Assembly: GCA_963821525.1 (NCBI GenBank)
Contig: CAWGED010000008.1
Coordinates: forward strand, 192,001-256,000
Length of the DNA: 64,000 nt
Direction: 5' to 3'
From: an uncultured Gemmatimonadales bacterium
Lineage (GTDB): Bacteria > Gemmatimonadota > Gemmatimonadetes > Gemmatimonadales > GWC2-71-9
A program made the translations under genes and the position numbers. A model generated the notes under the pieces. That model had not been told where the DNA came from. It made no database searches and saw only the letters and a program-made list of their open reading frames with translations. Numbering within the stretch: the stretch's first letter is position 1; each line of letters opens with the position of its first letter. Shown piece after piece: positions 1 to 64,000 of this stretch.

Positions 1-86
1 GTCTGGCATTCAGCGGTCCTCCCTCGGCCCGAGAGGTCCTTCAGGCGCTGAACGCGCGAGTGCTCGGCAATGGGGGTTCGCGATGA
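1..86 (+). CDS. fhcB: 3' end of formyltransferase/hydrolase complex subunit B (partial)
   Basis: Frame from nt 3 reads LAFSGPPSAREVLQALNARVLGNGGSR*. Its TGA overlaps the fhcA ATG (ATGA). Identity rests mainly on the canonical fhcBADC order. Confidence 0.55.
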   Translation, partial: LAFSGPPSAREVLQALNARVLGNGGSR

Positions 87-1712
87 CCCAACTGCGAATC
101 ACCGGCGGCACGGTCCACGATCCGGCCAATGGAATTGACGGGAAGGTGCAGGACATCTGCATCGAGGACGGCAAGATCGTGAAGAGCGTGCCGCAGGGCG
201 CCCGGAAGATCGATGCGAGCGGGATGGTCGTGATGCCGGGAGGAGTGGATATCCACTCGCACGTGGCCAGCTCAAGCTGCAATCACGCGAGGCGTCTCCT
301 GCCCGAGGAGCACCTGAGGGACCCGGCGCCAGCACCGCGGCTCCTGGAAAAGCAGGACGGCCCGCGCTCCGGCACAGGTGGCACCGTTCCGAGCACCTTC
401 ACGACCGGTTACCGCTACGCGGGGCTGGGCTATACCACAGCCTTTGACGCAGCGGTGGCTCCGCTAAGCGCTCTCCACACCCATCTCGAGCTGGACGACA
501 CGCCGTGCATTGACGCGGGGTTCTTCGTCCTGCTGGGCAACGATGACTTCCTGTTGCGCCAGATAGCGGCCGGCGAGCCGGCGCGTGCTCGGGACTACAC
601 TGCGTGGCTGCTGGAACGGACCGGCGGCTACGCGATCAAGATCGTGAACCCAGGCGGCGTCGAGCAGTGGAAGAATGGTGGCCGCAATGTCAACGGACTC
701 GACGACGCGGTAGGGTCCAGCACCGTCACGCCCCGACGCATTCTCGAGACGTTGGCTGATGTGGGGAACGGGTTAGGTCTTCCCCATCCGGTCCACATTC
801 ACTGCAACAACCTGGGGCGGCCGGGAAATGCGGCCGTAACGCTGGAGAGCATGAAGGCCGTGGCTGGCCGGCGCGCGCATTTCACCCATCTCCAGTTCCA
901 TGCTTACGGAGACGGACCCGGTGGTGGAGCGCCCGGGGGCTGGAGCTCCGCCGCGCCAAAACTCATCGAGTACGTCAATCAACACTCGGAAGTCAGCGTG
1001 GACGTGGGGCAGGTGATGTTCGGAGCCGCGACCACAGTCACCGCCGACAGCGCAGTCGAGTACCTGCTGCACGCGAGCAGCGGCCGCAAATGGGTGAATG
1101 TGGACATCGAGCTGGAAAGTGGCTGCGGCATCGTCCCCTACTCGTACCGGGAGAAGGCCGCAGTCGCGGCGCTTCAGTGGGCGGTCGGTCTCGAGCTGTT
1201 CCTGCTTTCGGCCGATCCGTGGCGGGTGGTGCTGTCCACCGATCACCCGAACGGTGGAACCTTTCTCTCCTATCCGGAGTTGATCCGACTGCTGATGGAT
1301 CGAACTTACCGGGACGAGAAGCTCAAGAGCATCAACCTGCGGCTCCTTGCCGGCAGCGCGCTGCTGGATGGACTCGCTCGCGAATACACCCTGAACGAGA
1401 TCGCGATTATTACCCGCGCCGCACCCGCACGGCTGCTTGGCCTGGGCGCCAAGGGTCACCTGGGTCTCGGAGCGGACGCCGATGTGACCGTCTACAGCCG
1501 CAACGACGATATCGCCGCAATGTTCGCCACACCGCGCTACGTGGTGAAGGCCGGCCAGCTGCATCGTTGAGGAAGGCCAGCTCCGGCGTGCACCGGCAGG
1601 AGCCCGATTCTCCATCAGCCCACAATACGACAGATCCATCGAGAGCCATCTGAAGCGGCACTTCGAGCAGTACTCCTCGGTTTCCCTGGCGAACTATGGA
1701 GGGAGAGGATAG
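83..1712 (+). CDS. fhcA: Formyltransferase/hydrolase complex subunit A (FwdA/FhcA amidohydrolase); one frameshift near 1560
   Basis: Motifs GGVDIHSH, GYRYAGLGYT, IKIVNPGG, HIHCNNLG, HLQF and STDHPNG. After the indel the frame continues IVEEGQ...LANYGGRG* to a TAG overlapping the fhcD GTG. Confidence 0.93.
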
Positions 1713-2603
1713 TGCGAATCCGGGGCACCTTCATCGAGGACACCTTCGCCGAAGCGTTCACCATGCGGGCGGCGCGGATCATCATTACCGCGCATAGCCT
1801 GACCTGGGCCCGGCACGCGGCGAGCAAGCTCACCGGATTCGCCACCTCGGTGATTCAATGCAAGTGCGAGGCGGGCGTGGATCGTGAGCTGGACCCGAAG
1901 GAGACGCCGGACGGACGGCCCGGCTTGAGCGTGCTCTTCATGACTATGGGCAAGGATGACATGCCCAAGCGCCTGGTCGAACGGATCGGCCAGACGGTTC
2001 TCACCTGCCCCACCACGGCGTGCTTCGATGGGCTGCCCGAGGTCCCCGACCGGGTGGCTGTAGGCAGTTCGCTCAAGTTCTTCGCCGATGGTTTTCAGGC
2101 GAGCAAGGTGATTAACGGAGAGCGCTTCTGGCGAATTCCCGTGATGGAAGGGGAGTTCCTGGTCCAGGAAAAATTCGGCATGCAGAAGGCGGTGGCTGGC
2201 GGAAATTTTCTGATTCTGGCCGAGACTGCCGAGACGGCGCTGTCCGCCGCGGAAGCGGCGGTCTCGGCGATGACAGGACGCGCCGGGGTCATCATGCCGT
2301 TTCCGGGAGGAATCGTGCGGAGCGGAAGCAAGGTTGGAAGCCGGACCTCCAAGACGATGATTGCCTCAACCAACGATGCCTTTTGCCCTACGCTCAGAGC
2401 GGTGACCGCGAGTCAGATCCCCGAAGGGGTGAACTCGGTGCTGGAAATCGTGTTGAACGGGCTGGACGGGGCGGCCATCGAGGGAGCGATGCGACTGGGC
2501 ATCGATGCGGCGTGCGGAGATGGCGTCCGGAGCATCACGGCGGGTAACTACGGTGGGAAGTTGGGGCCGCATCACTTTCCACCTGAGAAAAATCATGGGG
2601 TAG
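1712..2603 (+). CDS. fhcD: Formylmethanofuran:H4MPT formyltransferase (Ftr/FhcD); frameshift near 2580
   Basis: IEDTFAEAF, TGFATSVI, RIGQTVLTCPTTA, RSGSKVG and AGNYGGKLG. The corrected C-terminus is HHFHLRKIMG*. Confidence 0.93.
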
Positions 2604-2682
2604 GGAGGCGGAGACGGGAGACGGAAGGCGGGAGACGGGAGGCGGGAGGCGGAATGGCGGAACGGCGAGACGGAGGCGAAAG
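2604..2682. repeat. Intergenic heptamer tandem array (GGAGACG/GGAGGCG)
   Basis: About 10 degenerate units between fhcD and fhcC. Confidence 0.75.
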
Positions 2683-2698
2683 GTGTGATCGGATAGCA

Positions 2699-3470
2699 AT
2701 GGCTGACATAGTCCTGACTCTGAAGACCAGCGCTCTCGCACGCGACCGATCTTTCGTGCGTCGTGCCGGATCGGTTCGCTGAGTTGTCGAACAGCGATCT
2801 GGGGAACCTGCCGGTGTGGAGTGCGGCGGCGCCGCGGACCCGGCTTCGCCTGGGAGACCTGTTCGCGATCGAGGGAGAGCGCTCCAGTTCCGTACACGTG
2901 AAGGGCGATTGCCGCTTGGGAGAAGGGCTGGGAAGAGAAATGCGTGGTGGTCGGCTCGAAGTCGAAGGGAACGTCGGCTCCCACTGCGGCACGGCGATGC
3001 AGGGCGGCACGATCCGCGTCACAGGAGACGCTGGCGATCATCTGGCGGGGGCGTTGCCCGGGGCATCACGAGGCGTAGTGGGCGGAGAGATCGTCGTCTT
3101 CGGCACCGCCGGTACCTGGGTTGCCGAGCGGATGCGCCGGGGACTGGTCTACGTCGGCGGGTCGACTGGAGAGTTTGCAGGACGTGGGATGATCGCGGGA
3201 ACGCTGGTGATCGGCGGCCAGCCCGGCGCGGGAACGGGAGAAGGTATCAAGCGAGGAAGCCTGGTGGCGCTCGGCTCTATCAAGCCCCCCGAGGGGTTCC
3301 GCTTGGCCTGCACCTACCGTCCACCGCATGTCCCCCTCATTCTTACTCGCCTCAAAACGGCGTTTGGCGCACGCCTCACGGACGCGCAGGTCCATGGATT
3401 GTACCGCCGCCATAGCGGCGACCTCGCCGAGTTGGGCAAGGGTGAAATCCTCGAATGGTGCACGGCATGA
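2699..3470 (+). CDS. fhcC: Formyltransferase/hydrolase complex subunit C (GXGXG beta-helix); frameshift near 2740-2760
   Basis: Starts MADIVLTLK. Contains LGDLFAIEG, repeated GxxMxGGxIxVxG units, MRRG and GDLAELGKGEIL. Confidence 0.9.
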
Positions 3471-4423
3471 CCGGACTGGGCATGAATGGGCGCGCTCGCC
3501 AGCTGGCGGAGCGCATGGTGGCGGAGGCCGATCGGCTCCGGGTTGCGGTGCATACCCTCGAGAACGGGACCCGGGTCATCGATGCGGGAGCACAGGTGGA
3601 TGGGGGTTTTGAAGCCGGCCTCCTGCTGAGCGAGATCTGCATGGGCGGCCTCGGCCGAGTGGTCAATGCGACGATTTCGATCGGAGGAGAAAACTGGCCG
3701 GGAGTGCAGGTCACCACAGATCACCCGGCGATCTCCTGCATGGCGTCCCAGTATGCCGGCTGGGCGATCTCGACCGGGAAGTATTTCGCGATGGGGTCGG
3801 GACCGATCCGGTCACATGCGCGGGTTGAAAAGGAGCTCTTCTCCAAGCTGACCTACGCCGAGGAGACCGATCACGGCGTTCTGGTGCTGGAAGGACGGGA
3901 GCTTCCCACGGCAGAGGTGGCCGAATGGATCGCTACCAGGGCGCGACTCAAGCCGGCGCAGCTCACAATCGTCATCGCGCCCACGGCCAGCCTCGCGGGC
4001 GGGAGCCAGATCTCGGCTCGGGTGCTGGAGACGGGCCTGCACAAGATCGAAACCCTGGGCTTCGACGTGCAGCGGATCGTGAGCGGAATCGGCACTGCTC
4101 CGCTCGCCCCGCCGGCCAGGAACGACCTGAGGGCAATCGGCCGCACCAACGATTGCATCCTCTACGGCGGCGAGGCCCACTATCTGGTTCGGGCCGACGA
4201 CGGAGAGCTGGCCGAACTCGCGCCCAAGGTCCCAGCGTCGGCGTCGCGAGACTATGGCAAGCCGTTCTACGAGATCTTCGAGCGGTATAACAAGGACTTC
4301 TACAAGATCGACCCGCTTCTCTTCAGTCCCGCCGAGGTTTGGCTGACCAGTGTGGCGTCGGGGAAGACCTATCACGCGGGCGGCGTGAATCCCGATGTAC
4401 TCAAACAGTCGCTGTATCCCTGA
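3467..4423 (+). CDS. mch: Methenyl-H4MPT cyclohydrolase
   Basis: EICMGGL, CMASQYAGW, MGSGP, ARVLETGLHK, GRTNDCILYGG and FYKIDPLLFSPA. ATGA overlap with fhcC. Confidence 0.95.
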   Translation: MTGLGMNGRARQLAERMVAEADRLRVAVHTLENGTRVIDAGAQVDGGFEAGLLLSEICMGGLGRVVNATISIGGENWPGVQVTTDHPAISCMASQYAGWAISTGKYFAMGSGPIRSHARVEKELFSKLTYAEETDHGVLVLEGRELPTAEVAEWIATRARLKPAQLTIVIAPTASLAGGSQISARVLETGLHKIETLGFDVQRIVSGIGTAPLAPPARNDLRAIGRTNDCILYGGEAHYLVRADDGELAELAPKVPASASRDYGKPFYEIFERYNKDFYKIDPLLFSPAEVWLTSVASGKTYHAGGVNPDVLKQSLYP

Positions 4424-4454
4424 CTTCTCCTCAATCGCGGAAAGGAAGTAACGC

Positions 4455-5238
4455 ATGCGTCGTATCTCCCTCGTTAGTGCCTTCGCCATGTTGGCTGCGG
4501 CGGCTTGCAGCAAGCCGGCGGACAAGCCGGCGGCCGACACCACCGCCATGGCCCCGGCCGCGGCCAAGCCGGAGCCGATGGCGTTCGTCACGGTGATCTA
4601 CAACCAGCCGAAGAGCGCCAGCGCCTTCGAGAAGTACTACTGGGAGAAGCACATCCCGCTGGTGGGCTCGAAGCAGGCCGAAATCGGCTTCGTGGGAGCC
4701 GAGCTGACCAAGTTCGACGCCACGCTGGATGGCAAGAAGCCAACCTACTACCGGCAGGCGGTACTCTGGTTCAAGAACATGGCAGATCTGGAGAAGGGCA
4801 TCGCGACTCCAGGCTTCAAGGCCGTCGGAGACGACCTCGCCAACTTCGCGAGCGGCGGGCTCATCGGGATGGTCGGTGAGGAGACCGGCGACCATTCCGA
4901 TCTGCTACAGGGCGACTCGACGGCATTCCTGACGGTGATCTACAACAATCCCAAGGATCCGGCGCGCGTTCGAATCGTACTACTCGGCGACGCACCTTCC
5001 CCTGGTGGTACAGGGAGCCGGGGAAATTGCGTTCACCCGCGCCGAGCTGACCAAGTACAACAAGAACCTCGATGGATCGGCCCCCTCGCTGTACCGCCAG
5101 GCCAAGCTGTACTTCCCGAACGCAGCCGCGCTCAAGAAGGGCACCGGAACCGCGGCGTTCAAGGCGGTGGGAGACGATCTGCCCAAGTTCGCCGATGGGG
5201 GATTGGTGGCGTTGGTGGGGCACCTGACCAGTAAGTAA
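4455..5238 (+). CDS. Lipoprotein with two tandem EthD-like (dimeric alpha-beta barrel) domains; frameshift near 4965
   Basis: Lipobox LAAAAC and an Ala/Pro linker, then two copies of TVIYNxPKxxxAFExYYxxxHxPLV...AELTK...YRQAxLxF...FKAVGDDLxxF. Confidence 0.75.
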
Positions 5239-5240
5239 TC

Positions 5241-5313
5241 GAAGATTGAAGATTTCAGATTGAAGATTTGGAAGGTGGAACAATCTTCAATCTGAAATCT
5301 GCAATCTGAAATC
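5241..5313. repeat. Inverted heptamer array (GAAGATT/TCAGATT x4, spacer, AATCTTC/AATCTGA x4)
   Basis: Read directly from the sequence. The two arms are reverse complements. Confidence 0.85.
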
Positions 5314-5319
5314 GTCTCC

Positions 5320-6177
5320 ATGTCCGCAATAATCATCCTTGCTTCCAAGACCGGCTGGCACACCGACCAGTTGGAGCAAGCCGTGCGGAAGCGAGGCATG
5401 GAGCCGGTCATTCTGCCCTGGGAAGCACTCGTCGCACGGCTGGGATCAGCCAGCGGCGTGATTGGAAACGGAATCGCGCTGCGCGACATCCACGGAATCC
5501 TTCCTCGCATCATTCCGAACGGTTCGCTGGAACAGATCATCTTCCGAGTGGACCTGCTGCATCGCCTCGAGGCCGAAGGGACCCGGGTAATGAACTCGGC
5601 TCGTGCCATCGAGCGCTCGGTAGACAAGGCGTGGACTTCGGCACTGCTGGAGCAGGCCGGACTGCCGACTCCGGACACGGTGGTGTGTGAACGCAGCGAG
5701 GATGCATTCGTCGCGCTGCGCGAAATGGGGGACGTAGTCGTGAAGCCGCTGTTCGGATCCATGGGCCTGGGCATGATGCGGGTCAGTGAGGAGGACACTG
5801 CCTTCCGGGTCTTCCGGGCGATCGAAATGACCCGCGGTGTTTTCTACCTGCAGCGATTCATTCCTCACCAGGGAGCAGACATCAGAGCGTTTGTGGTAGG
5901 GGACCAGGTCATCGGAGCCATCTACCGGAGCGCTCCGGGATGGAAGACCAACGTGTCGCGCGGCGGCACGGCGCGCCCCTGCTCGATCGACCCGGTGCTG
6001 GCGAATCTTGCTGTAAAGGCGGCGAAGGCTGTCGGGGCCGAGTACGCCGGCGTGGATCTGCTTCCAGCGAACGACGGGACGGTCTATGTCCTCGAGGTGA
6101 ACGGGATCCCCGGATGGCAGGGGCTGCACGAAGCGACCGGTACCGACGTAGCAGGCGCAATCGTGGATCGGTTGTGA
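5320..6177 (+). CDS. RimK-family ATP-grasp ligase (orf5/MptN-like; cofactor glutamylation)
   Basis: GSLEQIIFRVD, VVKPLFGSMG, DIRAFVVG, WKTNVSRG and VLEVNGIPGW, in H4MPT cluster context. Confidence 0.88.
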   Translation: MSAIIILASKTGWHTDQLEQAVRKRGMEPVILPWEALVARLGSASGVIGNGIALRDIHGILPRIIPNGSLEQIIFRVDLLHRLEAEGTRVMNSARAIERSVDKAWTSALLEQAGLPTPDTVVCERSEDAFVALREMGDVVVKPLFGSMGLGMMRVSEEDTAFRVFRAIEMTRGVFYLQRFIPHQGADIRAFVVGDQVIGAIYRSAPGWKTNVSRGGTARPCSIDPVLANLAVKAAKAVGAEYAGVDLLPANDGTVYVLEVNGIPGWQGLHEATGTDVAGAIVDRL

Positions 6178-7026
6178 CGGCTCAAATCGACATCGCCACC
6201 CTCGCGCAGCTCTCCTGCCTCCTCGAGGTAAGCGCGCCCAAGCCAGGCAACGTCTCTCCCGGAATGCGCTTCCGGGACATGAGCTACGAGGACTTTCTGG
6301 TCAGCGCACTCGCCATCGGTCCCGCCATCGGCGAGGCGGGGAAGGTCCCGCTCGGCATCACCATTGAACGGGCATTGGCCGCGACGAGAGAGGTCACCCG
6401 TGCCAACACCAACCTCGGACTGGTTCTTCTGCTGACTCCGCTGGCGGCTGCCTCAATTCTGACGGCGGGTACCCTCAGAGAGCGGGTGCAGCGGGTGCTT
6501 CGGGCTACCACGATCGACGATGCCCGGCTGGTGTACAACGCCATTCGAAGCGCCAACCCCGGCGGGATGGGCAAGGTTTCCGATGAAGACCTCGGAGAGC
6601 AGCCCAAGGTGACGCTGCTGAAGGCGATGGACCTGGCCAAGGAACGGGATTCGGTCGCGCGGGAATACGCGACCGATTTCGAGATCACCTTCGATCACGG
6701 AGTGCCGGCGTTGAGAGCTGCGCGGCAGGCTGGGCTGGGATGGCTCGACGCGGTGACCGAAGCCGGTCTTAATCTGTTGTCCGAAGTGCCCGACACGCTG
6801 ATCGCCCGGAAAGCCGGGAAGGAGGTTGCGCTTCAGGTCTCTGCCGGGGCCCGGGGGGTTCTCGAGACGGGAGGAGTTCGCAGCCAGGCGGGGCGTCAAG
6901 GCACTCGCGGAGTTTGACGCCAGCCTCCGCGACCCCCAGAATTCGCGGAATCCAGGCACGACTGCCGACCTGATCGCCGCGGCTACGTTCGTGACCCTGC
7001 TGGAGGATGGTTGGAACCCCACCTAG
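6174..7026 (+). CDS. CitG-like triphosphoribosyl-dephospho-CoA synthase homolog (orf7); frameshift near 6895
   Basis: LEVSAPKPGNV, NTNLGLVLL, PDTLIARK and NPGTTADL. Confidence 0.88.
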
Positions 7027-7037
7027 AGGTTGACACC

Positions 7038-7526
7038 GTGCGCAGTGATTTCAAGGTGTCGGTCAGCAAAGACTATCTGGTCTTCTCGTCCGCCCACTTC
7101 ATCACGTTTCGCGGCCACCAGTGCGAGACGCTGCATGGGCACAACTATCGGCTCGGCGTCACCGTCGAGGGGGCGGTAGATGACGAGACCCTTTTCGTCG
7201 TGGATTTCTCCATCCTCAAGAAACTGGTCAGGAAGCTGGTGGATGAAATCGACCACAAGGTTCTGCTCCCGCTTCACAATCCCAAACTGAGCTTCGCCGA
7301 AAACGGCGACAGCCTGACCGTGTCCTATTTCGGCGCGCCAACCTATGTGTTTCCCAAGGTGGACTGTGCGATGATGCCGATTCAGAACACGACCGCCGAG
7401 GCGATCGCGGAATATTTCGCGGGTCGGGTGCGGAAGGATCTGGAAGCGATCGGGATGCGGAACCTGTCGGCGCTGGAGCTCGAGGTTGAGGAGTCGTTTG
7501 GCCAGGCGGCGACGTTCGGTTGGTGA
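7038..7526 (+). CDS. 6-pyruvoyl-tetrahydropterin synthase/QueD family protein (PTPS-I/III-type motif)
   Basis: FSSAHF, CETLHGHNY, VVDFS, DHKVL, TTAE and VEE motifs. GTG start after GAGG. Confidence 0.88.
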   Translation: MRSDFKVSVSKDYLVFSSAHFITFRGHQCETLHGHNYRLGVTVEGAVDDETLFVVDFSILKKLVRKLVDEIDHKVLLPLHNPKLSFAENGDSLTVSYFGAPTYVFPKVDCAMMPIQNTTAEAIAEYFAGRVRKDLEAIGMRNLSALELEVEESFGQAATFGW

Positions 7527-7535
7527 TGGATTAAG

Positions 7536-7624
7536 GAGATTTCAGATTGAAGATTTCAGATTGAAGATTGATCAACAGTACAGCCGGTCAAAATCTTCAA
7601 TCTGAACATCTTAAATCTGAAATC
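7536..7624. repeat. Inverted heptamer array (TTTCAGA/TTGAAGA) between convergent genes
   Basis: Same unit as 5241-5313. The right arm overlaps the stop codon of the HisA-like gene. Confidence 0.85.
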
Positions 7625-8360
7625 CCCGATGAATCGCGGTCCCTATCAGAACGCCTCTCGCCCCCGCACCCAACAACGCCTGCACGTCCCCCCGATCGCG
7701 TACGCCACCTCCGGCATAGAGTGGCAGCTCGTACTTGGCCTGGAGTTGTTGAATCAGAGGTCCGGTCGAGGGTCCGGCCCCCGAGCCCACGTCGGCCAGG
7801 TCGATCACGATGAGACCGCCGACTCCGATGGATACAACGCGATCGACCAGCTCCTCGGGCGAGATTCGCTCGAGGCGAGGTCCGGTGTCGAGGTGATGGA
7901 CGGGACGACCTTGGTGAAGATCGAGGCTGAACAGGACCCGATCGCTTCCCGCCAAACCGACCATTTTCTCGAGGTCGCTCCAGGCATCGAGGCTCTCCAG
8001 GCCGGCGATGACCTGTCCCATCCCCAAATCGAGGAGATCTTTCACACCGGCAATGCCGGCGGCGCCGGCGTCCACCAGCAGTCCGGGGCCGAATCCCTCC
8101 ACAGGATCTGCGAGTGTGCCGAGCAGCTTCGAGTGCAGGCCTTTCTCCTGAATCGCATCGAGGTCCGCGACATAGCACTGCGTCGCACCCAGCCGCTCTC
8201 GATAGGCACGGGCCAGCGCCACCGCGTTGCCACTCTGCCCCGGAGTCAGTACAGATTCGACCGGCCGGTACTCTTTCCGCCGGCCGCCGATGGCGTGCAC
8301 CGCCTGGCCGTGGGCGAGGTCGAGTACGGGGATGAGGGGGTTGGTGGGGTTGGTAGACAT
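7611..8360 (-). CDS. HisA/HisF-related TIM-barrel protein (orf17 of H4MPT clusters)
   Basis: IPVLDL, AVHA.GG.R.EYRP, YVADLDAI, FSLDL, DLADVG and AGGGVR. Confidence 0.85.
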   Translation of the reverse strand: MSTNPTNPLIPVLDLAHGQAVHAIGGRRKEYRPVESVLTPGQSGNAVALARAYRERLGATQCYVADLDAIQEKGLHSKLLGTLADPVEGFGPGLLVDAGAAGIAGVKDLLDLGMGQVIAGLESLDAWSDLEKMVGLAGSDRVLFSLDLHQGRPVHHLDTGPRLERISPEELVDRVVSIGVGGLIVIDLADVGSGAGPSTGPLIQQLQAKYELPLYAGGGVRDRGDVQALLGAGARGVLIGTAIHRGFQI

Positions 8361-8381
8361 TGCCGAGAAAGAGAAGGAGGT

Positions 8382-8470
8382 TGTAGGGAGTAGGGAATAG
8401 GAAGTAGGGCTGTGGCCTCACGCTTGGAGGCTGCCCCCTACTCCCCACTGCCTACTCCCTACTTCCTACT
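8382..8470. repeat. Inverted heptamer array (GTAGGGA ... TCCCTAC)
   Basis: Tandem units on both arms in a divergent spacer. Confidence 0.8.
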
Positions 8471-8479
8471 GACCTGAAT

Positions 8480-10110
8480 ATGCGCCTTACTGACGCTCCG
8501 ACCATCGGCTGGGATATCGGCGGGGTCCACACAAAGGCGGTTCGCCGGACGCCGGATGGCACGCTGACGGTGAGAGCACGCACGTTCGCCATTGAGCACG
8601 AGGTCGCTTCGCTCGCGGTCATGCTGGAACAGATGAAGCAGGAAATTGGCGCAGGAGAGGGTGATCGTCACGGGGTTACTATGACGGCCGAGTTGTCGCA
8701 GGCATTCCGGACCAAGCGGGCAGGGGTCGAGAAGATTCTCGACGCGGTTGGGAGCACGCTCGGAGAAAAAACCGGAATCTTCGCCACCGACGGGCGGTTT
8801 CTCTCGATTGCCGAAGCTCGACAGAACCCGCTGGCGGTCGCCGCGTCGAATTGGGTCGCCACGGCAATGGTGGTCTCACGCATCTGCCCCGATGCCATCC
8901 TCATCGACACAGGATCAACCACTACCGACCTGATCCCCATCGTCTCCGGCCATGTCGCGGCGCTGGGGAAGACGGATCCCGAACGTCTCGCGTCCGGTGA
9001 ACTGGTGTACACCGGTGTCGTTCGGACTCCCGTGGAAGCGATCGCCAGCACTCTGCCGTGGCGCGGTGGCACTGTCGGCGTCTCCGCCGAGGGATTCGCT
9101 CTGAGTGGCGACCTCTATCTCTGGCTGGGACAGATCGCGACCGAGGATTACACCGCGCCGACACCCGATCGCCGCCCAGCAACTCGACCCATTCGCGGGT
9201 GAGCGGCTGGCGCGAGTGATCTGCGCCGACCGGGAGATGCTCGAGGAAGAGGAGATCACCGAGCTGGCTCGAAGCATCGACGAGGCGCAGGTCGAGCGGG
9301 TGGCGGCCTCGCTGCGCTCCGTCCTGGAGCGGCATCCCGCGATTCGTCAGGCCGTAGTGACCGGAATCGGCGATTTTCTTGGAGCCGCCGCAGCCCGTCG
9401 GGTCGGCCTCGAGGTGCGCTCCCTCGCGGAACACCTCGGGCCCGATGCATCCCGGGTGGCGCCGGCGGCGGCGATTGCACTCTTATTGAGTGAGTCAAAC
9501 GGAATCCGTTCCGCCGCTCGCAGGATCTCACGAGAGATCAAACCAGCAGAGGGAGGCCTCACTGTCGTCAAGATCGGCGGTGGGATTCTTGGTATCCCCG
9601 GTGCTCTCGAGCGGGTGACCCGCGCCGTCGCGAAGGCTTCGAAAACGGCTCGCCTCGTAGTGTTCCCCGGAGGAGGTCCGTTTGCAGATACAGTCCGGGA
9701 TGTCGACGGGAAGCTCGGGCTTACTCCATCATCCGCCCACTGGATGGCGATCCTGGGCATGGATCAGTACGCCCACGTCCTCGCAGAGCAGATAGCCGGT
9801 GCGGTGATCGTCGATGGATCGGCCGGAGATCGCCGAGGTTCACGAGCGCGGCGGGGTGCCGGTGCTGGCGCCACATCGATGGCTCAAAAGCGCCGACGAG
9901 TTGCCGCACACCTGGTCGGTAACCAGCGACAGTCTCGCCGCCTATATCGCTGCTCTGCTCGGCGCGCACCGTTTGGTGGTGATCAAACCTCAGGAAGGCG
10001 GGATGGAACTGATGGATGCCCACTTCACGAGGGCCCTGCCCGACGGGATAGAGCTCAGGGTGCTCGGGCCGAAACAGCTCGAGCAGCTGGAGGATGTGCT
10101 CGCCGGCTGA
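8480..10110 (+). CDS. Fused hydantoinase-like MfnF/orf9 and amino-acid-kinase-like MfnE/orf21 protein; frameshifts near 9190 and 9815
   Basis: N-part: GWDIGGVHTK, VTMTAELS, AASNW, DTGSTTTD, ELVYTG..RTP, RLARVICAD. C-part: VVKIGG, PGGGPFAD, AHWMAI, WSVTSDSLA, D.HF. Confidence 0.8.
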
Positions 10111-10807
10111 GATTGGCTTGACAAGCGTCTCGACCAAGCGAGCCACCGCGGCGGAACTTACCCGTGAAGCGCGGCCGGACTCGCACGCCGCTCCTCGCAC
10201 CCCCATCACGTCCGCATCGGTCTCAATCGCGGCCGCGATGTCCTCGACCTTCAGACTGCCGGCCACCGCGAAGGTAAACGCCGCGGGCAGGTTAGAGTGG
10301 ATGGCCCTCAGGTCTCGCGTCGTGCAGTAGTCGAACAGAGATCCCGACGCCTTCCTCGCCGTGTCAACCAGAAAGCCATCGGCTCCTTCCCGGACCGCCA
10401 ATTCCGCAATCTGGGCCAGAGTCAGGCCGTCGGTTTTCTGAATGTCGGCAAAGCCGACGACCACCAACCCGGGTTCGCCGGGCAGTCGCGACGCACGGGC
10501 AACTCCAGCGGCAATGCTCCGAGCACAACTGGCAGCGTCGAAACCATGGAGTCCGAGCTTGACGAAGGAGAGCGGAACGTCGATCCCATCAAACTGAGCC
10601 GAGTACTTCCTCCGGGAAGCGCACGTCGCCAAGCGCAGCGCTCAGCGGAATCGAGGAAGCAACTGTCTCACGAATGGCTTGCAGCACCGATAGGGAGACA
10701 CGGCCCAAGGCACCAGTCGTGGGATCCTTGGCGTCGATGATGTCGGCGCCACCTTCGACTGCCGCCTGTGCTTCGGCCGCATCTGCAACACTCACCAGCA
10801 GCTTCAC
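10107..10807 (-). CDS. mfnB: (5-formylfuran-3-yl)methyl phosphate synthase (MfnB/orf22); frameshift near 10600; 3' end uncertain
   Basis: LLVSV...EA, ADIIDAKDP..GALG, SAALGD, FVKLG, DTARK, AGSL and GVRGAAC. As sequenced the frame runs on antisense into orf21 to 9721. Confidence 0.85.
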
Positions 10808-10854
10808 CTGGCCTCCCTTGTTCGGCCCGCAGTGCCCGGTATGTTACGACTCCC

Positions 10855-11643
10855 ATGGCCCCAGACAACCCCCGCACCGGCCCTGACTTGCTGTTGCGCG
10901 ACAAGATCGTCGTCGTGACCGGGGCCTCGAGCGGGATCGGAAGGGCAATCGCGCTGGCCTGTGCCGCGGCTGGCGCCAATATCGCGACGACCTACCGCGC
11001 CAACCGGGATGGAGCCGACAAGGTCGTCGCGGAGATTAAAGCGTTGGGGCGGGAGTGCATCACGCTACAGGTGGACGTCACCGATGATGAAGACCTGGCG
11101 GAACTGGTGGGCGCGGTTCGAGACCGTTTCGGCCGGGTTGATGTCTGGATCAATAACGCCGGTGCCGACATTCTGACCGGCCAGGCAGCGGACCAGGATC
11201 GGTTCGAGAAGCTCGACGCGCTCCTGGAAGTTGACCTGAGAGGAACGATCGCCGCTTCATGGGTCGCGGCGGAGCTGATGCGAGGGCAGCCCGAGGGCGG
11301 CACCATCATCAACATGTCCTGGGATGGGGCGGTTCGCGGCCTAGGTGGAGAGAATCCCGAGCTCTTCTCTGCCGCCAAGGGAGGAGTGCTCAGCTTCAGC
11401 CGCTCGCTGGCAAAGTCACTGGCCCCCAAGATCCGGGTCAACATTCTCGGGCCGGGCTGGATCGAGACGGCGTTCGGCGAGATCGCACCGAGCGGATTCA
11501 AGGAAAAGGTGCGCCAAGCCATTCCGTTGGGACGCTGGGGGCGGCCGGAAGATGTGGCAGGTGCGGCGGTCTACCTCGCCTCAGACCTGGCTAACTACGT
11601 AACCGGGCAGCTGATCATGGTGAATGGAGGGGATGTGATGTGA
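10855..11643 (+). CDS. SDR-family oxidoreductase with atypical FxxxK catalytic motif
   Basis: VTGASSGIG, NNAG, IINMSWD, ELFSAAKG and PGWIET. Confidence 0.85.
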   Translation: MAPDNPRTGPDLLLRDKIVVVTGASSGIGRAIALACAAAGANIATTYRANRDGADKVVAEIKALGRECITLQVDVTDDEDLAELVGAVRDRFGRVDVWINNAGADILTGQAADQDRFEKLDALLEVDLRGTIAASWVAAELMRGQPEGGTIINMSWDGAVRGLGGENPELFSAAKGGVLSFSRSLAKSLAPKIRVNILGPGWIETAFGEIAPSGFKEKVRQAIPLGRWGRPEDVAGAAVYLASDLANYVTGQLIMVNGGDVM

Positions 11644-11644
11644 G

Positions 11645-11787
11645 ACGGACGGGCGGGAGGGCGGGAGGGCGGTAAGGCGGACGGGGCGGACAAGACGGAC
11701 AGGGCGGACAGGGCGGACAGGGCGGGCAGAGAAACGGGAGGACAGGCGACAAGAGCTGACAGCTAACAGCTAACGGCTGATGGCTGA
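11645..11787. repeat. Composite tandem array (GGACAGGGC 9-mer, then GCTGACA/GCTAACA 7-mer)
   Basis: Read directly in the spacer between the SDR and pcbD. Confidence 0.75.
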
Positions 11788-11802
11788 ATACAAGGAGACA
11801 CC

Positions 11803-12161
11803 ATGGCGACGAAAGAACGCACTTACAACGACGCGAGATAGCGGAGAAGCTGAAGGATCTTCCCGGCTGGTATCTGGAAGAGGGCTGGATCCGGCGGCAG
11901 TACAAGACCGATGGCTGGCTTACCACGCTGGCGTTGGTCAACACGATTGGGTTTCTCGCCGAGGCGGCGTATCACCATCCGGATCTCACCGTGACGTGGG
12001 CCAAGGTGTGGGTGAAGCTGCAGAACCATGCGGCCGGGGGCATCACCGACAAGGATTTCGAGCTGGCGCGAAAGATCGAAGACGTGGTGTTGTGGAAGCC
12101 GACTGGTGGCGCGCTCGAGGGGACCCCAAACAAGTGGGTACGGGCGGGGGATCCCAAATAG
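11803..12161 (+). CDS. pcbD: Pterin-4-alpha-carbinolamine dehydratase; frameshift near 11835
   Basis: AAGGAG RBS, MATKERTY, LPGW, AEAAYHHPDL and HAAGGITDKDFELA. Confidence 0.85.
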
Positions 12162-12236
12162 GCGGACAGGACGGACTCGGCGGAACAGGGCGGTCAACTC
12201 CAACGCCACGTCCGCCCTGACCGCCCCGACCGCCAT
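12161..12236. repeat. Inverted 9-mer array (GGCGGACAG ... CCGCCCTGA)
   Basis: Degenerate tandem arms in the spacer. Confidence 0.6.
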
Positions 12237-12243
12237 CCGTCGC

Positions 12244-13660
12244 ATGCCTGGCAACCATCGCAAGATCCTCTTCGTCACCGGCAAGCTCGCCGAACCAGCC
12301 CTCCGGCGAGTGCTGGAGGAGATGCAGCCCGAGTTCGCCTGGCAGGTGGCTGTCCTCCGGATCACCGTCGCCGCACTCATGACCACCGCCTGGATCGCCC
12401 GATTCCTCTCCGTGCCGGAGGGGACAGAGCTGGTGCTGATCCCGGGACTCTGTGAGGGCGACACCGCACTCATCAGCGATAAGGTTGGAGTGGAAGTCGA
12501 GAAGGGACCCAAAGACCTGCGCGAAATTCCCCAGTACTTCGGCCGGGCCGCGCTCGCGGTGGAATACGGCAGTTACGACATCGAAATCCTGGCAGAGATC
12601 AACAACGCTCCGCGCCTGAGCCGTGAGGCTCTATTCAAGGAAGCCGACTACTACCACCGCTCAGGGGCGGACGTCATCGACATCGGCTGTACTCCGGGAC
12701 TTGCATTCCCGTCTCTTGAACAGGTAGTGCGGGATCTCAGATCCGCGGGCCGGCGGGTAAGCATCGATTCCTTCGACGCCGACGAAATTCGGAGGGCAGT
12801 AGGCGCCGGCGCCGAGCTGGTGCTGAGTGTCAACGGGTCCAACCGGGAAGAAGTAGTGAACGACCTGCGCGGAACCGGCGCCAAGGTCGTCGCGATTCCC
12901 GACTTCGGAGCTGGATTGGAGACCCTCGAGCCGACACTCAACGCGCTGGAAAAGGCGGGTGTCTCCTTTCTCATCGATCCGGTCATCGAACCGATCGGGT
13001 TCAGCTTCATGGCCTCGCTCGAACGCTATGCCGAGATTCACCGCCGGTATCCCGAAGTCCCCCAGATGATGGGGATCGGCAATCTGACCGAGCTGACCAG
13101 CGCCGATACGACAGGGGTGAACGCGGTCCTCATCGCGATCTGTCAGGAGGTAGGTGTCAAGGCGATTCTCACCACCGAGGTAATACCGTGGGCCCGGGGA
13201 GTGGTGCGAGAGATCGACGTGGCCCGCCGGCTCATGTACCACGCGGTCACCCGGAAGACTCTTCCTAAAGGCGTGGACGACAGGCTCCTGACGGTGAAGG
13301 ATCCGAAGATCCTCACCTACGATGAAGCCGAGCTGCGCCAGCTGCAGTCGCAGGTGACCGACCCCAACTTCCGCATCTTCGCCGACCGGGAGACCATCAC
13401 CGTCTTCAACGACGAGTTGTTCATCCGCGGCACCGACATCCAGGAGATCTTCGATCAACTCGGCGTCGAGGATGCCAGTCACGCGTTCTACCTCGGCAAG
13501 GAGCTGATGAAGGCGAAGCTCGCCATCACCCTGGGGAAGACATACCGGCAGGAGGGACAGCTCGAGTGGGGTTATCTCACGCCGCCGGATGAGCCGAAGC
13601 GGGAGCATGTGAAGATCGCGAAGAGAGGCGGGAAAGGCGGGAAGGGACGGCGAGGCATGA
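12244..13660 (+). CDS. Dihydropteroate-synthase-like protein (orf20; DUF6513 + pterin-binding + DUF4346); as sequenced, in frame with pabB
   Basis: LFVTGKLA, VAALMT, KGPKDLR, GADVIDIG, SIDSF, DPVIEPIGF, GNLTEL, HAFYLGKEL and YRQE. Confidence 0.85.
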
Positions 13661-15093
13661 CGCTGCCATTGGTCGAAGAGCTGGTGCCCTGCCCCGATCC
13701 GGTCGCAACCTGCGCCCGGCTGCTGGGTCAGCCCCACCTGCTTTTCCTCGACAGCGCAGCCGACCCGGAACGCCTGGGGCGGCATTCCTACCTCACCGCC
13801 GCACCGGCGATGATGCTGCGAGGCAAGGGTCGCGGGCCGGGCCCGAATGCACTGGAGCAGGCGCGCGCGCTGCTGGCTCAGCATCAGGCGGAACCGGTCC
13901 CCGAGCTTCCGCCCTTTCAGGGTGGGCTGGCGGGCTACATCGGCTACGACTTCGGCGCGGTGCTGGAACGGCTCCCCGCTCCACGGTTCGACGACCTTGC
14001 CCTGCCCGATGCGGCACTTGGTCTCTACGACTGGGTCATCGCGTGGGATCACCGGCAGGGACGGGCGTGGATCGTCTCGACCGGCATGCCCGGAGAAGGT
14101 GCAGCACGCCCGCGACGCGCGGCGGAACGGCTCGCCTGGGTGAAGCGCCAACTCGCGGGACCGGCAGCGGGAGCCGGAGGCAGAGCCCTCCACTCCCACC
14201 GCATCGCTGCTCCCGCGCCCTCCTATCCGGTCGCCGGATTCGAGCATGCCGAACAGATCGGACTCCGCTCCTCCTTCACTCACCGCGGGTATCTCGACGC
14301 GGTGAGCAGAGTTCGGGACTACATCATCGCGGGCGACATCTTCCAGGCGAACCTTTCGCAGCGCCTCGAGGTGCCGCTCGAAGAAGACCCCTGGCACCTC
14401 TACCGACGACTTCGGGAAGTGAACCCCGCTCCCTTCGCCGCGTATCTGGAATTCGACGGTGTCGCGGTGGCCAGCGCGTCACCCGAGAGATTTCTCCGAT
14501 TGGATGAGGCCGGACAAGTGGAGACGCGTCCGATCAAGGGCACTCGGCCGAGGGGTCTCTCGCCGCTGCACGACGCCGCCCTGTCCCAATCGCTCGCCGA
14601 CAGCGAAAAGGACAGGGCGGAAAACCTGATGATCGTGGACCTGCTGCGGAACGACCTCTCGCGAACCTGCCTGCCGGGTTCGGTCCGGGTTCCCGAGCTG
14701 TTCGCGCTGGAGCACTATCCCACGGTGCACCATCTGGTCTCGACCGTTACCGGCCAGATGCGGCCGGGCACCGGTGCCACCGACCTCCTCACAGCGGCAT
14801 TTCCGGGCGGGTCCATCACCGGAGCGCCCAAGGTGCGGGCGATGGAGATCATTGCCGAATTGGAGCCGTCTCGCCGAGGCGTCTACTGCGGCTCTATCGG
14901 ATACATGAGCATCACAGGCGCCATGGATACCAGCATCGTGATCCGGACGCTGGTGGCGCTGGGCGGCCGAGCCTATTTCTCGGTCGGCGGAGGGATCGTG
15001 GCCGATTCCGACCCGGAGCAGGAATACCGGGAAACGCTCGACAAGGGACGTGCCCTGGTGAACGCGCTCGCCGGCGGAGTCACCACCCCATGA
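13657..15093 (+). CDS. pabB: Aminodeoxychorismate synthase component I
   Basis: FQGGLAGYIGYD, GDIFQANL, SPERFL, PIKGT, KDRAENLMIVDL, GSITGAPK and GGGIVADS. Confidence 0.9.
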   Translation: MTLPLVEELVPCPDPVATCARLLGQPHLLFLDSAADPERLGRHSYLTAAPAMMLRGKGRGPGPNALEQARALLAQHQAEPVPELPPFQGGLAGYIGYDFGAVLERLPAPRFDDLALPDAALGLYDWVIAWDHRQGRAWIVSTGMPGEGAARPRRAAERLAWVKRQLAGPAAGAGGRALHSHRIAAPAPSYPVAGFEHAEQIGLRSSFTHRGYLDAVSRVRDYIIAGDIFQANLSQRLEVPLEEDPWHLYRRLREVNPAPFAAYLEFDGVAVASASPERFLRLDEAGQVETRPIKGTRPRGLSPLHDAALSQSLADSEKDRAENLMIVDLLRNDLSRTCLPGSVRVPELFALEHYPTVHHLVSTVTGQMRPGTGATDLLTAAFPGGSITGAPKVRAMEIIAELEPSRRGVYCGSIGYMSITGAMDTSIVIRTLVALGGRAYFSVGGGIVADSDPEQEYRETLDKGRALVNALAGGVTTP

Positions 15094-15758
15094 TCCTGCT
15101 GATCGACAACTACGACAGCTTCGTGTACAACCTGGCTCGCTATGTGGCGGAGTTGGGCCAGGAGCCGGTCGTCCGCCGGAACGATTCGATCACCCTCGAT
15201 GAGATTCCCGCCCTGCAGCCGAGCCACATCATCATCAGCCCGGGGCCCTGCTCACCTGTTGAAGCAGGAATCTCCACCGAGCTGATCCAGCGGTTCGGCG
15301 GCTCGATTCCGATCCTCGGCGTGTGCCTCGGCCACCAGTGCATCGGTGCGGCCTACGGCGGAGAGATTGTACGCGCCAAACGGCCAATGCACGGCAAGAC
15401 CTCTCGAATCCATCACCAGGGTGAAGGGATTTTCGCCGGCCTGCCGAGCCCATTCCTCGCGACCCGTTATCACTCCCTGGTGATCGCTCCAGAATCGGTG
15501 CCTCCGGAGCTTCGGGTCATGGCGACAGCGGAAGACGGGGAGATCATGGCCGTCGCCCATGCCACTCACCCTGTTGTCGGTGTACAGTTCCATCCCGAGT
15601 CGGTACTCACCGAACACGGGTACCGCATGCTGGATCAGTTCCTGACCGGGGGCCGGGGAGTGAATGTGCCGGAACGGGCCGACCGGGCGTCCGTGCCCAA
15701 GGCAGCAGTGCCGGCAGATCTGGCCAGCGCACCTCCGCCCGCCGATCTGGTTCGATAG
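15090..15758 (+). CDS. pabA: Aminodeoxychorismate/anthranilate synthase component II (GATase)
   Basis: IDNYDSF, SPGP, GVCLGHQ, RYHSL and QFHPES. Confidence 0.92.
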   Translation: MILLIDNYDSFVYNLARYVAELGQEPVVRRNDSITLDEIPALQPSHIIISPGPCSPVEAGISTELIQRFGGSIPILGVCLGHQCIGAAYGGEIVRAKRPMHGKTSRIHHQGEGIFAGLPSPFLATRYHSLVIAPESVPPELRVMATAEDGEIMAVAHATHPVVGVQFHPESVLTEHGYRMLDQFLTGGRGVNVPERADRASVPKAAVPADLASAPPPADLVR

Positions 15759-15783
15759 TCCTTCCCTCAAGGAGTTGCAACGC

Positions 15784-17635
15784 ATGTCGAAGTGTTTTGC
15801 CCTGGTCGCGGCGGTCTGCTGCGCCCAACTGCCACTCGCCGCTCAAACCCCCGATACCCTGCGGTACCAGCTCACCTCGGTGATGGTGCCGATGCGGGAC
15901 GGGGTGCGTCTCAATACCCACATCTACGCTCCCCAGGGTCAGAAGGACCCGCTGCCCTTCGTGATGGTGCGAACGCCCTATGGAATCGAAGCCGATTCAA
16001 TGGCGCTCAAGGGCCCGTACAAGACCATGGCGGATCAGGGCTACATCTTCGTGTCTCAGGACATACGAGGCCGCTACGCTTCGGAAGGCCAATTCCTGAT
16101 GAACCGGCCCTTGCACGACCCGGCCGATTCCACGGGAGTGGATGAGAGTACCGATACCTACGACACCGTCGACTGGCTATTGAAGAATGTGCCCGAACAA
16201 CAGCGGAGCCGTAGGAGTACTGGGAATCTCCTACCCCGGTTGGCTGGCCGCGATGGCAGGGATCAATCCCCATCCTGCCGTGAAGGCGGTCTCGCCTCAG
16301 GCACCGATGACCGACACCTGGATGGGAGACGATTTCTTTCACCAGGGCGCGTTCCGCCAGTCGTACGGTTTCGAGTACGCTGCAGATCTGGAGCTTTCGA
16401 AGGATGAGTCGGTTCCACTCCCGATCGACCGCTACGACACCTACGACTTCTATCTCGCTCACAGCCCACTCTCAAAGCTGACCGACCTGCTTGCAGGGAA
16501 AGTCCAGACCTGGACCAACTTCGTCGCCCATCCCAACTACGACGCCTTCTGGAAGGCGCGTTCGCTGCCAACCTATTTGACCCGGCTGAGCGTACCTACA
16601 CTCACGGTCGGCGGGTGGTGGGACCAGGAAGACTTCTACGGCGCGATCAAGACCTACGCCACGCTCGAGCCGCTCGACAGCGCTGGCAGAAACTCCGTCG
16701 TGCTCGGGCCCTGGAATCACGGCAGCTGGAGCCGCGGCAAGGGAGACAAGCTGGGCAACATCTCGTTCGGGAGTAACACGAGCGAGTTCTACCGGGACTC
16801 GGTACAGGCGCCCTGGTTCGCCTACTGGCTCAAGGGCAAAGGCCAAGGCCGTTTCCCCGAGGCGCTGGTGTTCGAGTCGGGATCCAACAAGTGGAGAACC
16901 TTCGATACCTGGCCGCCCAAGTCGCAGACGCTGGAGAAGCGCCTCTACTTCCGGGAGAACGGTCTGCTGTCATTCGCGCCGCCGCCCCTCCCCGACGGCA
17001 AGCAGCCAGCCTCGAGCCTGATGGACAGCTATGTCTCCGACCCGGCTCATCCGGTGCCGTATCGGCGGCGGCCAGTTCAGCAGACCTACGATCAACGGGG
17101 CTCAAATTGGCGGGTGTGGCTCACAGAGGACCAGCGCTTCGTGCAGGGCCGGCCCGACGTGCTCACCTGGCAGACTCCGCCGCTGACCGAGGATGTAGCC
17201 ATCGCCGGAAACATCACCGGGGACCTGTTCGCTTCAACAACGGGGAGTGATGCGGACTGGGTGGTGAAGCTGATCGACGTTTATCCCGACAGCGTGCCCG
17301 ACGATTGGCCCATGGGGGGATATCAGTTCATGGTGGCGAGCGACATCCTCCGTGGCCGCTTCCGGCAGGGATTCGAGAAGCCGGTCGCTATCGCGCCGAA
17401 CAAGGTGGCGGAGTACACGGTGGATCTGCACCAGCAGAGCTATCGCTTCCTCAAGGGGCACCGCATCATGGTCCAGGTCCAGAGCACCTGGTTCCCGCTG
17501 TACGATCGGAATCCGCAGACCTTCGTACCCAACATCTTCCTGGCGAAGCCGGAGGATTTTAAGGCTCAGACGCACCGGATCTATCGGAGTGCGAAGTATT
17601 CGTCGAATGTGACCGTGTCGGTATTGAAGGAATAG
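15784..17635 (+). CDS. Secreted CocE/NonD-family hydrolase; frameshift near 16198
   Basis: Signal peptide, MRDGVRL, RTPY, QDIRGR, nucleophile GISYPG, WDQED and GPWNHG. Confidence 0.88.
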
Positions 17636-17725
17636 GTGTCAGGTATCAGGTGTCAGGTGTCAGGGAACAGCGGTCAAATCCGACAACCCCGACCTCTGAC
17701 ACCTAACCCCTGACACCTGACCCCT
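17634..17725. repeat. Inverted heptamer array (AGGTGTC x4 ... GACACCT-like x4)
   Basis: Read directly from the sequence. Confidence 0.85.
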
Positions 17726-18295
17726 ATGATCATCGAATCCATCCTCACAACCATGGACCCCTCGGGCGTCGTCAACTACGCGCCCATGGGTGTCGAGTGG
17801 GGGGAGGAGACGATCGTGATCAAGCCTTTCCTCGAGACCACAACCTTTCGGAACCTGAAGGCGACTGGCGTCGCCGTGGTGAATCTCACCGATGACGTCA
17901 TGCTCTTCGCCCGCGGGGCGACCGAAAACGTGACCTTGCCCTCGGGACCGGCGGCTGTAGTGAAGGGAGTAGTGATCGACGCCGCCTGCTCCTGGCGCGA
18001 GGTCGAGGTCGTCTCCATCGACGACACGCCTCCCCGCTCCCGAATCGTGACCCGGGTCGTCCACCAGGGATTCCGGCGGGAGTTCCTCGGCTTCAACCGG
18101 GCCCGCCATGCGGTGCTGGAGGCGGCCATTCTCGCCACCCGAACCCACCTGATTCCAGCGGAGGAAATTCGGCGCGAATACGAGCGGCTTCAGATCATCG
18201 TGGACAAGACCGCGGGTCCTCGCGAGCAAGAGGCGATGTCGTTCCTCAAGTCTGTCGTTGCCACCCGGCTCGGCGCCGTCGCATCAACCGGATGA
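17726..18295 (+). CDS. DUF447-family protein (split-barrel; linked to H4MPT clusters)
   Basis: ESILTT, NYAPMG, PF.ETTT..NL, GFNRA.HAVLEAAILATR and IVDKT. Confidence 0.85.
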   Translation: MIIESILTTMDPSGVVNYAPMGVEWGEETIVIKPFLETTTFRNLKATGVAVVNLTDDVMLFARGATENVTLPSGPAAVVKGVVIDAACSWREVEVVSIDDTPPRSRIVTRVVHQGFRREFLGFNRARHAVLEAAILATRTHLIPAEEIRREYERLQIIVDKTAGPREQEAMSFLKSVVATRLGAVASTG

Positions 18296-19281
18296 GTGCG
18301 CTCGAGCAGCTCCCAACCCGGATCACGGTCGAGGCCCCGGCGCGCCTCCACTTCGGAGTTCTGGATCTGCGGGGTCACCTGGGCCGCAGATTCGGGGGGA
18401 TCGGCGCCGCGATTCCGGTCCCTGCGGTGCGGCTCGAGGTAACTCGGAACGAGTCCATTACCGCCGAGGGGCCGGACGCTGGACGGGCGCTGGAGTTCGC
18501 CCGCCGCTTTCTCGCCAGCTACCGGCTCAAGGGCGGCGCGCACCTTTGCGTCGCGCAAACCATTCCGCCTCACGTCGGACTCGGCTCCGGCACTCAGCTC
18601 GCGTTGGCTGTGGGCCGCGCCCTCGCCGAGTTACACGGCATTCAGGTCGAACCACCGGCGCTGGCCCGTGCCGTAGGGAGAGGTGTCCGCTCGGCGATCG
18701 GCACCTGGGTCTTCGCGCTGGGTGGCTTCGTTCTCGAAGGAGGCCGGAGGCCGGGAAGTGACGGCGTCGCCCCACTCATCTCGAGGCTCCCGATGCCGTC
18801 CGCCTGGCAGGCGGTGATCGCGATCCCGCAAGGAACACCCGGTTTGAGCGGAGAGACCGAGGCGGAGGCCTTCGCGAAGTTGCCGCCCCCATCGGAGCAG
18901 GAGGTCGAGCGAGTGGCGCATCTGGTCCTGATGCAGCTGCTGCCGGCGCTCGCGGAAGCCGATCTGGCAGACTTCGGCGCCGCGCTTTCGGAGATCCAGC
19001 GGATCACCGGCGCCTGGTTCTCTGGAGCGCAGGGGGGAGCGTTTGCCGCGGGGGCGAGCGCGCAGCTGGTTCGGCTCCTGGCGGAATTCGGGGCCCAAGG
19101 TGTGGGGCAAAGCTCTTGGGGCCCAACGGTTTACGGACTTACGCCAGACACAGATTCGGCCCGCGATCTGGCCAGCCGGGTGCGGGCAAGACTAGGAGAT
19201 TCCGGGGTGGTTTATCAGACCGGATTCGCCCAGCGCGGTGCGCTGGTGCATACCGATTGGACAGCCGTGGGACGTGATTGA
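18292..19281 (+). CDS. mptG: Beta-ribofuranosylaminobenzene 5'-phosphate synthase (GHMP kinase fold)
   Basis: PARLHFG..DL, FGGIG, HVGLGSGTQL, RG.RSAIG, GGFVLEGG and GQSSWGPT. Confidence 0.92.
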   Translation: MSALEQLPTRITVEAPARLHFGVLDLRGHLGRRFGGIGAAIPVPAVRLEVTRNESITAEGPDAGRALEFARRFLASYRLKGGAHLCVAQTIPPHVGLGSGTQLALAVGRALAELHGIQVEPPALARAVGRGVRSAIGTWVFALGGFVLEGGRRPGSDGVAPLISRLPMPSAWQAVIAIPQGTPGLSGETEAEAFAKLPPPSEQEVERVAHLVLMQLLPALAEADLADFGAALSEIQRITGAWFSGAQGGAFAAGASAQLVRLLAEFGAQGVGQSSWGPTVYGLTPDTDSARDLASRVRARLGDSGVVYQTGFAQRGALVHTDWTAVGRD

Positions 19282-19306
19282 CAGGTTTTAAGACGGCTGA
19301 TAACAT
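19278..19306 (+). promoter_or_regulatory. Sigma70 promoter TTGACA-N17-TAACAT for the xox operon
   Basis: Perfect -35 (19278-19283), 17-bp spacer and 5/6-like -10 (19301-19306) in a GC-rich genome. Confidence 0.75.
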
Positions 19307-19827
19307 AGTGCCTCTCTGATCGGGCGGGTTCCTTGGCCGGGAACCTTCCCCGAGGCTGCGGGTATCGAAGTCGTGTACCCCAAGTCTCTACAGGGATCGC
19401 GGTAACCTCCCTGGCCTTGGTTTCACACCGACATTTTCTAGCCTATGTCTCGACTCCTTGGTTCAATGGGAGATCGAAGCCATTCAGCGGCGCTCTGAGG
19501 CACTTCATGGGCGTTGGGTCTGGTATCTGCAATCGCGATTATTCGAATCGCTCGGCCCGTCCACATCGGATGGGAATGAGCGACGCTAACTACGCCGGTC
19601 TCCCCAATAATTGCGGCGGGTATACGGGATGGTGGTGGGGGGCATCGGAGACAGACATCGCAACGGTCGTTCGGCCATAGCAAGACAGGTCGGACGGCCG
19701 TTGGTGTTTGTAGGGAAGTTGTTTCCTGGCACTGAGGACGGACGGAGCGGGTGCGCTCACGCCGGAGCGGACCACCGAAAGTCTTTGGTGCTGAAGTAGC
19801 GCAGCAGTAGGGCAGTCACCCTTCATC

Positions 19828-21683
19828 ATGAGGTCTGTTATGAACCGTATTACCCGCAGGATGTTGTCTGGCGGGCTAGTCGCGGGGTTGACGATCCTCG
19901 CGGCATCGGCTCACGCCCAGGCACGTTCGGGGAAGTGGACCCTGAATGCGCCGGAGGGCGAGTGGTGGATGACCGGTCGCGATTACAGTCTCCAGCGGTT
20001 CAGCCCGCTGGCGCAGATCAACACCTCCAACGTGGCCAATCTGAAGGCCGCCTGGTCGTTCTCGACCGGCACGCTGCGCGGACATGAGGGCAACCCCCTC
20101 GTCGTCGGCAACGTGATGTACGTTCACACGTCCTTCCCGAACAATGTGTACGCGCTCGACCTGTCCAAGGAAGGCGCGCCGCAGATCTGGAAGTACGCGC
20201 CCAGTCAGTCGCCGGACGCGATTCCAATCGCCTGTTGCGACCTCGTGAACCGCGGCACTGCGTATCACCCGAGCGGCAAGCTCTACATCGAGCTGCTGCA
20301 GGGTGAGCTCGCGGCGATCGATGCCAAGTCCGGCAAGGAGCTGTGGAAGGCCAAGCACCCGGATCACTCCGGCGCGGGCGTCGAGGCGAACGGCTACAAG
20401 CAGGGCGCCACGATGACCAACGCCCCGATCGTGATCGGCGACGTCGTCATCGCCGGCATCTCGGGTGGTGAGTTCGGAGTCCGCGGCCGCGTCTCGGCGT
20501 TCGACGCGAACACGGGCAAGCACATCTGGACCGCGTACAGCACCGGCCCGGACAGCGAAACCATGATCGAGGGCGATGCCAACGCGAACTACGCGTCCCA
20601 CAAGGGGAAGGACCTCGGGGTCTCGACCTGGCAGGGCGACGAGTGGAAGCGGGGCGGCGGCACCACCTGGGGCTGGTACAGCTACGATCCCGAGCTGAAC
20701 CTGTTCTACTACAACAGCGGCAACCCCGGGACCTGGAACCCCGATCAGCGGCCGGGCGACAACAAGTGGTCCATGACCATGTGGGCTCGTAATCCGCAGA
20801 CCGGTAAGGCCAAGTGGGCGTACCAGATGACGCCGCACGACGAGTGGGACTATGACGGCATCAACGAGGACGTGCTGTTCGAGAAGGGCGGCCAGAAGCT
20901 GCTGGCCCACTTCGACCGCAACGGCATCGGCTACACCGTCGACCGGACCAACGGCAAAGTGATCGTCGCCAACGCATTCGGCCCGATCAACTGGGCAAAG
21001 AACGGCGGGCACCGGCACCCCGGTTGAGGGTGTGGTGACCACGGGCGTCCCGGTCAAGGATCCCAAGTTCGGCACCAGCTCCAAGAAGAACGGCGAGGGA
21101 ATCTGCCCCGCCGCCATCGGGTTCAAGGATCAGCAGCCCGTCGGCGTACTCGCCGATCACGGGCCTGTTCTACGTCCCCGCGAACCACATCTGCATGGAC
21201 TATGAGGGCGTGGAAGTGAAGTACACCGCCGGTCAGCCGTACGTCGGCGCGATCGTGCGGATGTTCCCGGGCCCCGGCGGCAATCGCGGCCGGTTCATCG
21301 CCTGGGATCCCATGACCGGTAAGCAGGTGTGGGAGATCAAGGAGAACCTCGCGGCGTACGGCGGCGCGCTCACCACGGCCGGCGGCATCGTGTTCTACGG
21401 CACGATGGAAGGCTGGCTCAAGGCCGTTGATCAGAAGACGGGCAAGGTGCTGTGGAAGTTCAAGACCCCGTCGGGCATCATCGGCAACCCGATGACCTAC
21501 AAGGCCCCGGATGGCAAGCAGTACGTCGCCGTTCTGTCGGGCATTGGTGGCTGGGCCGGTATCGGCGTGGCCGCGGGCATCGGCGCAGAAGATCCCACCG
21601 CCGGTCTCGGCGCGCTGGGCGCGTTTGGTGACGCGGGTCAGTTCTCCACCCAGGGTGGCGTGCTGACTGTCTTCGGGCTGTAA
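19828..21683 (+). CDS. xoxF: Lanthanide-dependent PQQ methanol dehydrogenase (XoxF type); frameshifts near 21008 and 21139
   Basis: Signal peptide, FSTGTLRGHEG, vicinal ACCD.VNRG, GGEFGVRG, GNPGTWN, HDEWDYDG, ICP.AIG.KDQQP and SGIGGW. Confidence 0.93.
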
Positions 21684-21696
21684 TTCGCTGCACACG

Positions 21697-21800
21697 GCCG
21701 TCCGGGGGCTTGCTCCCGGGCGGCTGTCCCGCTTAGTCGTTCAGACGGCGCCGGACACCTCCGCGGGCAAGACACTCCGCCCTGCAGTGTCCGGCGCCGT
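21697..21800 (+). promoter_or_regulatory. Two GC-rich hairpins between xoxF and xoxJ
   Basis: A 12-bp stem at 21697-21724 and a perfect 14-bp inverted repeat ACGGCGCCGGACAC/GTGTCCGGCGCCGT at 21745-21800. Confidence 0.55.
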
Positions 21801-21868
21801 TTGTCCGGTGCGGTGGCGGTTCGCCGCCAGCTCAAATCATGCAAGTGTGTGCCCAGGCGGAATATCCG

Positions 21869-22730
21869 ATGCGTTTATCAGTGCTGCGCCATGCCGCTCT
21901 CGCTGTCGCCCTGGCCGGGGGAATCGCCCTGCCCGCCCAGGCCCAGCGACCCAGCCCCCTTACCGAAGGGGTGCTACGGGTGTGCGCGGATCCCGACAAC
22001 ATGCCGTTCTCCAACCAGGCGGGAGACGGATTCGAGAACAAGATCGCCGAACTGCTGGCTCAGACCTGGAATTCCAAGCTCGAATACATCTGGTGGCCGG
22101 TGCGTCGCGGCTTCTTCAGCCCGGGGCCTGAACGGCCGCTACTGCGACGTGGCCATTACCGCTCCAGCCAAACTCGACATGGCCGGAGTCACCGAACCCT
22201 ACTTCCGGTCGTCCTACGTCATCGTCTATCGCAAGGACAGCGGGCTCGACATCTCGAGCCTGGATGACCCGAAGCTCAAGCAGCTCAAGATCGGCGTGAA
22301 CCTGCTCAATGCGGACGCCGAGAATACTCCGCCCGCGATGGCGCTGAGCTCGCACGGGGTGGTCGGCACTCTGGTCGGATTCGGCACCTTTTACAGCGAA
22401 GGCGGGTTGCGTCCCGAGGACATCATCAATGCGGTGGTCGACAGTACTATCGATGTCGCCATCGTCTGGGGTCCGGTGGCGGGCTACTTCGCCAAGACCG
22501 CGCGGGCTCCGCTGGTGCTGCGCCCGCTCCCCGACGATTCATTGAGCGGGATCCCCTTCTCCTTCAGCCTGGGCCTGGCAACCCGGCGGCGGGAGACGGT
22601 GATGCGGGACAGCCTGCAGAAGTTCATCGACGCCAAGCGTCCCGAGCTTCAGAAGATTCTGGAACAGTTCAACGTGCCGATGTTGCCGCTCACCCCCGAT
22701 TCGGCGAAACCGGGCACAACCGGTCAATGA
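21869..22730 (+). CDS. xoxJ: XoxJ/MxaJ-type periplasmic substrate-binding protein; frameshift near 22120
   Basis: LRVCADPDNMPFSN, GFENKIA, CDV, T.PYFRSSY, KIGV, TPP and IVWGPVAGY. Confidence 0.88.
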
Positions 22731-23215
22731 CTTCGACGCCAAGTGGTGGCATTCCCTCGCCTTCGAAAGGATCGCGCACCCGCATGAGCCGTTCGTTCGT
22801 CAACCCTCGCGCGCTGACCGTCGGCGCGGTGCTCGCCCTGCTGCTCGTCCTCACGGCACCTCTCGCTGCTCAGGTGCATGACGAATACCATCCAGCCCCG
22901 CGTGATACCGTCACCAATGATGTTTACCAGGGATGGAAGCAGTTCGAGTTGAACTGTTCCCGGTGTCACGGCGAGTATGGGGTCGGCACCTCGTTTGCTC
23001 CCTCACTCATCGTGTCGATGAAGGATGACGGAACCATCCCCACCCAGGAATTGTTCATTACCACCGTCTGCGCCGGCCGACCGGACAAGGGAATGCCGTC
23101 CTGGTGCGGGCTGGGCCTGGAAATGGACAAGATCCAGCGGATCTACCTTTATCTGAAGGGGCGAGCGGACGGAAAAATCGGCATAGGACGACCGGCCGTG
23201 AAGGAGAACAGCTAG
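22727..23215 (+). CDS. xoxG: Monoheme cytochrome c, cognate electron acceptor of XoxF
   Basis: CSRCH heme motif, GMPSW axial Met, signal peptide and position after xoxJ. Confidence 0.8.
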   Translation: MTSTPSGGIPSPSKGSRTRMSRSFVNPRALTVGAVLALLLVLTAPLAAQVHDEYHPAPRDTVTNDVYQGWKQFELNCSRCHGEYGVGTSFAPSLIVSMKDDGTIPTQELFITTVCAGRPDKGMPSWCGLGLEMDKIQRIYLYLKGRADGKIGIGRPAVKENS

Positions 23216-23237
23216 CGGGCACCTCCCGCTTCCCACC

Positions 23238-24062
23238 ATGTATCCGCGAATGCGCGGCCTTTCCGCCTGGGCGTTCCTGGCGGTGACTTTCCCCCTCGCC
23301 GCGCAAAACCCGCCGGCAGCGGCTCCGGGAGCGCTAACGCGCGAGGCCGTCCAGGAGCGCCTCTCCAAGACCACCGGATCAATCCCCGATCTCTCCGGCG
23401 TCGACCTGAGACGGCTCGACCTGAGTGGATTGGACTTCCGCCAGGCCAACCTGACGAAGGCCAGGCTGGACAGCGCAAACCTTTCCGGCGCCAAGCTCTT
23501 CGCCGTCGATCTCACCGACGCGACCGCCATCGGCGCCGACCTGAGTAAGGCCAATCTCGACGGCTCCACCCTGCGTCGCGCCAACCTGCAGCACGCCAAC
23601 CTGCGGGGTGCGAGCCTCTTTGCGACGATCGTAGAGGCTGCCGACCTGAGTGAGGCGGATCTCAGGGATACGCGTATTATCGGGTACCTGAAGGCGGCCA
23701 AACTGCGGGGTACCAACCTGCAGAACGCAAACATCGGCGCCGATCCGGGCAATCAGTCCATGGGCGTCATGCGGGCCCAGTTCGGAAGCGCGGATCTCTC
23801 TGGTGCCGACTTCACCGGGGCCAATCTCTTCAAGGCCGACTTCGGCTACGCCAAGCTGATCGGTGCCAAGCTGGTCAACGTGGATCTGCGAAACGCGGAA
23901 TTGATCCAGGCCGATCTGACGGAAGCCGACGTCACTGGAGCCAACGTCGCCTCGGCGGACCTCAACGGAACCATATTCACCAAAGCCAAGGGAGTTTCCA
24001 CGCTCAAGGGACTCGACCAGGCACGCAATAAAGACAAGGCGGTTTTCGATGAACGGAACTGA
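23238..24062 (+). CDS. Secreted pentapeptide-repeat protein
   Basis: Signal peptide and many A(D/N)LxG units, with a loop GADPGNQSMGVMR. Confidence 0.88.
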   Translation: MYPRMRGLSAWAFLAVTFPLAAQNPPAAAPGALTREAVQERLSKTTGSIPDLSGVDLRRLDLSGLDFRQANLTKARLDSANLSGAKLFAVDLTDATAIGADLSKANLDGSTLRRANLQHANLRGASLFATIVEAADLSEADLRDTRIIGYLKAAKLRGTNLQNANIGADPGNQSMGVMRAQFGSADLSGADFTGANLFKADFGYAKLIGAKLVNVDLRNAELIQADLTEADVTGANVASADLNGTIFTKAKGVSTLKGLDQARNKDKAVFDERN

Positions 24063-24066
24063 CGGG

Positions 24067-25158
24067 ATGCGGCGGGCTCTCATCCTGGGTGCGGTTGCTC
24101 TCCTGGCGGCTGGGTGCGGCCGGCGTGAGGCAGCACCGCCTCAGGCGGGGGGTGCAGGGGGCGGAACGGAAGCGGCCGGGGAATACGTGTATGTCAGCAA
24201 TGAGGATTCCCGAAACATCACGGTGATAGACGCGGCGACCGATAGTGTCGTCAGCACGATCGAAGTAGGTACTCGCCCCCGCGGCGTGAAGGTGAGCCCC
24301 GATGGCCGTACAGTTTACGTGGCGCTGAGCGGATCACCCAAGTGCCCGCCCACCATGCCGGACGAGGAGTGCGAGAAGCTCAAGACCGATCCCTCGAAGG
24401 ACGGAGTCGCAGTGGTCGACGTGGCAACCAGGAAGACGGTGAAGACTCTCCCCGCTGGCAAGGACCCCGAAACATTCGACGTGAGCCCCGACGGAACCCG
24501 GCTCTACGTCTCCAACGAAGACGCCGACTCCGCATCCATTGTTGACCTCCAGAGCGGCAAAGTCATCGCCAACGTGAAGACCGGCCGGGAGCCCGAAGGC
24601 GTCACGTTGTCACCCGACGGCAAGACTGTGTGGGTCACCGGGGAAACCGATCACAACATCACCGGAATCGGCACCCAGTCCGGGCAAGGTGGTGGGAACC
24701 ATCGAGGTTGGCCAGCGGCCGCGCTCCATCCGATTCGTTCAGAATGGGGCCAAGGCATACGTGACCAATGAAGTCGCCGGCACCGTCACCGTCGTCGACA
24801 TGAACGCCAGGAAGACGGTGAAACCATCACCATGCCGGAAGGGCTCCAAGCCCATGGGGCTGGCGGTCGCCCCCGACGGCCAGAAGGTCTACGTCTCGAA
24901 CGGGAGAGGCGGGACACTGTCGGTTCTCGATGTCGCCACCGACTCGATCCTCTCCACCACAAAAGTGGGCACTCGTCCCTGGGGAGTGGGTGTCACGAAG
25001 GACGGGAAGAAGCTCTATACCGCAAACGGCCCCGGCAACGACGTCTCGGTAATCGACGCCTCGACAATGCAGGTCGTCAAGACGATTCCGGCGGCAGCGT
25101 GCCGTGGGGGATTGCGATTGGACCGGCGGTGAGGGGAGAGCCGTTAGCGATAGACTAG
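24067..25158 (+). CDS. YVTN beta-propeller lipoprotein (PQQ-catabolism associated); several frameshifts
   Basis: Lipobox LLAAGC and repeated SPDG..(L/V)YV(S/T)N blades. Indels near 24680, 24830 and 25095. Confidence 0.85.
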
Positions 25159-25235
25159 GCGCGAGAGCGGTAAGCTCATAGCGCGTTAGGCCATAAGCAA
25201 GACGTAACTTAGCTAACGGCCTAACGCTTATCGCC
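25140..25235. repeat. Degenerate inverted array (CGTTAGG/CGATAAG-like ... CCTAACG/CTTATCG)
   Basis: Located between convergent genes. Confidence 0.55.
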
Positions 25236-25244
25236 TCGCTGCAC

Positions 25245-25782
25245 TCACGCAAAAGGCCTTCGGGTAAACCACGCCCCCGGCCATCTCCACGCCAGCCACC
25301 CGTCCAATCCCCACGCCCGGCCCGAACGCGCCAGGAACAGCACCGGCAACACGCTCAGCAGCATGTAGTGAAAGCCGAATGACGCGGGCGCCATGTGCTG
25401 CGACGCCAAGACCGTAGTTCAGGCTCAGCCAGAATGCACCGAGTGCAGCGAGCCCGGCGAACAGTCCTAACGTGAGTCCGAGTCCCACCAGCGTCTCCGC
25501 CCAAGCGATCATCTTGGCAAACATGACCGAATTGGGCAGAACCGTGTGCTCGAGGAACGCTTTGTACCACAGAATCGGGTTCTCGGCGGCCTGCCGGGTG
25601 ACGATCTGCGGCATGGCCTCGATCCAGCGCGGCTCGACGCCGAGCCAGGGGAAGAACCCGCCGAGGAGCACCAGGTCCAGCTTGGTCCACAGCGCCTTCA
25701 CGAAATAGAGCCCGACCAGGATGCGCAGCACCGCAAGCCAGCGGCTCGGATGGGACATGTCGACCGTCGTGGGGGAATTCAC
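25245..25782 (-). CDS. DoxX/DoxD-family membrane protein; frameshift near 25400
   Basis: LRILVG.YF, WY..FL...VLPN, E.LVGLGL.LG and GRAWGLD. Confidence 0.75.
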
Positions 25783-25794
25783 TCGTTGTCTCCG

Positions 25795-25875
25795 TTTAAG
25801 TGCCTTAAGCCTTAAGCCGTAAGCCTGAGTCCATGGTTGCCACGCGTACAGCTTATGGCCTAGGGCTCATGGCAC
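25795..25875. repeat. Inverted heptamer array (CCTTAAG/CCGTAAG ... CTTATGG)
   Basis: Read directly from the sequence. Confidence 0.6.
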
Positions 25876-27911
25876 CATCACACCCAATTCCTCAAACACG
25901 AAACTCCAGGTATCCACCAGCTCCTCGAGCACCTTGGAAACCGGCTTCCCCGCGCCGTGCCCTGCCTTTTCCTCCAACCGGAGCAGAATGGGTCGCCCTG
26001 AGGAAGACGCAGCCTGCAGCAACGCCGTCATTTTCCGCGCGTGCATCGGATCTACCCGCGTATCGCTCTCGGCCGTGGCAAGCAAGACAGCAGGATACGC
26101 GGTGCCCGGTTCCACTCGGTGGTAGGGCGAGTAGGCCCTCAGCCAGCCGAACTGTTCCGGATCATCGGGGTCGCCATACTCCGGGATCCAGAGCCGCGCA
26201 ATCAGGAACCGGTGATACCGCAACATGTCGAGCAGCGGAACCTGAATGACCACGGCACGGAACAGCTCCGGGCGCTGGGTGAGAGCGGCCCCCATGAGCA
26301 GCCCTCCATTCGACCCGCCGGCAATCGCCAGGCGTTCCGGCTTCGTGTAGCGCTGAGCGATCAGCCATTCGGCAGCGGCGATGAAGTCGTCGAAACTGTT
26401 CTGCTTGCGTGCCAGCATGCCGGCCTGATGCCACGATTCCCCGTATTCCCCGCCCCCTCTCAGGTTTGGCACCGCTACTACCCCGCCGCTTTCTACCCAC
26501 AGCAGCAGTGACCGGGAGAAACCCGGAGTCATGCTGATGTTGAAGCCACCGTAACCGGTCAGATAGGTCGGGTTGTCTCCCGTGAGGCTAAGCCCGTTCC
26601 GGTGCACGAGGAACATGGAGACTCCCGTGCCATCGCGCGAGGGGTAGGTCACCTGGCGTCACCTGGTAGTCCGCCGGATCGAGGTCTGCCTCGACCATTC
26701 GCCAGAGTGAGCGGGCCCCCGAATCCAGGTCCACGCGATAGACACTCGGCGGAACCGTGTATGACGAAAATCCGTAGAACAACTCTTCCCCATCCCACTC
26801 TCCGCCCCAGCCGAACACACTTCCGATTGTGGGCAACTCGAGCGGCCTCGGGTTTTTCCCCTCGAGGTCCGTCACCAGGAGACGAGAGGATGCGCGTTCC
26901 AGATAGCTGAGGGCCAGCGCGTTGCCCAGCACCATCGCGCCGTCCAGCACCGCATCGCTTCTGGTGGGAATCAGCTCTTCCCAGCGGGAGCGGTCCGGCC
27001 GCTCCGGATCGCCGCGGTAGAGCCGGTAGTTGGGAGCATCGAGGTTGGTGCGAACGTAGAGTCGCCCGCGAACGACCTGCCCTTCGAACGATGCGGGCAG
27101 ATTCTCCGCGACGGCGACGAGGGGGCCGCCGCGCTCCAGGTCCTGCAGGAAGAGGTCGGTCTGATCGAAAGTTCGAGCGACGCCGATCAGCAGCCAGCGT
27201 CCCTCGGGCGAGAGGTCAACGCTCGGCCAATGCTCCTTCTGTGACGGCTTGAAGATGAGCCGGTCTCCGGCGGGATCGTCTCCCAGGAGATGCAGGAAGA
27301 CAGCGCGGTGATACTGCTCCTCCCCTTCGGGCACCGAGCCCGGAAACGGGTAACGGGTGTAGTAGAACCCGTTGCCGCCGGGCAGCCATGCGAGGTCCGC
27401 TGCGCGAGTCCCGCTGATCCGATCGGGCTTGACCTCACCGCTATCCACATCGAGGACGTGCAGTACGCTTTCCTCGCTCCCGTTTTCGGAAAGACCATAG
27501 GCCAGGAGCTTTCCGTCCTCGCTCGGGAAATACCAGTCGAGTGCGGTAGTGCCGGCGGCATCCAGCGCATTGGGATCGAGCAGGACGCGGTCGGGGCCCT
27601 CGACTCCGTCCCGAACATACAGGACAGGTTGGTTCTGAGTTCCTTCCCTTCGCTGATAGAAGTAGCGCCCTCGAGCCGGCGTCGGAGCACTCAGCGCACC
27701 GATCTTGAGCAGTTGCTCCAGCCGGGCCCTGATGAAAGGTCTGGCGGGTACGCCGATCGAGGTAGTCGCGGGTGAACCGGTTCTGTTCGCTAGTCCAGGA
27801 CCGGGTCTCGGCGCTCTCGCCGTCCTCCAGCCAGCGATACGGATCGGGAATTCGCTCGCCATGGAGCGTGTCGACGACGCCGTACGTCGGAGAAGGTGGA
27901 GGGGAGGGCAT
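25867..27911 (-). CDS. Prolyl oligopeptidase (S9A); frameshifts near 27760 and 26660
   Basis: [36 protein letters not shown] and AGHG. Confidence 0.92.
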
Positions 27912-27923
27912 GGTCTAAACAGC

Positions 27924-28035
27924 GTGAGAAGTGAGAGGTGAGAAGTGAGAGGTAAGAAATAGGGAGTATCAAGGAGTGGTTGAAGCTGTCTGCTATCGCG
28001 CTTTTCCTTCTTACTTCTCACGCTCACTTCTACGA
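27924..28035. repeat. Inverted heptamer array (GTGAGAA/GTGAGAG ... TTCTCAC/TTCTTAC)
   Basis: Read directly from the sequence. Confidence 0.75.
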
Positions 28036-28036
28036 C

Positions 28037-29116
28037 TCAGTCTCCAAGGCAGATCCCCAGCTCCCGGGCGGTCAGTAGCGTATCCGAGTCGAGCGGGACG
28101 TTCTTGGCACGGCCGATGACTTCGCTGAGCGGTAGCCGCGCGATGGAAGGTGGAGCGAGGGCAATCATGGTTCCAAATGCACGGTCTGCAACCGCGCGTA
28201 CTGCGGCCGCGCCGAAGCGCAGACCGAGCAACCGGTCGAAAGTCGTCGGTGATCCGCCGCGCTGAATGTGGCCCAGCACCAGACTTCGGGTCTCCTTGCC
28301 ACTCCGCTCCGCGATGGCGCGGGCCACCAGGGAGCCGATGCCTCCGAGACGGTCGGCGCTTCCGGCAGAGCGCCGCTCCAGCAGCAAGAGCTCGCCGTCC
28401 TTGGGCTTCGCACCCTCCGCTACGACCACGATGCTGAAGCGGCGGCCGGCCTCGTCTCGCTTCCGGATCTTCTCCAGCACCTTGTTCATGTCGAAGGGGA
28501 TTTCGGGGATGAGAATGACATCGGCGGTCGCTGAGACTCCGCTGTTGAGCGCGATGAATCCGGCATGGCGCCCCATCAGCTCGACGACCATGACTCGTTC
28601 ATGGCTCTCGGCCGTCGAGTGCAGCTTGTCGATCGCATCGGTCGCGGTACTCACCGCGGTGTCGAAGCCGAATGTGGCGATGGTGCCCACAACGTCGTTG
28701 TCGATCGTCTTGGGCACCCCGACGACGGGCAGACCCATCTTCCAGAGATCGTGGGCGATAGACAGGCTGCCGTCGCCCCCGATCGCAATCAGCGCATCGA
28801 ACCCGCTCGCGTTGAAGGCGTCGACCAGATCGCTCGATCGGTCCACCTCGGTATCCTTGCCGCTCGCATCCGTGACGACCCAGCAGAAGGGATTGCCGCG
28901 GTTGGTCGTGCCGAGAATGGTGCCGCCCAGGTGGGTAATCCCGCGGACCCGTTCCGGCGTGAGCGTCATGATCCCGTCGTCCCCGAGGAGCCCGCCGTAC
29001 CCCCGGCGGATTCCATAGGTCTGCCAACCCCGTCCGTGCGCCGACAGCACAATGGCTCGGATGACGGCATTGAGGCCGGGGGCGTCCCCGCCCCCGGTGG
29101 AGATGGCGATTCTCAT
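28037..29116 (-). CDS. pfkA: 6-phosphofructokinase (group III/mixed type; GGDGS + PKTIDND)
   Basis: TGGGDAPGLNA, GGTILGT, GGDGS, PKTIDND, MGR and LGHIQRGG. Confidence 0.93.
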   Translation of the reverse strand: MRIAISTGGGDAPGLNAVIRAIVLSAHGRGWQTYGIRRGYGGLLGDDGIMTLTPERVRGITHLGGTILGTTNRGNPFCWVVTDASGKDTEVDRSSDLVDAFNASGFDALIAIGGDGSLSIAHDLWKMGLPVVGVPKTIDNDVVGTIATFGFDTAVSTATDAIDKLHSTAESHERVMVVELMGRHAGFIALNSGVSATADVILIPEIPFDMNKVLEKIRKRDEAGRRFSIVVVAEGAKPKDGELLLLERRSAGSADRLGGIGSLVARAIAERSGKETRSLVLGHIQRGGSPTTFDRLLGLRFGAAAVRAVADRAFGTMIALAPPSIARLPLSEVIGRAKNVPLDSDTLLTARELGICLGD

Positions 29117-29129
29117 GGGAGAAAGCCGA

Positions 29130-29369
29130 TCACTGATTGTCGCCCAGGTGTCTCTTCAGCAATCCCGCCACCTCACCCGGCTTGGCATGTCGGCCGATTG
29201 CTTTCTTGGAGAAGATGAGGGCGCCATCGACCGTAACTTCGAACGCGCCCCCCGAAGACTTCTGGAGGCTGAATTGCGCGTACGGAATCGTTTCCTTGAG
29301 CTCGGCTACCAGACCGGTAGCCCGGGGTCCGTAGTTTCAGACCACGCAGTATTCGATGGTGATATGCAT
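29130..29369 (-). CDS. Rdx/SelW-family selenoprotein, 79 aa, CxxU (TGA = Sec at 29337-29339)
   Basis: MHITIEYCVV[TGA]NYGPRATGLVAELKETIPYAQFSLQKSSGGAFEVTVDGALIFSKKAIGRHAKPGEVAGLLKRHLGDNQ*. The Rdx signatures IEYCxxU, GxFEV and FSK lie in one frame across the TGA. Confidence 0.88.
29304..29322 (-). promoter_or_regulatory. Bacterial SECIS-like hairpin
   Basis: The mRNA reads GGCTACC-GGTCT-GGTAGCC. The loop starts with G about 22 nt after the UGA, which fits bSECIS geometry. Confidence 0.7.
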
Positions 29370-29471
29370 GGGGACGAACCTATCCCGAACCCGTCCCTCT
29401 GCCAAGCTGAGTCACAGTGCCACTTCCCGGGGGCGGGGTATATTGGGACGGTGCTTACCACTAGAGACGTC

Positions 29472-30962
29472 ATGCGGTCATTCATCACATCCGCCGTCGC
29501 ACTGATCTTCTTCACCATACCCGCTCATGCCCAGCGGCAATACCGCTTCGAGCTGGGAGCCTCCGCCGGGTACTACGCCTTCGACAGCAAGACCGAACTC
29601 GACAATGCCTTTGGTGGATCGCTTCGGGCAGGTTATTGGATAACCGGCCCCCTGTCGGTCGAAGTCGAAGGCAGTTATGCCAAGCCGAAGACCACGAGCT
29701 CCCTCAACAATGCCGTGGATGTGAAGAGCATCGGAGGTTGGGCTTTGCTCAACCTCCCCATAGGAAAATCGGCCTCCGGATTCCTCAAGGGAGGCTACGC
29801 CTCGGTGACCTACGGGAGCGGATGTCCCTCGGTCTCGGTTCCCGGAGCGGGGCCCTGCGGAACGGCGGGCGCGATCCAGGGAGGCGCCGGCGTACGCATC
29901 GCTCTGACACCGACCGTAATGATGCGCTACGAGGGAATGGTCAATCAGAGCCAGACCTTCCTGAAATTTTCCAATATCGCGGTACATGGCGGCCTGAGCC
30001 TCATGATCGGGAGCAAACCCCTGGTGGACACCGACGGGGATCGGGTCTACGACGGCTCCGACAATTGCGCCGGGACACCCGCAGGGGCATTGGTGGACAA
30101 GCACGGCTGCCCGACCGATACCGATGGGGATGGTGTAGCTGACGGGCTCGACCGGTGTCCGGACACCCCGGAAGGCGCCAAGGTAAACGCCGCCGGCTGC
30201 ACCGCCGACAGCGATGCGGACGGGGTGCTGGACGGGATCGACCAGTGCGCCGATACCCCGGTCGGCGCCACGGTGAGCGACAACGGCTGCCCGCTGGACG
30301 CGGACAAGGACGGTGTATACGACGGCCTGGATCGCTGCATGGCGACCCCCGAGGGCACCCAGGTCGATTCCCTGGGTTGCCCCAGCGATTCCGACAACGA
30401 CGGCGTGTTCGACGGGATCGACAAGTGTCCCAACACACCTTCCGGAACGACGGTGAACGCGATGGGATGCCCGCCGGGTCAGGACACCGACAAGGACGGC
30501 GTGCTCGACGCACTGGACAAGTGCCCCAATACGCCGCCCGCCACCGGGGTAGACCAGGATGGCTGTCCGGTCGCAGCTGCGCCTGTGCGGAAGCCGCCTC
30601 CGGTCGGCGCAAGTCACGCCTGGATGGTGCCGGGTGCCATGTTCCCGATGCGGAGCGCAGCACTCTCGCCCAAGGCCCAGCCGGTGCTCGATTCGGTGGC
30701 CACGGCGATGCTGGTGGACACCACCCTCAAGGCAACCGTCTCCGGGTATGCCCAGGATCGTCTGGTGCCAGGCGACAACACCAGGCTCTCACAGCAGAGG
30801 GCCGACGCAGTCCGCACCTACATCATGGGTAAGGGAGTATCGGCTCGGCGGATCACGGCGGTGGGCCGCGGTTCGCAATCGCTCATTGTAGCCGACACGA
30901 CCGAGGCGGCACGGACCATCAATCGACGGGTCGAGATCAAGCTCCAACCATTGGAGCCATAG
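29472..30962 (+). CDS. OmpA-family outer-membrane protein with six thrombospondin type-3-like repeats
   Basis: Signal peptide, beta-barrel strands, 6x DxDxDGVxDxxDxCxxTP...GC and C-terminal NxxLSxxRA...NRRVEI. Confidence 0.9.
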   Translation: MRSFITSAVALIFFTIPAHAQRQYRFELGASAGYYAFDSKTELDNAFGGSLRAGYWITGPLSVEVEGSYAKPKTTSSLNNAVDVKSIGGWALLNLPIGKSASGFLKGGYASVTYGSGCPSVSVPGAGPCGTAGAIQGGAGVRIALTPTVMMRYEGMVNQSQTFLKFSNIAVHGGLSLMIGSKPLVDTDGDRVYDGSDNCAGTPAGALVDKHGCPTDTDGDGVADGLDRCPDTPEGAKVNAAGCTADSDADGVLDGIDQCADTPVGATVSDNGCPLDADKDGVYDGLDRCMATPEGTQVDSLGCPSDSDNDGVFDGIDKCPNTPSGTTVNAMGCPPGQDTDKDGVLDALDKCPNTPPATGVDQDGCPVAAAPVRKPPPVGASHAWMVPGAMFPMRSAALSPKAQPVLDSVATAMLVDTTLKATVSGYAQDRLVPGDNTRLSQQRADAVRTYIMGKGVSARRITAVGRGSQSLIVADTTEAARTINRRVEIKLQPLEP

Positions 30963-31073
30963 CGAGATACACCACCCGCTCTACCGGGAAGGTGAGCACG
31001 GACCTTGCGGAGCCCTAGCCCCAGCTACGCGGCTCCGCTCCGTCGGCTCCTCTTTCCTGCAAGGCGATAGAGC

Positions 31074-32320
31074 ATGATGCGCGTTCGTTTGAGTCCTCTG
31101 ATCCTGGCTCTGGCCTTGGGCGCCCCGGTTGCCGAGGCGCAGGTCAACCGCTCCTGGGGAGATGAGCTCCGCCTGGTGCCGTCCCCCGAGCGCCTGGTTC
31201 CGGTGGCACCCCGCCAGCTGGAGCCGCTCGATTGGCCGGCGCCCCCCAGGACCACCTCCCCATCTGCGGTTCGCGCCATCTACCTCAACGCCTGGGCCTT
31301 CGGCGGGAAGCGCTTCTACGATCTCGTCCGGCTCGCCGACTCGACCGAGATCAACTCTTTCGTCGTGGACGTCAAGGACGACACCGGGTACCTGACCTAC
31401 AAGTCGTCGGTCCCCACGGCCATTCAAATCGGTGCCAACCCTCAACTCCGCGCCCGCGATGCAGCGGCTCGAGTCCGCTAAATGCTGGCGCACGGGATCC
31501 ATCCCATCGCCCGGATCGTGGTGGCGAAGGATCCGCTGCTGGCGTCGCACAAGCCGGCGTGGGCGGTGCAGATCGCCGGCGGCGGAGTCTGGCGTGACCG
31601 GCTCGACTTCGCCTGGGTCGATGCCTTCAACGATTCAGTGTGGGTCTACGCCTCGCAGCTCGCGGCCGAGGCAGTGCAGATGGGATTTGCCGAGGTGCAG
31701 TTCGATTACGTCCGCTTCCCCGATGAGCCCAGAGCCCGGATGGCGAACGCGATGTTTCCGGCTCGCCGCGCCGGAGAGACCACGCGGCATGGAGTGCGCC
31801 GCAACCTCAAGCTGCTGCGGGACCGGATAAAGCCGCTCGGGGTCCCCTTCACCATCGACGTCTTCGGGATGACGACCAACGTCGAAGTGGACATGGGGAT
31901 CGGGCAGGTGTGGGAGGATCTGGTCAGCACCGCGGACGTGGTGCTCCCGATGGTCTATCCCAGCCATTACTACAACTCGATGTACGGCGTGCGACGGCCC
32001 AACACCGAGCCCTATCGTGATCGTGAGGAGCGCACTCGAGGACGGGATACGGCGGAGTCAGAAAGTCGGTGGGCCCACCGCGGCGATCCGGCCTTACCTG
32101 CAGGCGTTCACGCTGGGCCTGCCCCGTTACACGCCCGACCACGTGCGGGACGCAGATCCGGGCGGCGCATGACGCCGGGATTGACTCGTGGGTGCTGTGG
32201 AACGCGCGGGCAGCCTACGACCCGAGAATCTTCGAAGCGGCCAACCGAAAGTCGATTGTGCGCGCGGTCAGCGAGGTCGAGCCCCCGCGCACCGCTCCGC
32301 CTCAGCCCGAAGGACACTGA
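31074..32320 (+). CDS. Putative glycoside hydrolase (DUF4015-like); in-frame TAA at 31479 and frameshifts near 32020 and 32150
   Basis: VRAIYL, VVDVKDDTG, IARIVVAKD, QFDYVRFP, PMVYPSHY, RPYLQAF and LWNA. Confidence 0.78.
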
Positions 32321-32326
32321 GGCTGA

Positions 32327-34372
32327 TCAGCCTCCGCCAACCACGGCCGGACTTTCCCAGCCGGTGATGTAACCGGCCAGCGCACTCGCCGCAGTGGTGT
32401 AAGGACTCGCCAGATACAACTGACCCGGTCCCGAGCGCCCCGGAAAGTTCCGATTGATGGCGCTGACGGTGACCGTTTCCCGATCGTAGCTGACGCCGGG
32501 ACCCGCGTTGATGCAGGCGCCGCAAGACGGCTCGATGATCTCCGCCCCCACCGCCCGAAAGACCTCGACGTAGCCCCGCTGCTCGGCATAGCGCTTCACG
32601 TCCTGGCTGCCGAACTGGATGTAGAACCGCACATCGGGATGAACCTTCTCTCCCGCGTCGGCCGCCTCCCTGAGCACCGCGGCGTACATGTCCATGTCTT
32701 CCTTCTTGCCGGCGGTGCAGCTTCCCGCGTACGCGATGTCCACCTTCACCATCCGGCCCAGTTCGCTGATGTAGAGTGCCGTTGCCGGGGTCACCGGGCA
32801 ACGCGACCATCGGCTGCAGGGCTCGGCGGCGTCGATCTCGATCACCTCGTCATACTCCGCATCGGGATCGGACTCGAGACCCTGGAGCAGCGCGGCCGCG
32901 TCGCGCGCGCGGCATGCCCGCGCTCCCGCACCAGGTAATCCACGGCCTTCTCGTCGGGCTTGATGATGCCGGTGAAGGCCCCGACTTCGGCGGCCATGTT
33001 GGTCATCGTGGCCCGCTCGTCGATCGAGAGCGCCTGCACCGCCTCTCCGGCGTACTCGACGATCTTGCCGATCGCCTGCCCGTTCTTGACATACGGGATG
33101 GCGGAGGATCTGGAGCATGAAGTCCTTCGCGGTCACGTTGGCCGGCTTGGCGCCCTTCACGCGGATCAGTACCGCCGCGGCACCGTGAGACGGACGTCGC
33201 GCGGTGAGCCAGGAATTGAAGATCGCCGTGGTGCCGACCCCGAACGCCAGGCTGCCCATGGCGCCGCTGTGCGGAGTGTGGCTGTCGCTGCCGATGATGA
33301 CCTGTCGCCGGGAAGAGCGTGCTGCTCCAGCATCTTGGAGTGACAGATCGCCTCGGAGCCGTGCGCCACCATGTTGCGGCCCAGATCGCGGCAGCTCCCC
33401 GTAGAGCTGGATGCCCTGCTGCGCGGCAAACTCCTCCTGCTTCTTCTTCAGCTCGAGCGCCACGTCGAGCAGGCCCTCCGCCTTCCGCTCGTGGGTCATC
33501 GCCAGGTCGAGGAACGTCAGATGGTCCCGGAAAAAGAAGATCGATCCGGGATCCACCACCTTCTCCTCGGGCCCGACGTTGTCGCGCCAGAAGATGGCGG
33601 CCATCGGGGTCACGTATTCGTGGCTGAAGCGAATGTCGGTGCGAACGAATCCCTCGTCTCCCGGGCGCACCGCGGGAACCCCGATCTTGCCCGAGGCAGA
33701 TCGGTTACCCAGTGGCGGGCGATGATCTTCTCGGCCAGCGTCATGGGGCGGACCGGCGTCGTGACGACCGGCACCGCAACTTTGCCCTGGAGGCGGGCAA
33801 CGTTGTAGTTGAAAAGCCCGCCGTGCTCGATGATGCCCCGGGTGATGCCGCCTTCGCCGTCGGTGAAGACCGACAGCGGGATGGTCTCTCCCCGGCGCAT
33901 CCGGTCAATGCAGCGAGAAATCGGTGCTGGTGAAGACTCCGAGGTTCTGGCAGTTCTCCCGGTAGATCCGCTCGATGTTCTCCGCGATCACCAGCCGGAT
34001 GCCGGCCATCATCTCCGCGTAGGGAGACTGCTCCCGGCTCGAGCCCTTGCCCCGCCGCTTGCCGCTCACCGAGGCCACGAAGCCGCCCTGCTTCACGGAC
34101 CCGCGCGTGATGGGAAAGTCCTGCCCGGCCTTGAGTCCGAGGTAGGGAAATTCGCCCAGCGTCTCGTCGTAGTAGTAGCAGATGTAGGCCGGCGTGATCT
34201 CGTCGGTCGAGATGTCGTCGCGAAGGGGGATCTCCGGAGTCCACTCGAGATCCTCGCCTGCCAGCTGCCGCCGGATGAGCTCGGGATCGGTGGTCAGAAA
34301 CAGGATTCGGCCGTCGAGCCGCACCTGGTCCGGCAAACGATGGATGGGACGGGATTTGAGCGAATCAAGCAT
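32327..34372 (-). CDS. Aconitase/isopropylmalate-dehydratase family fusion with N-terminal swivel (LeuD-like) domain; multiple frameshifts
   Basis: DISTDEITP, GSSRE, MTLAEKI, ICH, SDSHT, NMAAE, AGSCT, PSCGAC, NRNFPGR and LASP. Confidence 0.85.
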
Positions 34373-34468
34373 TCAGGAAGACTCGGTTGATCAGGCGGGA
34401 AAGATGGAACCACCAGTCAGCGGGAGCAAGGATTGGACCGCCCATCGGTCACCGCTACCATTGAAGCC

Positions 34469-35482
34469 ATGCCCGCCTGGTCCTTCGCCTTGTTGACGCT
34501 GCTCGTCGCCACGTCCGCATCCGCACAGGACAGTGTCAGGTCCGTTCATGCGCGAGTTCACCAGTCGGGCACGCTTAGAAACCCGCGCATCATGGGCCTG
34601 CAACGGCCGCAGGCGGCCCAGTCGTCCCCGCCTCAGCAGGTGGACGAGGAGGATTCCCTCTACCTCCGATTCCCCTCCTCGGGGACGAGCAAGGCCTCGC
34701 CTCCAGCTCCCACGGTCCACCGAAGTCCGCCGGTCATCGTAAGTCGTCAGCAACGCAACGTGCTCTGGGTCCTCGCAGCCGAGGGCGATGAGACGGAAAT
34801 CTATGCCACCGACACCACGGGCCGTGACCTGGGAACCTGGCGGGTGGATGCACTCTACACCGAGTGGACGGCGCTGGCGGTGGGCCGCTGCGATCAGAAG
34901 ACCTGCATCTACATCGGTGACCTGGGCGACAGTCTGAAGCGGCGCGGCACGGTCCAGTTGTACCGCTTCGAGGAGCCATTGCTCGCATTCGACCGGATTC
35001 CCCGGACCTACAGTGTCACCGGAGTGCAGAAGATCATCGTGGGCTATCCCGACGGCGCGCACGACGCCCGGGCGCTGAGCGTCACCTCCGATGGAACCGT
35101 GCTGATTCTTACCAGCGGTCTCGACGGGAAATCCCGACTCTACTCCGTCCCATCGGATACCTGGTTCAGAGGCAGCACCAGAGTCGATGCTCACAGCGCA
35201 GGCACCGTAGCCGTCGACATCCATCGCTATGGCCCCCTGACGGGAATCACGCGGACCGCCACCGGAGGCTTCGTGGCTCGGCAGGCGAACAGCCTGACCT
35301 TCCTTACCCGTGGCCAGAGCGGAATGGTTCCAGACCCTTCACGTCCCACGTGCGAGCTTCCCGCGGGCGATCAGAGTGGTCTCGGCGTTGACTGGCTCGA
35401 TAGCCGTCGCTTCATCATCAGCACTGTGCAGGGATTCAATCCCACGCCGCTGTTGAGCGTCGCCGAATGTCCTGAGCCATGA
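34469..35482 (+). CDS. Secreted hypothetical protein, probable beta-propeller
   Basis: Signal peptide; W..LAVG, IYIGDLGD, YRFEEP and YPDGAHDA motifs. Confidence 0.6.
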   Translation: MPAWSFALLTLLVATSASAQDSVRSVHARVHQSGTLRNPRIMGLQRPQAAQSSPPQQVDEEDSLYLRFPSSGTSKASPPAPTVHRSPPVIVSRQQRNVLWVLAAEGDETEIYATDTTGRDLGTWRVDALYTEWTALAVGRCDQKTCIYIGDLGDSLKRRGTVQLYRFEEPLLAFDRIPRTYSVTGVQKIIVGYPDGAHDARALSVTSDGTVLILTSGLDGKSRLYSVPSDTWFRGSTRVDAHSAGTVAVDIHRYGPLTGITRTATGGFVARQANSLTFLTRGQSGMVPDPSRPTCELPAGDQSGLGVDWLDSRRFIISTVQGFNPTPLLSVAECPEP

Positions 35483-36399
35483 AGACTCTCTCGGGCCGAG
35501 CAAAGCGATGGGGCGCGGTGGTGCTCGTCGCCTTTGCGGCGTGGATCGCCTGGATTCAGCCCAACCGGCGACATTCGGTTCACCAGGCAGAGTATATCGA
35601 CGCTGGAGGCGTCAGGCTTCGTGCGCTTCGGGCCGGCACCGGCGATACCACGCTGCTCTTCCTCCACGGCTACGGAGAATCGCTCCTCAGCTGGCGACTC
35701 GTACTGGACCGTTTCACCTCTCGCTTCCGCGTACTCGCCGTGGACCTGCCAGGGTTCGGACTTAGCGACAAGCCGGATGGTCCCTATACGACAGAATTCA
35801 TGGAGTCGGTGCTCTCGGATCTGATCGCCCACTCCACATCGGGTCCGCTCGTTGTGGTAGGCCACTCGATGGGTGGACAACTCGCAGCGCAGCTGGCCCT
35901 CGATCATCCAGACCGCGTCATTGCCGCGGTTCTGATCGCGCCAGGAGGAGCGGGAATCAGCCCCTTATTCGGAGACACGGCCGGTGTGGCATTCGCCGCC
36001 GCGCGGTGGGTCGCGAGCGCCGCGGGCTATGTCCTTCCGGTCCATGATCAGGGGTGGCTCGGCGAAACGAGGGCGAACGCGAAATACATCCCCAGCGAGG
36101 ATTCATTGGCGCTTGCCGCGTCACGAAAAATCCTGGATCAATTCGACTTCTCGGCAATCAACGGGAGATATGCCGATTTGCATCAGCCGGTGCTGCTCCT
36201 CTGGGGCCGGAACGACCCGACGATCCCGCTGGGCATCGGCGAGCGGATCGCCGGTCTGCTGCCCTGCCGCCGATTCGTGGTCCTGAACGCGACGCTGCAC
36301 CGTCCCCAGCAGACCAGGCCCGACACTGTCGCGACCGAGATGCTACGGTTCCTCGATCACCCCACCTGCGACAAGTCATCCGAGCCACCTGCCGAGTAA
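35479..36399 (+). CDS. Alpha/beta-fold hydrolase
   Basis: LHG, DLPGFG.SD, GHSMGG and WGRND. Confidence 0.88.
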   Translation: MKTLSGRAKRWGAVVLVAFAAWIAWIQPNRRHSVHQAEYIDAGGVRLRALRAGTGDTTLLFLHGYGESLLSWRLVLDRFTSRFRVLAVDLPGFGLSDKPDGPYTTEFMESVLSDLIAHSTSGPLVVVGHSMGGQLAAQLALDHPDRVIAAVLIAPGGAGISPLFGDTAGVAFAAARWVASAAGYVLPVHDQGWLGETRANAKYIPSEDSLALAASRKILDQFDFSAINGRYADLHQPVLLLWGRNDPTIPLGIGERIAGLLPCRRFVVLNATLHRPQQTRPDTVATEMLRFLDHPTCDKSSEPPAE

Positions 36400-36545
36400 G
36401 CCAAATCTGCTGCTCGGCACGTTTGCTCGTAAGGCATTACAGGGTAACATGTTAAGGTTATTTCCAAGGAAGGGCGTGACAATCCGACCCGCAAACGTGG
36501 CGTAACTTCAACCCTCCGACTATTTTCACGCCCCGATTTCCCAAC

Positions 36546-37669
36546 ATGGGGGCTTTCTGGAGCTACCGAACCACCACCGGGTTCCTCTGACATGGCTGTT
36601 GGCCCATGGCGGAGAGGTAATCCGTTACCGAACACATGCCGAACTGGCGCCGCCTGGAACGGTGGCATCCGAGACCCTTGAAGCCGATCGCGCCGCCATC
36701 GAGTCGGGGAAGGCGGCCCAAGGCGTCATCAAGAAGCAAAAGGAGACAGGGGTCTGGGGCGGTAACATGCTCGGCCTCGCAGCGGCCCCGGCACAGGGCA
36801 TCAGGGATGTAGGCACCATTCCTCAGTATCGGCGCCTGATTCAGCTCTCCTTGCCGCCGTCGCAGAGGCCATTCAAGCTGGCGGACCGAGTCCTGTTCCG
36901 GCTGCTGTCGCGGGACGAGGATCCCAGTCTGCTGTTCGAGTTCCTGAAATTCGCGAAGTCGGAGCCTCGCGCCGTCGAGTGGGCGCGAAACGTCCTCCGT
37001 GAAGCTGCCTCGGCCGCACTAGCCGAGGGCGGGCACATAGAGGATCCTCGTTTGCGGGGCGCGGCGCACAAGATCGCGTCCAACGTATCGCAATTCCTTC
37101 GCAGTCCGATTGCCGAAAAGCCATTCGTGCGCTCGGGCAGCGCCTCAGTGCTTCATCCCGAAGCCTATCCGCCAACCTGGTATTCGGTGGCGATGATCGC
37201 CGCAATGCCGAACCTCCAGCGGGAGCGGGCGGGATTCACCGAGCGGCTGGGACACTACCTGGCTCAACCGGCGCCCAAGAAGGCGTACGCCATCGCGCTG
37301 GGGAAGAAACGCATCAAGCCGCAGCATCTCCTCCTGGGAGATCCGATCGAAGCCGACGGCAAGGGGATGCCGAAAGATCTGCCCCTCGCCCTGCACTTCA
37401 TCGAGTTGCTCGCCCGCATCGGGGCGCTGCACACGGCTCCGGTCGCCACGAAGGTTCTTGCCCGCCTGCTCAAGGACTGCGATGAGTTCGGGATCTGGAG
37501 TCCAAAAGGACTCCGCGGGGCGCCAAAGGCTCTCAACAAGATCACGTATCACTGCTTCCCGCTGGACGTCGATGCGAAGGAACCTGACTCGCGGCAGACC
37601 GACGTGACCTTCCGGCTGGCATTAATCGCGAAGACCCTGGGCTGGCAGCTCGAGTACGTGCAGAAGTAA
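36546..37669 (+). CDS. Conserved hypothetical protein (helical); start probably ATG 36546 with an indel in a G run
   Basis: Long ORF with coding-like composition. The frame extends upstream as FLELPNHHRVPLTWLL. Confidence 0.65.
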
Positions 37670-37676
37670 CTGCTCA

Positions 37677-37761
37677 AACGCGGAAGACGCGGAACACGCA
37701 GATGGCCGCGGAAATTCAAAAGTGTTCCGCGTGATCAGCGTTCTTCCGCGTGCTCCGCGGT
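37677..37761. repeat. Inverted 9-mer array (ACGCGGAAG-like ... TTCCGCGT)
   Basis: Read directly from the sequence. Confidence 0.75.
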
Positions 37762-37851
37762 ATGCTTTTGAGATCTCTCCGATTACTCGAAATCACTGAA
37801 CTGGGCTTCAGAGTTCTTGCACCGGCGCAGAAAGTAGCCCATACTACTACC

Positions 37852-38544
37852 ATGCCGGCTCCGCCGATCGATCTCACACCATTCGGCTTTACTCCCACCG
37901 AAAGCCGGGTATATGAGGTTCTTCTGGCGGATGGCCCCGGTACCGGGTACGCCATAGCCCGCTCCGCGGGACTCGCTCGGGCCAATGCCTATAGCGCGCT
38001 GGAAGGGCTGGTCACCAAGGGCGCGGCGAGGCATGACGACGGACAGCCCAAACGATTCCGCCCCGAGCCACCCCAGGCAGTCCTCGCCCGAATCTCCAGC
38101 GCCCAGGGGCAGGCCATCGAGGAATTGAGTCGGGCCCTGGACTCCTTCGGCGCCCCGGCATCCGCCGCCATCGTGGAAATCGAATCGCCGAAGGCGGCTC
38201 TTCAACTGCTCACACATGACATCGGCCGGGCCGAGCGTTCGGTGAACCTGATCGCCCCGGCCGAAGCCTATCCGCTGCTGGCCCTCGTGCTCCGGCGCGC
38301 CGTCGCGGCCCAGCTCTCCGTCTCCCTCTACGCCCAGGTTCAGGTGAGCCTTCCGTTCGCACGGATTGAAGCGATTCCCGGCGGATTTGACTGGCCGGGA
38401 ATTCCCCTCGTGGCCATCGTCGACGAGCGAACCGCGGTCATCGCCTCGCGCGATAATTCCGAGGTGCGCGGGCATTGGAGCATGACACCAGCCTTCATCG
38501 CGGCGGCCCGACTGGCCTTTGACGGTCTCCGGGGATCAGCATGA
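37852..38544 (+). CDS. TrmB-family transcriptional regulator
   Basis: FGFTPTESRVY..LL, TGYAIA and R.NAY.AL..L..KG winged HTH. Confidence 0.8.
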   Translation: MPAPPIDLTPFGFTPTESRVYEVLLADGPGTGYAIARSAGLARANAYSALEGLVTKGAARHDDGQPKRFRPEPPQAVLARISSAQGQAIEELSRALDSFGAPASAAIVEIESPKAALQLLTHDIGRAERSVNLIAPAEAYPLLALVLRRAVAAQLSVSLYAQVQVSLPFARIEAIPGGFDWPGIPLVAIVDERTAVIASRDNSEVRGHWSMTPAFIAAARLAFDGLRGSA

Positions 38545-40163
38545 CGGACGAGCTCGACGAAGCCCTGGGTCAGCTGCGCCGCGAGTACCTGCTCGAAGCG
38601 CCGGGTCGACTCGCGGAGCTGCGAAAGGACCTCGCGGCCTTCCGCTCAGGAGAGACCGATGCGGCTGATTCGCTGACCCGGCGGTTCCACCGCCTCTCGG
38701 GCTCGGGCGGTTCCTACGGATTCCCCTCAATCAGCGAGATCAGTAAGCAGACCGAACACTGGCTCCAGGCTGAGCGGCCCTCCCCGACGCCAGAGCACGC
38801 TGCCCGGCTGGACGACGCGGTCAATCGTCTCTCGGCGGCCTTCGACGCGGCGGCGATCGAGATGGGCCTGCCCGACGCCGGTCCAGCGATGGCGGAGTTT
38901 GGATGGCGTGCCTTGGCGATCGGCCAGCCGGGGAAGCTGCGCGAGGAGATCGAGACCGCGATGCGGCTGAGCGGATTTCTGGTGCGAACCGAAACCGGCC
39001 TGGGAGAGCCCAAGGAGACCCATCTCTCGGAGCGCCCGGACCTGGTGGTAATCATCGCGGAGCCGGATACCGACTCTTATGCTACGGCGACGGCGTGGTC
39101 ACGCGCCGGAGTAGCGCGACCCCGCGCCATTGTGCTGGTAGACAAGACTGATACGACCGACCGGGTCCGCGCTCTCGCAGCTGGAATCGACGTGGTGATG
39201 CCGGCGGCGCGGGTGGGAGTCGAACTTCCCAAGTACGCCAAGACTCTCGCCCGGATTGGAAGCCCGCCGCCTCGAGTGCTCCTGATCGAGGAAGACACCG
39301 AGCAGGCGCATCTCATCACCTCGTGGCTCGAGCAGGTGAACGCTCGAGTGACTCACTGCCGAGACGGGCTCACGGCGCGGGAAACGCTGATCCGCGAGAC
39401 GCCGGATCTGGTGTTGATGGACACCCGTCTGCCGGGTCTCGATGGCCTCTCCCTCGCCCGGCTGATGCGGCAGGATTCACGATTCGGTCTCACTCCGATT
39501 GTGTTCCTGACCGCGCAGGACGGAGTCGCTACCCAGATCGAGGCTCTGCGGGCTGGGGCCGACCATTTCCTCATCGAACCGGTAGATCGAGACCTGCTGG
39601 CCCACCTCGTCATCAATCGGGCCGAGCGGGGAAGACGTCTCAGAGAAATGGTCCACCGTGATGGGCTCACCGGCCTGCTTAATCACGCGACCCTGATGGC
39701 GGAGCTGGAGCACACGATCGAATACTCCCGCCGTCACGGTGAGGGCTTCGTCTTCATGATGGTGGACGTGGACCACTTCAAACGGGTGAACGACCGGTAC
39801 GGTCACCTGATCGGAGACCAGGCCCTGCTTCACGTCGCCAAGGTCTTCCAGACTACGGCGCGGGCGAGCGACCTGATCGGCCGGTACGGCGGTGAAGAGT
39901 TCGGCCTGATCCTGCGCCGCACCGATCGGCAGGGCGCCGGGGTGCTCGCCAACAAGCTGCGCCAAGCCCTCGTGGAGCATCCGGCCGCGGTAGGGTCCGG
40001 AGAGAACATTTCGATCCGGGTTTGCATCGGAATCGCCTGCTTCCCGGATGACGCGCTCACGGCTGGCTCCCTGACCGAAAGCGCCGACCGGGCGCTCTAC
40101 TGCGCCAAGAGCGCGGGCCGGGACCAGATCGCCTTCGCCAGTCCGGAGCCGGTGCGCCAATAG
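38541..40163 (+). CDS. Diguanylate cyclase with Hpt, pseudo-receiver and receiver domains
   Basis: FHRLSGSGGSYGF (Hpt), PDLVLMD, DGLTGLLN, DVDHFK.VND.YGH, I-site RASD and GGEEF. Confidence 0.9.
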   Translation: MTDELDEALGQLRREYLLEAPGRLAELRKDLAAFRSGETDAADSLTRRFHRLSGSGGSYGFPSISEISKQTEHWLQAERPSPTPEHAARLDDAVNRLSAAFDAAAIEMGLPDAGPAMAEFGWRALAIGQPGKLREEIETAMRLSGFLVRTETGLGEPKETHLSERPDLVVIIAEPDTDSYATATAWSRAGVARPRAIVLVDKTDTTDRVRALAAGIDVVMPAARVGVELPKYAKTLARIGSPPPRVLLIEEDTEQAHLITSWLEQVNARVTHCRDGLTARETLIRETPDLVLMDTRLPGLDGLSLARLMRQDSRFGLTPIVFLTAQDGVATQIEALRAGADHFLIEPVDRDLLAHLVINRAERGRRLREMVHRDGLTGLLNHATLMAELEHTIEYSRRHGEGFVFMMVDVDHFKRVNDRYGHLIGDQALLHVAKVFQTTARASDLIGRYGGEEFGLILRRTDRQGAGVLANKLRQALVEHPAAVGSGENISIRVCIGIACFPDDALTAGSLTESADRALYCAKSAGRDQIAFASPEPVRQ

Positions 40164-40215
40164 CGCGTCGGCTTGGATGAGCTATTTTCAACCCAACGGT
40201 TGAAATGGCCCATCC

Positions 40216-40773
40216 ATGACCCATCGCGACCCTCCCGCGACTCAGCGGTTGCTCCAGGCCGGCGTGGCCGAATTCGCCCGTTTTCGGCGAGCCGGGGCCC
40301 GCACCTCCCGTATCGCTGCTGCGGCGGCGGTCAACAAGCAGCTGATCCATTACTACTTCGGGAACAAGGATGGCCTCTACTCGGCCGTCCTGGTACACGT
40401 CGCACAGGAGGCGGCTCAGGCACTGACCAGCCTGCCCCTGGTTGGCCTCACGGCGGTCGAGCGGCTGCGCCGGCTCATTCGGGGACAGTTCGACTTCTTC
40501 GCCCAGCACGATGCCCACACCCGGGTCCTCCTGGAGGCGGAATCGGGCGAGGAGTGGGCCGATGCGGCTGTCCGACCCGTGGTTGAGCTACTCACCGAGG
40601 GGCAGGCCACCGGATTCTTCCGGGACGACATAGACCCGCTCACTCACGCGAGGCAGGCGCTGGTGCTGCAGCTGGGATATTTCGCGATACAACCGGTCAC
40701 CTCGGCCTGGGGCGATCGAGTCCTCTGGCGGGACCGGGCCGCCGATCTCGTGGTTCGTGGCTGCACCTGGTAG
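40216..40773 (+). CDS. TetR/AcrR-family regulator
   Basis: IAAAAAVNKQLIHYYFGNKDGLY HTH. Confidence 0.88.
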   Translation: MTHRDPPATQRLLQAGVAEFARFRRAGARTSRIAAAAAVNKQLIHYYFGNKDGLYSAVLVHVAQEAAQALTSLPLVGLTAVERLRRLIRGQFDFFAQHDAHTRVLLEAESGEEWADAAVRPVVELLTEGQATGFFRDDIDPLTHARQALVLQLGYFAIQPVTSAWGDRVLWRDRAADLVVRGCTW

Positions 40774-40805
40774 GCTCGAAACCAGACTGAAACTGGAGGC
40801 TTCGA

Positions 40806-41684
40806 ATGGCCGGCACCGCTCTGCGCCGAATCGGAATGGCCGCCGCCGTTTTGGTGGGACTGTTGCTCATCCTCCTGCTCGGCATCTACGGGATCAGCAG
40901 GTCGAAGATGCGTCGCACCTACGTGATCAAAGCCGAGACGCTGGACCTCACGAGCGACAGCGCCACGATGGTGCAGGCCCGGCATCTCGTCACCGCCATC
41001 AACAAGTGCGTGGACTGCCACGGCGAGGACTTCGGTGGGACGACGATGGATCTCGGGCCCGTGGGAAAACTCCACCCGAGCAATCTGACTACTGGCAAAG
41101 GCGGTGTCGCGCCGATGAGCGACGCCGAGTGGATACGCGCCATCCGACACGGCGTCCGCAAGGATGGGCGACCCCTCGTGTTCATGCCATCCAGCGCGTT
41201 CGCCGCCATGGACGCCTCCGATCTGGCGGCCGTCATCGCGTACCTCAAGCAACTGCCTCCGGTCGACCGCGAACTTCCACCAACCCAGGTCGGAATGCTG
41301 GGCCGGTTCCTCATCGTCTCTAAACCCGGGCGGTTGCTTCAGGCGGAAGGCATTGATCACGAGGCGGCGATTCCCGCCGGAGTGCCGCACCAGCCATCAA
41401 CGGAATACGGACGCTATCTCGCCACTACCAGCGGCTGCACCTACTGCCATGGCGATAATCTGAAGGGCGGGCTCAAGGAAGGACCGCCAGGAACCCCGGC
41501 CAGCGCCGACCTGACGTCTACCGGACAACTGGCCAATTGGAGTGAAGACGATTTCCGTCGTGCCCTCAGAACCGGAATGCGGCCCGATGACAGCGTCATA
41601 AACCCGTTCATGCCGTGGCGACTGACCCGCCTGATGACGGACGATGAGATCAAGGCGGTGTGGTTGTACCTGAAGACCCTCTGA
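40806..41684 (+). CDS. Membrane-anchored diheme cytochrome c
   Basis: N-terminal TM helix, CVDCH and CTYCH motifs, two MP motifs. Confidence 0.88.
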   Translation: MAGTALRRIGMAAAVLVGLLLILLLGIYGISRSKMRRTYVIKAETLDLTSDSATMVQARHLVTAINKCVDCHGEDFGGTTMDLGPVGKLHPSNLTTGKGGVAPMSDAEWIRAIRHGVRKDGRPLVFMPSSAFAAMDASDLAAVIAYLKQLPPVDRELPPTQVGMLGRFLIVSKPGRLLQAEGIDHEAAIPAGVPHQPSTEYGRYLATTSGCTYCHGDNLKGGLKEGPPGTPASADLTSTGQLANWSEDDFRRALRTGMRPDDSVINPFMPWRLTRLMTDDEIKAVWLYLKTL

Positions 41685-41719
41685 AAAAGAGAACTCCGGC
41701 CAGGTGGTCCTGACCGGAG
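41684..41719 (-). terminator. Intrinsic terminator for lon
   Basis: Hairpin CTCCGGCCAGG-TGGT-CCTGACCGGAG followed by TTCTCTTTTT on the minus strand. Confidence 0.6.
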
Positions 41720-41740
41720 GTCCTAATGCTGGCTGGCCGA

Positions 41741-44266
41741 TTAGTGATGGAACTGGGCCAGCGGGGTGACGTCTCTCGGATTCTCCTCGCCGAACAGCAG
41801 GCGACCCTCCTTGAAGGTTGCTCCGCGGAGCGTCAGGGCGAGTGCCTCACCCAGATTCTCCACCGGGTGGACCTCGACCATCTTGAGCACCTCTTCGGGC
41901 AGATCCTGGAGATCCGGCTCGTTCTTCTTCGGCAGTACGATCCGCGTGATACCGGATCGCACCGCGCCCAGGACCTTCTCCTTCACTCCACCGATCGGTA
42001 GCACGTGACCCCGCAGGGTGATCTCGCCGGTCATCGCGATATCGTTCCGCACCGGCCGGCCTGACAGCACCGACACCAGCGCTGTGGCCATCGCCACGCC
42101 CGCCGAGGGACCTTCCTTGGGTATCGCACCCGCGGGAACGTGAATGTGCACGTCTCGGTCGAACATCTCTTCCTTGATGTGCAGTCCGGCCGCGTGGGAG
42201 CGAGCGTAGGTCCAAGCCGCGCGGGCCGACTCCTTCATCACGTCACCCAGCTGCCCGGTGAGCACCAGCTCGCCCTTGCCCCGCATGGTGGAGGCTTCGA
42301 CGAACATGATGTCGCCACCGGTCGGGGTGTAATACATCCCAGTCGCGACGCCGATCTGATCCTCTCGCGCGGCGCGCTCCGGATGCACCCTGGGCCGTCC
42401 CAACAGCTCGGGCACCAGCGCGGCAGTCACGGTGACCCGCTCCGACTCCTTCGCCGCGATCTTGCGTGCCACTTTCCGCCCCAGCTTGCCGATTTCCCGC
42501 TCGAGCTGACGGACTCCGGACTCCCTGGTATAGCCGGTAATCAACTCGGCAACCGCCTCGTCCTGGAACTCGATCTGTTCCGGGGACAACCCGTTCTCCG
42601 CTCGCTGCCGCGGGATCAGGTAATTCCGCGCGATCATGAGCTTCTCGCGCTCGGTGTAGCCGGTGAACTCAACGAACTCCATCCGGTCGAGCAACGGCGC
42701 GGGAATGGCCTGCACGAAGTTGGCGGTGCAGATGAACAAGACCTCGCTCAGATCGAACGGCACGCCGAGGTAATGATCCACGAAGGTGTCGTTCTGGGCC
42801 GGGTCCAGCACCTCGAGCAGCGCGCTGGCCGGGTCTCCCTGGAAGGAGACGCCGAGCTTGTCCACTTCGTCCAGCAGAAACACCGGGTTCTTGCTTCCCG
42901 CCTGCTTCATTCCCTGGATGATCCGTCCCGGCATCGCACCAACGTAGGTCCGCCGGTGGCCGCGAATATCAGCCTCGTCGCGGGCGCCGCCCAGAGAGAT
43001 ACGAACGTACTTCCGTCCCATGGCCCGTGCGATCGACTTGGCCACCGAGGTCTTACCGACGCCGGGAGGGCCAACGAAGAGCAGAATCGGACCCTTGGCG
43101 ACCTTGTCGTCGGGGTTGCCCGGGATCTCCCGCTCCTTCTCCTCGGCCGGGGTCGGCGCTGAACTGGTCGCTGCCGCACCGTCACCCTCAGAGGAGGAGG
43201 GCGGAGTGCTCGTCTCATCCTTGTTCGCTGTCGGCACGCCCTTCAGGGCGCGAACGGCCAGGAACTCCAGCACCCGATCCTTCACGTCTCCCAGGGCGTA
43301 GTGATCTTCGTCGAGAATGCGCTGGGCCTCGACCAGGTCGAGGTGCTCCTGGCTGCGCTCGTTCCAGGGTAGCTCCGCGATGTTCTCGAGGAACGTCCGG
43401 ATGACCTGCGACTCCATGGACTCGCGGCTCATGCGGCCCAGGCGACCCAGCTCGCGATCGACTTCCTTGCGAGCCTCGGGCGGCAGGTTCAGCGCTTCGA
43501 GCTTCTGCTTCAGCTCCTCCAGCTCGTTCGAGCCCTCGTCATCCTCGCCCAGTTCCTTCCGGATCTGCTTCATCTGCTCCCGGAGGAACATCTCGCGCTG
43601 ACGCTCACCCAGCTCCTCCTGCACCTGGGACTTGATGTCCTCCTGGGCATCGAGCACGCTGATCTGGCGCTGGACGTGCACCAGCACCCGGCGCAGACGC
43701 TCTTCAACCGACAGAGTCTCCAGCAGGATCTGGCGTTGCTGAGGCGAGATGTCGAGGTAGCCCGCTACGAGGTCGGCGAAACGGCCGGGCTCATGAACTC
43801 CAGCCAGGACCTGTTGCACCACTTCCTCGGGCAATCCCGACTTCTGGCCCAGCTCGGCCGCGCGGGAACGAACCTCGCGGTAGAGTCCCACGAAGGCGGG
43901 ATCTTCCGCGTTGAGCGGGAGCATCTCCTCGGCGTCGCGAACGATGGAGTGGAGATAGCCGTCCTTTTCGGTCACGTGCATCGCGATGCCACGCCGCTCG
44001 CCGTGCAGCAGGAGCTGCATGCCAGCGAGCCCGCGCTGCAGTTGACCGATGCGCGCAATGGTACCGATTGTGTGGAGGCCCTCTGGGGCAACCGACTCGA
44101 TATTCTGGCGCTGTGAAACGGCGAAGATCAGCCGGTCAGGGGTAGCCAACGCAGCCTCGATGGCGCGCAGCGTTCCAGGACGGCCGGCACCGATGGGTGC
44201 CGTGATCCCCGGAAAGAGGACTACTTCGCGCAGAGGCAACACGGGAAGCGTCAGACGTTCACTCAT
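41741..44266 (-). CDS. lon: ATP-dependent Lon protease
   Basis: [38 protein letters not shown] and IGGVKEK. Confidence 0.97.
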
Positions 44267-44329
44267 CGTATTCCTATTCCTTCCTTTGCAGGCAATTTGG
44301 CAGGTTTGCCAAACAAGTCACCCCCAAGG

Positions 44330-44345
44330 TGCACCGGGTGTGCCA
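44330..44345 (-). promoter_or_regulatory. Sigma54-type -24/-12 promoter upstream of lon
   Basis: The minus strand reads TGGCAC-ACCCG-GTGCA against consensus TGGCAC-N5-TTGCW, about 64 nt before the lon ATG. Confidence 0.55.
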
Positions 44346-44525
44346 AATCCTTGTGCCGGGGAATTTGGGGGTCCGAACCAAATCGGAACAGCGTCGCCTG
44401 CCAATCGCGCCTCCTTGGAGGGGCCTGACCTGCCGAACTGTCCGAATCGCCAAGCCCAACATGAAGCCGTGCCTTGTCCCTCTTGCTTTGGTCTGCTAAA
44501 TCTATGAGGCTTTTACCGATACCTA

Positions 44526-46418
44526 ATGACAGATCCGACCTCGCCGCTTGCTCCACGCCTGGCCGAAGCGCTGGGCAATGCCTACACGATCGAGGGCGAA
44601 ATCGGGCGCGGCGGTATGGGCGTCGTCTATCGCGCGCGCGACGAACGGCTGAAACGCCGCGTCGCTATCAAGGTCCTCCCTCCCGAGCTGGCCTTCCAAC
44701 AGGACATCAGGGCTCGTTTCACGCGCGAGGCTGAAACCGCGGCGCGGCTGTCTCATCCCCACATCGTCCCCATTCACTCGGTCGGTGAGGGGAACGGTCT
44801 GGTCTACTTCATCATGGGGTACGTTGACGGCGAGTCGCTTGGCGCCCGTCTCAAACGACGGGGCAGGCTTCCGGTGGAAGAGGCCCGCCGCATCATGAAA
44901 GAAACGGCGGATGCCCTGAGCGCCGCCCATGCCATGTCCGTCATTCACCGCGACATCAAGCCGGACAACATCCTCCTCGAAGGCACCCGAGGTCGAGTCA
45001 TGGTCACCGATTTCGGCATCGCCAAGGCGATGTCGGGCGGTTCGGGGGGCACCCTCACCAGCGCCGGCGTGGCGATTGGCACACCCCAGTACATGAGCCC
45101 GGAGCAGGCCGCTGGCGAAAAGGAGATCGACGGCCGGAGCGACCTCTACAGCCTGGGCATCGTCAGCTATCAAATGCTGACGGGTGAGCTTCCGTTTAAT
45201 GCACCATCGGTCGCGGGCATCCTGATGAAGCAGATCGGCGAGATGGCCGAGCCGATCAAGACGCTGCGAACCGAGGTGCCCGAGGACCTCGACCTCGCAG
45301 TGACCCGGTGTCTCGAGAAGGATCCGGAGAGCAGATGGCCTTCGGCCGATGCCCTCCGTCGCGCCCTCGAGAGCCGTACCGTGACCGGCTACCGTCCTAC
45401 GGGCCAGACGAGGGGGCAGTCGCGTTCGGGACTACAGCGTCCATCCCGGCCGAGCGCGGGCCGTCCGCTCGCCGGCCAAGCCCCGCCGCCACTCCCCGGT
45501 CCGCCCCGCGCCCGTGATGACTGGCGTGCGAGGCTCGACCGGCACACGGAGCGGGCAAGCCGTCGCATGGAGCGGCGGGACGACACTCCGCTCCCGGTGC
45601 CCGATACAGGCGAGCCAAAGATCGTCCAGAAGACCCGGGCCTACTTCGCGCGCTGGGCCGCGATCTCGGCGGGCTGCTTCATGGTCAACATAGCGACCGG
45701 GATCGGTGAGCCCTGGTTCCTGTTCCCGATGATGGGAATGGGCTTCGGACTAGTGACGCACTACTCCAAGCTCTGGCAGGCGGGATATACCTGGCGCGAC
45801 GTACTGAGCCGTCCCCCAGCACCCGATGCGCGTCTGGTTCCCGGGGGCAAGGGTCACAAGGGCGTGAAGCAGATCGCAGCACCGACCCGGGACGAATTTG
45901 GTGCCCACCACCAGGCAGTCAATCAGGCGTTCGGGGACCGGACGGCGATCTACAAGCTGCTGGATCGCATGACGCCGGCAGAGCGGCAGATGCTTCCCGA
46001 GGACGTGGCATCAACGGTAGACGGGCTCTACCTCCGCGCTTCCGAGCTGGCGCGGACTCTTCAGGCCATGGACAGCAACGTGGCCACTGAGGACCTCGGC
46101 CGAATCAGAGAGCGGATAACGGCGCTTTCCCGGGAGCCCGACGATGAGGAACGGGCCCGCAGGCTGGCGCTGCTGGAGCGGCAGGAGAAAGCGATCCGTG
46201 ACCTGGGCGGACGGCGCGATCAGATCGCCGGCCAATTCGAGTCCTGCTGTCTGGCGATGCAGAATGTGCGCTTCGATCTGTTGCGGCTCCGTTCGGCCGA
46301 CGCGGCCGCGGCACTCGGCGATCTCACGATGGCGACCCAGCAGGCCCGGGCGCTTTCGCGCGACGTGGACAATGCGATTGTGGCGGCGAGCGAGATACGT
46401 GAAGTCTTAGGTAAGTAA
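44526..46418 (+). CDS. Hanks-type Ser/Thr protein kinase with 2TM segment and coiled C-terminal domain
   Basis: GRGGMG, VAIK, HRDIKPDN, DFG and GTPQYMSPE, then two hydrophobic helices. Confidence 0.93.
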   Translation: MTDPTSPLAPRLAEALGNAYTIEGEIGRGGMGVVYRARDERLKRRVAIKVLPPELAFQQDIRARFTREAETAARLSHPHIVPIHSVGEGNGLVYFIMGYVDGESLGARLKRRGRLPVEEARRIMKETADALSAAHAMSVIHRDIKPDNILLEGTRGRVMVTDFGIAKAMSGGSGGTLTSAGVAIGTPQYMSPEQAAGEKEIDGRSDLYSLGIVSYQMLTGELPFNAPSVAGILMKQIGEMAEPIKTLRTEVPEDLDLAVTRCLEKDPESRWPSADALRRALESRTVTGYRPTGQTRGQSRSGLQRPSRPSAGRPLAGQAPPPLPGPPRARDDWRARLDRHTERASRRMERRDDTPLPVPDTGEPKIVQKTRAYFARWAAISAGCFMVNIATGIGEPWFLFPMMGMGFGLVTHYSKLWQAGYTWRDVLSRPPAPDARLVPGGKGHKGVKQIAAPTRDEFGAHHQAVNQAFGDRTAIYKLLDRMTPAERQMLPEDVASTVDGLYLRASELARTLQAMDSNVATEDLGRIRERITALSREPDDEERARRLALLERQEKAIRDLGGRRDQIAGQFESCCLAMQNVRFDLLRLRSADAAAALGDLTMATQQARALSRDVDNAIVAASEIREVLGK

Positions 46419-46494
46419 CGAGTACCGAGTACCTAGTACCTAGTAACAGCAGGATGGTCTCACTCGGTACTAGGTACCAGGTACTAGGTACTAG
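46414..46494. repeat. Inverted heptamer array (AGTACCT/AGTACCG ... AGGTACT)
   Basis: Read directly between convergent genes. Confidence 0.85.
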
Positions 46495-46805
46495 TGTTTG
46501 TCATGTCTCAGGTCCCACCGGTCGATCCTCAGATCCCGATGATCCCGACGGAAGTCGCGACGATCGTGGCGATGCTCACCCCGCCCGGCCCGATGCCGGA
46601 TGTCTCGGCGAATCTCACGATGATCCCAGCGCAGCTGATGTCGATCCATCCGGATTTCGTGGCGATCCCGGCGCAATTCCCGCCGTTCGTGCATTTCCAT
46701 CCGCGACTGGCGCAGGGCGCGGTCAGGAGTGACCGACTGGGCGTTGAGCTCGTGGCCAACCGCCAGGAGGAGCATGGCGGTCATGCCGAGGGTCATGCCT
46801 CGCAT
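46491..46805 (-). CDS. Small secreted Arg/Asp/His-rich heptad-repeat protein (104 aa)
   Basis: GAGAGG RBS, signal peptide MRGMTLG...LNAQ and repeats of type RRDRHEI/RRDHRDL. Confidence 0.65.
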   Translation of the reverse strand: MRGMTLGMTAMLLLAVGHELNAQSVTPDRALRQSRMEMHERRELRRDRHEIRMDRHQLRWDHREIRRDIRHRAGRGEHRHDRRDFRRDHRDLRIDRWDLRHDKH

Positions 46806-46895
46806 CGTTTCCTCTCTGTCATGAGTGAGTCTACGGTGCAGCCAAACCACGCAAGGAAGACGCAGGGCCGGGCCCTGCGTTAAACCGAATCCACC

Positions 46896-47609
46896 GTGCC
46901 GATCGGCTTCGCCGGGATCTACCACCTGGCCTGGTTCGGGTTGTTCCTGCCCTGGGCTGCATTCCGCTCGGGCCGGAAATTCGACACCCATCCCCTCCCG
47001 CCGCGGTCGCGGCTATTCCTCTCGATCATTGTCCAGCAGGTCGCGTTCGCCGCGCTGTCGCTGCTCGTTGCCTGGGGAGAGCACATCCCCCTCTTTCCAC
47101 CGCTCAATTTCCGCCCGGGCGTCCTGGCGCTGGGAGCGGGTGTGCTCGCCGTGGGATTCGCGTTGCTGGGACCCCGCTGGCGGCACGCCGTCGAACAACG
47201 GGAACGAAGGCTCTACATGTGCATGCCGCGGACGCCTCGGGAGCGGTGGCTGTGGGGCGGAGTTTCTGTGGCGGCGGGTTTCGGAGAAGAAGTGACCTAC
47301 CGCGGGGTGATGTTCATTCTGCTATCGCGACTGCTGGGAGGGCCACTGCCGGCTGCGCTCATCGCCTCAGCCGTATTCGGCTTATCTCACATTCTGCAGG
47401 GATGGAAGAATGCCGTGATAATCGGAATCGTGGCGCTGGCTATGCACGGCCTGGTGATCTGGTCGGGGTCGCTCTACATCGCCATGGCGGTGCATGCGAT
47501 CTACGACCTCGTGGCAGGATTTACCTACGGCAGACTCGGGGAGCGGCTCGGATACCCGCAGGAGGGAATCGAGGTACCGGCGCCGGGTGTGCCGAGCCCG
47601 GCTCAGTAA
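46896..47609 (+). CDS. CPBP-family (Abi/CAAX) intramembrane metalloprotease
   Basis: EE..YRG, FGLSH..QG and H..YD motifs. Confidence 0.88.
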
Positions 47610-49729
47610 CCCGCGATTTCGATCATCGCCGTGCGGAGATGTTCGACCTGCGGCAGGATCACGTCTTCCAGCTGCGGGGCATACGCTACGAAGGTGTCGG
47701 TCGAGGCAACTCGACGGACCGGAGCGTCGAGCCACTCGAAGGCCTCATCGGCAATGCGGGCCGCCAGCTCGGCTCCGTAGCCCCAGGAGAGAGAATCCTC
47801 GTAGGCGACAATGACCCGGTTGGTCTTCCGCACTGAGCCCATGACGGCATCCCAGTCGACCGGCGTCAGGCTCCGCAGGTCGATCACTTCCACGCTCAAG
47901 CCGTGCGCTTCCTCGGCTTCCTTCGCCGCGGTGATCGCGCGCTGCACGACCGCACCGTAGGTCACCAGTGTCAGGTCGGTTCCCTCTCGAACAACCTTGG
48001 CCTTGCCGAACGGGATCATGAAGTTGGGTCCCGGATTCGGCGCCTTGTTGTAGGTCTGCCGGTACAGGTGCTTGTGCTCGAGGAAGAGCACCGGATCTTC
48101 GCAGCGAATCGCGGTCCGTAGCAGACCGTTGGCATCGAGCGCGGTCGACGGACACACGACGCGAAGGCCGGGCACGCTGGTGAACACCACGGCCCCGGTC
48201 TGCGAGTGGTAGACGGAGCCGCCCTTCAGATACCCGCCGTAGGTGGTCCGGACCACGACCGGGGAACTGAAAGCATTGTTCGAGCGCCAGCGCATGAGAG
48301 CCAGCTCGTCGCGCAGCTGCATGTAGGCCGGCCAGATGTAATCGAAGAACTGGATCTCGACCACCGGCTTTAGCCCGCGGGTCGCCAGGCCGATAGCCCG
48401 CCCCACGATGTTGGCTTCCGCCAGAGGCGAGTTGTACACCCGATCGGAGCCGAAGGCCTTCTGAAGTCCCCACGTCACCTTGAAGACGCCCCCTTTGCCC
48501 TTCACCTCGGCGAGCTGCGCTTCGCGGCTCGCGTCGGCAACGTCTTGCCCAAACACCACGATCCGGGGATCCCGGGCCATCTCGTCCTTGAGGCAGCTGT
48601 TCAGCAGGTCCACCATCGTGGTGGGGTCGCCGGTAAAACGAGGATCGTCTTCGGTGTCGAACTGCTCCGACGTGGGATCGACATCGGGGGAGTAGACGTA
48701 CTGGTAGACCGTATCGAGCGCCGGCTGGGGGGAGGCCAGCGCGGTCTCGCTCGCGATCCGTACCTCTTCCTCTACTTCGGCTCGGATCGCCTCCAGCTCG
48801 ACTTCCGTCGCGAGCCCCTGCTCGACCAGGTGGCGGGGGAAGCGGGTGACCGGGTCTTTCTTCGCGTCCTCCTCCCGCTCTGCTGCACTGCGATAATGCA
48901 CCTCATCGTCGGAAAGCGAATGGCTGTATGGCCGGATCACGTGGGCATGAACCAGCGCGGGACCCTTCCGGGTCCGACAATAGTCCACCGCCCGGAGCAG
49001 GGTATCAAACGAGGCGATGGGATCGCAGCCGTCTACTTCCTCGATGAACAGGTTGGGAAACCCGGTCAACAGCTTCGAGATCGATCCGCCGGCCGTGTTC
49101 ACCTCGACCGGAACCGAGATGGCGTACTTGTTGTCTTCGATCAGGAACACGACCGGCAGCTTGAGATTGCAGGCCGAGTTCATCGCTTCCCAGAATTCGC
49201 CCTCGCTGGTGGTGCCGTCTCCCGACGAGCAGAAAACGACCTCGTCGCCGTAGGGGCCGGTCACGCTATCGGGAAGGCCCTGCACCTTGCTGTAGCGGAG
49301 CCAAGCCTCGGCGCATCCGACAGCCTGGAGAAACTGGGTGCCGGTCGGACTCGAGGCGCTGACGATGTTGTAGTCTTTGTGCCCCCAGTGAGAGGGCATC
49401 TGGCGGCCGCCCGAGTTGGGATCATCGGCCGCGCCGACGGCGGAGAGCAGCTGCTCGGTGGCCGTCATGCCCAGGCCGAGGCAGAGCGCCCGGTCGCGAT
49501 AGTAGGTGTAGAACCAGTCGTAGCCCGAACGGAAAACCTTGGCAGCCGCCGCCAGGACCGCCTCGTGGCCGGCACCCGAGATCTGGAAAAAGATCTTGTT
49601 CTGCCGCTTGAGCTGGATCTCCCGGTCGTCGAGACGCCGGGAGAGCAGGATCAGGCGGTAGATGTCGAGGAGATCGGCCTTGGAGAGTATTCGGGAGGTC
49701 TTCGGCGCGTTGCGGGAACGGGTGGCCAT
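47603..49729 (-). CDS. 2-oxoacid dehydrogenase E1 fused alpha/beta subunit
   Basis: GAGHEA, GRQMPSH, GDG...N TPP motif, HSLSDD, SPLAEA, EIQFFDY and HSQ. Confidence 0.93.
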
Positions 49730-49770
49730 GCCACAAAGATGAAAGGCCAGCGGGGGTGGGACAAGGCAGG

Positions 49771-49910
49771 GATGTGAGGATTGAGGGATTGAGGATGTAA
49801 GGATTGAGGAATCGGGACGGGCGTGGGACGTGACGCGAAGCATGTCCTAGGTCCACACATTTCATCTCGATCCCCAATCCTGAATCCTCACATCCCTCAA
49901 ACCCTAATGC
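49771..49910. repeat. Inverted 7-8-mer array (GGATTGAG ... CTCAATCC-like)
   Basis: Read directly from the sequence. Confidence 0.7.
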
Positions 49911-49917
49911 TTCCCGC

Positions 49918-51466
49918 TCAGCCCTCACTGATCCGGTTGGTGTAATCTGAGGCCGCCCGGATATCGGGGTCATTCCGCAGCAGGATGTCCTCAAGGGCGT
50001 CGGGACCCCAGCGTACTTCGGTGACGCGATAGGCCAATATCCGGCCCAGTCGAGCAGCGAGGGCGGAGTCGGGCTCGGCGGTGACCTGAAGTCGGGAGTG
50101 GACCCGGTCAAGAAAGGGCTTGACCAGGCTGGTCTGCCACTCGGAAACCGCGTCGAACCATTTCGCCCGGGCGGCGGGATCCTTGGGCAGGGTGGCGGCG
50201 ACACTGTCGGAGACCGCTGTATCGAAGCCGCTGTCAGAGGCGGCGAAGAACCAGGGTGGCAGCATCACCGGTTCCGGCAGGGTGATATCGGGAACGATTC
50301 CCCCTCCTCCTCGCACGCTCCTGCCATGCTGGGTCTGGTAGGTCTTGAGCGTGTCCTGTTCGGCACCGGACTTTCCGGCGAAGCTGTAGTACTGCTCGGT
50401 CTTGAGACCGTGATACGCCCTCTGAATGACGCGGCCACTGGGTGTGACCACGTGGCCAACGGTGAGCCAGACCATGTCGCCCTGAGGTGGGACCGGGAGG
50501 GCCTGCTGCATCAATGCCTTTCCAAACGTCCGGCGGCCGAGCAATAGCGCGCGATCGTGATCCTGGAGTGAGGCCGCCAGGGCCTCCGCCGCGGAGGCGC
50601 TGCCGTGATCAACCAGGACCACGAGCGGCATGTCACTGAACGCGCCGTCCTTCTCGGTGTTGTATTCGCGGTTGGCGCTGCGGATCCTGCCCTCGGTCCG
50701 GAAGACAAGCGTGCCCTTCTTGAAGAAGAGAGATGCGATGTCCACCGCAGCGAAGACGAGCCCACCCGGATTGCCCCTCAGGTCCAGGACCACACGTTGG
50801 GCGCCATCGCCCTTGAGTTTGCGGAACGCGTCGCTCATTTCGTGCCCGCCCTTTTCCTCGAAACCTTCCAGCCGGAGATACCCGGTGGACGCATCGAGCA
50901 TCCGCACCCTGCTCACCGACCTGGGCTTGATGAAGTCGTGCTTCACTGAGACGGTGATTGTCTGCGGCGACAGTCTCGGGCCGCGTTCGATCGACGATCT
51001 GTGCCTTGCTCCCCTTCTCTCCCAGCAGCCGCAATTGGATGGCCTCGGCGCGGAGACCCGCGACGGAGGTGTCGTTGATGGAAAGCAGCCGGTCTCCGGC
51101 CTGGACTCCGGCCCGGGCCGCGGGGCTTCCCGAAAGCACGGTCAGGACTGTGGGGACGTCGTCCACGTCCTCCAGCACGATGCCCGTACCGGCAACTTCC
51201 CCCGCCTCGTAGGCTTTCTTTCGCTCGTCCTCGCTGAGCGTCTCGAAGCGACTGTGGGGGTCGAGGGACGCGAGCACACCATCGATGGCCGCATGGACCA
51301 ACTCGGCATACGTCACCGAGTCGACGTAATTCAAACGGATCTGGTTGATGATGCTGGAGAAGGTCTGGAGCTGCTCGTAGGAAGACTGCGCCGCCAACGG
51401 CGCGCGTCCGACGAGAAGACCGATCAGCACGATGGCGATCTGAACCAGTCGAGACTGTCTATGCAT
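49918..51466 (-). CDS. S41 carboxy-terminal processing protease (PDZ); frameshift near 50990
   Basis: LDPHS, PDZ GSPAARAGV..GD, DLRGNPGG, SASAAE, TFGK and GI.PD. Confidence 0.9.
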
Positions 51467-51486
51467 GGGGCCGCGCTGCTCCGGGC

Positions 51487-52702
51487 TCACTGGGGAAGCT
51501 TGGCGAGACGATCCTTGGCCGACGCTATCTGTTTGTCGTACCGGCTCGGGGCCATCTCGATGAAATGGGTGAACGACATTCGGGCGTCAGGAATGCGATT
51601 CAACTGGACATATCCGATGCCCAGCCAGTAAAGCGGGCGGGAATCCCGGGGGTTGGCATCCGCAGCACGCTCCAGCATCGCAACCGCCTCCTCCATCTGG
51701 CCCGCCTTGCCCAAGGTCACGCCGAGGTCGGTGAGGAGGCTGGGATCGTCGGGATTGGCATCCACCGCGCGGCGCCGCTCGACGATCGCGGTCGTGAAGT
51801 CACGCTCCATCTCCGCCAGCCCGGCCAGCTGGACGTGCGCCATGTAGAGCCCGATGTCGTTGGCCAGCGCTTCCTGGTACAGCTGCCGCGCCTCGGTGAG
51901 CTTCCCGGCGGCCTGGTGGATGGTGGCGAGGGTGTAGCGATACTCGTTGGTCCGCAGTGAAAGCGGTGGATCGTATCCCTTCTTTTCTCGCTCCTTGGCA
52001 CGGGTCGAGTCGCGGCTCATCAGGGTGCGGAAATGAGCGATGGCGTCGTCGTACTTGGCGATGTGCGCCGCGGCGAGCCCCTTATACCAGAACACGGCAT
52101 CCGGGACCCGGTCGTCGTAGTGGTCGCCGTCGATGGACTTAATGAAGGCGGCGAAGCGGCCGTTGCAGTCCTCGTATTTCCCTTCCTGGCAGTCCACATA
52201 GCCCTGGAGGTACAGGCCCCATTCTTCACCCCAGGCCTTGGTAATGCCGACGAAATCGGGGCTTGATGGAGTGACCGCGCCGATGATCCGCAGATCCACC
52301 AGCGGGTCGATCATGAATGCGTGGCGGAACTCCCGGTCCGCCTCTTCGAGCTTCGGCTTCCACTCGGCGGGCACCTCGTCCTCGTAAGCCTCAACGAAAA
52401 GCTTGGATCGCCGGGCATAATGGCAGGTAGGCAAGACCCAGAGTGTGCTACCGCGAAGCGAGGCTCCACCTGAATCGCGGCTCTGAGCTGCTTTTCCGCT
52501 TCGTCGTAGCGCTTCTCGCTCCAGTAACCCAGGGCGAGGTTGTAGTGGGCCGCGGCGTCGTTGGAGTCTTGCTTGACCCGCGCCTCAAGCTCGGGAAGCT
52601 TGAGTCCGACGTCTTGATGCGCTGCGCGGAGCCGTTCGAAGGAAGTGCCGCCACCATGAGGATGGCGACAGAGGCGGACATCCAAATCCGTAGCTTGCTC
52701 AT
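51487..52702 (-). CDS. Secreted TPR protein (paralog 2); frameshifts near 52600 and 52440
   Basis: Signal peptide; DSNDAAAHYNLALGYW, DPLVDLR, NEYRY and NDIGLYMAHV. Confidence 0.8.
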
Positions 52703-53878
52703 TTCATGGTCTCCAGTCGGTGGCCAGCCTCCACGATCTGCTCCTGGAACCTGCTGGGCGCCATCGCGATGAATCGGGTGTAGGCCTCTTTAGCCTCCTC
52801 TGTTCTGCTCCAGCTTTTGCGCGACCGATCCGAACATGTAGAGAGCGCGTGCGCTTCTCGGATTGGCCTGGACCGCTTTCTCCAGGAACCCGTAGGCGTC
52901 GGAGAGCTCGCCGGCGCGGTAGAGGGCTTCGCCCATGTCGTACAGCAGGGCGGGATCCTCGGGACTCGCCTCGAGCGCACGGCGCCGCTCCTGCAAGGCG
53001 CTCTTGGTGCGATGCTGCTCCTCGTACATCTCGGCCAGCCTTACATGAGCCATGTAGAGGCCGAGGTCGTTGGTCACGGCCTCCTGAAGGAGCTTGATCG
53101 CCTCGGCCTGCTGTCCCGCCTTGTCCAGGATCACCGCCAGGGCATAGCGAAACTCGTTGGCATCAGCGAACGCCACCAACTCATTGGAATCGGGATTCTC
53201 CCGCGCCACCGCGCGGTCGAGGAGAATGCGGAAGTCGCTGACTCCGCGGGAATACTGGAGGGTGTGGGTTGCCGAGAGGCCTTCGTACCAGAGGAACCAG
53301 TCAGCGAATTTCTTGCGTTCTTCCTCCGTGTAGCCTTCCGCGATGGAGCTGAAGAACTGGTAGGACTTGCTGTAGTCGCCGGTCCAGAAACGGCCCAGCC
53401 CGTTCATGATGTAGGTGTAGATCGCGGCATCGCGCCGCGACAGGCCGAAGGTGCCGGTTGGCGGAATCATCAGCGCTAGGGGCCTGAGATCCACCAGCGG
53501 GTCCAGCAGGTAGGCTTGATTGCGCAGGTGGTACGCCTCTTCCACCTTCGGCAACCACTCCGCCGAGACCTTTCCCTTCTCTACATCGCCCCAGAGCCCC
53601 GAGTTGCGGGCGAATGGGAGGTAGGAGAGGGCGAGGTAGGCCGTCGCCGTCTTCGGCTCGATCGCGATCGCCTCGCGCAGATGCGCTTCGGCAAGATCGT
53701 ATTTCTTCGCGAGCCAGTAGCCGAGCGCGACTTCGTAGTGGGCGGGTGCATCATTCGAATCGCGCTGCACCCGAGCGATGAGAGAATCCAACGGAACCAA
53801 CAGCTTCGCCTTCTGAGCCTGAAGCGGGGTCGCCGCCAGCAGGCACACACACGCCAGCATCCCTCTCTTGAGGAACAT
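52699..53878 (-). CDS. Secreted TPR protein (paralog 1); frameshift near 52800
   Basis: Signal peptide; DSNDAPAHYEVALGYW, DPLVDLR, NEFRY and NDLGLYMAHV. Confidence 0.82.
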
Positions 53879-53916
53879 CTGGGCAGGCTCGCTGAAATGG
53901 GATGAGAAGAGTATGA

Positions 53917-53951
53917 CAGAAACCCCCGCGTGGCGCTAGCGGGGGTTTCTG
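53917..53951. terminator. Hairpin, terminator-like on both strands
   Basis: 13-bp inverted repeat CAGAAACCCCCGC/GCGGGGGTTTCTG. Confidence 0.6.
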
Positions 53952-54021
53952 AAAATTTCTTGTGCCGTCAAGAAATACGACGAATTAATCTGAGGTGTCG
54001 GATTTTTGCTAAGGGTTTCTC

Positions 54022-55727
54022 CTACTGACCGCCGGACTTCGCTTCGTAGACCACTTTTCCCCCCACGACCGTTGCACGGACCTGCGCCGATTCGATCGCT
54101 TCAGGCTGAATGGAGAATAGATCCTGGTCCAGTAGCACCAGGTCGGCCCGGTACCCGCGTCTTGATCATGCCCCTCGTCTTCTCGGCAAACACCCCGTAG
54201 GCATTCCCGCCGGTGTAAGCACGGAGCGCCTCATCGAGCGAGATCTTCTGATCGGGGAGCCAGCCACCGGGATTCTTGCCATCCAGCGTCCGGCGAGTGA
54301 CGGCGGCATAGAGGCCGAGGATCGGGTCGATGGGCGCCACGGTCCAGTCGGAGCCGAAGGCGAGGTGCGCTCCCTTGTCCAGCAAGGAGCGGAAGACATA
54401 GCTGTCGTGCACCCGCACGGGGCCGAGGCGCTTCTCCGCCCAGCGGCCGTCGTCGATGACGTGATACGGCTGCATCGAGGCAATCACGCCGAGTCGCGCA
54501 ATCCGCTCGACGTCCTGGGGTCGAAGGTGCTGGGCGTGCTCGATGCGGAACCGGCGGTCCCGGGTTCCGTGCGCGCTGCCCACGCTGTCGTAGATGTCGA
54601 GCAGCATCGCGTTGGCTCGCTCGCCGATGGCGTGCACTACCACTTGCAGGCCCGCGGAATCCGCGGCACCGATCCAGGCTTTCATCGAATCGGGGGGATT
54701 GGTCAGCAGGCCTGAAGTGGACGGGTCGTCGCTGTAGGGTTCGAAGAAGTACGCCGTGGTCGAACCCAGCGAACCATCCATGAATCCCTTCACGCCATCC
54801 AGACGGACCCAATCGTCTCCCGGACCGTCAGCCGCGACGGTGTCCGCTACCCGGTGCCAGTCGGCGAGGGCCGGGAAGAGAGCCACCCGCACGGTCAGCG
54901 TGCCATTGTGCCGGGCGCGTTTCACCGCCGCCACCTGCTTCCATCCCGCGCTCACCGATGCGATCGCGGTGACACCCTTCGAGGCGAGAAACTCCATGGC
55001 GCGAGCCACCGCACGGTCGTCTTCCTCGGCGGAGTTGTCCGGCACCGCCTCATAGGCCGGATCCATCGCCCCATCCTTGAGCACGCCGGTCGGGTTCACC
55101 GGTGCGCCGGTCGCGCACGATGACGCCACCTGGGATGTCAGGAGTCTTGCGATTGATCCCTGCCGCCTTGAGGGCCAGGCTGTTTGCCAGCGCCATGTGG
55201 CCGTCGAGCCGGCTTACCAGCACCGGATTCCTGGGCGTGACGGAATCGATCCACTCCTTGCGCGGGAGTGGAGTGCCGGGCCAGCGCTCGTGATCCCAGT
55301 CTCCGCCGAGAATCCATTCTCCGGGGCGGCGTTCGGCCGCGAAATTCTTGAGGCGTGTGATGAATTCGGCCGGCGTCTCGGCGCTCCGGAGATCCACGCT
55401 CGCGAGCTGGTAGCCTCCGTCGAGGAAGTGCACGTGCCCGTCCATGAATCCGGGAGTCACCAGCGCTTTTCCGTTGGACAGGATCCGAGTGCCATCTCCC
55501 GCGTACCGCGCGATGTCCGCGCTGTCACCCACCCCGATGATGGTGTCGCCGCGAGTGGCGACCGCCTGAGCCCACGGTGCCGCGGAATCCCCGGTCCAGA
55601 TCCGGCCGAAGACGACGAGGTCGGCAGGACGGGAGGGGGCGCATGAAAGGGCGAACAGGGCGAACAGGATGGACATGGCGGACATGGTGGACCGGCACGA
55701 GGTAATGGGACGAGGATTAACCATCAC
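54022..55727 (-). CDS. Amidohydrolase family 3 (YtcJ-like), probable lipoprotein; frameshifts near 55100 and 54160
   Basis: PGFMDGHVH, DGH, K.FMDGSLG, HAIGERA, RIEHAQ and GSDW. Confidence 0.9.
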
Positions 55728-55941
55728 TCTTGGATCCGGGGATTGAAGAAGCCGGTGGAAGCACGCGCGAGGTCATCAGCAGGTCACGGATGTCGAGCAG
55801 GATCTCCAGCATGAGCTGATCGCGCTGATAACCCGCGTCGAGCTCCGCCATGCGGCCAGTCTGCTGCTCGGTTCGGGCCCGATCGTACTGCTCGCGATAG
55901 GTGGCTTCGAGATTGGCCAGAATGCGATCTCGGGGGCGCAT
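55717..55941 (-). CDS. Small hypothetical protein (74 aa)
   Basis: Helical ORF ending QLMLEILLDIRDLL. Its stop overlaps the amidohydrolase start. Confidence 0.65.
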   Translation of the reverse strand: MRPRDRILANLEATYREQYDRARTEQQTGRMAELDAGYQRDQLMLEILLDIRDLLMTSRVLPPASSIPGSKSDG

Positions 55942-56024
55942 GGTCGTCGTCGGATGAATGTGCGGGAGATACTCGGGCGCAGTAGCTTAAAGCATCCCCA
56001 GCCTTCCGCCAACCTCCGAGGACC

Positions 56025-57275
56025 ATGGCGCGTTGCTTTCCGGTCAGGACACTCTGTCTCGGCTTGCTGATCGCGCTGCCGAGCGTCCTCCTATCCCAGC
56101 AGACAAAGCCGCGAGCCCGTGACTGGGGCATTCCCTTCGGCGGAACCCCTGGACCGCTCAACGCCATCACCGACGTAAAGGGTATCGAGGTCGGTCAGGT
56201 GACGCTGATCGAAGGTGAGGGGAAGCTGCAGCGGGGCAAGGGTCCGGTCCGCACCGGGGTTACCGCCATTCTGCCGAGGGGGAAGAAGGATTCCGATCCG
56301 GTCTTCGCCGCCTGGTGGACCCTGAACGGCAATGGCGAAATGACCGGGACGACGTGGGTCGAGGAGTCCGGGTTCCTGTGGGGCCCGGTGATGATCACCA
56401 ATACGATGAGCGTCGGCGTCGTGCGTGACGCGGTAATCGAATGGGCCATCGAACGGGGCTACGACGATTTTCTCTGGGCGCTCCCGGTCGTGGCGGAGAC
56501 CTGGGATGGCGGGCTCAACGACATCGACGGCTTTCACATCACCAAGCAGCACGCGTTCGATGCGCTGGATAAGGCGGCAGGGGGGCCGGTCACCGAAGGC
56601 AATGTCGGCGGCGGGACCGGGATGGTCTGTCACGAGTTCAAAGGCGGGATCGGGACTTCGTCCCGCAAGCTGAGCAGCGCGGCCGGCGGTTTTACGGTCG
56701 GCGTACTGGTGCAATGCAACTATGGCATCCGCCGCCGGCTGAGCATCGCGGGAGTGCCGATCGGTCAGGAGATTTCAGATCTGATGCCCTGCTACGTCGC
56801 GGGGCCGCCGGTGGAGTCGCCGGGTCCGGAGTATCCGACCTGCGGCGGGAAAGCCACCGGGCTCATCCCCGAGGACCCGGGGGCCGAACGCGGTTCCATC
56901 ATCATCGTGGTCGCGACCGACGCGCCGCTCCTGCCCCACCAGCTGAAGCGCCTCGCAAAGCGGGCGGCACTTGGCGTGGGACGCATGGGCGGACTGGGCG
57001 GGGATTCCTCAGGAGACATCTTCATCGCATTTTCGACTGCCAATCCCCATGCCGCGGTCGCCGACAGCGGCGCCCGCACGGTTCAGCTGTGGCCCAACGA
57101 CCGGATCAACTCGCTTTTTGAAGCGACGGTCGACGCCACCGAGGAAGCGATTACCAACGCGATGGTAGCCGCGGAGACGATGACCGGCGCCAACAGTCTT
57201 CGGGTCTTTGCGTTGCCGAGGGAGAGGGTCGTGGAGTCGCTGCGAGCGCACGGACGGATAGTTCGGAAGCCTTAA
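56025..57275 (+). CDS. P1/S58 (DmpA-like) aminopeptidase
   Basis: NAITDV, RTGVTAI, NGNGEMTG, PVVAET, KGGIGT, NYG and the GSIII autocleavage site. Confidence 0.92.
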   Translation: MARCFPVRTLCLGLLIALPSVLLSQQTKPRARDWGIPFGGTPGPLNAITDVKGIEVGQVTLIEGEGKLQRGKGPVRTGVTAILPRGKKDSDPVFAAWWTLNGNGEMTGTTWVEESGFLWGPVMITNTMSVGVVRDAVIEWAIERGYDDFLWALPVVAETWDGGLNDIDGFHITKQHAFDALDKAAGGPVTEGNVGGGTGMVCHEFKGGIGTSSRKLSSAAGGFTVGVLVQCNYGIRRRLSIAGVPIGQEISDLMPCYVAGPPVESPGPEYPTCGGKATGLIPEDPGAERGSIIIVVATDAPLLPHQLKRLAKRAALGVGRMGGLGGDSSGDIFIAFSTANPHAAVADSGARTVQLWPNDRINSLFEATVDATEEAITNAMVAAETMTGANSLRVFALPRERVVESLRAHGRIVRKP

Positions 57276-57296
57276 GGCACTCAACCCAAGAACAAG

Positions 57297-58091
57297 ATGA
57301 CCGAGCCACGACCCACAGCTCTTGTCACGGGTGCATCGAGCGGCATCGGGCTCGAGCTGGCCCGGCTCTTCGCCAAGGGCGGCCACGATCTCATCCTGGT
57401 CGCCCGGAACGAAGCCAAGATGAACGAGCTCGCGCTCTATCTCGGCAAGATGTACCGCTGCAGCGTCGAGGTCATTCCGGCCGATCTCAGCCAGCCCGAA
57501 GTTCCCGAGGCGCTGGTGGAGGAACTGAAGACTCGGGGACTCACCGTGGACGTGCTGGTCAACAACGCGGGGTTCGGCGAGAGCAAGCCGTTCGTGGAGC
57601 AGGATCTCCGGCGGATCATGGAAATGATCCAGCTCAACATGACGACGCTGACTCAGCTCACCCGGCTCATCCTGCCCCGCATGATCGCCGCCAAGCAGGG
57701 GAGGATTCTCAACGTTGCCTCGACGGCCGCGTTCGCTCCGGGCCCCCTGATGGCGGTCTACTACGCAACCAAAGCGTACGTGCTCTCGTTCTCCGAGGCG
57801 ATAGGCAACGAGCTCAAGGGGACCGGCGTCACCGTGACGGCGCTCTGTCCCGGGCCTACCCGGACTGGTTTCGCGACGGCGGCGGGCGTGACCAACACCA
57901 ATTTGTTCAACGCTCCCGGCGTCATGGACGCCGCACCCGTGGCAGAGGCCGGTTACCGCGGGTGTATGAAGGGGAAGGCCGTCGTCATTCCAGGCTTGCT
58001 GAACAAGGTGCTGGTGTGGGGGATCGCGCTTAGCCCCCGGTGGATGGTGACGCCGATCTCTCGGCGGTTGCAGGAGCGGAAGGTGGAGTAG
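57297..58091 (+). CDS. SDR-family oxidoreductase
   Basis: TGASSGIG, NNAG and YYATK. Confidence 0.9.
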   Translation: MTEPRPTALVTGASSGIGLELARLFAKGGHDLILVARNEAKMNELALYLGKMYRCSVEVIPADLSQPEVPEALVEELKTRGLTVDVLVNNAGFGESKPFVEQDLRRIMEMIQLNMTTLTQLTRLILPRMIAAKQGRILNVASTAAFAPGPLMAVYYATKAYVLSFSEAIGNELKGTGVTVTALCPGPTRTGFATAAGVTNTNLFNAPGVMDAAPVAEAGYRGCMKGKAVVIPGLLNKVLVWGIALSPRWMVTPISRRLQERKVE

Positions 58092-58210
58092 TCGATGGGT
58101 CGTGAGTCTTGGTCATGAGAGTCTCAGGCTGAGTTCGGTCTCTCCCCAAGCGTCGACCATGACTCACGACCCATCGACCCATCGACTCACGACTCAAGAC
58201 TCAACGACCC
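58091..58210. repeat. Inverted 7-8-mer array (GTCGATGG/GTCGTGA ... TCACGAC/CCATCGAC)
   Basis: Read directly from the sequence. Confidence 0.8.
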
Positions 58211-58217
58211 ACACGCC

Positions 58218-58538
58218 ATGACTCTCCGCGACAGCCAAGCCCGGGTCGACGCCTGGATCAGCCAGTTCGAAGAAGGCTATTTCCCGCCGCTCACCAACAT
58301 GGCCCGCCTCAGCGAGGAGGTGGGTGAGCTGGCGCGCGAGATCAACCACCGCTTCGGGCAGAAGACCAAGAAGAAGGACGAGCCCGAGGGCGATCTCGCC
58401 ATGGAGATGGCCGACATCCTGTTCGTCATCATCTGCATGGCGAATCGGGAAGGGATCGATCTGCAGGAAGCGTTCGACCGGATGATGGCAAAGGTCGAGC
58501 ACCGGGACACGACGCGCTGGACCAAAAAAGGGCGCTGA
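58218..58538 (+). CDS. MazG-like nucleotide pyrophosphohydrolase (YpjD type)
   Basis: YFPPLTNMARLSEEVGELARE and EMADILF. Confidence 0.9.
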   Translation: MTLRDSQARVDAWISQFEEGYFPPLTNMARLSEEVGELAREINHRFGQKTKKKDEPEGDLAMEMADILFVIICMANREGIDLQEAFDRMMAKVEHRDTTRWTKKGR

Positions 58539-61444
58539 ATGGACGACTCGCTCGAACGACTCTCAGCCGCCCTGGCCGGCCGCTACACGATCGAGAGCCG
58601 GGCTGGTCAGGGCGGAATGGCCACGGTCTACCGGGCGATGGATCAGAAGCATCACCGGCTGGTGGCCATCAAGGTGCTGCGCCCCGAGTTGTCGGCCACG
58701 GTCGGATCCGAGCGCTTCCTGCGCGAAATCGACATGTCGGCCCGCCTGCAGCATCCCCACATCGTGCCGGTGTATGACTCGGGAGACGCGAACGGCGTCC
58801 TCTACTATGTGATGCCCTTCGTCGAAGGAGAATCGCTGCGCGACCGGCTCACCCGGGAAGGGAAGCTGCCGTTCGAAGAAGCGGTCCGCCTCAACGGCGA
58901 AGTCGCCAGCGCGCTCGCCTACGCCCACGCTCACGGCATCATCCACCGCGACATCAAGCCGGAGAACATCATGCTGTCGGGCGGGCACGCCGTGGTGACC
59001 GACTTCGGCATTGCCCGGGCGCTCAGCGCCGCCACCGACGGGGGACCCCAACTCACCGGCCTCGGCCTCGCGATCGGGACGCCGGCGTACATGAGTCCCG
59101 AGCAGGCGACCGCCAGCGAGGTCGATGCCCGGAGCGATCAGTATTCGCTCGCCTGCGTCTTCTACGAGATGGCGACCGGCCAGGCCCCCTTCCGCGGGGC
59201 CCAGGTCCAGGCCGTCATCACCCAGAGCCTCACGGGGCCGAGGCCGCGGGTCAGCAGGGTCAACCGAGAGACTCCACAAGAAGCCGACGCGCCGGTACAG
59301 CGAGCGATGGCCGCCGATCCGGCTGCCCGCTATGCCACCGTTCAGGAATTCGCCGCGGCGCTGGAGAAGATCGCCGGCGGTGGCGCAGGCGCGGTCGAGG
59401 AGCGTCGCCGGCTCAAGCGCCTGGTGATCGGTTTGCCAGTGGGCGTCGCCTTGCTGGCGCTAGGGTGGATCCTCTTCGGACCCCGACGCAGCGGACCGGT
59501 GATGCAGGGGGCCGAGAGCATCGCCGTGCTTCCCTTCACTGCGTCGGGTCAGGGAGTAGACCTGATGGGCGAGGGGATGGTCGATCTCCTCACCACCAAC
59601 CTGAATTCCGTGGGCGGCATCCGTGCGGTGGATCCCCGTACGGTAATGGCCCGGGTGAAAAAGGCCGGTGCCACGTCGGGCATAGATCTTCAAACGGGAC
59701 TCAGCATTGCCCGCGACGTGAAGGCACAGGCGGTCGTGCTGGGAAGCATCGTGGCAACCGGAAATGCGGTGAGGATCAGCGCCGACCTCTACGGCCAGGA
59801 TGGGAAATCGCTGGCCCATGCCCAGGTAGACGGAGCGGCGGACAGCGTGCTGCCGCTGGTAGATGGCCTGAGTCGTGAGCTGGTGAGAGAAATCTGGCGA
59901 TCGAAGGAGCCGGTTCCTTCACTCCGGGTGAGCGGACTGACGACGGGCTCCCTCACCGCGATGCGAGACTACCTGACGGGTGAGCAGTTCTACCGCCGCG
60001 CCGAATGGGACTCGGCGGCCGCCGCGTTTGGTGCCGCGGTCGAGGAAGATTCGACGTTCGCCCTCGCGCAATTCCGGCTGGCGATGGCGCTCGGCTGGAA
60101 GGGCGGGTACGCCCTGCCCCAGGCCCGCGCGGCCAGCGAAGCCGCCCTTCGCTTCGCGACCCGCTTGCCACCGAGAGAAAAAGCGTTGGTTACGGCCTAC
60201 CAGCTCTTTTCTTACGGGCGTACCGCCGCTGTGGACAGCATGCGAAAGTATGTCGCAGCGTGGCCGGACGACATCGAGGGCTGGAACCTGCTGGGAGAAA
60301 CCCAGTATCACACCCGGGAGCGGAACGGCCTCGACCCAGCGACGCTGGAGCAGCCGTTCGACAAGGTGATCGCGGCGGATTCCTCGCTCACTCCGTCGAT
60401 GATCCATCCGATGGAGCTGGCGCTGGGGATCCGGGACTCGGTCAAGTTCAACCGGTACCTGGCGCTGTTTCGCTCGGGAGCGACTCGCCGGAGAGTACGA
60501 GGCGTTTCAAGGCCGCTGGCGATCTGGTCTGGCGTGGGATCCCGCCCGACAGCCAGGCGATCAAGCATCTGGCCAGCCAAATCGGCGCGCTGATGGCCAC
60601 GTTCAAGGCTGCGCAGGTCGATCCCAAGACCAGCTCCGATATGGTGCTGGACCGCTACGCCATCGTCGCGAAGACAGCCCTGGTCGCGCAGCCAACCGAT
60701 CAGAATCGGCTGCAGCAGATCGCCGCCCGGGGGATGCTCCTGACCAGTCTCGGCCGGTTTGCCGAGGCGAGACGCCTGGCCGACTCGATGGGCGCGACGG
60801 GTCCGGCGGCACTGCACACGTCCGGTGCCATTTATGTCTTTCCCGTGTTGCTGGGTATCGCTCCACCGGGTTACGCCGATTCCACGATCGCGCACATGTC
60901 AAAGATTCCGATCAACAGCCCCTTCGAGGGCTTCGTCGTCGCCGAGACCTATCTCGGTCACGGCGATGTAGCGCGGGGTGGCCGAATCATCGACAGCCTG
61001 TTGGCCAGCGACACCACGAAGTACCCGGATTTCCTCCGCGGGGCGCTGGTTGCGGGTCAGGGCTGGAAGAGGATGGCCGCCGGGGATACGGCGGGCGGGA
61101 TTGCACAGATGAGGCGGGGCATCGAGGCATTGGGCCTCCAGGGCGGGCCGATCATCAGCGGCGCGGTCCGCCTCCAGTTCGCGCTCGGTCTGGCCTCTCA
61201 GGCAGCCACGCGGGAAGAAGGAATTCGGCTTCTCGAAAATGGCTTCGACAGCGACCTCCTCTTTACGCCTCTCACGTTTCTCGCGCTGGGTCGGGCGTAC
61301 GAGGCGGCCGGCAATCGCCCCGCCGCGGCGGATGCGTATGCGCAATTCCTGAGACTCTGGGACAAGGCCGATCCCAAGGTCCAGGGGAGAGTGCAGCAGG
61401 CGAAGGATGGGCTGGTGCGGGTGACGGGGGAGCCGAAGAACTGA
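58539..61444 (+). CDS. Ser/Thr kinase with TM, TolB-like and TPR regions; frameshift near 60490
   Basis: GQGGMATVY, HRDIKPEN, DFG, TM helix, SIAVLPF, TPRs and C-terminal W..AD. Confidence 0.9.
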
Positions 61445-61445
61445 A

Positions 61446-61546
61446 ATTGCAGAATTGAAGATTGCAGATTGACGATTTATTGAGGGATTAGGGATAGAGA
61501 ATTGCAGGCAGTTCAATCTTCAATCTGCAATTTTCAATCTGCAATT
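61446..61546. repeat. Inverted heptamer array (TTGCAGA/TTGAAGA ... TCTGCAA/TCTTCAA)
   Basis: Same unit family as the arrays at 5241 and 7536. Confidence 0.85.
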
Positions 61547-63169
61547 CCCCCCCTTCGAACGGGCCTGAGGGTATCCACCCGCTCCTTCCAGCGCTTCCGG
61601 TCATCCGAGAGTGCTTCGAGAAATTCGGCGAGCACCTTGGATCGCACGATGCTATAGAGGATGATCGCCACGGAAGGCACGAGCACCGCCACAAAAATCC
61701 CCACTCTCAGCCAGCCAAGGTTGGTCGGCGTAGGCGAAGAGATTCATCCCCAGGATTCCCGTCGCGACCGTTCCGATCAGGCCTAGCGCGGTGACTACCG
61801 TGAGCCGCACCACGGTATTCGCTTGTCGCCGCAGGCTGTCGCTGTCCAGGTAGTCATTCATGTCCTTTACTTCCTCCCGCACTTCGGCGAACAACTGGTC
61901 GGTCCCCAAATGGCTGGCCCACATCCGGAATAGCGCCCGCGCTTGATCCTGGGTGGAAACTTCGTGGAACCAGTAGCGGTGAGTGAACCGGAGGAACGTC
62001 TCCATGGTTCGCCGGATGACGCGCTTGAAAATTTTGACCGATTCGACATCCCGCACGTTGAGCCGGCTGATTGCGAGCACGAGGCGGTCAGACAGCATCA
62101 GCAGCGAGGCGCGATGGAAGTGGCTCAGCAGTCCGAGCCTCGCGTACTGGTGGCGGAACTGGCCGAGCAGGCCCCCCTCAGGGTCTACGAAGAAGGGATC
62201 GTTCGCGCTCCCTACCATGGCGAAGGCATGCCCGGAGCAGAGATACCGGGTATTGGTGTCATGGGGCCGTCCGCCGGTGCCCAGTAGCGGTCGTAGCAGT
62301 AGCGGGACTCGAAGTCCATCAGCGATCGAGCCGAGAAGGGCAGCGTGTCCGCATCCCGGAAGGGGCGCCGAGGGCCAGGCGGGCAAAGGTCGCGCGGCTA
62401 AGGGCGGCCGGGTTGTCGAGCGCCAGGTAGGCCATCCACGGCATGCGGGTAGTACTCGATTTGCCGGTAGCGCGAGAGGGCCTGGCTTGTCGCTGTCATG
62501 ACCCACCAGCGGCTCCAGCAGGTATTCCCAGTGGGAAGCGATACAGGCAGTCCGATGCTCCGCCACGAAGCGGAGGTAGCGATCTCGTTGCTCGAAGTCC
62601 GAGGTGGCGAGAACGGCCCCGTTGGACGAGATCCACTCTACCCGCTCGAGGCAGTGGCCGCCTCGCCCGTCGGTATTCCAGAAGGCGGGGAAGGCACGGC
62701 CGAAGCGAAACAGGGTGTCCTGAATGGTGGGAAGTGGCAGATCCTCGGCGCGGATCTCGAGGGCGAGAACAACAATCTCTACATCGAAGAAGAAGTAGAG
62801 CTGGACGCTCTCTACCGCGAAATCGATCGGTTGGGAACCGCGCTCGAAGGTGAGGCGGGCCGTTGCGATATCGTCGCGCTGGAGGATCCGGATGGGCGAT
62901 TGCCCTGGAGTCCCCTCTGATCCCTGCGGCTCACCGTACAGGCAGCGCTGCACATAGGGCAGGAAGCTTACGAACTCACTGTACTGCTGTTCCCTGGAGA
63001 GATCGGCACCGACGCCACGCACCTTCCGCCAAGGGCCGGCCAGGCTTTCCAGCACCTCCCACGGTGGTGTACCCCTGCTGGCCTCGACCGAAACCAGCTG
63101 CAGAGGCCACAGCAGGATCGCGTGGAAGCGTCGGACCTGGGGCGGAGATCCAGCGGCAGCGGTCGTCAT
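61534..63169 (-). CDS. CorA-like membrane protein (GMN motif) with long N-terminal domain; frameshifts
   Basis: ILLWPLQL, FLRFTHRYWF, RLT followed by a TM helix, LGMNL and a second TM. Confidence 0.7.
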
Positions 63170-63236
63170 GAGAGTGATCCGGAGATGAACTCCATATGAC
63201 CACCGCCGTTGCCCGGATCGGCAAGAGGCGAGGGTC

Positions 63237-64000
63237 TTACTCCCAATGCCGGGGGGCGTCCTCCAGCTCGGCGAGGAGCACCCGATAGCTCTCCATCCGG
63301 TCGGCGCTAACCTCGCCCCGCTCCACCGCGGCGGTCACCGCGCAGCCAGGCTCGCCCATGTGCCGGCAATCGGGATACCGGCAGAATCCCAGCAGCGGCT
63401 GCAGCTCTGGAAAGCAGCGCGGCAGATCGCCGGGATCGATCCCCCAGAGCCCGACGTCGCTGAACCCGGGTGTGTCTACGATGAAGGCGTCGTGTCCGAC
63501 CGGGACCATCACGGCGGAGACGGTGGTGTTGGCACCCCGCTTGATCCGGGCACTGATTTCTCCGGTACGAAGGTCCAGGCCCGGCGCGAGCGCATTCAGC
63601 AGACTCGATTTCCCCGCTCCTGAAGGGCCGGCCACGACGGTCACCCGGCCTGCCAGTCGCTCCTTCAGCAATTCGAGACCCGCGCCGGTCCGGACGCTGG
63701 TACGGAACACCGGATAGCCGGCGCGCTGGAACCGGGCCGCCAGCTCATCTCCCGGATCGAGATCGGTCTTGTTGAGGACGACTGCCGCCGCGATATCATT
63801 CGCCGCGGCGACGACGAGAAGTCGATCGATCAGCTGGGGAATCGGGAGAGGATTGATGGTCGCGGTGACGACGAGAACTTCATCCACGTTCGCGGCCACC
63901 GGGCGGGTTCCACGGCCATCGGGGACTCGCCTCGCGAGGAGACTGTGCCGCTCCTCGACCTGCGAGATCCCGAAGGCATCGGCCACGCCGGATTCGGCGT
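63237..64000 (-). CDS. rsgA: Ribosome small subunit-dependent GTPase A (5' truncated by the window)
   Basis: ANVD, NKTD, GPSGAGKSS, DTPGF and C.Y.DC.H..EPGC. Confidence 0.95.
   Translation of the reverse strand, partial: AESGVADAFGISQVEERHSLLARRVPDGRGTRPVAANVDEVLVVTATINPLPIPQLIDRLLVVAAANDIAAAVVLNKTDLDPGDELAARFQRAGYPVFRTSVRTGAGLELLKERLAGRVTVVAGPSGAGKSSLLNALAPGLDLRTGEISARIKRGANTTVSAVMVPVGHDAFIVDTPGFSDVGLWGIDPGDLPRCFPELQPLLGFCRYPDCRHMGEPGCAVTAAVERGEVSADRMESYRVLLAELEDAPRHWE

Follow-up and report, generated by a model that had tools for sequence, protein, structure and literature searches.

What does a 79-codon frame encode when its eleventh codon is TGA, and does its place directly upstream of a phosphofructokinase (PFK) gene mean that it governs that enzyme? 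Both questions are raised by a locus in a 64,000-nucleotide stretch of DNA from an uncultured soil bacterium of the Gemmatimonadales (contig CAWGED010000008.1, positions 192,001 to 256,000), called the window; the genome to which it belongs is designated G000. Gemmatimonadota is a common soil phylum, and its best-studied cultured members are unrepresentative for selenocysteine (Sec) use. The original prediction took the frame for a hidden Rdx/SelW-type selenoprotein gene with a SECIS hairpin, co-transcribed with pfkA, and suggested that this may indicate redox control of PFK.

A UGA-interrupted frame upstream of pfk

Read on the minus strand from 29369 to 29130, the DNA has an ATG start, 79 codons and a TGA stop at 29132-29130 (Table 1). 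The frame runs MHITIEYCVV-TGA-NYGPRATGLVAELKETIPYAQFSLQKSSGGAFEVTVDGALIFSKKAIGRHAKPGEVAGLLKRHLGDNQ-TGA, with a single internal TGA at 29339-29337 (codon 11) in the context IEYCVV-TGA-NY and with the motifs GGAFEV and IFSKK 3' of it. It is absent from the six-frame list of open reading frames (60 aa minimum), and all statements about the sequence in the original prediction hold, from the TGA at the second Cys position to the 13 nt between the stop (29130) and the pfk ATG (29116). Gene finders shorten the gene because its 11th codon is UGA. The open frame of the divergent outer-membrane gene extends back antisense across the Rdx gene to 29052, which helps to hide it. This outer-membrane gene is a neighbour that stands outside the Rdx-pfk unit, and the genes upstream of Rdx differ among relatives. 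A consensus promoter scan, which was uninformative here, found no minus-strand sigma-70 site in the DNA upstream of Rdx.

In public protein sets these selenoproteins are either shortened to the part after the UGA (59 aa) or carry W at the Sec position. The entries P0003, P0006, P0011, P0016 and P0031, as well as the 59-aa entries, are mis-translated records, two also having W at the terminal stop, and mis-translation of these selenoproteins in such sets is systematic.

Table 1. Features of the Rdx-pfk locus (window coordinates) and of the second selenoprotein gene of G000.
Feature	Position	Strand	Remarks
Rdx/SelW-like selenoprotein CDS	29130..29369	-	79 residues, CVVU at 8-11, stop TGA included
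In-frame UGA, predicted selenocysteine 11	29337..29339	-	Conserved TGA; aligns with second Cys of CxxC
Bacterial SECIS stem-loop	29304..29322	-	7 bp; loop GGUCU 29315-29311; invariant G 29314
Spacer, Rdx stop to pfk start	29117..29129	-	13 nt; pfk ATG at 29116
6-phosphofructokinase, group III type, 359 aa	28037..29116	-	GGDG and PKTIDND motifs
Intergenic region, 102 nt, common to Rdx and the divergent outer-membrane gene	29370..29471		Likely holds the Rdx-pfk promoter
Divergent outer-membrane protein (beta-barrel, TSP3 repeats, OmpA)	29472..30962	+	Likely start ATG 29472
FdhA-like gene (L233)	G000:C19, TGA at 314536	-	7-bp hairpin, GGUCU loop at +19

The read-through product is a SelW-like protein

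The protein read through the TGA scored over the cut-offs of both profiles with which it was to be checked, 67.7 bits on Pfam Rdx PF10262 (cut-off 22.6) and 59.2 bits on TIGR02174 (CXXU_selWTH, cut-off 34.2). With 87.4 bits on NF041051 (SelTWH_Campy), just below the cut-off of 88, it is a close relative of that group and not a member. Its CVVU aligns with the CxxC of the solved Rdx chains PDB 2fa8 and 2obk, the TGA taking the place of the second Cys. In an alignment of 84 relatives C8, U11, G41, F43 and K55 are invariant and the sequence after the TGA is conserved at the protein level. The profile of these relatives matched eight solved Rdx chains with E values of 3e-18 to 5e-7; the solved proteins matched were Atu0228 (2fa8), 2obk/2oka, SAV_2001 (3dex), 2p0g, C17orf37 (2ljk) and Selenoprotein W (2npb). 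The window protein, a Sec form, is shorter than 2fa8 and 2obk, which are CxxC proteins of 103-105 aa. A predicted structural model (mean pLDDT 84.9) has the b-a-b-b-b-a order expected of a thioredoxin-like Rdx domain.

The close relatives of the protein are from Gemmatimonadales, and the gene at 29369-29130 is a member of the long-known SelW-like (Rdx) selenoprotein family. The function of this family is called unclear in PMC1088965. Judging from its sequence, the product is probably a general cytoplasmic CxxU thiol/selenol oxidoreductase of thioredoxin-like type.

Two other loci depart from this form. L133 (G201:C151:14099-14251, plus strand) is an additional, divergent Rdx-like gene that does not adjoin pfk; it reads CAY-TGA and has a 6-bp hairpin to match. 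In L097 (G123:C9) about 55 further residues, rich in Cys, extend the C-terminus of the Rdx frame.

The UGA codon is conserved and accompanies selA

Among 61 genomes of the order Gemmatimonadales searched, all 57 Rdx matches have TGA. In a set of 201 genomes spread across the phylum Gemmatimonadota (the tallies include one unpublished genome, G187, on which alone no claim rests) an Rdx match was found in 129, and TGA in 128 of these; the sole CxxC form is that of genome G218. All 35 Rdx loci from other phyla have TGA as well. Contigs from four DNA runs, belonging to four studies, span 29337-29339, and no other letter occurs there among the differences listed, so that the TGC or TGT which would have spoken against the prediction did not appear. 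Because 57/57 relatives share the TGA and the four DNA runs agree, it cannot be put down to faulty sequencing.

In Gemmatimonadota the use of selenocysteine is the norm, as selA was found in 159 of the 201 genomes. It is present in 125/128 genomes with a TGA-form Rdx. The 42 genomes lacking selA have the TGA form in three cases, all fragmented assemblies of 130-250 contigs, and the CxxC form in one (G218); another 34 genomes of the 201 have selA and no Rdx gene. Joint loss of selA and Rdx was seen in separate genera (0/8 for both in g51; also G049, G057 and G059). Kin genomes are not independent in these co-occurrence counts.

A conserved hairpin downstream of the UGA

The hairpin GGCUACC-GGUCU-GGUAGCC has 7 bp, a folding energy of -11.4 kcal/mol and a loop that starts at +22 from the TGA. 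According to the legend of Fig. 2A in PMC13188914, the consensus bacterial SECIS has a loop of 3-9 nt with a G in the first two loop positions, and the same source gives a stem of 4-16 bp, a distance of 16-37 nt from the UGA and a minimum free energy of at most -7.5. The Rdx hairpin agrees with this consensus on all four counts, having a 5-nt loop with an early G, a 7-bp stem, a distance of 21 nt and -11.4 kcal/mol. It has no Rfam match: a scan of 28900-29800 returned no SECIS family and four weak chance matches.

We aligned the 48 nt that follow the TGA in 96 of 98 loci, all but the CxxC locus and a divergent extra copy; the loci were the best-scoring ones of two genome searches (61 and 201 genomes) and 40 chosen for breadth. 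A G at +23 is present in 96/96 loci; the U at +26 likewise never varies, nor do four positions of the stem. In an 8-pair stem 95.0% of the cells were paired, compared with 88.9% in shuffled alignments (0/500 as high), and controls with slid partners gave 16-57%. Four of the eight pairs change on both sides, a count matched by 32/500 shuffles in a test that is inflated by kinship and uses a structure drawn from the tested sequences themselves. Conservation of the stem was also seen at third codon positions: across 94 loci, entropy was 0.09-0.74 at three stem codons, whereas 17 conserved codons elsewhere had 1.00-1.93. Folded as a single sequence, the hairpin was no more stable than chance in windows of 39-100 nt (z -0.19 to -1.2); the 19-nt hairpin by itself gave z -3.5, a post hoc value that was set aside. 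The SECIS-like pattern had 52 matches genome-wide, 21 of them with at least 30 open codons and only two recognised as genes, and is thus not specific when taken alone. Single-sequence stability is not enough, and the SECIS assignment is made because the hairpin is conserved in relatives. The 7-bp hairpin with a G-initiated loop about 22 nt downstream, proposed as a SECIS, is both conserved and covarying in 96 loci.

Selenocysteine machinery in G000

The search for selA, selB, selC and selD gave a mixed picture in the genome of the window. An intact selA (532.5 bits, over the cut-off) and a tRNA-Sec with UCA anticodon are present; selB occurs in pieces in three frames; no selD was found, the search returning just three weak matches that from their sequences look like ThiL, HypE and PurM. 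The assembly is 81% complete and indel-rich, with EF-Tu frameshifted too. All four congeners of the window's genome have intact selB and selD, and, short repeats apart, nothing in G000 corresponds to the 20-kb blocks that surround selD in three of them. Given the completeness, the frameshifted EF-Tu, the absent selD block and the intact genes in 4/4 congeners, the broken selB and missing selD are best explained as assembly faults. Use of Sec without selD was considered and rejected, as selD is over the cut-off in 56/61 genomes of the order and its block is missing from the assembly. That the organism decodes Sec, as the original prediction had it, is supported by selA, by the tRNA-Sec with UCA and by the co-occurrence of TGA-form Rdx and selA.

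Several genes of G000, selB among them, are split over frames, which points to indel errors in the assembly. In the window, our own reading of the sequence gives frame-split PQQ-dehydrogenase-like (19828-21683), prolyl-oligopeptidase-like (25867-27911) and aconitase-like (32268-34372) genes; EF-Tu and selB lie at G000:C5:507611-508727 and 974880-976691, each split over frames. Many Gemmatimonadales have a selD with an in-frame TGA (L052-L063 and other matches), and none of the four congeners does; from these sequences, Sec and Cys forms of selD appear to alternate within the order.

G000 has a second selenoprotein gene, which is FdhA-like (651.9 bits, cut-off 666.25) and contains a single in-frame TGA. 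Its 7-bp hairpin has the same GGUCU loop as that of Rdx, where the loop lies one codon further from the UGA (+22 vs +19).

The neighbouring PFK and the conserved gene order

The downstream gene was predicted to be pfkA. Its product does belong to the PfkA family (PF00365, 339.9 bits; NF002872, 361.8 bits, cut-off 253), but it is a group III ('mixed-substrate') enzyme and not the classic PfkA. It scored 424.5 bits on TIGR02483, below the cut-off of 430.55, and the protein has one match only in G000. By the motif rule in PMC12203962, GGDG marks ATP-type enzymes and PPi enzymes typically have the Lys seen in PKTIDND; the GGDG of the window's PFK makes ATP use likely despite the PPi-type Lys, and the enzyme is, as far as motifs can tell, likely ATP-dependent.

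Of the 109 genomes of the order that have Rdx, 93 have it next to pfk and in the same orientation. In three more (G184, G047 and G216) it is adjacent to a partial pfk, which gives a total of 96/109, spread over three families. One genome (G053) has no pfk within 2.5 kb downstream of Rdx. Another 12 genomes (genera g50, g14, g49, g52 and g64; 93-100% complete) have an intact TGA-form Rdx, and no orthologous pfk was found in them with the window's query (best E 1e-47 to 1e-60, or none). In G215 (L225, C21) a pfk remnant of 43 codons still overlaps the Rdx stop, so that pfk is caught in the course of its deletion while the selenoprotein gene persists. A helicase-like ORF now lies downstream of Rdx in six pfk-less genomes, at a gap of 4-77 nt. 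Conversely, 42 genomes have pfk without any Rdx match; pfk is kept in the three Sec-less genomes searched, and the two of these whose upstream DNA was read had no Rdx trace upstream of pfk. Among 15 genomes of other orders with both genes, these are adjacent in 2/2 of family f4 and apart in 13/13 of families f5-f7, and no pfk was found near Rdx at 35 loci from other phyla. A tree of Rdx sequences, with 130 rows and without L122, L134 and L068 (the CxxC locus), was built on an alignment of 77 columns, which is too short for dating the link or showing a single origin.

Other arrangements were seen along the way. At six Anaerolineae-type loci (L170, L175, L176, L178, L205 and L206) a TGA-form Rdx gene abuts or overlaps trpS, with gaps of -4 to +3; two of the six trpS neighbours were confirmed as such. 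In these genomes a UGA-recoded gene is thus tied to the gene for the Trp-tRNA ligase. At L034 (G020) the Rdx gene stands between two PFK genes, the additional one being a pfk-family gene upstream of it in divergent orientation.

The gap between Rdx and pfk ranges from -10 to +98 nt, is 20 nt or less in 61/74 loci and is an overlap (-1, -4 or -10) in 29/74. A consensus scan of the coding strand found no terminator-like site between the two genes. Because of the conserved order, the short gaps and the lack of a terminator-like site, the two genes are likely co-transcribed. Contigs from RNA runs also bridge them (X15, 29020-29275; X16, 28942-29290), and three contigs cover the TGA. These contigs show neither strand nor a single transcript, and one crosses the divergent gap into the next gene, so that DNA carry-over is possible and they are no proof of co-transcription. 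The gene order itself is well supported, and the predicted co-transcription is likely.

Alternative readings of the locus

The TGA is common to 128 genomes and to independent short-read contigs, the frame beyond it is conserved at the protein level, and TGA also terminates the Rdx gene here and in many relatives. The tRNA-Trp has a CCA anticodon and a separate tRNA-Sec has UCA, and the Rdx gene disappears together with selA. This leaves practically no weight for reading the TGA as a true stop in a pseudogene, as an assembly error or as a Trp or Gly codon in another genetic code, even if the assembly is indel-rich, selD was not found in this genome and some public protein copies (P0003, P0006 and P0011) have W at the Sec position. 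We rejected that reading on the shared TGA, the protein conservation, the tRNA set and the co-loss with selA. The UGA at codon 11 is almost certainly decoded as selenocysteine. Whether the selenoprotein then acts as a direct redox regulator or protector of PFK, by reducing its cysteines or by binding the enzyme, is a separate matter. Adjacency in 96/109 genomes and start/stop overlap in 29/74 loci would suit such a role, and there are precedents: thioredoxin-f acts on plant AtPFK5 through CXDXXC (PMC7998735), and mammalian SelW has been reported as a potential PKM2 partner (PMC10943047). The likeness to the plant system is that a thioredoxin-fold protein acts on PFK there and a protein predicted to be thioredoxin-like is encoded beside a PFK gene here. 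The difference lies in the target, as AtPFK5 has the conserved CXDXXC and the Gemmatimonadales PFKs have no conserved Cys pair. We compared 72 PFKs (70 Rdx-linked and two from Sec-less genomes) and found among them neither the conserved Cys pair nor the invariant Cys of a thiol-redox-regulated PFK of the AtPFK5 type. Two Cys within four residues occur in only 2/72, and one linked PFK (L026) is without any Cys. Position 214 is Cys in 61/72, but Leu in the window's PFK. Solved bacterial PFKs have an Ile at the aligned site, and the enzymes of the set that lack the Cys have V, L, A, I or Y instead, hinting at a buried residue; both PFKs from Sec-less genomes keep Cys214 without any Rdx. As for the cysteines of the window's PFK itself, two congeners have Arg in place of Cys78, and a Cys occupies position 356 in only 24/72. 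Rdx without pfk and pfk without Rdx both persist, and homologues in other phyla precede other genes, e.g. trpS. With no invariant Cys or Cys pair and each gene kept without the other, the suggested redox control of PFK is not supported; we regard direct action on PFK as very improbable, and the Rdx selenoprotein likely does not control PFK directly.

A link could also run through translation, with Rdx serving partly as a selenium sensor whose UGA read-through sets the PFK level by translational coupling or polarity. General operon behaviour predicts some downstream effect of a stop at codon 11, the gaps are short (20 nt or less in 61/74 loci, with overlaps of -1, -4 or -10 in 29), and in the window's genus the Shine-Dalgarno sequence of pfk is weak or absent (-4.3 to +1.2 kcal/mol). 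However, the strongest pfk Shine-Dalgarno matches are found at the overlapping loci (median -5.5), and the sites of stand-alone pfk genes in Sec-less genomes (-2.6 to -3.5) are no stronger than that of the window; a weak site is thus no sign of dependence on Rdx translation. Gaps of up to 98 nt, the helicase-like ORF that takes over the place at 4-77 nt after pfk loss and the Anaerolineae homologues abutting trpS also speak against it, and we consider selenium-gated PFK output highly doubtful.

Taken together, our results are best explained, with a probability of roughly 80%, by a SelW-like selenoprotein that receives Sec at UGA11 with the aid of a SECIS and works as a general oxidoreductase, its link to pfk being an inherited gene order and not the mark of a dedicated regulator. 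SelB-mediated insertion of Sec is an established bacterial mechanism (PMC1794560). At this locus SelB-GTP-Sec-tRNA(UCA) would, with very high confidence, bind the G-containing loop 22 nt past the UGA and insert Sec at codon 11. As the CxxU motif suggests, Cys8 and Sec11 would cycle between a selenenyl-sulfide and the reduced form, reducing oxidised protein thiols. The spacing suggests that the ribosome would end 13 nt before the pfk ATG and that pfk would be translated from the same mRNA. The Rdx-pfk order may be an early acquisition of this branch of the phylum, and keeping so small a gene at the start of a housekeeping operon would cost little. We favour an inherited order because Rdx is kept in 12 pfk-less genomes, pfk is kept in Sec-less genomes, and the genes are unlinked in 13/15 genomes of other orders. 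Against this reading, the order in 96/109 genomes and in 2/2 of f4 is stronger than a neutral leftover might give.

Relation to known SelW-like proteins and significance

Prokaryotic SELENOW-like selenoproteins with CxxU are listed in PMC1088965, PMC1794560, PMC9312934 and PMC13188914, and with 48 genes the SelW-like CxxU family ranked first in abundance among the selenoprotein families of the Sargasso Sea set (PMC1088965). The Gemmatimonadota gene shares with them the CxxU near the N-terminus, GxFEV and FSK motifs, a length of about 80 aa, the UGA with an in-gene SECIS and the scarcity of Cys forms in Sec users (1/129 in Gemmatimonadota). It differs in being widespread in its phylum and fixed before a group III pfk in Gemmatimonadales. 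An experimental parallel is SelW of Campylobacter jejuni, for which translation of UGA as Sec was demonstrated by Ribo-seq and proteomics (PMC11955535). Like the gene described here, it encodes a small protein (80 aa) that was missed by annotation and has UGA as Sec (PMC11955535). It is carried on a small transcript, CJnc60, first described as an sRNA, whereas Rdx here heads a likely pfk operon. In the literature searched neither the Rdx-pfk order nor a SelW of Gemmatimonadota was reported; subscription papers or supplementary selenoproteome tables may list them. The SelW-like family is already known, and what appears to be new is its spread in Gemmatimonadota and the lineage-specific order with pfk, both absent from the literature searched. 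To a specialist the Rdx gene itself is expected and the gene order mildly interesting.

The finding mends an annotation blind spot for an Rdx selenoprotein gene. Its new contribution is that the idea of PFK control was tested by two-way gene loss and by cysteine conservation, with an outcome against it. It is unlikely that Gemmatimonadales link glycolysis to selenium or redox state, whether by action of the SelW-like protein on their main PFK or by read-through coupling that sets PFK output. If they did, PFK would be the first physiological partner of any bacterial SelW-like protein, and this in a soil lineage that is not known as a major selenocysteine user. To our knowledge no substrate has been described for bacterial SelW-like proteins, which makes a conserved operon partner a useful starting point. 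The pfk partner is such a lead, yet the comparative evidence favours an inherited gene order over control of PFK.
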